The notes under the pieces were generated by a model. The model worked only from the letters and a program-made list of their open reading frames with translations. It did no database searches and had not been told where the DNA came from. From positions 1-36,378 of IMG/VR virus record IMGVR_UViG_3300020045_003741: DNA of 36,378 nt, one strand, 5' to 3'. The translations under genes and the position numbers were made by a program. The DNA is from a virus. Lineage: Duplodnaviria; Caudoviricetes. Positions 1-36,378 of the stretch are shown one piece after another. Numbering within the stretch: position 1 is the stretch's first letter; each line of letters starts with the position of its first letter.

Positions 1-121
1 TAATTTATTTTTTTTTTTTATATAATATAAAGACTTAGAGCGTTATTTTTTTATTTCTCGGTTGTAACTCAGGTGATTTACAGTTGTATTGGTTGCAACC
101 TGAGCCAGTAAAAATAAAAAA
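1..121. repeat. Terminal direct repeat, left copy (identical to 36258-36378); most likely assembly circularisation overlap
   Basis: TAATTTATTTTTTTTTTTTATATAATATAAAGAC...GCCAGTAAAAATAAAAAA occurs identically at both ends, 121 bp. Confidence 0.95.
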
Positions 122-141
122 CTATACAAATAATAAATTTA

Positions 142-150
142 TGCTATAGT
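142..150 (+). promoter_or_regulatory. Putative extended -10 sigma70 promoter for the rightward operon
   Basis: TG-C-TATAGT after a very AT-rich upstream tract; no clear -35. Confidence 0.45.
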
Positions 151-159
151 GTTATCAAC

Positions 160-385
160 ATCAGGGTAGCGCCCATCCATCAGCCTAATCCCCATTGCAG
201 AGTGCGGGATTTGGCAAAGACCCCGGCTAACCCACCGGTTAACGATTTAATGCTAATGCGTAAAACTTGCCGCACTGTCCCTATTTCATCGGTGCGGGGT
301 AAAATAATCCCGTTTTGGTATGGGTAACAAGGCCGGAAGGCGCGTAATTTTAAGCCGGAACGTGCGTAATTAAATCAGGGTTACA
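160..385 (+). ncRNA. Putative structured leader RNA
   Basis: No convincing ORF; long-range pairs TAACCC(228-233)/GGGTTA(378-383) and GATTTAAT(244-251)/ATTAAATC(369-376); hairpins GCCTAATCCC..GGGATTTGGC and CCGCAC..GTGCGG. Confidence 0.4.
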
Positions 386-446
386 ATTTTTAAATTAAAT
401 TAAGGCTGTGTTCACTTATCAATTTTTGCAATACAGGCGAGTTCTT

Positions 447-662
447 ATGAAAGCAATACATGACACCAGGGTAATAGGAGTTTTGGCCGTGTGGCTTATC
501 CTGCTGCCGATAATCGCCTTCTTGCCGGTTGATATTCGATGGACTATTGAGAGTCGAGTTGTTCAAATGGCATTCGGCTATTATCCGCATAGTTTTGATG
601 ACTGGTATCATGTGTTTATGTTGATTATTGTGCTGATAAGCATCCTTGTGTTGGCGTGGTGA
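447..662 (+). CDS. Small membrane protein, two predicted TM segments
   Basis: ORF 408..662, likely start at ATG 447 (MKAIHDTRV); two hydrophobic stretches. Confidence 0.55.
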   Translation: MKAIHDTRVIGVLAVWLILLPIIAFLPVDIRWTIESRVVQMAFGYYPHSFDDWYHVFMLIIVLISILVLAW

Positions 663-665
663 AAA

Positions 666-890
666 ATGGCGTACTATAAGTTTTGGATGGTGTATGACAG
701 TGGAAAGCTTCAAGATAAACAATATTTCGTTGAGTCAGAAGCGATAGATCATGCACAATGGCTAGCAAAGGATGGAGATCGTCCTGTTTATGTACTAGAA
801 GCAATGAGCGGATACGATACCCCGGAGCCAAAGGTGGTAAAATTTACAACAGAGCGCGTTCCGTTGGCTGTTAACGGAAAGGATTTATGA
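666..890 (+). CDS. Hypothetical phage protein
   Basis: 74 aa ORF packed against the upstream gene; ESEAIDHAQWLAK..PVYVLEAM resembles small phage accessory proteins. Confidence 0.7.
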   Translation: MAYYKFWMVYDSGKLQDKQYFVESEAIDHAQWLAKDGDRPVYVLEAMSGYDTPEPKVVKFTTERVPLAVNGKDL

Positions 891-909
891 ATGGCGCGCG
901 TTTAATACT

Positions 910-1152
910 GTGAGCAATTTTAATTGCGAAAAATGCGGAAAGCCGTGTATTGATAGTCCGATAGGATATGTTACGGGATGTGAGCATTACCCTGCGGATG
1001 AAGCCCCACCCGCGCCGACAAATGACGCGGGGTTAGCAGTGGTGTTATTTGGAATGTTTAGCCGTAATCTTAACATCCCATCCCAAGGCGATAAGATCAC
1101 GGATGAAGTCGAGCCGCCAGTCACGCAGGTAGGCGCTCATGTTTCTTTTTGA
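910..1152 (+). CDS. Small Cys/His (zinc-finger-like) protein
   Basis: CEKCGKPCIDSPIGYVTGCEHYP motif. Confidence 0.55.
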   Translation: MSNFNCEKCGKPCIDSPIGYVTGCEHYPADEAPPAPTNDAGLAVVLFGMFSRNLNIPSQGDKITDEVEPPVTQVGAHVSF

Positions 1153-1322
1153 AATGATGATGTGCATTTTTTAATCCTCAAAAGTTGTTTCCTAATCCTA
1201 TCCCGGCACTTTCGACAGACCGGATTAGCGCGTGGTTGGCATTCTCGTTCTGCCCCACATTCGGGGCAGGTCGTTGTTGTCATGCGGCGCATGGCCGCAA
1301 GCTGTTGGCCGGGGTTAGACAT
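1137..1322 (-). CDS. Small zinc-finger protein in an inverted two-gene cassette
   Basis: CPEC...CRKC and a basic C-terminus; overlaps the end of the upstream minus-strand gene. Confidence 0.7.
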   Translation of the reverse strand: MSNPGQQLAAMRRMTTTTCPECGAERECQPRANPVCRKCRDRIRKQLLRIKKCTSSFQKET

Positions 1323-1548
1323 GATTTAAGCTGACAATTTCGCTGATTGTCATTCCGTTGTCGATAAAGCCAAAGCACTCCCTGGCTTGTTCTGCAAATT
1401 TTTCTATTTTAACGACCCTAAAGGCCAAACTTCCTGTATTTCCGATCCATTTGATGTACGGAGCTTTTACAGAGATGCTTCCATCTCTGTGGTTTATAAG
1501 GCGGTATTCTGTGTTATAAATTCCGCAGGTTGTGTTTATTGTTTTCAT
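1315..1548 (-). CDS. Hypothetical protein in the inverted two-gene cassette
   Basis: ATG at 1548 (MKTINTTCGIY) preceded by a GGAGGA RBS; 77 aa. Confidence 0.7.
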   Translation of the reverse strand: MKTINTTCGIYNTEYRLINHRDGSISVKAPYIKWIGNTGSLAFRVVKIEKFAEQARECFGFIDNGMTISEIVSLNHV

Positions 1549-1700
1549 TTTCTTATCCTCCAAAGTGGTCCAGGAAATCCAGACCGTGGAAAAAGGATAC
1601 GTGCGTTTCCGCAATAACGCAAGTGAATAATTATTATTTTATTATTTATTTTTTGATTGTACTAGATGTAGTGTTTGTGTTATGTTTGAACACAATATAT

Positions 1701-1728
1701 TGATTATTTAAAACGGATTATGTTAAAT
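1701..1728 (+). other. dif-like site: perfect XerD arm with a degenerate XerC arm
   Basis: TGATTATTTAA-AACGGA-TTATGTTAAAT; the right 11 bp equal the canonical proteobacterial XerD arm. Confidence 0.4.
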
Positions 1729-1729
1729 A

Positions 1730-2041
1730 ATGGCAGGTAAAGGCGCACCAAAGGGACGACCCAAGCCGGAAGGGGCCGGCAGAGCTAAGGGAACGCTGAA
1801 TAAAAACACAGCCGACCTTAAAGCGATGGCTTTCGCCGCGCTTAACGCAGGCGCAGGCGGTCAGGCTTTTCTTGAGCAACAGAAACGGGAAAACCCCGTG
1901 GCATTCCTGAACTTCATTGCCAAGTTTGTGCCACGGGATTTGAACCTAGGCGGACAGGATGGCAACCCAATCAAAGCCATACACCGCATCGAACTGGTTC
2001 CGCTTCTAGGTAATGATTCCACAGATAGCCCTACCGAGTAA
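1730..2041 (+). CDS. terS: Terminase small subunit
   Basis: GRAKGTLNKNT basic N-terminus and LNLGGQDGNPI C-terminus typical of TerS; directly upstream of and overlapping terL. Confidence 0.8.
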   Translation: MAGKGAPKGRPKPEGAGRAKGTLNKNTADLKAMAFAALNAGAGGQAFLEQQKRENPVAFLNFIAKFVPRDLNLGGQDGNPIKAIHRIELVPLLGNDSTDSPTE

Positions 2042-3422
2042 GCTTATCCCCGTATTCCACGGCGAGGCGGACGTGCGCGGAGCCTATGGCGGACGCGGTA
2101 GCGCCAAGACCCGCAGCTTTGCAAAGATGGCCGCCGTCAAAGGCTTTATGTTTGGATGTATGGGCATTACCGGGCAGATACTTTGTGCCAGGCAGTTCAT
2201 GAACTCTCTTGATGATAGTTCGCTGGAAGAGTGCAAGCGGGCCATTCAGGATGAACCGTGGCTATTGAGCTACTACGAAATAGGCGATAAGTACATCAAG
2301 TCGTATGATGGCAAGATAGCGTTCAGCTTTGCCGGTCTGGATCGCAACATATCGAGCATCAAATCCAAAGGCCGCATCCTGCTATGTTGGGTCGATGAGG
2401 CCGACGTGGTGAACGAACCGGCATGGCGCACCTTGATACCCACGTTACGGGAGGAAGGCTTGGTTGACGGCAAGGCCTGGAATGCGGAATTGTGGGTAAC
2501 CTGGAACCCCTTGCGTAAGGGTAGCCCAACCGACCTGCGATTCAAGAATAGCACCGACCCGCGCTACAAAATCATCTCGCTTAATTGGCGCGATAACCCC
2601 AAGTTCCCAGCGGTCCTGGAGCGGCAGCGACAGCGGGACTTGCTTAATAAGCCGGATGAATATGATCATATCTGGGAGGGCGCTTACGGCAGCAGCCAAG
2701 GCGCAATCCTGTCACGCTGGGTAAATGAGGCTGAGAGAGAAGGACGCATCCACAATGATGTAACCTACGACAAGCGCGGGCATGGCATCGTTATCAGTTC
2801 TGACATCGGCTTCCGGGACACCACAGGCTGGTGGTACTGGCAGCCGGTCATCGGCGGTGCAAAGTTACTCATGTACGATGGCGCAAGCGGCATGGATTCG
2901 GACGACTGGATACCCATTATCCACGAAAACCTACTTAAGCTTGGTTCCAACTCAAACAACGGCCTGCACAAGATTTGGCTTCCCTCAGACGCCAAAGCCA
3001 AGACCTTCCAAAGCAAAAATACATCCCATGAGAAATTCATCCGCGCTTTCGGCGGCAACAAGGTTCGCATCGTGCCGCAGTCCCGCAAGCACGACCAGAT
3101 CGAGGCGGCGCGTACCTTCATCAAGCGCGTAGAGTTCAATGGCGAACTATGCGAGGATGGGCTGGACGGCCTACGAGCATGGGAATTTGACTATAACGAG
3201 GATGCCGGCGTATTCAGCCGAGAGCCGAAACACAACTGGGCGAGCCATCCTGCCGACGCGTTTTCATACGGATGCCAAGTGCTAAAAGAGCCAATCGAAG
3301 ATAAAAGCACTACACCTATTGACCAGCAACTTATTAATGCTAGTATAGCGAATATAAGCATGGGTAAAATCACGCAAAATCACCTTAAGACCATGAAATC
3401 CAGGCGAGAAAATGCACTATGA
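2013..3422 (+). CDS. terL: Terminase large subunit (PBSX-like)
   Basis: Walker A AYGGRGSAKT, Walker B WVDEAD, coupling motif TWNP, nuclease motifs SSDIGFRD and HNWASHPADAF. Confidence 0.97.
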   Translation: MIPQIALPSKLIPVFHGEADVRGAYGGRGSAKTRSFAKMAAVKGFMFGCMGITGQILCARQFMNSLDDSSLEECKRAIQDEPWLLSYYEIGDKYIKSYDGKIAFSFAGLDRNISSIKSKGRILLCWVDEADVVNEPAWRTLIPTLREEGLVDGKAWNAELWVTWNPLRKGSPTDLRFKNSTDPRYKIISLNWRDNPKFPAVLERQRQRDLLNKPDEYDHIWEGAYGSSQGAILSRWVNEAEREGRIHNDVTYDKRGHGIVISSDIGFRDTTGWWYWQPVIGGAKLLMYDGASGMDSDDWIPIIHENLLKLGSNSNNGLHKIWLPSDAKAKTFQSKNTSHEKFIRAFGGNKVRIVPQSRKHDQIEAARTFIKRVEFNGELCEDGLDGLRAWEFDYNEDAGVFSREPKHNWASHPADAFSYGCQVLKEPIEDKSTTPIDQQLINASIANISMGKITQNHLKTMKSRRENAL

Positions 3423-5725
3423 GTGAGCCAATGAACACCGACCTAGCCTACTGGCTTAATGAAATTGACGGCGCCAAGAAGCGAGACGATGATTATGTCC
3501 GCGACGGCGACCGCATTCTGGACATTTATTCATGCAAGGACGAAAAGAAAGTCCCGTTTAACGTCCTGTTCTCCAATACCGACACCCTCCTCCCCGCGTT
3601 ATTTTCCTCCACCCCGCGCCCGGTAGTACAGCGGCGCTTCAAAGACGATGACCCAATAGGAAAAGCGGCTGCAATGGCCGGCACACGGATGTTGGAGTAT
3701 TTGATCGATACAAATATCGACGGCTACGAAACTTTTACCGAAGGCGTGCAGAAAGCCGTCATCGATGCCCTATTACCTGGGCGCGGAATTACCGCAGTCA
3801 AGTATGATGCAGAAATCAACGAAGAAGACGACCCCAACAAACCAGAACCAGGAGACACCGACAATGAAGAACAAGAAACCGACGACACCGAAGAAGATGC
3901 CACCGAAACAGGGCCGCTGTTAGAGAAAGAAAGCGAACTCGTCTGCATCGATGCAAAAGAATGGGATCGCGTGCTATTCGGCTATTCCAAAAAGTGGTCG
4001 ACCACGCCCTGGATCGCCTTCGAGCAATCGATTGATAAGCCGGAGGCCATCCGTTTATTTGGCGCATCAATAGCCAATAAAATCCAGTATACCAAGGACA
4101 ATGACAAACCCGACGACGACAAGACCAATGGTGACGATGAGAACCAGGGCGGACGCAAGACAGCCGTTATCTATCAAATATGGGACAAGGCAAACGGTCG
4201 CAAGGTGCGTTATGTCTCGCGCCATTACAAGGACGGCTTTCTAAAGGTCGAGGACGACCCGCTAGAGTTGACAGGATTTTACCCCATACCCAAGCCGCTG
4301 TGTATTGTCGCTCAGTCTGTCGATCATGCGCCGATTGCGTCCTATTTATTTTACGAAACTCAAGCCAAGGAACTCAACGAACTGACCCGGCGCATCACGC
4401 TCTTAGCCAAGGCCATCAAGGCCAAAGGCATTTATGATGCCGAACTGGGCGACGATATCGCCAACATGATGGACGGCGACGACAACAGCCTTATGCCTGC
4501 CGACAAGTCCAGCGCCATTGCCGCTGAAAAAGGCTTCCAGAATGCTATCTGGTTCATGCCTGTTGAACAGCTTATCAAGGTATTGCGCGAGCTGTACACG
4601 GCCCGCGAGCAATGCAAGCAGGTAATCTATGAAATCACCGGCATTAGCGACATTATCCGGGGCAGCACCAACGCCAACGAAACCGCCACGGCGCAGAACA
4701 TAAAGAGCCAATGGGGCACCATGCGCCTACAGCGGATGCAGGGCGAAGTCCAGCGCTATGCCCGCGACATATTGCGCATCATGCTGGAGCTAGCCGCGTC
4801 GAAGTTCAGCGAATCGACATGGGCTAAAATGACAGGCTTACCGTTTGCAACGGAAGAGCAAGTGGCGCAGGCGCAAGCCATTGTGCAGGCTTCACAGCAA
4901 ATGCAGCAGCCACAACAAGCACCCATGCAGCCAGGACAGCCACCGCAACAACCCCAAGTCAGCCCCATCGTCCAACAAGCTCAACAAACCCTGCAACAGC
5001 CGCAATGGAGCCAAGTTCTCGAATTGCTTCGTAACGATATCGACCGCAGCTATCGCATCGACATTGAAACAAATTCCACGGTACTGCCGCAACTGCAAGA
5101 AGATCAACAGAATATGGCGCAAGTGCTGGACGCGCTCAGCAAATACCTGCAAGGCGTCACGCCATTGATACAAGCCGGTGCGTTTCCGTTCGAGGCCGCA
5201 AAAGCCATGATGATGAGCGTGGTACGCCGCTTTCAATTCGGCCAGGAGATAGAGGATTACATTAAGGAAATGAAGCAGCCCCAACCGCCTGCGCCACCAC
5301 AAGACAATACGCTGCAAATAAAGCAAATGGAAACTCAAGCGCAGCAGCAGTCCGAAGAAAAGAACGCGCAACTCACGCTGCAAGTCGAGCAGGGCAAGGC
5401 CGCAACACAAATGCGACTTGAGGAAATGAAGAACAGCACCGATATAAAGAAGCACGCCATGACGCTTAATGCGTCCAAGCGAGAGGCCGATGCCATGCAG
5501 TTTGACGAAAATGGGGAGGAGATTATGGGGCCGACACAAATGGAACAAATGATGGCGTTGCTTGAAAATGCGCAACAGCAGAACTTACAGGCACAACAGG
5601 CGCAAACGCAACAGATCGGCGCCATGATAGCCGCCATGACCGAGACGCTTGCCGCGCCCAAGATTATTGTCCGAGATGACTCAGGCCGCGCCGTTGGCGT
5701 TAAAACACTTTCAATATTAAATTAA
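3419..5725 (+). CDS. Portal protein with a long Gln-rich C-terminal extension
   Basis: 768 aa after terL with ATGA overlap; YEITGISDIIRG..ETATAQNIK motif of podovirus-type portals. Confidence 0.9.
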   Translation: MSEPMNTDLAYWLNEIDGAKKRDDDYVRDGDRILDIYSCKDEKKVPFNVLFSNTDTLLPALFSSTPRPVVQRRFKDDDPIGKAAAMAGTRMLEYLIDTNIDGYETFTEGVQKAVIDALLPGRGITAVKYDAEINEEDDPNKPEPGDTDNEEQETDDTEEDATETGPLLEKESELVCIDAKEWDRVLFGYSKKWSTTPWIAFEQSIDKPEAIRLFGASIANKIQYTKDNDKPDDDKTNGDDENQGGRKTAVIYQIWDKANGRKVRYVSRHYKDGFLKVEDDPLELTGFYPIPKPLCIVAQSVDHAPIASYLFYETQAKELNELTRRITLLAKAIKAKGIYDAELGDDIANMMDGDDNSLMPADKSSAIAAEKGFQNAIWFMPVEQLIKVLRELYTAREQCKQVIYEITGISDIIRGSTNANETATAQNIKSQWGTMRLQRMQGEVQRYARDILRIMLELAASKFSESTWAKMTGLPFATEEQVAQAQAIVQASQQMQQPQQAPMQPGQPPQQPQVSPIVQQAQQTLQQPQWSQVLELLRNDIDRSYRIDIETNSTVLPQLQEDQQNMAQVLDALSKYLQGVTPLIQAGAFPFEAAKAMMMSVVRRFQFGQEIEDYIKEMKQPQPPAPPQDNTLQIKQMETQAQQQSEEKNAQLTLQVEQGKAATQMRLEEMKNSTDIKKHAMTLNASKREADAMQFDENGEEIMGPTQMEQMMALLENAQQQNLQAQQAQTQQIGAMIAAMTETLAAPKIIVRDDSGRAVGVKTLSILN

Positions 5726-5744
5726 AAGGCTTAGTGGTCACAAT

Positions 5745-6875
5745 ATGAGTCAAAAAAGATTTAATCAAAAGTTTGTCTGCTTCCCGGAATTTGCGGATAT
5801 GTCCACAAGCGGTAACGCATTACCGGTAATCAACGCAACCGGTGAAACTATTTTTGCGTGCGGGCATATTGCCCTGGAAAATCCTGATGGTGGATCGAAA
5901 ACGATTTCAGCTGCTGGCGGTGGCTCCATTGTCGTCTTGCTGGGAACGGTGACTTTTGCAAATGCGGGATCAACATTTGATGTGGGTATTCAGGATATTT
6001 CGACAGCCACAAACCCCATGCAAGGTGACGGCACGTTCGATGTTAAGGCGTCATTTACTGGCGGCGGCGGTGGCATAACCGGCAGTGCATTTAATACTTG
6101 CGCAATGACATCAGGGACAAAAACCTTAGCTCATGGCGACATAGTTGCCATAGGCTTTGCCATGACAGCAAGAGCTGGAGCCGATTCTATTGTAGTTTCC
6201 AGCGTTGGTATGGCTTGCCCAAAGGCATTCCCTGCTTCCGTAACCAATGCCTCCGGTCCTTTTACTCGTATTGCCAGTTGCATTCCAGCCGCGTATATTA
6301 TTTTTGATGATGGTTCAATTGGCTGGATTTATGGCGCATGGTGCCACACTGGAATAGCAACACAAACGTATAACTTAAATACAGCTACCGCGGATGAGTA
6401 TGGCAATTTAATAATGTTTCCCGGCACAGTTGAGGCCGAGGGCATAAGCGTCGTTGTAACTGCCGGGGCTACGGCTGATTTTGAGGTGATTTTATATTCC
6501 GATCCGTTAGGCACCCCTGTTGCGGAAAGGGTAGTTTCCATAGATTCAACTTATCTAGCGGGTAGTGGCTTTGTGGTGGATGTTTTATTCCCGACCAGGA
6601 TTAGATTGCGCCCGAATATTGAATATGCCGTAACAGTCCGCCCAACGACAACAACTAATATATCAACTTACTCTATTGATACGGATTCAGTCTCAGGCGG
6701 AGGGAAAATTCACCCACCAAATTCTACCGCGTATGCAATCAGACGGCTAGATAATGCCGGGGCATTCTCGGACTATAATAACGGTACAGCAAAAACCAGA
6801 CTCTTTAAAATGTCTGTTTTCGGGTCGTACATGGAGCAGGGCATAAATAATAGCTTTAATCAATTAGGAATTTAA
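5745..6875 (+). CDS. Beta-rich putative virion accessory (head fibre/decoration) protein
   Basis: 376 aa rich in Gly/Thr/Ser/Ala with beta-strand patterns; lies in the head module; more T-ending codons than its neighbours. Confidence 0.55.
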   Translation: MSQKRFNQKFVCFPEFADMSTSGNALPVINATGETIFACGHIALENPDGGSKTISAAGGGSIVVLLGTVTFANAGSTFDVGIQDISTATNPMQGDGTFDVKASFTGGGGGITGSAFNTCAMTSGTKTLAHGDIVAIGFAMTARAGADSIVVSSVGMACPKAFPASVTNASGPFTRIASCIPAAYIIFDDGSIGWIYGAWCHTGIATQTYNLNTATADEYGNLIMFPGTVEAEGISVVVTAGATADFEVILYSDPLGTPVAERVVSIDSTYLAGSGFVVDVLFPTRIRLRPNIEYAVTVRPTTTTNISTYSIDTDSVSGGGKIHPPNSTAYAIRRLDNAGAFSDYNNGTAKTRLFKMSVFGSYMEQGINNSFNQLGI

Positions 6876-6876
6876 T

Positions 6877-7188
6877 ATGGCAGCAATGAACCCCCCGGCT
6901 AATGGCGTAGCCTTTACGTTTTACGCCTGTTTGCGCGATGCCGACGACAATCTAAGCTTTCAATCGAACCCGACGATTGCCGCCGGTGATTTTAAAGTGT
7001 CCAAGGATGGTGGCGCATTGGCCAACCTGACTACTTTACCGGCAGTAACCCCGGCATCAAGCGTTATGGTTAAATTCGTGCTTTCAGCTACAGAAATGAC
7101 AGCGGATAACGTTACCATCGTCGGCATAGATCAAACGGCAACAAAAGAGTGGGCGGATTTCTCTATCAACATCATGACGACGGCCTAA
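6877..7188 (+). CDS. Small beta-rich putative virion protein
   Basis: TIAAGDFKVSKDGGALANLTTLP..LSATEMTADNV; coupled to its neighbours. Confidence 0.65.
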   Translation: MAAMNPPANGVAFTFYACLRDADDNLSFQSNPTIAAGDFKVSKDGGALANLTTLPAVTPASSVMVKFVLSATEMTADNVTIVGIDQTATKEWADFSINIMTTA

Positions 7189-7194
7189 GCTCAA

Positions 7195-7608
7195 ATGGCT
7201 TCTTACCAACTCTTTCTTGGTAATCCTACAGCAGCGGCAGTTATATCAACCGTGGCTCGTATCGGCGGCGATGACGCGCCTAGGAGCCACACCAGCATTT
7301 GGTATGGAAAGCCTTCGTATGAGATAAGGGCGGGGCTTAAGGAAGAATTTGACCGCTATTTCAGCGATGACGAAGCCGAGACGCTTATTGATCAAATCGA
7401 AAGCGACATTAAGCGCGGTCTTCGTGCCGATGAGATTATCGCGGCGTTTTATGCCACATTGGAAGCGCAAGCCGAGCAGTTAAAACTTGAACAGGATTTA
7501 TATGCAGCCCGCGCCATGGCAATGCTATACCTTGATGAAGTCATCCGGGAGCAAAGGGCATTAGCGGAGACGCAAGACGAAGAATTTATTTTATTAATGA
7601 TGACATAG
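7195..7608 (+). CDS. Conserved-looking hypothetical head-region protein
   Basis: GGDDAP motif and acidic-hydrophobic C-terminus DEEFILLMM. Confidence 0.7.
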   Translation: MASYQLFLGNPTAAAVISTVARIGGDDAPRSHTSIWYGKPSYEIRAGLKEEFDRYFSDDEAETLIDQIESDIKRGLRADEIIAAFYATLEAQAEQLKLEQDLYAARAMAMLYLDEVIREQRALAETQDEEFILLMMT

Positions 7609-7618
7609 GCCAAAGATT

Positions 7619-7969
7619 ATGAGTAATTTAGTTAATGAGGGCGGTGCCGGGCTGTTTGCGGCATGTAGCGTTGATGTTAATGCGGCGGTCACCGCCAATG
7701 TGGACGCGGCAGTTGCGGCGCAAGCAGGACTAAGGTTAATGGGCTTTTCCGCCAAGGAAAGCGCAGGTATTCCGGCAGCTGCTACGTTTACGCTGGTTCA
7801 TGGTGCGACCGTGGGCGGTGGCACCAACGTGGCCTATCAAAATCTTGCACTAAGCGGTAGCAATACGGAATGGTTCGGCCCTGACGGTATCGCCTGCCCT
7901 AACGGAATATCCATTGACTGGCTTACCGGGCAGGTCGATGTGTGCATCTTCTACAAGGTCGTGACCTAA
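7619..7969 (+). CDS. Small beta-rich putative structural protein
   Basis: 116 aa; LRLMGFSAKE..WFGPDGIACPNGISI. Confidence 0.65.
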   Translation: MSNLVNEGGAGLFAACSVDVNAAVTANVDAAVAAQAGLRLMGFSAKESAGIPAAATFTLVHGATVGGGTNVAYQNLALSGSNTEWFGPDGIACPNGISIDWLTGQVDVCIFYKVVT

Positions 7970-7973
7970 GCCT

Positions 7974-8405
7974 ATGCCAACCTATACCTATAAATGCGAA
8001 TGGTGCGGGGCGCGATTCGAGCGTGTCGTCCGCATAAAAGAGCATAAGCCGTATGCGGAATGCATCTGTGGCGAATCGGCGAAACAGACCATTGAGTACG
8101 CGCCCATGGTCGTTATTCCTGAGCATATGCGCTGGAATGCACAGGCTTACACGTCTCCTATCGATGGCCGGCCAATCACCACCAAACGCCAACACATCGA
8201 GGACATGGCGCGGAATGACTGCATCGAGTATGAGCCAGGCATGAAACAGGATGTAAATCGGCGCGTGATCGAAAGCGATAAGGAATTGGACAAGCTGGTT
8301 GACGAGACGATAGACCGAGAGATCGCATCGATGCCCGCAGTAAAATTAGAGCGTCTTGACGCGGAATTGTCCGCAGGCATGACGGCTGAACCTATTAGAC
8401 TTTAG
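7974..8405 (+). CDS. FmdB-family zinc-ribbon protein
   Basis: MPTYTYKCEWCGARFE...CICG N-terminus; YTSPIDGRPITT motif; precedes the scaffold gene. Confidence 0.85.
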   Translation: MPTYTYKCEWCGARFERVVRIKEHKPYAECICGESAKQTIEYAPMVVIPEHMRWNAQAYTSPIDGRPITTKRQHIEDMARNDCIEYEPGMKQDVNRRVIESDKELDKLVDETIDREIASMPAVKLERLDAELSAGMTAEPIRL

Positions 8406-8412
8406 GATTTGT

Positions 8413-9381
8413 ATGAGCGAAGAAAATGAAAACACTTTTGACATTGATAGCGGTGTTGCTGATATTGCTGATGGGCTTGGTTTCGATAGGAGCGAGGATG
8501 ACGATTTTATCGATGAGACAATCGAGGCGGATAGCGAAGGCGGTGAGGAATCCGAACAGGTAACCGACAAGAAAGACGGCGAAACCGAAACCACAGAGGC
8601 AACCAAGCCGCCACCGCAGTCCTGGGCTAAGGAAAAGCACGAGGCTTGGAATAAAATCCCTGACGATGCCAAGGAATATATTGAACTGCGCGAGAAACAG
8701 ATGCTTGACGGCATCGAGCAGTATAAGCAGGGGCATCAATACGCCAACGCCTTCGCGCAAGCCCTTGAGCCGTTCCGCCAGGACATTGCGGCGACCGGCG
8801 TCGATGAAGTTACGGCGGTAAAGGCATTGCTTACCCATCATCGCGCCCTTACAAACGGCACTATTGAGCAACGTCAAAAGGCACTGCTTGAAATCGGCTA
8901 TGCCTCCGGCATTATCCCCAAGGAAGGACAGACCGCAGCAGATTTGGAGCGCCAGCAACTGCAAATGCAACTGTATCAGCGCGACATGCTAGAACAACAG
9001 CGCCAGCAGCAATATATCGCGCAACAACAGCAGCAAATCGCACAGAACGTCACGGCCTTCGCTTCCGACCCGAAACACGAGTATTTTGACGAAGTGGCGG
9101 ACGATATTGTCGGGCTATTGCAAGCCGGGTACGATTTGAACACGGCGTATGAGAAAGCGGTTTGGGCCAACCCGGTAACGCGGGCCAAGGAGATAGCCAA
9201 AACCCAGCAGCAGAGCGCCACAGCCAACGCCGAGAAAGCCAAGGCGGAAGCGTTAAAGGCCAAAAAAGCATCATCAACCAATATTCGCCCATCGAATGGA
9301 CGAGGCCGCGCACCGGCGCAGCCGTCGGGATCATGGGAAAATACAATGCAAGAGACGTTGCAGCGCATTAAAAGCAGATAA
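8413..9381 (+). CDS. Capsid scaffolding protein
   Basis: Acidic N-terminus, PPQSW..W motif, Gln-rich coiled coil, AYEKAVWANP; upstream of the major capsid gene. Confidence 0.8.
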   Translation: MSEENENTFDIDSGVADIADGLGFDRSEDDDFIDETIEADSEGGEESEQVTDKKDGETETTEATKPPPQSWAKEKHEAWNKIPDDAKEYIELREKQMLDGIEQYKQGHQYANAFAQALEPFRQDIAATGVDEVTAVKALLTHHRALTNGTIEQRQKALLEIGYASGIIPKEGQTAADLERQQLQMQLYQRDMLEQQRQQQYIAQQQQQIAQNVTAFASDPKHEYFDEVADDIVGLLQAGYDLNTAYEKAVWANPVTRAKEIAKTQQQSATANAEKAKAEALKAKKASSTNIRPSNGRGRAPAQPSGSWENTMQETLQRIKSR

Positions 9382-9382
9382 T

Positions 9383-9532
9383 ATGAATTTTATACAACGA
9401 TTAATTCAGTTTTTTAAGAAACGAAAAAAAGAAGCTAGAGATAGAGAAATCGTAAGGCTAGCCAAGCCAAGAGTTAAAAACGCTATTAGCATCTACAATA
9501 AAAACTTTCGCCTATTTGATTGGCTGGACTAA
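9383..9532 (+). CDS. Small basic protein between scaffold and capsid genes
   Basis: ATG 1 nt after the scaffold stop; MNFIQRLIQFFKKRKK...; AT-rich. Confidence 0.45.
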   Translation: MNFIQRLIQFFKKRKKEARDREIVRLAKPRVKNAISIYNKNFRLFDWLD

Positions 9533-9546
9533 AAGACTACAATATA

Positions 9547-9574
9547 TTGACATTACCGAATAATTCAGTATGAT
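9547..9574 (+). promoter_or_regulatory. Sigma70 promoter for the major capsid gene
   Basis: TTGACA-16 nt-TATGAT. Confidence 0.7.
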
Positions 9575-9719
9575 TGATTTAAGCTAAATCCCGACAGGAA
9601 TCAGCACCCGCAGTACATCAAGACACAGTTCCGGCCCCTGACAGGGCAACCCGAGATCGAGTGGAATGATAAGACGCCTTTTTAGGCTTTTTACTTCACT
9701 TTTTTAAGGAATAAACGTT

Positions 9720-10682
9720 ATGAGTTCTCCTAACTCAACGTTTACGGAACTGGTCACCACCACCTTCCGTAAGCACCGCAAAGAAATCAAAGACAACTTA
9801 AGCAACCGTAACGCTTTGTTGAAATATATCAACAAGCGCGGTAATTATATTACCGAAGACGGCGGCTTAACCATTGCCACCCCGCTCGATTATCAAGCCA
9901 ACGGTACATACCAGCGCTATTCCGACTGGGACGCGCTGAATATTGCCGCATCCGATGTGATCAGTTCGGCCGAGTATCAATGGCGGCAGATTGCAATCAA
10001 CGTCGTGGCATCAGGCCGAGAGTTGAAGATCAACAGCGGCGATAGCAAAATCATCAATCTGGCTAAATCCAGAATGAAAAATGCCATCCGCACGTTTAAC
10101 AACAACTTCTCAAGCGACCTTTATAGTTCAGGATCGCTGTCCAACCAGATTAACGGCTTGCAAGCGATTGTAGCCGACGCTGGCGCCGGCACTGTGGGCG
10201 GCATCGATTCCGCCACCTGGGCATTCTGGCAGAACAGCGTATTCGACCTGTCTACCAACTCCGTGACTATGTCAGCAACCACCATCGAAGGCAGCGCCAT
10301 GCTTCCGCTCTGGCTGACCCTTGATCGCGGCCCGGACGACTGTCCCGACTTGATTGTAGCCGACAATAACTATTTTGCGTTCTTTGAAAATAGCCAGGTA
10401 TCCATGAAGCGTTATGCGTCGAGCGACAAGGCGAACGCCGGATTTGCAACGATCAAATATAAAAACGCTGACGTTATGTTCGACGGCAACAGCGGCATTC
10501 CTGCCAACCACATGTATTTCCTGAACACGGAATACCTGAAATTGGTTGTTCACAAAGATGCAGATTTAACCGAGTTACCCGAACAAAGGCCCGTCAACCA
10601 AGACGGCGTAGTAATCCCCGTTCTATGGATGGGCAACCTCGTGTGCAGTAACAGAAAGATGCAGGGCGTAATAGTGGCGTAA
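9720..10682 (+). CDS. Major capsid protein
   Basis: FTELVTTTFRKHRKEIKDN..NALL, GTVGGID..WAFWQN, HMYFLNTEYL and LWMGNLVCSNR motifs of a podovirus major capsid family; AAGGA RBS. Confidence 0.92.
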   Translation: MSSPNSTFTELVTTTFRKHRKEIKDNLSNRNALLKYINKRGNYITEDGGLTIATPLDYQANGTYQRYSDWDALNIAASDVISSAEYQWRQIAINVVASGRELKINSGDSKIINLAKSRMKNAIRTFNNNFSSDLYSSGSLSNQINGLQAIVADAGAGTVGGIDSATWAFWQNSVFDLSTNSVTMSATTIEGSAMLPLWLTLDRGPDDCPDLIVADNNYFAFFENSQVSMKRYASSDKANAGFATIKYKNADVMFDGNSGIPANHMYFLNTEYLKLVVHKDADLTELPEQRPVNQDGVVIPVLWMGNLVCSNRKMQGVIVA

Positions 10683-10732
10683 TATCAATAACTTACAAAA
10701 ATATTGATGATGGGTAATTAATATTGTATAAT
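10683..10732 (+). promoter_or_regulatory. IHF consensus site and sigma70 promoter for the HNH gene
   Basis: TATCAATAACTTA (WATCAANNNNTTR) at 10683-10695; TTGATG-17 nt-TATAAT at 10704-10732. Confidence 0.6.
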
Positions 10733-10763
10733 GGCACTTTCTAACAACTGCCAAAAGAATATT

Positions 10764-11414
10764 ATGAAAACATCATCAATAAAAGATCGAATAGGCCAAA
10801 GGATTGGAAAGCTAGTTGTAATTGAAAGAGCATCCAACAAGATAGAGATAGCAAAAAGCGGGAAAAAATCCGTTCGGGCTTGTTGGGTTTGTGCGTGTGA
10901 TTGCGGAAACGTAATTACTGCAAGTGGACATAATTTAAGCAAAGCGCTTAGCAATCCAGAGTCAACCGCAGGGACTCGTTCTTGTGGTTGTTTGATGGGA
11001 AAAGGAGGATTTAAGCACGGTATGTCTGCATCGAAAGATTACAACGCTTGGAACAATATTGTACAAAGATGCTTAAACCCAAATAATACGCATTATTCTT
11101 GTTATGGGGCTAGAGGCATTACCCTTTGTGATAAATGGTTAACATTTGAAGGGTTTTATGAGGATATGGGCGAAAGGCCGGAAGGTATGACCATAGACCG
11201 AATAGATAACGAAAAAGGTTATTCCAAAGAGAATTGCAAATGGGCGTCAAGAGAAACCCAAGCGAACAATAGACGGTCTAACGTAATACTTGAATACAAC
11301 GGTAAATCAATGACAATATCCCAGTGGGCGCGAGAAGTGGGAATCACAAAAGGCGCGTTAAAGTCTCGTATAGAAAGAGGCTGGGATATCGAGAGAGCTT
11401 TAACAACAATTTAA
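10764..11414 (+). CDS. Free-standing HNH homing endonuclease
   Basis: WVCACDCGN..TRSCGC, YGARGITLCDKW, TIDRIDNEKGYSKENCKWAS..QANNRR; AT-rich; start taken at 10764 because ATG 10731 overlaps the -10 box. Confidence 0.9.
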   Translation: MKTSSIKDRIGQRIGKLVVIERASNKIEIAKSGKKSVRACWVCACDCGNVITASGHNLSKALSNPESTAGTRSCGCLMGKGGFKHGMSASKDYNAWNNIVQRCLNPNNTHYSCYGARGITLCDKWLTFEGFYEDMGERPEGMTIDRIDNEKGYSKENCKWASRETQANNRRSNVILEYNGKSMTISQWAREVGITKGALKSRIERGWDIERALTTI

Positions 11415-11433
11415 TTTTGTAAGGAAAAATATT

Positions 11434-12147
11434 ATGTTTTCACCTATCCACCCTTTTGCAGGCGAACAACCGTTTAACGACTGGTTTGCGCCTGATACCA
11501 CCCAGCGCCATGTGCTGGGTACACAAATAACGGCCGTCGACCCCTATTGGGGTTTGGGTAAGTTCATGTATGTTAAGTCTACCGATGCCGTGCTGAAAGG
11601 CTCGCTTTGCGCCTGGGACGAGTCATACAATGCCGGGCTATTGCCTTCCGCCGTAACCCAAGGTTTTCCTTGGGGCGTGGCGATGGCACCTATGGCGTCC
11701 GGTACGTATGGATGGATTCAGCTAGAAGGCCGCGCGGTTTACAAAACCAATGCGACCGTGGCCGCTGACGGTGTTGTTGCCGTTGCCGCCGCAGGTATCC
11801 TGGGAGCGACTGCAACCGGCAAGCAGTTAATCGGTGTTCGTAACCGTGTAGCGGCCACCGGCACCAAAACCGTAACCGCGACCACCACCAATGGCACCGG
11901 CGTGCTTAAAACCGAAGGTTATGACGGTTTTTTCATCGGTATGGCCTTGTCAGGCACCGGCATCCCAGCCTCAACCGTTGTTGCCAAGCTTGACCCTGAC
12001 GGCAGAACCATTTATACCGGTTCGGCCATCGGCACCCTGGGCGACAAGAACAGCACAGCAACGGGATCAATCACCTTAACCGGCACCTATACGGGTTACG
12101 GCTCAGGCATGATTAACAACCCCGGCTGTATGCAGATCGTAGCTTAA
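11434..12147 (+). CDS. Putative capsid decoration/cement protein
   Basis: GKFMYVK..GVAMAPM..YGWIQLEG pattern of the protein that follows the capsid gene; Thr/Gly-rich; strong AAGGA RBS. Confidence 0.65.
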   Translation: MFSPIHPFAGEQPFNDWFAPDTTQRHVLGTQITAVDPYWGLGKFMYVKSTDAVLKGSLCAWDESYNAGLLPSAVTQGFPWGVAMAPMASGTYGWIQLEGRAVYKTNATVAADGVVAVAAAGILGATATGKQLIGVRNRVAATGTKTVTATTTNGTGVLKTEGYDGFFIGMALSGTGIPASTVVAKLDPDGRTIYTGSAIGTLGDKNSTATGSITLTGTYTGYGSGMINNPGCMQIVA

Positions 12148-12160
12148 TCACTCCCGCACT

Positions 12161-12186
12161 AGCCCCGCTCCGGCGGGGCTTTTTTT
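12161..12186 (+). terminator. Rho-independent terminator
   Basis: AGCCCCGC-TCCG-GCGGGGCT followed by a T run. Confidence 0.9.
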
Positions 12187-12201
12187 AATACAGGATGCCC
12201 C

Positions 12202-12885
12202 ATGCAGAATACCGCGTTAGAAATAAACAGTAACCCCGACCGAATGCCTTATGTTAGATTTGAACGGCGTGCGATTGAGGACAAGGCCGGAAGTTTGGCC
12301 GCCGGGCATTATGTGGCAAAGGATATTGATTATGCCTTGATTACGCCGCCCTACAGCAAGGATGTATTCGAGACCAAAGTAATAAGTTGGTTCGCCCAAC
12401 TTGAAGCCGACAAGAACGGCGGGCGCATTCATCCCGACTGGGTAGATCGTTATCACCGTATGTATGAGGCGTGGCAAAAAGGCCAGGAATTACCGCTCGA
12501 CGGCTTCCCGATAAAAGGCTGGGGCATCATTAGCCCGGCGCAGCAGGAAACACTTATTAAGATGCACATCATGACCGTTGAAAGCCTTGCGGCCATTACC
12601 GAGGAAGGCATTCGGCGTGTGGGCATGGGCGGCACCGAACTCAAGAAAAAGGCCGATACATGGCTAAAACAACTCAAGAAGGCAGGCCATGCAACGGTCG
12701 AGATCGCCGCGTTAAGCCGGGAGAACGACCAGCTTAAAGGCGAGGTTGCCGGAATGCGCGACCAGATTGAAGAACTTATGCGGCTGGTTAAAGCGCAACA
12801 GAATTATCAGGACACCGGGACGGATATGACTTTCGGTTCAGCCTATCAAGAAAGCATCACCGCAAACGATTTAATGGACGATTGA
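12202..12885 (+). CDS. Conserved hypothetical phage protein with a C-terminal coiled coil
   Basis: PYVRFERRAIED..YEAWQKGQELPLDGFPIKGW..IMTVESLA; AGGA RBS. Confidence 0.8.
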   Translation: MQNTALEINSNPDRMPYVRFERRAIEDKAGSLAAGHYVAKDIDYALITPPYSKDVFETKVISWFAQLEADKNGGRIHPDWVDRYHRMYEAWQKGQELPLDGFPIKGWGIISPAQQETLIKMHIMTVESLAAITEEGIRRVGMGGTELKKKADTWLKQLKKAGHATVEIAALSRENDQLKGEVAGMRDQIEELMRLVKAQQNYQDTGTDMTFGSAYQESITANDLMDD

Positions 12886-12889
12886 CGCC

Positions 12890-13600
12890 ATGACCATGCT
12901 ATCGCTGATTCAAAAAGCTTGCAGCAGAACAGGATTCCCTGTCCCTGCAACAGTATATGGATCGACAGATACACGCGTACTACAAGTGATGAATTTACTG
13001 GAAGAGGAAGGCAATGACTTAGCGCAGCGGCATACCTGGAGTACCTTAACCAAAGAGGCGACGCATACGACGCTTGCGACCGAGGATCAAGGCAACATTG
13101 AAACAATAGCCTCATCCGGCTTTCGCTTTATCAAGAACAACACTATCTGGGATCGCACCGATGACCTTCCAGTCCTAGGCCCTATAGACGGTCAGGAATG
13201 GCAGAAATTAAAAGCCGTGGCTAATACCGGCCCGCGGTATTATTATCGATTACGCGCCAACAAGCTGCTAGTCAATCCAACGCCGACCGCCGGCCATACA
13301 TGGGCGTTTGAATATCAATCAAAAAACTGGATATTGGACGCCGATGGCAGCACGACAAAGGAGTTTTTCACCGCCGATACCGATACCTTTCTTTTGCCTG
13401 AATCACTGTTATTAATGGGCGTTAGATGGCGCTGGTTGCGGGAAAAGGGGCTGAGTTATGCAGAGCTATTCCAATCCTATGAAATGCAGGTTAAGGACGC
13501 CATGGGGCGCGATGGCGGCAAGCCTGCGCTCAGCATGAACGGCAGCAGGGAGTCATCAAAGCCTGGAATATTTATTAATTCGATGAGCTGGCCGTTGTGA
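12890..13600 (+). CDS. Tail tubular protein A / head-tail adaptor-like
   Basis: MTMLSLIQKAC N-terminus, GPRYYYRL, LLMGVRWRW; position before the tubular B-like gene. Confidence 0.75.
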   Translation: MTMLSLIQKACSRTGFPVPATVYGSTDTRVLQVMNLLEEEGNDLAQRHTWSTLTKEATHTTLATEDQGNIETIASSGFRFIKNNTIWDRTDDLPVLGPIDGQEWQKLKAVANTGPRYYYRLRANKLLVNPTPTAGHTWAFEYQSKNWILDADGSTTKEFFTADTDTFLLPESLLLMGVRWRWLREKGLSYAELFQSYEMQVKDAMGRDGGKPALSMNGSRESSKPGIFINSMSWPL

Positions 13601-15159
13601 GACGCCCAACGCAATCAAAGCCAGCAGGACGGCAACAGGCAAGTTCGATTCAAAGCTATCAAGCGCCTATTGGAGGCTTGAATGCGCGTGATTCCATTGC
13701 CGACATGAAGCCGACCGAGGCGCTGGTGCTCAACAACTGGTTCCCGCGTCCGTCCTATGTCGAAATCAGGGGCGGCAATACCGAACATGCCACCGGCTTA
13801 ACCGGTAACGGCAAAACCTTGATGGTGCATAACAGCCTGACCGGCACCAACAAGATGTTCTGCTCGACCGTTTCCGGCGTTTATGACGTGACCAGTGCTG
13901 GCGCCGTGGGCGCGTCCGTGGCGGCCCGTACCAATGGCAAGCACCAGCACTTAATGTTTGGCGACGGCACCAATAACTGGCTGATAGCCGTTAACGGCGT
14001 CGACAAGCCATTGTATTACGACGGCACGACCTGGACGGCGGTCGACGGCGCAAGCACACCGGCTCTTACCGGCGTAACGACGACCGATATTGTCGGCCTT
14101 GCGATACACAAAGGCCGTCTCATGTTCATCCTGAACAACAGCCTATCGTTTCGGTATCTGGCCGCAGGCGCGGCAGGCGGCGCATTAACCGAGTTTTCGC
14201 TTGAAGGTGTGGCGCAAAAGGGCGGCTACCTCATGGCGATGGCAAGCTGGACGGTAGACAGCGGAAGCGGCCCGGATGATCGAATGGTGTTTATTACCAG
14301 CGAAGGCGAATTAATCGTCTATCAAGGTACCAACCCCGGCGCGGCAGCGAACTGGGCGCTGGTTGGAGTTTATACGCTTGGCACGCCGTTGGGACGGCGC
14401 TGCACTGTTAAAGTCAGTTCAGACCTGGTAATCCTAACGCAGCAGGGCGCCTTCTCGCTCACATCGATCCTGCAAGAGTCCGGCATCAATTACTCAAACG
14501 CCATATCCAACAAGATTGAAAACTTATTCAATCAGGCTGCACTTAACTATGGCAGCACTTTTGGCTGGAAAGCGATTCTTTACCCTACGCAATCCGCCTT
14601 TATTGTTAACGTGCCGATCGTCGAGGACGGCGAACACGTTCAGTACGTCATGAACACGATCAGCAAATCGTGGTGCAAGTTCACGGACTGGGACGCGGAA
14701 GATTTTGCCGTTCTGAACGATCAACTTTATTTCTGTTCCGGCACTGCCGTCTACAAAGCCTGGGATGGTGTGGCGGACAACGGCAGCGACATCGTTGCCT
14801 ATGCCAAGACCGCATTTAGTTACTTTGGCAACCCAACGCAACAGAAGAAGTTCAAATTGTTCCGGCCCGTGCTTCTGGTTAACGGCAATATCGGCTTTCT
14901 GGTCGACATTGATGTGGATTTTGCCGATGATGAAGTGAATGGAGTGGCATCCTACACGGTCAGCAACGGCGCGGTTTGGGACGTAGACAACTGGGACGAA
15001 GCCTACTGGGCCTATGGCATGACCGTGGCAAAAGAATGGTTATCGCCGGATGAATGGATGGGCTACTGCGCGGCCGGCAAGGTTAAAATCTCAACGCACA
15101 CGTTAACGGTGCAATGGATGAGCGTGGATTATGTCTTTGAATCGGGCGGCATCTTATGA
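13597..15159 (+). CDS. Tail tubular protein B / nozzle-like
   Basis: APIGGLNARD..NNWFP N-terminus, propeller-like repeats, KKFKLFRP C-terminus. Confidence 0.8.
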   Translation: MRRPTQSKPAGRQQASSIQSYQAPIGGLNARDSIADMKPTEALVLNNWFPRPSYVEIRGGNTEHATGLTGNGKTLMVHNSLTGTNKMFCSTVSGVYDVTSAGAVGASVAARTNGKHQHLMFGDGTNNWLIAVNGVDKPLYYDGTTWTAVDGASTPALTGVTTTDIVGLAIHKGRLMFILNNSLSFRYLAAGAAGGALTEFSLEGVAQKGGYLMAMASWTVDSGSGPDDRMVFITSEGELIVYQGTNPGAAANWALVGVYTLGTPLGRRCTVKVSSDLVILTQQGAFSLTSILQESGINYSNAISNKIENLFNQAALNYGSTFGWKAILYPTQSAFIVNVPIVEDGEHVQYVMNTISKSWCKFTDWDAEDFAVLNDQLYFCSGTAVYKAWDGVADNGSDIVAYAKTAFSYFGNPTQQKKFKLFRPVLLVNGNIGFLVDIDVDFADDEVNGVASYTVSNGAVWDVDNWDEAYWAYGMTVAKEWLSPDEWMGYCAAGKVKISTHTLTVQWMSVDYVFESGGIL

Positions 15160-15584
15160 TGTACCGCATCATTGACAATGATTTGGTGCGATGCCAGCAG
15201 TGGATCGCCGACAAAACCGGCGGCGTCGGCACCGACATGGTGGTCTGCATCGGGCTTGAAAAGGACGGCCAACTGGTTGCCGTAACCGGCTATAACCTGT
15301 TTAATGGCCGGTCCTGTCATGTGCATTTTTGCATTGAAAAGGGCGCATACCCTACCCGGCAATATATCTGGTTTGTGCATTATTATGCTTTTGTTCAGGC
15401 CGGTTTAGAGATGATGATCGCGCTCATGGCCGCGTCCAATGAAAGAATATTGAGACTGGCAAGGCACTTAGGCTATCAAGAAAAGTACCGATTAGAGAAA
15501 GCGCACCCCGATGGCGACATGGTGCTTTGCACCCTAACAAAGAATAATTGTAGGTATTTAGGAGAGATGTATGGCATCCAGTAA
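15156..15584 (+). CDS. GNAT-fold acetyltransferase-like protein
   Basis: IGLEKDGQLVA..SNERILRLARHLGY; typical position after the tail nozzle gene. Confidence 0.75.
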   Translation: MMYRIIDNDLVRCQQWIADKTGGVGTDMVVCIGLEKDGQLVAVTGYNLFNGRSCHVHFCIEKGAYPTRQYIWFVHYYAFVQAGLEMMIALMAASNERILRLARHLGYQEKYRLEKAHPDGDMVLCTLTKNNCRYLGEMYGIQ

Positions 15585-16440
15585 GCCACCAGAGCCGCCG
15601 AATTATGTCGGCGCAGCACAAGCGCAAGGACAAGCCAATTTACAGGCGGCGATTGCCAGCGGGATTATCAATAATCCGACGGTTAACAACCCCTACGGTA
15701 CGCAGAACGTCACATGGCAGTATGAGCGCAATAAGGCCGGTCAGATTGTCCGTGCAATTCCGACGATTACGCAGAAGTTCTCACCGGAACAGCAAGCGCT
15801 CTTTGACCAGAGCATGGAAGCAAAGGGCAACCTGGGCGATGCCGCCGTGTCGGGTTCCGCCAATGTTGCCGACCTGCTTAAAAGCGGTCTTGATTTTAGC
15901 GGCTTGCCCGGTGCACCCAAAAACTCAGGACAGCGGCGCGAGGATGTTATCGCGGCGATGATGGGAAGGGTTAACCAGGACATTGGACGGCAGCGCGAGA
16001 ATACACAATCCGAGCTTATCGCCGCAGGCATCCGGCCCGGCACTAAGGCGTATGCAGCGCAAATGGACTTGATTAATCGGCAGCAAAACGACGCCGAGCA
16101 GCAGGCGATATTGGCCGGCGGACAGGAAGCGACGCGCGATTTTGGCATGGACAACCAAGCGCGGCAACAAGCGCTTGCAGAGATGTTGACGCAGCGGCAA
16201 ACGCCATTGAACGAGGTTAATGCCTTGATGAGCGGCAGCCAGGTTAACAATCCATTTGCGGGCGGCTTGGGTTATCAGGCCGGGGCGAACGTGGGCGCGG
16301 CACCGATTGCCGGGGCCATAGCGCAACAAGGCCAGGCGCAGCAAGGCATGTACAACCAACAGCAAGCCAATATGAATAACAATATCTCAGCCGGAGCCGG
16401 ATTAATTGGCTCACTGGGCAGCGCGGCAATGCGGTATTAG
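15571..16440 (+). CDS. Putative ejection (internal virion) protein 1
   Basis: KPPEPPNYVGAAQAQ N-terminus; Gln/Ala/Gly-rich; RQTPLNEVNALMSGSQV. Confidence 0.7.
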   Translation: MASSKPPEPPNYVGAAQAQGQANLQAAIASGIINNPTVNNPYGTQNVTWQYERNKAGQIVRAIPTITQKFSPEQQALFDQSMEAKGNLGDAAVSGSANVADLLKSGLDFSGLPGAPKNSGQRREDVIAAMMGRVNQDIGRQRENTQSELIAAGIRPGTKAYAAQMDLINRQQNDAEQQAILAGGQEATRDFGMDNQARQQALAEMLTQRQTPLNEVNALMSGSQVNNPFAGGLGYQAGANVGAAPIAGAIAQQGQAQQGMYNQQQANMNNNISAGAGLIGSLGSAAMRY

Positions 16441-16449
16441 GAGAATCAA

Positions 16450-17400
16450 GTGATTAACTGGGGCGATTATCAAAACATGCCGGATTACCGGGAAGGCTGG
16501 CAAGACCCGCATCAAAGCGGCGTCGCCAGGATGGGGCGGGCGCTGGACCCGACCACCTACATTCCCGGCCTGAATCAAGTTTCAAACCCTATTCACACCA
16601 TGGCCGAGCGCACAGCGGACGCCAGTAACGCGGCACTATCGCCGGTCATGAAGGGGCTCGACAAATTTACCGAGACGACAACACCAGGACTTAAACAACT
16701 GCGTTCAGCGGTGCCCGGCATGGAAGGGATAACCAATTTCGTAAACAATAAGCCGGTCGACGCGGCGGCGATTGCGGCAGCCTCATTTTTCAGCGGCGGC
16801 GCAGCGGCAAAGGCGTTTCCCGCACTGGGCGGAGCGGGCGGCGGAGCGGGCGTAGGCACATCGGCGGCGGGCGCACCCTTGGGACAAGCGGGCACGGCGG
16901 CGGCCACCAACGCGCTGACCCCGGCAGCATTTACCGCGGGCGGTTCCGCTTTTGCGGCACCGGTATCACCTTTGATGAGCGCAGGACAGGCGGCGGGTAT
17001 GTCGGCTTTAACCCCGGCCGGTTATGCGTCAGGCGCCAGCGCATTATCGGCACCAATTTCAGGCGCAGGGCTTTTAGGAACTACCGGCACACAAGCCGGA
17101 TTAGCAGCACTTACCCCGTCATTCATGGGGCAAGGCGCAAGCGGCGGCGTGCTGGAGGCCATCAAGCCGTATGCACAGAAAGCCATGCAGGTTAAAGACC
17201 AGTATAGCACCCTGAAAAACTACGGAATGCCGGATCAAGACAGGGTTATGAACGATCGTATGCAGACGGATTTAGCCGAGCGTATCAAGAATGACGACCC
17301 TAACGACCGGAGGCAAAAACCGCAGGATGCCATAGCCCGTAAAAAGCGTATAATCGATGCCATGATGCAACAGCAAAAGTTTTTCGGAGGTGCATTCTAA
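16450..17400 (+). CDS. Putative ejection-region protein with Ala/Gly-rich ALTP repeats
   Basis: GTG start after AGGAG RBS; hydrophobic Ala/Gly core; stop overlaps the next start. Confidence 0.65.
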   Translation: MINWGDYQNMPDYREGWQDPHQSGVARMGRALDPTTYIPGLNQVSNPIHTMAERTADASNAALSPVMKGLDKFTETTTPGLKQLRSAVPGMEGITNFVNNKPVDAAAIAAASFFSGGAAAKAFPALGGAGGGAGVGTSAAGAPLGQAGTAAATNALTPAAFTAGGSAFAAPVSPLMSAGQAAGMSALTPAGYASGASALSAPISGAGLLGTTGTQAGLAALTPSFMGQGASGGVLEAIKPYAQKAMQVKDQYSTLKNYGMPDQDRVMNDRMQTDLAERIKNDDPNDRRQKPQDAIARKKRIIDAMMQQQKFFGGAF

Positions 17401-18812
17401 TGGACAATTATCAAGACGAGCAAAGCGCCATTGCGCGGCGCCAGCGTATCGCCGAAATGCTCATGGCGCAGGGCGCGGAGCCTTTGGAAACCAATCAGGT
17501 TGCGGGCGGCTATGTCGTGCCGGTCAGCCCCTTGGCGGGCATAGCGAAGGTAGCGCAGCAGTTGAGCGGCGCTTATATTGGACGCAAGGCGGACGAGCGC
17601 GAGGCGAAGCTTGAACAGGATCGCGCCAATGCGCTTGTGGGCGTGGACTTTAGCGCGCCCGATGCACCGGCGCAACTTGCAAAATCAGGTTATACAAAAG
17701 AGGCCGTGGCATTGGCCATGCAGCGGGCGAAGGGCGGTGGCAGTGCGCCGCACTTGCTTAATACTCAGGTTGTTATGGGCAAGAACGGACAGCCGGTTAT
17801 TGTTGGCTTCAACTCTGACGCCTCAACAAAAGAGTTTACCGACTATCAACCCATGATACCGCAAAAGAGCATTGATACTGGAAGCGAAATACTACAGGTT
17901 CCAGCGAAAGCACCCTGGGGTATGCAGCAACCTACTGCACCCGCAGTACAGCCCATGCCGCAATCAGCGACCGTAACCAGCCCCACCGGAGAGGTACGTA
18001 ATTATTCCCGCAAACAGATCGAGTTCGGTCTTGCGGCGCATGGCACAAAGGAAGGTCTTGTCCAGTATTTACGCGAAGGCGGACAACTGCCACCGGATCA
18101 AGAAATCGATGCTATTAATGGACGCAATCAGGCACAAGGAATGCCGATTCAAGGCTCTATGCCCATTAAGAAAGAATTGCCACCCAATCAGACGCTTGAT
18201 TATTTAGGCCAAGCGGAAGCGGCTAAATCAGCGGCGAGCCTGCCTTATGACATTGAGCGTAAGCGGCAGGAGGCCGCTATTGCAGCATCTACGCCCAAGC
18301 CTATGAGCGAGTTTCAGCAATGGACAGCGGCACAGAAAGAGGAAAAGAAAGCCCTTGACGCGCAAGATGCCGTTTCAAACATTGATGACACTATTGGCGA
18401 CTTTAACCGATTAAAGGCTATTCAAGCCAGGACAACCACCGGCCCGATTGCCGGCAGTCCATTGATTGCGGCTCTAAGAAAGATGGGGCCAAATTCAATA
18501 ACCGGCGGCGAAGATTTGCAGCGGCTTGAGAAAGGCTACAACACACTGGCAGTTAAGGCCATTGGCGCATTTAAGGCGGGCGGCGTATCCTTCGGGCAGC
18601 TTTCAAATAAGGAAGGCGAGTGGATCAAAAGCACGCAGGAAACTATCGATACCGGCGGCAATATCAACCAAGAAATGCTTGATGAAGGTTTGCGCTTGCT
18701 GAATGCGCGTAAATCCAGAATCGCGAGAGTAGCCGGTATAACAGCACCAACGGAAGAAGCGCCAAAGACCCCCGCCGCAACAGGCGGCTGGTCTATCGAG
18801 GAGGTGCAATAA
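17400..18812 (+). CDS. Putative ejection protein
   Basis: IARRQRIAEML..QVAGGYVVPVSPLAGIAK N-terminus; GQLSNKEG; ends GGWSIEEVQ. Confidence 0.7.
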   Translation: MDNYQDEQSAIARRQRIAEMLMAQGAEPLETNQVAGGYVVPVSPLAGIAKVAQQLSGAYIGRKADEREAKLEQDRANALVGVDFSAPDAPAQLAKSGYTKEAVALAMQRAKGGGSAPHLLNTQVVMGKNGQPVIVGFNSDASTKEFTDYQPMIPQKSIDTGSEILQVPAKAPWGMQQPTAPAVQPMPQSATVTSPTGEVRNYSRKQIEFGLAAHGTKEGLVQYLREGGQLPPDQEIDAINGRNQAQGMPIQGSMPIKKELPPNQTLDYLGQAEAAKSAASLPYDIERKRQEAAIAASTPKPMSEFQQWTAAQKEEKKALDAQDAVSNIDDTIGDFNRLKAIQARTTTGPIAGSPLIAALRKMGPNSITGGEDLQRLEKGYNTLAVKAIGAFKAGGVSFGQLSNKEGEWIKSTQETIDTGGNINQEMLDEGLRLLNARKSRIARVAGITAPTEEAPKTPAATGGWSIEEVQ

Positions 18813-20596
18813 TGCCAAAATACCGCATCACTTCACCTGACGGCAAAACCTACGATATTAATGCGCCGGAAGGCGCGACCGAGGAAGATGCCTTGGCTTA
18901 TGCTCAAAGCCACTTTGAAGGCAAAAAAGAGATAACACCACCTAGTGCCTTCCTAAGCGGCATCGGAGGCGAAACGCTCAAGGCCGCAGGCGCGTTTTCC
19001 GAGCTACTGCCAAAACTTGACCTATTGCAAGGCCAAAGCACCGACGAAAATTCGGTGCTAAAAGCAGGGCAGGAAGGCATCGAGAACGCACCCGGATGGG
19101 CAGGGGCAGCAGGAAAATTTGTCGGTGCGGCATGGCCTTATTTTGCTTTGCCAGGAGGTGGCGTAGTTAAATCAGCGATGGAACAGGCCGCATTGAGCGG
19201 CGCAACGACGCCGGGCGATTTACAGCAGCGGGCAACGGCGGCGGGCATTACCGGCTTAGTGTCAGCAGGCGCAGGCGCGTTACCTTTGGCCGCAAAAAAG
19301 GGCTATGACCTTGTGTCGCCGTTGTTTACCGGCGATAAAAACGCCGCGCGGCAGATTATCAAGGAATTGCAAAAACAAGCATTGCCCACGGAAGCGCCCA
19401 GCTTTACCCGCTCGCAGCCTGCCGATATGATAGGCCCACCCATTCCCAAGTTTGGCCGCGTGCCGGATGTTAAGCCGACGGCGGCAATGCTAACCGACGA
19501 CCCGCGCTTCGTGCAGCTTGAGATGAATGCCCGCGTGCGCAATCCTGCCGGTTTTTTTGCCCGAGACGCGGCGAATACAGGGCAGGCGTATAAAGCACTA
19601 GAACAGAACGCAACGCCAGACATGCCCGCAAATTTGGCGCAAGACGCGCTGAACGCCAAGACGGGGCCGTTACGCGACGTGGCTTACAAATCAGCTAATG
19701 ACAATGCGCCGGTATTTCGTGAAAAGCTTTTGGCTTATTCATCGGCAAAGCGGCAGGAACCAGGATTCAGAGAATCCGACGGCATTCCTTTGCTTAATCG
19801 TTTAGATAAAGCGCTGATTAAGTCAGTTGACCCCATGACCGGGAGATCCGAGTCAAAATCTTTGGCGCAAGACCTTTACACGCTTAGAAAGGAATTGAAG
19901 GACAAGCTTAACCTAAAGACCTTGGCGCCTGACGAACTTACCAACGCCGCAAAATCCAATCGCAGCACCGTGGTCGAAATAACCAAGCAAATTGATGACG
20001 CGCTTGACGAAGCATCTGGAGGCGTATGGAAACAATATTTAGACAAACATTCGGCAGGCATGAAGCCAATTGAGGAAGGCCGGTCGTTTCAAAACATTTT
20101 GGATAAGTTCGAGACCAGCAAAAAGGTTTTTGGCACCGATATTCCCTTAATGACCCCGGCGGCCTTGCGTAAGGCGGCGGATGCTGAGACTTACATAAAC
20201 CTGGGCAAGAAAGGCTATGTATCCACCATAGGAGACACCAGCCGGGCAAAGCTTAACGATGTCATCGATATGATGAACAAGATCGAGCAGGCGCGCGCAG
20301 GCGTACAGGCTACGGCTGGCTCGCAAACTGCGCCATTACTGGCAAGCTTGGCAAAGGATAGTTTGACCGGGTTAACAGGTTCGCCCATGGTGTCGAAGGG
20401 CTTAATGGCTCTAAACGCACTGGGCGTGACAAGAGGCAAGCATGTACTTGACGATGCTTTGTTGAATCCTGAGAAATTACAGCGGGTAATTGATACAATG
20501 AATAACATGCAAAGGGCGCAAGTGCGGGGTAATCCGATGCTTGATAGAATCAGACAATACAGCCAGGCCGCAAGTGCCGGGGCAATTAATCAATAA
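18812..20596 (+). CDS. Putative large ejection protein
   Basis: MPKYRITSPDGKTYDINAPEGAT N-terminus typical of podovirus internal proteins; TAGSQTAP. Confidence 0.7.
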   Translation: MPKYRITSPDGKTYDINAPEGATEEDALAYAQSHFEGKKEITPPSAFLSGIGGETLKAAGAFSELLPKLDLLQGQSTDENSVLKAGQEGIENAPGWAGAAGKFVGAAWPYFALPGGGVVKSAMEQAALSGATTPGDLQQRATAAGITGLVSAGAGALPLAAKKGYDLVSPLFTGDKNAARQIIKELQKQALPTEAPSFTRSQPADMIGPPIPKFGRVPDVKPTAAMLTDDPRFVQLEMNARVRNPAGFFARDAANTGQAYKALEQNATPDMPANLAQDALNAKTGPLRDVAYKSANDNAPVFREKLLAYSSAKRQEPGFRESDGIPLLNRLDKALIKSVDPMTGRSESKSLAQDLYTLRKELKDKLNLKTLAPDELTNAAKSNRSTVVEITKQIDDALDEASGGVWKQYLDKHSAGMKPIEEGRSFQNILDKFETSKKVFGTDIPLMTPAALRKAADAETYINLGKKGYVSTIGDTSRAKLNDVIDMMNKIEQARAGVQATAGSQTAPLLASLAKDSLTGLTGSPMVSKGLMALNALGVTRGKHVLDDALLNPEKLQRVIDTMNNMQRAQVRGNPMLDRIRQYSQAASAGAINQ

Positions 20597-20605
20597 GGAG
20601 TAATT

Positions 20606-22048
20606 ATGTCCCGAAACGGCTCAGGCGTCTACTCGCCACCGGGATCAAGCTTTCCAGCGGTAGCAAACACGCTGATTGAATCATCCAAATTTAACAATAC
20701 GATTAATGATATCGGCACAGCGTTAACCGAATCGATTGCGCGGGACGGTCAAACGACCATTACCGCTAATATCCCCATGGCCACATTCAAGTTCACCGGT
20801 TTGGGCGCGGGATCAGCCGCGACCGATTCAGCCAGACTGGGACAGATACAGGACGGCTCAACGCAATGGTGCGGCACGGCAGGCGGCACAGCCGATGCCT
20901 TGACCCTGACGCCATCACCGGCTATCACGGCCTATGCAGCCGGGCAGCGGTTCGTTTTCAAATCAAGCGCAAGCGCAAACACCGGCGCCGCTACTATCAA
21001 CGTGTCAGGCATCGGCGCGATTACCTTACAGAAGAATGGTGCGGCGCTGGCGGCGGGCGACGTTGGCATTAGTCAATGGTATGAGATTATTCTTTCGTCC
21101 GCGACCGTGGCGCAATTGCAAAAAATAGGCGAATTTAGCACGGTATCACCCGCATTTACCGGGACGCCAACCGCTCCCACGGCAGCATCAGGAACCAATA
21201 CTACACAGATTGCAACAACAGCATTTGTGCAAGATGCCATTAATGGCGCATCACAAGTATTTACATCAAGCGGGACGTGGACAAAGCCATCAGCCGGCAC
21301 TTATGCTGAAGTCATTTTAATTGGCGCTGGCGGCGGCGGCGGATCAGGCAAGAAAGCGGCCTCTCCATCTTATGGCGGCGGAGGAGGAGGAGGCGGCGGC
21401 TTAACGCGCTGGATATTCCCCTTGTCCCAGTTATCAGCCACCGAGTCCGTCACCATTGGCACAGGAGGAACAGGCGGAGCAGCCGTAACCGTCAATTCAA
21501 CCGATGGGAACGATGGAACAGCCGGAGGCGACTCAAGCTTTAAAACATTAAAGGCCGGTGGCGGTGGTGCCGGCGGTAAAGGAGCTGGAGCCGGTGGCGT
21601 TGGCGGAACAGCAGGAACAGGCATTTATGCAGGCGGCGCAGGTGGCGACGGATCATCAGGAACCGGAGTTACCGCAACGGCATCAGGACTTGGCGCCGGT
21701 GGCGGCGGCGGAGGTGGCGGCGTTAATGGTCCGACCTATTCTTCCGGAGGATCAGGCGCGGCTAGTGGTTCAGGTATTTTCGCATCTGTTTTTGCGGGCG
21801 GTACGCCTGGGAATAATTCCACAACCGTAGCAACCGCAGGAACATCAGTATCAGCCAATGAGCCGAATGGCGGCGCGGGTGCCGGTGGCGGAGGCGCATC
21901 ATTAGGAACGGCAGCGGCCAGAACTGGGGCTACTGGCGGTTCTTACGGCGGTGGAGGAGGCGGTGGAGCTGGCGGCGAGAACTCAAGCTTTGACTCAGGC
22001 GCTGGCGGTAATGGTGCCAATGGGTTTTGCGTTGTAATTGTCTACTAA
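20606..22048 (+). CDS. Tail fibre/spike protein with a Gly-rich C-terminal domain
   Basis: MSRNGSGVYSPP N-terminal anchor, PAFTGTPTAPTAASGTNTTQIATTAFV fibre motif, FTSSGTWTKP..GGGGGG domain ending GANGFCVVIVY. Confidence 0.85.
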   Translation: MSRNGSGVYSPPGSSFPAVANTLIESSKFNNTINDIGTALTESIARDGQTTITANIPMATFKFTGLGAGSAATDSARLGQIQDGSTQWCGTAGGTADALTLTPSPAITAYAAGQRFVFKSSASANTGAATINVSGIGAITLQKNGAALAAGDVGISQWYEIILSSATVAQLQKIGEFSTVSPAFTGTPTAPTAASGTNTTQIATTAFVQDAINGASQVFTSSGTWTKPSAGTYAEVILIGAGGGGGSGKKAASPSYGGGGGGGGGLTRWIFPLSQLSATESVTIGTGGTGGAAVTVNSTDGNDGTAGGDSSFKTLKAGGGGAGGKGAGAGGVGGTAGTGIYAGGAGGDGSSGTGVTATASGLGAGGGGGGGGVNGPTYSSGGSGAASGSGIFASVFAGGTPGNNSTTVATAGTSVSANEPNGGAGAGGGGASLGTAAARTGATGGSYGGGGGGGAGGENSSFDSGAGGNGANGFCVVIVY

Positions 22049-22058
22049 AGGCATAACA

Positions 22059-23219
22059 ATGGCTGGATTAATCGATTCTCTAAGAAAGCAACGCTTTAAC
22101 GAAGGCGATTCGATGATCGCCTCCGCAGCCATGCACCCTGCCGAGGCCGCGAAGCGCCTAAAGGACTGGCTAGAGAATCAGATTAACACGGGCATGGGGG
22201 TCTCGCAGTATGATGAAAGAACCGGCTTTTCCTATGCCCCGCTAGAACGAGACCAGCATGAAGCCGCATTTAACTTGGCCGGACTCATGGAAACCGGCTC
22301 AATGCCCTTTGCACCCAAGAGCGCCGGCGGCACGCTGGGAACCTTTATCGGGCCGAAGGCCGCGAATTGGGACGCAAAGGCAGCAGCGGAAGCGGCCAAG
22401 ATGCTTGACGAGGGCATGAATCCTACGGAAGTTTGGCGTATGAAACTCATGGGCCGGATGCCTGATAAGTCCATGTTTAGCGAGATACCGGATAATGAGG
22501 CATTTTACCGGGGCAGCATGGGCGCTAATAGCGCGTATGCGAATGACGTTTACATTCATCCGGAGTTGTACAAAAACTACCCTACGCTTGAAAATATGCG
22601 CGTCAGGGAAACGCCAGGAGGAGGCGGTTCCTATGATCCTTCGTCGTGGGAGTTCACGATAGGCACAGGTAAAGATGCTTCATCGACCATGGCGCATGAA
22701 GGCCAACACGCTATACAGGATATTGAGGGATGGGCTAGGGGCGGAAGCCCTGAAAACGCATATATCGAAAGAAATTTGACAGATTTAACCCCATTAGTTG
22801 ATCCAAAAAAAATACAAAAATCAGGCAGAACAACAGCGACGGATGGGCCTATATTAATTGTTAATGAAGATGGTCAACTGCAAATAACCGACGGAAATCA
22901 CAGGTATGCAGAGGCACTTGCAAGGGGCGACAAAACAGTAAAAACCTTGTTTGATCCTTCGTTTTTTGAAGGCTATAAGGGAAATTTTGATCAGGCCATA
23001 ATTGACGCACCTAAAGAAAACTATCGCCGCCTAACCGGCGAAGCCCAAGCCCGCGCCACCCAAGACCGCTTGAACATGAACATGCTACAGCGCCGCAGCA
23101 ATTACCCGCTTGAGGGCGGCGCCCTGGGCGGTATTCCGCTGGATCAACTCATTAACCGCTACGGCGGCATAGGGCCGCAGCAGGGCGGCTTACTATCGCT
23201 TTTAAAACAACAAAAATAA
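22059..23219 (+). CDS. LPD23-like/zincin metallopeptidase-like protein with an inserted ParB/Srx-like domain
   Basis: GTFIGPKA..EIPDNEA..HPELYKNYP; HEGQHAIQDIEGWARGG (HExxH); PILI..ITDGNHRY; YRRLTGEAQARA. Confidence 0.7.
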   Translation: MAGLIDSLRKQRFNEGDSMIASAAMHPAEAAKRLKDWLENQINTGMGVSQYDERTGFSYAPLERDQHEAAFNLAGLMETGSMPFAPKSAGGTLGTFIGPKAANWDAKAAAEAAKMLDEGMNPTEVWRMKLMGRMPDKSMFSEIPDNEAFYRGSMGANSAYANDVYIHPELYKNYPTLENMRVRETPGGGGSYDPSSWEFTIGTGKDASSTMAHEGQHAIQDIEGWARGGSPENAYIERNLTDLTPLVDPKKIQKSGRTTATDGPILIVNEDGQLQITDGNHRYAEALARGDKTVKTLFDPSFFEGYKGNFDQAIIDAPKENYRRLTGEAQARATQDRLNMNMLQRRSNYPLEGGALGGIPLDQLINRYGGIGPQQGGLLSLLKQQK

Positions 23220-23228
23220 GGATACCCC

Positions 23229-23486
23229 ATGCCTACCCTCGAATCCAGAGTAGCCCGATTAGAAGAGCGTTGCGATGCAATGGTGAACACAATCACAGAA
23301 AACGGCATCGAACGCCGCAGACAGGCCGATCATACCAATGATATATTGGAAGAGATTCGTGCTAATATTGGAGATGTGAAGCAGAAGGTAGATACCATGC
23401 AGGGTTATGGGGCGGGAATTGCTTCCGTTTTTGGTGTTATTGGCGCTGGAATTGGGCTATTATGGGATAAGATCGATGGACATTAA
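23229..23486 (+). CDS. Coiled-coil plus single C-terminal TM protein (XhlA-like holin candidate)
   Basis: LESRVARLEER coiled coil then a hydrophobic helix; upstream of the endolysin; AAGGA RBS. Confidence 0.6.
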   Translation: MPTLESRVARLEERCDAMVNTITENGIERRRQADHTNDILEEIRANIGDVKQKVDTMQGYGAGIASVFGVIGAGIGLLWDKIDGH

Positions 23487-23613
23487 CGACCTTGAGCGCA
23501 GAGTAGAAAGACTGGAAGAGCGCGTCGAGCAAATGAACGGCTTTTCTACCGGCATAGCTTGGACGGTTTCGATAATCGGTATGGTGTTTGCTGTTTTTTG
23601 GAATATTAAATGA
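23476..23613 (+). CDS. Short paralogue of the upstream holin-like protein (45 aa)
   Basis: MDINDLERRVERLEERVEQMNGFSTGIAWTVSIIGMVFAVFWNIK; stop overlaps the endolysin start (ATGA). Confidence 0.6.
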   Translation: MDINDLERRVERLEERVEQMNGFSTGIAWTVSIIGMVFAVFWNIK

Positions 23614-24071
23614 GCCATCTAAAAGAACAGCTTAAGTTTGAAGAAGCCTTACGGCTTAAAAAGTACAAATGTAGTGCCGGGCATTGGACAATAGGATACG
23701 GGCATAATCTTGATAATGCGCCCTACTATGAAGGCAAGCTGATACCTGACACCATAACAAAGGAGTTCGTCGAGGAACTTCTTGATTACGACATTGGATC
23801 AACCATTGGCGACTTGCGTCAGCGCTGGCCTAGATTCGATGGCTTCGACAAGGCCCGGCGAGATGCTTTCGTCAATATGGCGTTTCAAATGGGCGTGCCG
23901 CGATTTATGGGATTTGAGCGCATGAGGGCCGCAGCAATGGCGCGAAATTGGGCTTTGGCAAGCGGTGAGGCGATGAATAGCAAATGGGCAATACACGACA
24001 GTCCTGAGCGCGCTAAGCGCGTAGCAGAGCAGATTTTAACCGGGCGTTATTACGAGATACCAACAAAATGA
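23610..24071 (+). CDS. Endolysin, T4-lysozyme-like (GH24)
   Basis: Catalytic E-X8-C-X5-T (EALRLKKYKCSAGHWT), IGYGHNL, NMAFQMG, SKWA..PERA. Confidence 0.9.
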   Translation: MSHLKEQLKFEEALRLKKYKCSAGHWTIGYGHNLDNAPYYEGKLIPDTITKEFVEELLDYDIGSTIGDLRQRWPRFDGFDKARRDAFVNMAFQMGVPRFMGFERMRAAAMARNWALASGEAMNSKWAIHDSPERAKRVAEQILTGRYYEIPTK

Positions 24072-24307
24072 AAATATCAGCAATCGCAATTAACAGCTTT
24101 GCAAAATGGATTGTAGGCGGTGTGCCGTTCGAGGCAGCAAAAGGCATCGTAACCGAACTCAACGACAAGGACATGACCGGCGAGGAAAAGCGCCAGGCGG
24201 CGGTAAAGACACTGCAAACGTTTGGCTATGCCTTGGCGGGGTTTCTTGTGAATCTTGCTATTGAGTTAGCGGTAGCCTGGGTTAAGTCGCAATCGAGCAA
24301 AAGATAA
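24068..24307 (+). CDS. Holin-like/lysis-associated small protein
   Basis: MTGEEKRQAAV..LVNLAIELAVAW; follows the endolysin. Confidence 0.55.
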   Translation: MKISAIAINSFAKWIVGGVPFEAAKGIVTELNDKDMTGEEKRQAAVKTLQTFGYALAGFLVNLAIELAVAWVKSQSSKR

Positions 24308-24501
24308 TGTTTATCGCTTATAACGGCATTCGGGAAGAGCAAGACCGAAAGATGAGAGGGCATGGAATGAGCCCGCTTGATAACCGCGAGTTTTCAAGGT
24401 TTATGTATTTTCTGTATAGACAGCTATGGGTATATGGCAAGTCCATGTACGAAGCCAAGAAACAAGCGGGTAATTATGTTTTTTTGGAAAGAATATCTTG
24501 A
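24307..24501 (+). CDS. Hypothetical protein
   Basis: 64 aa; TAATG coupling with the upstream gene. Confidence 0.5.
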   Translation: MFIAYNGIREEQDRKMRGHGMSPLDNREFSRFMYFLYRQLWVYGKSMYEAKKQAGNYVFLERIS

Positions 24502-24594
24502 TTAAAACCGGACTGAATAAAAGCAACCCCGGAACCTTTTATACTGGGATGGGAAGCCAGACCGAAACAGCCTCCGGATCGGAACCGGAATAAT

Positions 24595-24753
24595 ATGAAA
24601 CTATCCTACCAAGCTGTCCTATACATCTGTGCCGAAGATGCAATCCCTATATCGATCATCATTAACGATGTGGGTAACGCCGTCGACGCGCTTGAGGCTA
24701 TTGAGCAGACGTACCCTAACAATCAGTTAGTATCACTTACGAGGCAACCATGA
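24595..24753 (+). CDS. Hypothetical protein (52 aa, not in the ORF track)
   Basis: MKLSYQAVLYICAEDAIPISIIINDVGNAVDALEAIEQTYPNNQLVSLTRQP; ATGA overlap with the next gene. Confidence 0.55.
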   Translation: MKLSYQAVLYICAEDAIPISIIINDVGNAVDALEAIEQTYPNNQLVSLTRQP

Positions 24754-24944
24754 AAGATTTTTTTTTAAGCAGGGCGAGAGAGCCGTCAACATGGCGTGGA
24801 CTTATTTGGGTTCTGGCGTCATTCGGCGTATTCCATTTTACGCATGACCAGGAAGGCGCCATCACGGCCTTGGCGATGGCTCTGGCTGGTGGCGGCGGCT
24901 TGTTGCCTGATAGCCTTAAAAAGTTACCTGTACGGAAAGAGTGA
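24750..24944 (+). CDS. Holin-like membrane protein
   Basis: RAREPSTWRGL motif and two hydrophobic segments; GAGG RBS. Confidence 0.65.
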   Translation: MKDFFLSRAREPSTWRGLIWVLASFGVFHFTHDQEGAITALAMALAGGGGLLPDSLKKLPVRKE

Positions 24945-25175
24945 ACTTTTTTTCTGAATGATTAACTGGTTTTGTTGCTGACGCAAGAATTTTCGTTCAC
25001 GCTCTTCCTGCATTTGTTGGTAAACACGTTGCATTTCTTCGTTGTAACGCTGATCCTCAAGCTGGTACTCATACAGTTTTTGCATTCGCCATTGATTGTA
25101 ATAATCAACAGCGCTTTCATCATCGTAGGCCATGGCCGAGAACGACATGATCAATAGTAAAATTGTTGTTTTCAT
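24924..25175 (-). CDS. Secreted small protein with a Sec signal peptide
   Basis: MKTTILLLIMSFSAMA|YDDES: n-h-c regions and an AMA cleavage motif; AAGAGGT RBS. Confidence 0.7.
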   Translation of the reverse strand: MKTTILLLIMSFSAMAYDDESAVDYYNQWRMQKLYEYQLEDQRYNEEMQRVYQQMQEERERKFLRQQQNQLIIQKKSSLFPYR

Positions 25176-25198
25176 TTTGGCTTACCTCTTAATAAGTT

Positions 25199-25325
25199 GC
25201 GCAACTGACAAGTGTCATTTGTCAGTTCAATATCTTGGCGACGTCCGTATCGCCTCCGATCGTTACGGATTTATGCCGGGATTGGCGTGTCGGTATTGAC
25301 GCGCCAGGTTAGCTCTGCGTTATAC
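25199..25325 (+). mobile_element. Degenerate attC-like site
   Basis: Right half GGTTAGC-TCTGC-GTTATAC (25307-25325); stem CTTGGCG[A]CGTC(25234-25245)/GACGCGCCAGG(25298-25308); candidate R'' GCGCAAC at 25199. Confidence 0.5.
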
Positions 25326-25508
25326 ATCAATATCGGTTTCATAGATTGTTATTTCTCTATAAATAATTCTAAAAACATCGTCTGGTTTTCCGTACAGGCG
25401 TAGGCAATAATGGTGTTCTTTTGCAGAGGATTCCGTTTCAAAGTTGTCGTAATCTTTTCATTGGTCATTTTCAAGTTTTTGCATGACAAAATACTGCTTG
25501 TTTTGCAT
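25320..25508 (-). pseudogene. 62-codon gene with an in-frame TGA, inside the attC-flanked cassette
   Basis: AGGA RBS; MQNKQYFVMQKLENDQ*KDYDNFETESSAKEHH...FRIIYREITIYETDIDV; TGA at 25458-25460; final TAA inside the attC core. Confidence 0.6.
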
Positions 25509-25520
25509 TGTTTATCCTAT

Positions 25521-25544
25521 GTATAACTCTCAGTTCAAGCGGAC
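25521..25544 (+). mobile_element. attC-like left half
   Basis: GTATAAC-TCTCA-GTTCAAGC-GGAC follows the attC layout of R'' core, 5-nt spacer and L''. Confidence 0.55.
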
Positions 25545-25564
25545 AAACCGCCATTTATCGCATT

Positions 25565-25759
25565 TTACGGATCAACCGACTTAATTGCCTCTATTTCTAC
25601 AGAAATTTCAGCCAGAATAGACAAAGAGAATCCCTCCGCCTGAGCTATTAATTTGTGCCTTTCCATTTGTGATAATAGGCCATCATCGAATGTCTCATAA
25701 AACCATTTTCTCATTGCCGCAATAGCGTCGCCTTTTGTAATTAGTTCTTTGTTATTCAT
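25565..25759 (-). CDS. Hypothetical protein
   Basis: MNNKELITKGDAIAAM, 64 aa; ATGA overlap with the upstream gene. Confidence 0.65.
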   Translation of the reverse strand: MNNKELITKGDAIAAMRKWFYETFDDGLLSQMERHKLIAQAEGFSLSILAEISVEIEAIKSVDP

Positions 25760-26271
25760 ATCATCACCGGCTTAAACTCGCCCCTAATAAACAATTTAGC
25801 CCAGTAACTACTTAACCTCTTTTCGCCAAATCTGTACAAAGCCTCCCAATTACGCTCGATATGCGCCTCGATTTCATCAATCGGATATAGGAACTCAGCA
25901 CAGCCAGAACGCGCCTTAGACGGGATTCCTACCGGGAAATCGGCGTGCTTTTTTTGATAGGCATACAGTTCGTACACATTGTTAAAGCCCATCTTTAGCA
26001 TAACTTCATAACTGTTAAGGTAAAGCGTTTTTGCGTCATTGCGCAGCGTTTCAAGCTTACCGCGCAACATTGCCGCTATTTTACCGTGAACAGAATCGGG
26101 CGCATATTTGCCTTCATAATGATTGCAAATATTGATTACCGTCGTCTCTACGTCAATCTCGCCTTTGTGATTACGAGCGATAAATTCTTGTTGATACTCG
26201 ATTGTGTAAACATGGTCACGGGATATGCCTGCCCAGCGTGCAAATTCTGATGTCGACATGAAGATTCTCAT
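25756..26271 (-). CDS. Putative DNA-binding protein with excisionase/AlpA-like HTH segments
   Basis: MSTSEFARWAGISRDHVY and YLNSYEVMLKMGF..DFPVG..YPIDEIEAHI; start 26271 overlaps the upstream stop. Confidence 0.6.
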   Translation of the reverse strand: MRIFMSTSEFARWAGISRDHVYTIEYQQEFIARNHKGEIDVETTVINICNHYEGKYAPDSVHGKIAAMLRGKLETLRNDAKTLYLNSYEVMLKMGFNNVYELYAYQKKHADFPVGIPSKARSGCAEFLYPIDEIEAHIERNWEALYRFGEKRLSSYWAKLFIRGEFKPVMI

Positions 26272-26957
26272 TCGTCGGCTCCTTTGGGTATGAAACAACT
26301 ATAGACGGCAGTGTCTTTCGTTGTCCACGAAGTCATTCCGCCTAACCAAGCCAATGGCTTTCCTTCTTCGTTTATCCCGGCGAAATGACACGGTTGTTTA
26401 GCGCAACCATCATATAATCCCCACCCCGGCGTATCGATCGCTATGCCGTCGTAGGGCGTGATTTCGATGAGGTCTTTTGGGTCTTCTTTGTTAACATGAA
26501 ATTTCAAGTTATTGTTGAATGAACAAGGGTGTTTAATGCCACTATCGTCAACATGCCATCCATTATGCGGATATTGATTACCAGGATTCGCATTCCATTC
26601 ATATATCCCACCCGGACGCCCGCAGCGCTGGCGGTATTGTTTTGGTTTATCGGTCATTGGTTTCTGCTCCGTTTCTCTATATTTAATAATTGGATGCCAT
26701 ATTGGCGCAACGCATATTTCCCAGGCTTTCCCAGAACGTGACATTTCTATCGGCAATGCAAAATCAGAATCAACCCATTTTTTGCGCAACTCCCAATGCG
26801 GATCGTCCTTTATGCGGTAAGAATGTATATTTATGCCGTCAAATGATGGACTCAAAACACATAACTCCATCCATTCGCTTGACTGTGTTTTTTTATATTC
26901 TACCTGCGGCTTTCCTATCGATTCCCAGTAAGCCTTGAACTTTGTGTAATCAGCCAT
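26268..26957 (-). CDS. Multi-module hypothetical protein
   Basis: 229 aa; RBS in GGGGGA; several short Trp-containing modules. Confidence 0.75.
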   Translation of the reverse strand: MADYTKFKAYWESIGKPQVEYKKTQSSEWMELCVLSPSFDGINIHSYRIKDDPHWELRKKWVDSDFALPIEMSRSGKAWEICVAPIWHPIIKYRETEQKPMTDKPKQYRQRCGRPGGIYEWNANPGNQYPHNGWHVDDSGIKHPCSFNNNLKFHVNKEDPKDLIEITPYDGIAIDTPGWGLYDGCAKQPCHFAGINEEGKPLAWLGGMTSWTTKDTAVYSCFIPKGADE

Positions 26958-27066
26958 TTAATCCCCCTGTTATCGCCTCAGCAATAGGAGAAACCAAATG
27001 ATGCAACGATACCGCTACGAAATAAAAAGCGGCAACGGCGCATAGAACAAGTATTAATTCTTTCAT
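26950..27066 (-). CDS. Small membrane peptide (38 aa, not in the ORF track)
   Basis: MKELILVLCAVAAFYFVAVSLHHLVSPIAEAITGGLNG; overlaps both neighbours. Confidence 0.5.
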   Translation of the reverse strand: MKELILVLCAVAAFYFVAVSLHHLVSPIAEAITGGLNG

Positions 27067-27215
27067 CTCTTCTTAAACCTCATTTCAAATTGTGCGATAT
27101 GCAGATCGTCCTTGGGCTTGTCGAATACGCACAGGTTAAATAATTTGTTGTTTGCCCTGGGTGCCGGGTTAAGCTTTAGCGATGCCGCCCGGCGGTCTGC
27201 GCTGTGGTTTCTCAT
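27063..27215 (-). CDS. Small basic protein (50 aa, not in the ORF track)
   Basis: MRNHSADRRAASLKLNPAPRANNKLFNLCVFDKPKDDLHIAQFEMRFKKR; ATGA overlaps at both ends. Confidence 0.5.
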   Translation of the reverse strand: MRNHSADRRAASLKLNPAPRANNKLFNLCVFDKPKDDLHIAQFEMRFKKR

Positions 27216-27472
27216 TCCTTATGCTCCAGCGCTAATAGCTCCTGCTTTTTTTGCAGCGCTTTTTGCAGAACGTTATTGGCCTCGGCTATTTCAATTTCCA
27301 CGGCGGCGACCTTGGCTTGCATGAGTTCGTCTTTATCTCGCTCCTCAAACTCAACTTCAACTGCTTTTGATATTTGGATATCAGTGTTATATGCACTAAC
27401 TTCACTAACATATATCACGTTGCAGCCCATGGTATATAAAGCAACTTGTCTTTTTTCTCTCATTTCATTCAC
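27212..27472 (-). CDS. Hypothetical coiled-coil protein
   Basis: VEVEFEER..KQELLALEH; first gene after the structured leader. Confidence 0.7.
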   Translation of the reverse strand: MNEMREKRQVALYTMGCNVIYVSEVSAYNTDIQISKAVEVEFEERDKDELMQAKVAAVEIEIAEANNVLQKALQKKQELLALEHKE

Positions 27473-27552
27473 CTAAAATTATAATGCCGGTCTAGGCGCC
27501 GGCTGCCCTGTTGCCATAACTTACAGCTTGTGGCGTGCCTGTTTTTATTGAA

Positions 27553-27710
27553 GTGCAAGGCCGGGCGTTAACCGGCTGGATGTTATGGGGAGTTACCGCC
27601 AACACATTAAGTTCTAATGATTTCGTTATTCGTCTCATTACTCTTAGCCCCTTTTAATGTGTTGTGAACATCCTACGTAATCGCGCTTCTACTTTCAGCG
27701 CCGCTTGCAC
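27553..27710 (-). ncRNA. tRNA-like structured RNA (158 nt)
   Basis: Acceptor-like GTGCAAG/CTTGCAC; D-like arm GCGC-TGAAAGTAGAA-GCGC; T-like arm GCCGG-TTAACGC-CCGGC; long central domain GGATGTT/AACATCC and CAACACATTAA/TTAATGTGTTG. Confidence 0.65.
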
Positions 27711-27786
27711 AAGAAGCCTATCCCCGACTTACATTCCCCCGCCTACGTTGTCCAAGCTGCGGCTAAAGCGCGATAGGCTTCTTGTG
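27708..27786 (-). repeat. 15-bp perfect inverted repeat next to the tRNA-like RNA
   Basis: CACAAGAAGCCTATC (27708-27722) / GATAGGCTTCTTGTG (27772-27786). Confidence 0.85.
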
Positions 27787-27873
27787 TCCCCTGCTCTTAC
27801 CCGGCAAGTGATTTAGGTCACGGCATCCCACCGTGCGGTCATTTCGTGCCAGTTTATAGCCGGGCTGCAATGA

Positions 27874-27948
27874 CTAAGGTATTGGGCTTTTAATTCTTAC
27901 AAAAACCCCCGGCTCATGGCCGGGGTAGGCAGGAGGTACAACTTCCAT
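27874..27948 (-). CDS. Putative 24-aa leader peptide overlapping a terminator
   Basis: AAAGGA RBS; MEVVPPAYPGHEPGVFVRIKSPIP. Confidence 0.35.
   Translation of the reverse strand: MEVVPPAYPGHEPGVFVRIKSPIP
27901..27925 (-). terminator. Promoter-proximal Rho-independent terminator
   Basis: CCCCGGC-CATGA-GCCGGGG-GTTTTT on the minus strand. Confidence 0.7.
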
Positions 27949-27979
27949 CTTTATTTCCTTTCTGGTTAATGTTGTGGCT

Positions 27980-28009
27980 ATTTTAATATATTAAATTATT
28001 ATTTGTCAA
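27980..28009 (-). promoter_or_regulatory. Sigma70 early promoter
   Basis: TTGACA-18 nt-TAAAAT on the minus strand with an A-rich upstream element. Confidence 0.7.
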
Positions 28010-28545
28010 CTTTTATTTTTATATTCGTGCATTTGAACAGAAACAATCCTTTTAGCCTCTTCTAACCCTTCCGCCATAATATATAAATATCCGACGTTTC
28101 TTATCGCCCTTGAAAAATCTACCTGCTCCGGGCTCAACTTACCCCCCTTAACCCGCTTCATTTCAATCCATAGACGCAGCTCCGGAATAAACAAATCGGC
28201 CGCGCCCGGATGTAGTCCTAAAAGCAATTGATCGGTTTTTTCGTACGGCGCACGGAATCCATCATTGCGTATCATCATGATGATAGACCCAGGAAACGTT
28301 TGCTTATACCAGGCAACGAACGCCTTTTGTCCTTCCTTTTCAAGAGGGATATAAGCGGCTTCTTTCTTTTGTTGCTCTATTGTCCTAGAAAATACTTCGT
28401 TCTGTTCCAACATGGCATCACGGTCTTGCCTATCAAAAGATAATGCCTCGGTAATATAGGCGCTTCTGGATGCCTTCTTGAATCCTTGGCGCTTTAATAA
28501 TGCGTCTAGTTGCGTCCTAAAAACATCATCACTTATTTGATCCAT
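28006..28545 (-). CDS. VRR-NUC family nuclease with an N-terminal extension
   Basis: EKEGQKAFVAW..GLHPGAADL..WIEMKRVKGGKLSPEQ (PD-D/ExK). Confidence 0.85.
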   Translation of the reverse strand: MDQISDDVFRTQLDALLKRQGFKKASRSAYITEALSFDRQDRDAMLEQNEVFSRTIEQQKKEAAYIPLEKEGQKAFVAWYKQTFPGSIIMMIRNDGFRAPYEKTDQLLLGLHPGAADLFIPELRLWIEMKRVKGGKLSPEQVDFSRAIRNVGYLYIMAEGLEEAKRIVSVQMHEYKNKS

Positions 28546-28732
28546 ATTCACCCTCCAAATAATTTAAAATAAATTCTCGCTCTTCTACAGGTTCATCCAT
28601 CCATTCTTTAGGATCAAGGCCAAGCCGATAGATGGCGCATTCGAACGCGCCGTCGGTAATGCCTTCTTTGTGTCCGATATTTTCGGTTTTATCGGACACA
28701 ATCGATTTAAGCGCGTCGAGTATGCTACTCAA
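28529..28732 (-). CDS. Hypothetical protein
   Basis: Likely TTG start at 28732 (SSILDALK) after GGAGGTGGAG; overlaps the helicase stop. Confidence 0.55.
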   Translation of the reverse strand: MSSILDALKSIVSDKTENIGHKEGITDGAFECAIYRLGLDPKEWMDEPVEEREFILNYLEGEYGSNK

Positions 28733-30446
28733 ACTCCACCTCCACCTCCACCAATTCTTTAAATTTACTGTTTGCACCAGGCCGAACCGTAACCGCCACA
28801 ACCTTTTTAAAATACTGCTCCGCATTGTTGAGCAAATGGCACATATTGTCCACCGTCACCCCGGCCTGCCCTAATTCATAATAATCCTCATACCGCTTAA
28901 ACAATTCCATGACGAAGTTTCGCGCCTTGGCTGCCATGCCGCCTGGATGGTCAAGGCAAATATAGTGTATATGGATCAATTCCGCACCCTCGCCGTAAAT
29001 CAGCATTTTAATCATCGGTATGGAGTCTTTGCGCGAATATGCCCGTACATAGACAACGCCTTCAACCTCATGCCTTATCGTCGATGCTTCAATCTTAGCC
29101 GCCAATATTTGAGCTTTCGAGCGCATGGAATACTTGCCTTCTTCATTTTCACTGATAAACTCCCCACCGCACTTGCGGCAAAATTTAGCGGCCAGGATAT
29201 TGGCATAATTGCATTCCTGACCGCGCTTGTACTGTATACCTTCAAACTCTACATGCTCGTCCAGGATCAGTGTGCAAAGCTTCTTTGGGGCCTCACCACG
29301 GCGTTTTTTAGTCTTAGGCGGTAGTGTGGCATCAATCGGCCCGTGCCTATCCACATTCAACCCGTAATCAATGACATAGCCCAGTGCCTTATCTTCATGC
29401 GCCCTGATAACCCTGCCCACCATTTGCACATAAAGCCCTAGGCTCATGGTAGCCCGCATCAGCACGACGCAATCCAGCGCGGTATGGTCGAATCCGGTTG
29501 TATAAAGCCCTACGTTAACCAAATATCGTTTCCCATTTCCGTTTTTAAACCAGTCCATAGTATCGCGTCGTTCTTTATCGCTCATATCACCATACGCCAA
29601 CCTCATGCTGTCATGGTTCCACTCCTTAACTATATGGCGGGCATTATCCAGCTTGGAAGCGAATATCAGCGCCGTTTGAATGTTGTGCGCAGCAAATTTA
29701 ACGCCCATATCCGCAACCGCATCCTTAACAATAGCGTCGAATTTAACGCCCATTTGGTCGGTATTGTAGTCACCTTGGGTTGTCAGTGTTACGCCGGCCA
29801 TATCCGCTTCCACATCGCCGGATATGGATTCAACGTGGCTGAGATAGCCTTCTTGTATCATCGTCGGAATATGCGTTTCATAGGCCATGCCGGTAAACAG
29901 CGCCTTGCCTTTAAAGCAATCGTTATGCAATAGGCCCTGTTCCATTCGATAGGGCGTGGCGGTCAGGCCGATAATTTTCATGGATGGATTAAGGCGCAGC
30001 AGCGAGCGGATAATTTTCCAGTAACTTGATTCTGGATCAGGCGCCACAAGATGGCACTCATCAATAATCAGTAGATTAAATGCGCCGCTATGCGCCCTAC
30101 GGCGCAAAAAAGACATATAGGTGGCAATTACGGCCTTTCTATCGACTTGCGCCCTGTGCAGCTTGGCGCAACAGATGCCCAAGCTTTCAGGCTTATCGAC
30201 ATAATGCCACGCCTCTTCATAGCTCTGTTCGCACAGTTCTTTCGATGGAACCAACTGCAAAACCCGTCCGCCCTGTCTCAATACCTTATTGGTTAGCATG
30301 GCCGACACCAGAGACTTGCCGGACCCGGTGCACATGGCCGCATACGGTATTTCAAAACCGTTTGACGTCCCTGTCATCGGCGTTAGCGCGGATTTTATCA
30401 GGGCATCGTAGGCTTCTTGCTGGTAAAACCTAGGCGTTTTTTTCAT
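28725..30446 (-). CDS. SF2 DExH helicase (RadD/YejH-like) with a zinc ribbon
   Basis: Q motif PRFYQ, Walker A CTGSGKS, DECH, TATP, TTGFD, YVQMVGR; C-terminal Cys cluster. Confidence 0.92.
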   Translation of the reverse strand: MKKTPRFYQQEAYDALIKSALTPMTGTSNGFEIPYAAMCTGSGKSLVSAMLTNKVLRQGGRVLQLVPSKELCEQSYEEAWHYVDKPESLGICCAKLHRAQVDRKAVIATYMSFLRRRAHSGAFNLLIIDECHLVAPDPESSYWKIIRSLLRLNPSMKIIGLTATPYRMEQGLLHNDCFKGKALFTGMAYETHIPTMIQEGYLSHVESISGDVEADMAGVTLTTQGDYNTDQMGVKFDAIVKDAVADMGVKFAAHNIQTALIFASKLDNARHIVKEWNHDSMRLAYGDMSDKERRDTMDWFKNGNGKRYLVNVGLYTTGFDHTALDCVVLMRATMSLGLYVQMVGRVIRAHEDKALGYVIDYGLNVDRHGPIDATLPPKTKKRRGEAPKKLCTLILDEHVEFEGIQYKRGQECNYANILAAKFCRKCGGEFISENEEGKYSMRSKAQILAAKIEASTIRHEVEGVVYVRAYSRKDSIPMIKMLIYGEGAELIHIHYICLDHPGGMAAKARNFVMELFKRYEDYYELGQAGVTVDNMCHLLNNAEQYFKKVVAVTVRPGANSKFKELVEVEVEFE

Positions 30447-30985
30447 AACGCACAAAACTCCGGCGTTAATTGGCGCTTAAACTCGACATAGGCTTTATGG
30501 GCTTCTTCAGGAGTTTTAAACAATCCAAGATGTATTCTATTACCGTTATCTACAGCACTTGCTTGGTATCGTGTCTTACCTCTGCTTTTATGGGCAGACA
30601 CACCCAGTAAATTAAATTTATTATTTTTTTTTGGCATTGATAATGACAATACCATTTCAGCTTTAGTCATTTCCCTAATATTTGTAGCCTTTAGGTTTTT
30701 TTTATCTCCATCAATGTGATCAACATAAATACTTGGTAATCTTCCGTTTAATATAAAAAATGCCAGTCTTGCAACAGGGTATAATTTTCCATCTAAAGTA
30801 ACGGTATAACACTGCTTTTCTTTATTTAAAAATCCGGCGCTATTTTTAGCAAATTTTTTGTTAAAAGACTTCATGGATTTTTCGCTTTTAAAATGGCTAT
30901 TAGGCCTTTCCTTCCACACAAATTCACCAGTTTCCGGGTTATAGTCAAAGCACTCTTTTAGGTACTCTTGTGTTAATTCAGTCAT
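30443..30985 (-). CDS. HNH-AP2 endonuclease-like protein, possibly catalytically degenerate
   Basis: MTELTQEYLKECFDYNPETGEFVW, VDHIDGDK, AP2-like HLGLFKTPEEAHKAY; AT-rich. Confidence 0.85.
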   Translation of the reverse strand: MTELTQEYLKECFDYNPETGEFVWKERPNSHFKSEKSMKSFNKKFAKNSAGFLNKEKQCYTVTLDGKLYPVARLAFFILNGRLPSIYVDHIDGDKKNLKATNIREMTKAEMVLSLSMPKKNNKFNLLGVSAHKSRGKTRYQASAVDNGNRIHLGLFKTPEEAHKAYVEFKRQLTPEFCAL

Positions 30986-30996
30986 AATTCCACCAT

Positions 30997-31126
30997 AAAA
31001 AAAGCCGACCTTTGCACGTTCAGACAGGCGAGAACACCTCATGCAAAAAAGTCGGCTTTGTTTAAATTCTCTTGAACGGGTCTGACTCCGTGGATTGATT
31101 ATAGGCTGTTTTATTTTACGAGTAAA
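30997..31126 (-). promoter_or_regulatory. Promoter plus terminator-like leader for the HNH-AP2 gene
   Basis: TTTACT-17 nt-TATAAT (31126-31098); hairpin AAAGCCGAC/GTCGGCTTT followed by a T run just before the start codon. Confidence 0.65.
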
Positions 31127-31650
31127 TAAGGGGTTTTAACCAATTCTACGCCGTCAAATTCATCCCCAGCATCCAAATGTTTTTTAATTTCTGCTTTGCA
31201 TGGCCTAAGCACCGTAAACGCCTCATAACAGTCAGGCGGAAGTTTTACACAATCAAATCCTGCCTCATAAGTGATAGATTTAACGTCTGAACCTGCCAAT
31301 GCTACCGACTCGCGCCCGGCGGACCAGGTGATATTGCACACGTCGCCTTCCACCTTCTTAATACCGAACTGTTCCATAGCCGCCTTAATAAAATCCTCAA
31401 GCCGTGCCTCAACATTAGCCGCCGTCCTTGCCCGCGCCTGGGCGCGTTTAACCGCCTCTTTGCGGGCCTCGGTCAGGTCTTTCGCCTCGCGCAATACGGA
31501 TGACAAGAACTTGAGCTTTTGTTCGACAGATCCGTAAATTTTGTTCAAATCGACCTGTATCTGTTCCGCTTCTTCGGAACCCTCCGACTCCCAGTACAAT
31601 TGTGCTAGCAATTCTTGTTGTTCTTTGTTTAAGTCGTTTATTGTTGCCAT
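31111..31650 (-). CDS. Siphovirus gp157/Gam-like protein
   Basis: Coiled coil, RLEDFIKAAMEQFGIKKV, KAEIKKHLDAG..GVELV. Confidence 0.75.
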   Translation of the reverse strand: MATINDLNKEQQELLAQLYWESEGSEEAEQIQVDLNKIYGSVEQKLKFLSSVLREAKDLTEARKEAVKRAQARARTAANVEARLEDFIKAAMEQFGIKKVEGDVCNITWSAGRESVALAGSDVKSITYEAGFDCVKLPPDCYEAFTVLRPCKAEIKKHLDAGDEFDGVELVKTPYLLVK

Positions 31651-31676
31651 TTTTTATCCTGCTATTTTTGTGCCAA

Positions 31677-31705
31677 AAAAAGTTGGGCGGAAAATTTCCG
31701 CCCAA
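31677..31705 (-). terminator. Rho-independent terminator after the SSB-like gene
   Basis: TTGGGCGGAA/TTCCGCCCAA stem with a T run on the minus strand. Confidence 0.8.
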
Positions 31706-31733
31706 TTAAAATTAAAAATATCAACCTTTAAAA

Positions 31734-32336
31734 TTAAAAAATATCTAAATCATCGTCATAGTCAGCATATTTATCAGCAGGTTTCATGCCCTGCGATTCC
31801 GCCTTAACATCAGCCGCCTTAGCCTCCTCACTCGCACCTGGCTTTGGCTGAATCTTATTTACGATTTGGATTTCCTTTACACTGCCATTTGTGCGTAATT
31901 CTGGCTCTCCAGTAGCCCTGTCGGTAGGTGTAAACACTCCAAATGTGACAATGACGCAACCGCCAGAAAGCGCCCGGTTTAATAGTCCATTATCGCCAAC
32001 AATTTCCTTGCCTTCATCATCCGCTTTTGATATTAGCCCTTTGCATATCTGATCGTATGCCATAAGTATATCGAATGCCTTATCTTTTTTCTTTGGGTCT
32101 TTATCGAATACATGGAGCTTGTGATCGTGTTTAAATCCACGATAAACCCCTGCCTCAGTTACGTGGAGCTGTACCGATATATGTTTGTTGTAATAATCCG
32201 TAGGAGGGTTCCATACCGCACCGGCTATGGCGCATTGCAACTGAGTCCCGTCCGGGATCAATTTTTGAAAGCCGCCAACGCTGGCGGTATTCTTTTTTTC
32301 AACGGCTGAGCCGTCACTTTTTTGGAAAAAACTCAT
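31734..32336 (-). CDS. Putative single-stranded DNA-binding protein (DUF669-like)
   Basis: GGFQKLIPDGT N-terminus and acidic tail DDDLDIF; downstream of the Sak4-like ATPase. Confidence 0.7.
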   Translation of the reverse strand: MSFFQKSDGSAVEKKNTASVGGFQKLIPDGTQLQCAIAGAVWNPPTDYYNKHISVQLHVTEAGVYRGFKHDHKLHVFDKDPKKKDKAFDILMAYDQICKGLISKADDEGKEIVGDNGLLNRALSGGCVIVTFGVFTPTDRATGEPELRTNGSVKEIQIVNKIQPKPGASEEAKAADVKAESQGMKPADKYADYDDDLDIF

Positions 32337-32509
32337 ACTTGTTTTGCCTCTTTGGTTGGTTGTGGTGAAGGTTTCAATTCGACTGTGTAGTCGAGTTCGT
32401 GCAGCGCTTTTAACAACGGGATCGTCATATCGTCGAAATTGATATGACCGATGACGTTAGACTGCGTGGGCAGCCTGGGCGCGTGGTTTTTTATTATTTC
32501 AAATCGCAT
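32333..32509 (-). CDS. Hypothetical protein (58 aa, not in the ORF track)
   Basis: GAGGA RBS; MRFEIIKNHAPRLPTQSNVIGHINFDD...; ATGA overlap with the SSB-like gene. Confidence 0.55.
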   Translation of the reverse strand: MRFEIIKNHAPRLPTQSNVIGHINFDDMTIPLLKALHELDYTVELKPSPQPTKEAKQV

Positions 32510-32674
32510 TTGTTGAGTTCCTCAATGAGTTCGTCTGCTAGTCTAACGGCACATTCAACATTTGTTGTTGGTTGCGTACACAGCCCCCTGTAACGCCATG
32601 GCCGCAAACAGTTCGCGCTTGGTCAAGCTATATCTATCGTTAGAAAATGCCGTATCTTCTGGATTAGTCGCCAT
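32494..32674 (-). pseudogene. Frameshifted small phage gene of the LTKRE.FAAMA.QG type
   Basis: MATNPEDTAFSNDRYSLTKRELFAAMALQG, then the expected LCTQ..AVRLADELIEELNK continues in another frame; one extra base in a G5 run (C5 at 32584-32588 on +). Confidence 0.65.
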
Positions 32675-33509
32675 AAACATCCCCCCACAGTTTAATTAAA
32701 GTCGGATTCGAGCGGTCACGCAGCAGTTCTTGTTCCGTAGCCGATGGCTCAATCTCATAAAAATGATCAAGATTGACACGGCTTTTTGCAAAAAAAGTAC
32801 CCGCCGGCTTGGTGTAGATTACCCGGCTAATAGCCCCGGAAGTGGCAATCTGTTTGTTCTTGCCGCCAGCGCCTTTAACCACGGTCGTCGGGTTCTCGCC
32901 CTGGATAAAGAACACGTTGTGGGCGCGTGCCTCCAGCAGACCAACTACGTTTGTATTATCGCCAGCCGGGGCCGCTATTCTAATCCTACTAAAGTAGTCG
33001 CCCGACTCCAAACTGACGTTAAAGCTCACATCGTGAGCAATCAAAATGACATGCATCCCTTTCTTGAGGAGCTGGTCGAATCCGGCTAGAAGTTTGCCGT
33101 AGTAGGGAAACTCCATCGATACGCCACGGCCAAAGGCTTTTAGATCGGTGCCTTTGTTGTCGGCCTCAACATCTTCCGTTACACACTCGCGGAAGGTTCC
33201 GATATTGTCAAAGATAACCGTCTTTCGGCTATGCTCGATATTTAGCAACTTTTGAATCGCCCCGAACACGAAATCAAGCGGCGCCATGCCTTGCGGACAT
33301 TGAAACGCGGGGATACCATTGGCAACCATGCGCTCGTGCCCAGTTTCGCGGCCTATTGGGATTATTACCGGGTCAGGAGAATAACAGGCCGCCGTGGTTT
33401 TGCCCAAGCCGCCTTTGCCGTAAATCACGGTAAACTGCGGATGTTTTTCGGCCTTTGGGATCAGGCCGATCGACTCGAAGTCGATTTTATTTAAGTCTTT
33501 GATAGCCAT
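32664..33509 (-). CDS. Sak4-like (AAA_24) P-loop ATPase / recombinase
   Basis: VIYGKGGLGKTT, TVIFDNI, MHVILIAH, FFAKSR. Confidence 0.85.
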   Translation of the reverse strand: MAIKDLNKIDFESIGLIPKAEKHPQFTVIYGKGGLGKTTAACYSPDPVIIPIGRETGHERMVANGIPAFQCPQGMAPLDFVFGAIQKLLNIEHSRKTVIFDNIGTFRECVTEDVEADNKGTDLKAFGRGVSMEFPYYGKLLAGFDQLLKKGMHVILIAHDVSFNVSLESGDYFSRIRIAAPAGDNTNVVGLLEARAHNVFFIQGENPTTVVKGAGGKNKQIATSGAISRVIYTKPAGTFFAKSRVNLDHFYEIEPSATEQELLRDRSNPTLIKLWGDVYGD

Positions 33510-33670
33510 TACTTCCCATCCTCGCTATCAGCCAGTTTTAACCGGATAGCATCCGCTATCCATTCAGACAATCCCATGCTAGCCTTGGCCGCAGCAATCT
33601 TTATCGGCGTATGCAGCGCCAGCGGCAAGGATGCCTGAAACGCGTCTTTTTTCTTTTTTGATGTTTCCAT
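33509..33670 (-). CDS. Ribbon-helix-helix regulator (53 aa, not in the ORF track)
   Basis: METSKKKKDAFQASLPLALHTPIKIAAAKASMGLSEWIADAIRLKL; GAGGA RBS; TAATG coupling with the ATPase. Confidence 0.75.
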   Translation of the reverse strand: METSKKKKDAFQASLPLALHTPIKIAAAKASMGLSEWIADAIRLKLADSEDGK

Positions 33671-33702
33671 CTTGATTCCTCTTTTGTGTTAATGTCGAAC
33701 AC

Positions 33703-33730
33703 ATCATAACATAAAAATAAAATAATACAA
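33703..33730 (-). promoter_or_regulatory. Sigma70 promoter for the RHH-recombination operon
   Basis: TTGTAT-16 nt-TATGAT with an extended TG. Confidence 0.55.
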
Positions 33731-33738
33731 ATTATTTT

Positions 33739-34155
33739 TTACCTAAAACAATACGCCTTCGCCGCACTGATTCGATCCCGTGCCAGCGATACCCGTGCCG
33801 CATCCTCTTCCGTCAAGGCCATGCCTTTGGATACCGCAAATGCCGCCAGGTCAATAATACCCGCCTCATATTCCAATGACCGCAATACCGTGGCCGCATC
33901 AAAATATTGGCGCTTGTGGCGTTCATAATTGGCCGTCAAGTCGCGCGGGAACAAATCCGATACCTTGAGTCCGATGCTATCGCAAATATCGTCTATGCCG
34001 CAGCCTGACCAGCATTTGATTAATATCTTGCCGTCATCGGTTAATTTAATGGCAAGACTTGGATGTTTGTCGTCATGGGCAGGGCAGCCGGCGACCCATT
34101 GATTTGTTTTGGTGGATTTGACGCGGGACAGGCGCGACAGCAGGGTATCGATCAT
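33739..34155 (-). CDS. Stand-alone primase zinc-binding domain (CHC2-type) protein
   Basis: CPAHDDKHPSL..ILIKCWSGC..IGLKVSDLFP; no catalytic domain in 138 aa. Confidence 0.85.
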   Translation of the reverse strand: MIDTLLSRLSRVKSTKTNQWVAGCPAHDDKHPSLAIKLTDDGKILIKCWSGCGIDDICDSIGLKVSDLFPRDLTANYERHKRQYFDAATVLRSLEYEAGIIDLAAFAVSKGMALTEEDAARVSLARDRISAAKAYCFR

Positions 34156-34418
34156 TTTGCTTCGCTCTTTTTATAAGCATTTATCATTTCATGATCGGAA
34201 TCATAAAATGTACAGTCATCAAAAAAAGAGCGCGTCACAACAATGGTGTCTGTTGGTTCTCCGGTCATGAAGCTAAACAGCATGCAGCAGCCTGATCTGT
34301 CCTTTTTCAACTCCACTATATAGCCTTGGTATTTTATCTTTTCATCTTGCCAGTAATGGAAAAAAGCGATAGGTGTATCAGCGTACGACCTTGGCTTGTA
34401 GTCTTTTATCGTTTTCAT
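34152..34418 (-). CDS. Hypothetical protein
   Basis: 88 aa; ATGA overlap with the zinc-finger gene. Confidence 0.7.
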   Translation of the reverse strand: MKTIKDYKPRSYADTPIAFFHYWQDEKIKYQGYIVELKKDRSGCCMLFSFMTGEPTDTIVVTRSFFDDCTFYDSDHEMINAYKKSEAK

Positions 34419-34490
34419 TTTATAGCCCTTTTGTTTTAAAGTGTAGATAGTGTAATATGCTGGAAAACAACAATCAAGGAAAATAATATT

Positions 34491-34682
34491 ATGGTTATAG
34501 ATGCTAGAGAAGAAAGAGCAATTAGCCTAAAGGAAACCGCAGCTATCCTTAGTGTTTCACGGCCAACATTATTGAAATTACTGGATGAAAGGAAGTTAAA
34601 GTCAGTGCGTGTGTCGCCGGGGCGAAGGGCCGTCTTGCGCTCAGAGCTGGATCGGTATCTTGCCTCATTGACAGCGGAGTAG
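34491..34682 (+). CDS. Excisionase-like HTH DNA-binding protein
   Basis: ISLKETAAILSVSRPTLLKLLDERKLKSVRV..RAVLRSELDRY; AAGGA RBS. Confidence 0.85.
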   Translation: MVIDAREERAISLKETAAILSVSRPTLLKLLDERKLKSVRVSPGRRAVLRSELDRYLASLTAE

Positions 34683-34688
34683 TTCGGC

Positions 34689-36011
34689 ATGAAAATCGAA
34701 AAAGTATTGAATCGATTTGATGAACAAATGCGGCGCATGGCAGAGGCCGAGGCCGAAGCAGAACTCGACCCATACGAACCTGAAGCGCAGGAATGGAACC
34801 CAAACCTGAGCGATGCCATTGATTACATTATCCCCTTCGATTGCGTGGCCCGAGATATACAGCAATGGATTTTATCGTCCAGCATTTACCCGCAACCGGC
34901 TATTTCTTTTGCCGCTACAATGTCTATCCTTAGCGTTGCCATAGGGCGCGGCGTGGCGTATGAAAATATCAAGGGGAATCTCATGTACTTGTGTATGGCC
35001 GAGTCAGGTGAGGGCAAAGACTGGCCGTTTAAGGCGGCAAAAAAAGTATTGGATGCCGTAGACATGGGCAATCGTGTGCATGGGCGCATGGCGTCAGGCG
35101 CGGCGCTTTATGAGTCATTGGACAGTCATCCATCCATGCTGTTCCACATTGATGAGTTCGGCAATTACTTGAGCAGCATTAACGGCAAGAATAGCAACCA
35201 ATACAGCAAGGAGATCGTTGACATCATGACGGAGTGCTATACATCCGCCGATGGTTGCGTGTACAGCAAAACACTGAAAGGCAAGGAGCCGCTCAAAATT
35301 ACCGAGCCGAATTTGTGCGTGTTTGGACTTAGCACGGAACGCCAAGTGTTCGATGGTCTGCGAACGTCTGACCTGGCTAACGGTTCATTAGCGCGCTATT
35401 CACTTCTTTTTGGTCTGTCCGGCATGGAGCCGCGCAGGATTAAGCCGGAGGCGCGGGAGTTGCCGATAACGATCGTTGAAAGGTTGCGAGAGTATATCGA
35501 TAGCGTGCAGCCGTTTATGATTGCGTCCCGTCAGATACCTGTTTCCGAGAAATACGATGATGCCAAGTTTGATTTATCGTTAAGACTTAAGCGATTCAGC
35601 AATGAGTTAATTAAAAACGATGGAAATAAGGCCGCTTTCGTTCCCATGGTCAATAGAATTGCCGTAAGGTGCATACAGCAAGCCATGATTATTGATTTGT
35701 GTCATAGCGTCGATGTATTGGCTTGGATTGAAAAGCTGGAAATGGATTCGGTTAATGTATTTATGAAAAAGTTTTTGCACCTTGGGGCGGATAACGAAGA
35801 TGAGCGTTTGGCGAACTTGTTACATGCCAAGATTAAGGAGGCCGGTACGAAAGGCATAAGCGCCAAGGATTTGATTTTTAAGACTCGCCAGATAAAAACG
35901 CCTGTAAGACAGGCTATGATTAGGGATTTGTTGGATTGTGGAATTATCGGTGAACGGAAAATAGACAAGGGAACGCAGCGATTTACTACGGTTTATTTTT
36001 GGATTAAATAA
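34689..36011 (+). CDS. DUF3987-like P-loop ATPase, putative replicative helicase/origin-binding protein
   Basis: IYPQPAI, Walker A AESGEGKD, Walker B FHIDEFG, GSLARY; winged-helix-like C-terminus. Confidence 0.8.
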   Translation: MKIEKVLNRFDEQMRRMAEAEAEAELDPYEPEAQEWNPNLSDAIDYIIPFDCVARDIQQWILSSSIYPQPAISFAATMSILSVAIGRGVAYENIKGNLMYLCMAESGEGKDWPFKAAKKVLDAVDMGNRVHGRMASGAALYESLDSHPSMLFHIDEFGNYLSSINGKNSNQYSKEIVDIMTECYTSADGCVYSKTLKGKEPLKITEPNLCVFGLSTERQVFDGLRTSDLANGSLARYSLLFGLSGMEPRRIKPEARELPITIVERLREYIDSVQPFMIASRQIPVSEKYDDAKFDLSLRLKRFSNELIKNDGNKAAFVPMVNRIAVRCIQQAMIIDLCHSVDVLAWIEKLEMDSVNVFMKKFLHLGADNEDERLANLLHAKIKEAGTKGISAKDLIFKTRQIKTPVRQAMIRDLLDCGIIGERKIDKGTQRFTTVYFWIK

Positions 36012-36378
36012 CTCGATTGCAAATAAGCTCGGTTGCAAATGTCGATTTACAACTGAGTTTTTTTTATTCTTTTTTATTATCAATAGCTTACAAGCGAAAA
36101 TAACTCAGTTGTCAGTTGTAAGGGGGTCTTGAAAAGAAGAATAAAAAAGAGAGATGTAAAAAAGGTAAAAAATAGAAAAATAATTTACATCTCTTTATTG
36201 ATAAAAATGGAATATATAGAAAAGCCTTACAATTAAGAAAATGAGTCTATATATATATAATTTATTTTTTTTTTTTATATAATATAAAGACTTAGAGCGT
36301 TATTTTTTTATTTCTCGGTTGTAACTCAGGTGATTTACAGTTGTATTGGTTGCAACCTGAGCCAGTAAAAATAAAAAA
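36012..36378. other. Putative replication origin (continues into 1-140)
   Basis: Repeated CTCRGTTGYAA-like motifs in both orientations; IHF consensus TATCAATAGCTTA at 36078-36090; (TA)n and T12 tracts; directly downstream of the helicase gene. Confidence 0.6.
36258..36378. repeat. Terminal direct repeat, right copy
   Basis: Identical to bases 1-121. Confidence 0.95.

What the first reader, a model, noticed from the sequence alone, without database searches (positions are those of the whole stretch)
25199..25590. Integron-style gene cassette with attC-like ends in a phage genome, ORF antisense to the attC polarity
Seen: one small gene is bounded by GGTTAGC-TCTGC-GTTATAC (25307-25325, attC right-half layout) and GTATAAC-TCTCA-GTTCAAGC-GGAC (25521-25544, attC left-half layout). 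The two cores are exact reverse complements over 9 bp (GTTATACAT/ATGTATAAC). The RBS starts right after one core and the stop codon lies inside the other. The left site keeps a stem with a bulged A (25234-25245/25298-25308). The right site's partner half is decayed (CCGACTTAATTGCC, 25576-25589, no GTT). No integrase is encoded. Established: complementary R'/R'' cores flanking a single promoterless ORF are the hallmark of IntI-mobilised cassettes; their ORFs usually run in the same direction as the attC; integrons are regarded as rare or absent in phages. Inference: the phage early region gains and shuffles accessory genes as cassettes using a host integron integrase, with inverted polarity so they are read from the phage early promoter. 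This would be a phage-side cassette system.
Basis: partly seen in the sequence, partly recalled or inferred. Interest (0 to 1): 0.8.

Follow-up and report, generated by a model that had tools for sequence, protein, structure and literature searches.

The report
Fossil reversed integron cassette in phage
A small broken gene in this bacterial virus sits between two halves of the DNA hairpins that bacteria use to swap gene cassettes; it is likely a stranded, no longer movable remnant of the back-to-front cassette arrays that other viruses, including distant relatives, still carry.

Summary
The two attC-like half-sites and the 9-bp complementary cores are real and far above chance. They are pieces of true attC families that occur intact in other phages' arrays (42 of 45 nt identical). 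But only the two inner halves are present. The claimed left stem and the 'decayed' right half are coding DNA of neighbouring genes, no complete attC scores (12 and 9 bits against 36-74), and the ORF has a TGA at codon 17 where all 4 homologues have Trp. So this unit is a dead, probably immobile cassette relic.

The wider idea largely holds. Cassette genes are antisense to attC in 27 of 49 viral cassettes and sense in 0 (bacteria: 4 antisense, 15 sense, of 40). Distant relatives have, at this same position, a palindromic attI-like site followed by three different sequences from the GTT core. No integrase is encoded; use of host IntI is inferred.

attC arrays in phages are in print (Qi 2023). 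One of its phages is inverted, which the text I read does not remark. This scan has noted inverted phage arrays at least eight times in other windows.

The parts
25300..25325 (+). Right-hand 26 nt (inner arm, L' 25307-25313, 5-nt spacer, R' 25319-25325) of an 88-102-nt attC family ('family A'); the left part is missing and the remnant is fused directly to the lipoprotein stop codon
   Evidence: 29 of 30 nt to L009; matches also in L013, L029, L040; 31.0 bits
25319..25327 (+). R' core with the G|TT crossover (25319/25320); 9-bp exact complement of 25519-25527
25320..25508 (-). 62-codon cassette ORF, pseudogene; small phage-type beta-hairpin/helix/strand protein of no known family
25458..25460 (-). 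In-frame TGA at codon 17; Trp in 4 of 4 homologues
25515..25518 (-). Shine-Dalgarno-like AGGA, 6 nt before the ATG
   Evidence: sequence
25521..25565 (+). Left-hand 45 nt (R'' 25521-25527, spacer, L'' 25533-25540, arm, part of loop) of a 95-97-nt attC family ('family B'); L' and R' are missing; homology ends at the stop codon of ORF 25565-25759
   Evidence: E 1e-13 to L013; 42 of 45 nt; 0 of 300 shuffles; 24.6 bits
25147..25299 (+). Context: last late-strand gene, a small lipoprotein-like protein; contains the claimed stem arm 25234-25245; its stop codon marks the slot where relatives carry a palindromic array-end site
25565..25759 (-). Context: upstream early gene (64 aa); contains the claimed 'decayed half' 25576-25589

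Best explanation
25300-25565 is a single integron-type cassette core, a nonsense-broken 62-codon gene bounded by complementary cores and only the inner half of each of two attC sites, and it is likely the trapped remnant of a reversed-polarity phage cassette array that would no longer be excisable. Steps: (1) shown: both halves belong to attC families found whole in other phages' arrays, in the same order around other genes (family B - methyltransferase - family A in L013). (2) shown: in such arrays the genes run antisense to attC, so each gene's own attC lies at its 5' end. (3) shown: distant relatives have, right after the same lipoprotein stop, a palindromic site plus GTT core followed by different DNA. 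(4) inferred: a host IntI loads cassettes at that site at the far end of the early operon, where early transcription reads them. (5) inferred: in the lineage of the window and L002, deletions or illegitimate recombination that spared the neighbouring genes cut through both hairpins and removed the end site; the gene then decayed (TGA here, internal loss in L002).
For: Left half 42 of 45 nt identical to an intact 95-nt site in L013, which was fetched by the other motif, so the match is independent. That family heads four different genes in three other phage contigs, diverging right after the core. Intact sites fold as long hairpins and score 36-74 bits; the window's do not fold that way and score 12.1 and 9.0 bits. 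Homology ends exactly at the flanking stop codons, 25299 and 25565. L002 keeps the family-A half with R' mutated (20.5 bits), the RBS/start (17 of 18 nt, 0 of 300 shuffles) and, upstream, the other half of family B (16 of 18 nt, 1 of 300 shuffles). Polarity: viral 30 antisense, 4 sense, 15 tied of 49; bacterial 8, 28, 4 of 40; with an SD filter viral 27 antisense, 0 sense, bacterial 4 and 15; two methyltransferase cassettes named by PHROGs are antisense. L146, L147(=L148) and L149: near-identical 30-nt site, then three different sequences from GTTA; L147 has a full inverted attC (41.7 bits) and complementary cores. No IntI in 5 of 5 phage records tested, 2 of them complete; IntI in 5 of 5 bacterial genomes whose arrays share the left half.
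Against: Two earlier polarity tests were inconclusive for the viral set (9 antisense, 5 sense, 18 tied of 32; 21, 16, 12 of 49); the clear result came only after ORFs were allowed to run into both flanking sites, a change made after seeing the data. The covariance model was trained on sites fetched with the window's own motifs. No DNA context of an intact homologue of the ORF could be fetched, so its cassette state elsewhere rests on peptide hints only. Only 2 close and 3 distinct distant relatives were found. L003 lacks the unit with a break 20 nt short of GTT, and the order of events (loss from an ancestral array, or later capture of a fragment) is not resolved. The TGA could be an assembly error; reads were not available.
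Confidence: 0.8

Rival explanations
1. The locus is a working phage cassette site: the left half-site serves as an attI-like entry point and the unit is still mobilised by host IntI.
For: Perfect cores; an L'-spacer-R' sits exactly where relatives have their array-end site; IntI uses non-classical double-stranded sites (bioRxiv 2022.09.11.507474, abstract and headings).
Against: Own attC lacks L'/R' and does not fold; ORF is dead; in L002 the G of GTT is mutated, and L003 lacks the site; no second cassette in the window.
Confidence: 0.07
2. The unit was captured from a bacterial integron or dropped into the phage by IntI at a secondary (attG) site, and its reversed gene is incidental.
For: The left-half motif opens real attC sites in many bacterial and archaeal genomes, some with IntI; 8 of 40 bacterial cassettes scored antisense; cargo GC is 33% against 49% for the window.
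Against: The closest matches to both halves are phage arrays, not the bacterial loci fetched; DNA before G|TT is another attC's L'-spacer, not unrelated phage DNA; the cargo fold matches uncharacterised phage proteins, with no solved-structure match.
Confidence: 0.1
3. The motifs are chance look-alikes in intergenic DNA.
For: No whole-site model hit is significant (best E 0.59); no Rfam match; no similar DNA in the phage or plasmid record collections.
Against: 46 nt at 93% to another phage's attC, E 1e-13; both halves exceed 100 of 100 resampled windows; right order, spacing and complementary cores.
Confidence: 0.02

Closest known systems
Phage-borne CALINs and attC sites (Qi, Rajabal, Ghaly, Tetu, Gillings 2023, PMC9892861)
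   Same: attC-bounded accessory genes in a phage without IntI; methyltransferase cargo in the intact donor arrays; a palindrome with inverted GTTRRRY boxes at the array head (their TJE1 'terminator'; same layout as in L146-L149). One of their phages, MW202573, has 4 of 4 model hits opposite to its annotated genes.
   Different: The window has no complete attC and a dead ORF, so it would not be called a CALIN. TJE1, whose sites recombined in their assay, is canonical in polarity (2 of 2 model hits sense). The main text I read does not describe systematic inversion or a phage entry site.
Bacterial integron gene cassette (IntI/attI/attC)
   Same: G|TT core, complementary R'/R'' cores around one promoterless ORF, R''-5 nt-L'' and L'-5 nt-R' boxes with the extra base in L''.
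   Different: Gene antisense to attC, own attC at the gene's 5' end, no intI, no attI, both hairpins halved.
Isolated cassettes inserted at attG sites (Loot et al., bioRxiv 10.1101/2022.09.11.507474; abstract and headings only)
   Same: A lone cassette outside an integron.
   Different: Here the crossover is preceded by another attC's L' box (array context) and the cassette's own attC is truncated.

Membership tests
Integron gene cassette | Complementary R' and R'' cores bounding the unit | tested here: met
   9-bp exact complement; 33 of 49 viral and 35 of 41 bacterial cassettes show 6 of 6
Integron gene cassette | Own complete attC (R''-L''-L'-R') that folds on the bottom strand | tested here: not met
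   9.0 bits, E 3.9; no long hairpin; homology to the intact family ends at 25565
Integron gene cassette | Half-sites derive from genuine attC families | tested here: met
Integron gene cassette | Single promoterless ORF, intact | tested here: not met
   ORF present with RBS, but TGA at codon 17
Integron gene cassette | ORF in the same direction as attC (usual, not obligatory) | tested here: not met
   antisense, controls
Integron gene cassette | Excision or insertion by IntI | not testable with these tools
   needs a recombination assay
CALIN (Qi 2023 criterion) | At least two predicted attC sites within 3 kb | tested here: not met
   0 significant sites in the window, 0 in L002 and L003 records; my own model, not IntegronFinder's
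CALIN (Qi 2023 criterion) | No integron integrase | tested here: met
   PF00589 0 of 1 in the complete genome
Complete integron | intI gene | tested here: not met
Complete integron | attI at the array head | tested here: inconclusive
   absent from the window; candidate palindromic site at this slot in L146-L149, function untested
attG insertion / isolated cassette | Non-att DNA directly before G|TT and an intact own attC | tested here: not met
   an attC L'-spacer precedes GTT; own attC truncated

The most novel reading that the evidence does not exclude
Many phages keep their own mirror-image integron platform at the point where early and late transcription meet: a palindromic attI-like entry site, loaded by the host's IntI with phage-born cassettes whose attC precedes the gene, forming a cassette pool apart from the bacterial one. 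This genome and its relatives record the whole life cycle of one slot: active exchange at G|TT (L146, L147, L149), loss of the entry site and halving of the hairpins (window, L002), and complete loss (L003).
Probability: 0.45. Interest if true: 0.75.

Novelty: new variant of a known kind. Interest (0 to 1): 0.4.

Why it matters
The unit itself is a dead relic and does little. It matters as a record: it shows that reversed attC cassettes in phages come from a shared phage pool (one near-identical attC heads five different genes, counting this one), that they are exchanged at the GTT core at a fixed slot, and how they decay into half-sites that whole-site attC searches miss. If the palindromic end site works as an attI with a host integrase, phages would have a site-specific route for gaining accessory genes such as methyltransferases, and counts of integron parts in phages would be too low.

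Tried and rejected
Rfam scan: no match. Exact 21-nt and 19-nt half-site patterns in viral contigs: 0. DNA similarity in phage and plasmid records: chance only. Loci encoding the cassette ORF: none in viral contigs, metagenome contigs or 5 array-bearing records; first word-based protein search empty. Gene 24924-25175: no relative in viral contigs. Sequencing runs: none was listed, so the TGA could not be checked in reads. Recoding of TGA as Trp: rejected (11 of 39 genes end in TGA, TGG is used in 38 of 39). A decayed left half at 25187-25209, suggested by the top model hit: rejected (-14 bits). Gene 24924-25175 as a second cassette: rejected, the holin-like gene end is conserved across its supposed core. 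Kinship of L149's last gene to the cassette ORF: rejected at DNA level (143 of 300 shuffles). Promoter scan: 7 sites against 8.1 expected, no evidence. Function of the cargo: no PHROG, no named Atlas cluster, no solved-structure match. Host: not identified; nearest public capsid protein is 64% identical, host unknown, and that genome has no model hit.

Full report
Setting. The window is a complete virus record with direct terminal repeats (121-nt repeat): head, tail and lysis genes on the + strand, replication and small accessory genes on the - strand. The finding lies where the two sets converge. No tyrosine recombinase is encoded.

What is in the sequence. The ORF 25508-25320 has an in-frame TGA at codon 17. 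TGA is a stop in this phage (11 of 39 genes), and all 4 homologues found have Trp there (47-74% identity), so the gene is real but broken. A model of homologue P0009 (4-row alignment, pLDDT 85) resembles many uncharacterised small phage proteins (best E 0.003, none under 0.001) and no solved structure.

The halves are real attC DNA. A 16-nt pattern from the left site hit 55 viral loci. Of 47 searched (8 duplicates left out), 38 have a full attC over the match by a covariance model; the model was trained on 29 of these viral and 37 bacterial sites, so this count is partly circular. The window's 25300-25325 is the last 26 nt of that family. Independently, the window's other half, 25520-25565, matches the first 46 nt of an intact site in L013 (93%, E 1e-13) and two in L046 (42 of 45 nt, 0 of 300 shuffles). 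In L013 the same two site families flank a DNA methyltransferase gene in the same order, and this family heads four different genes in L013, L046 and L015. In bacterial and archaeal genomes the same R''-L'' motif (86 stretches) opens full attC hairpins (83 of 85 loci searched, 2 duplicates left out), and 5 of 5 array-bearing genomes tested encode IntI.

Only the inner halves are here. The model scores the window's two sites 12.1 and 9.0 bits (E 0.59 and 3.9) against 36-74 bits for intact ones. Intact family members fold into long bottom-strand hairpins that pair the R boxes; equal-length window stretches do not. The claimed left stem arm is coding DNA of a conserved lipoprotein-like late gene, its fold is not significant on the bottom strand (z -0.59; top strand z -2.13 through other local hairpins), and L002 changes it without compensation. 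The claimed decayed half is the coding end of ORF 25565-25759. Homology to the donor families stops at the stop codons of the two neighbours (25299 and 25565). Since attC recombines as a folded bottom strand (PMC8946536, passages), this cassette should not be excisable (inference).

Relatives. Two close relatives were found (helicase 88% and 82%). L002 keeps the family-A half with the G of GTT changed, a short ORF sharing the RBS and start (17 of 18 nt) and, about 330 nt upstream, the other half of family B (16 of 18 nt; 1 of 300 shuffles): the common ancestor likely had a whole family-B site and at least two cassettes. L003 lacks the unit, and its break is at the lipoprotein stop, 20 nt short of GTT. 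Five metagenome loci carry the lipoprotein gene; one ends inside it and two are identical at the junction. In the three distinct ones (L146, L147=L148, L149) the stop codon is followed by a 26-nt palindrome bounded by GTT and AAT boxes, 4 nt, a GTTA core, and then three different sequences. L147 holds a 65-aa gene with complementary cores and a full inverted attC (41.7 bits). A similar end motif closes arrays in L013, L039 and L040; in G001 the array also ends where early genes meet the lysis genes.

Polarity. Between neighbouring model hits, the best-covering ORF was antisense in 30, sense in 4 and tied in 15 of 49 viral cassettes, against 8, 28 and 4 of 40 bacterial ones (one pair's 41 was not in the list). 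Requiring an SD and over 60% cover gave 27 antisense, 0 sense, 2 both, 20 none, against 4, 15, 0, 21. Two earlier, stricter-boundary tests were inconclusive for viruses (9, 5, 18 of 32 upstream; 21, 16, 12 of 49) and clear for bacteria; the third test let ORFs start and stop inside the sites and was designed after those results. None of 5 phage records tested has IntI. Homologue P0008 ends in the same residues as the window's ORF and has an N-terminal extension resembling the peptides that family-A hairpins encode, a soft hint that it too sits in an inverted cassette.

Mechanism. Shown: origin of the halves, truncation, dead ORF, inverted polarity in phage arrays, different DNA after a shared core at this slot in distant relatives. 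Inferred: host IntI loads cassettes at the distal end of the early operon, where they harm no essential gene and are read by early transcription; later deletion or illegitimate recombination halved both hairpins in this lineage. Not resolved: loss from an ancestral array at this slot, or capture of a fragment from another phage.

Literature. PMC9892861 (read: parts 1-4 of 7, the whole main text; supplement part 1 of 2; figures and the Dryad file not seen) reports 17 phage CALINs among 10,705 genomes and IntI1 recombination of 5 of 6 phage attC sites. With my model TJE1 is canonical (2 hits) and MW202573 inverted (4 hits; first 34,000 of 34,630 bases). The palindrome they noted before the TJE1 array has the same layout as the end site above. 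Six searches showed no paper on systematically inverted phage arrays; only listings were seen for the other hits, the library lacks most subscription journals, and the unseen figures may show the inversion. bioRxiv 10.1101/2022.09.11.507474 was seen as abstract and headings. The R/L box names are standard usage, also. Eight earlier notes of this scan describe inverted phage arrays in other windows; none covers this genome or this sequence.

Verdict. Observation partly confirmed. The unit works like nothing today, but it descends from a reversed-polarity phage cassette array: a variant of the published phage CALINs. Interest 0.4.

Noticed in passing
L146:1238-1267, L147:353-382, L149:2021-2050: Palindromic array-end site directly after the last late gene, followed by different cassettes at GTT; the inner 14 nt of the palindrome are reverse-complemented between L146 and L149, as if the segment had flipped between its inverted boxes. 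Same layout heads the TJE1 array (L155:49197-49219 and 1-7) and ends arrays in L013, L039, L040.
   Followed up: partly
L156 (MW202573) 2069-3738: A published phage CALIN whose four model hits lie opposite to its annotated genes, while TJE1's two hits are canonical.
   Followed up: partly
window 24796-25299: The lipoprotein-like gene, continuous in L002 and L003, is split here by an insert carrying the antisense gene 24924-25175; the C-terminal half has a new signal peptide with a lipobox-like Cys (25147 onward), written on the opposite strand of the inserted gene's start. A 9-bp perfect inverted repeat (25205-25229) marks the junction.
   Followed up: partly
window 25565-25583 and L002:15644-15662: A 19-nt stretch identical in both phages with unrelated DNA on both sides; unexplained, possibly a collapsed older attC.
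   Followed up: partly
L014:1201-1216 and 1393-1408; L146:1695-1718; L002:15896-15913: Lone attC halves are common in these phages, so whole-site searches undercount cassette-derived genes.
   Followed up: no
L064 (Propionivibrio MAG) 1883-3217: Three of four cassettes score antisense with an SD in a bacterial contig; perhaps a prophage with an inverted array.
   Followed up: no
window 33739-36011: Primase is in two pieces on opposite strands: an N-terminal match at 33739-34155 (-) and a C-terminal match at 34689-36011 (+); the same split layout is seen in L147.
   Followed up: no
window 30443-31042: HNH endonuclease gene next to the helicase, outside the stretches shared with L002.
   Followed up: no
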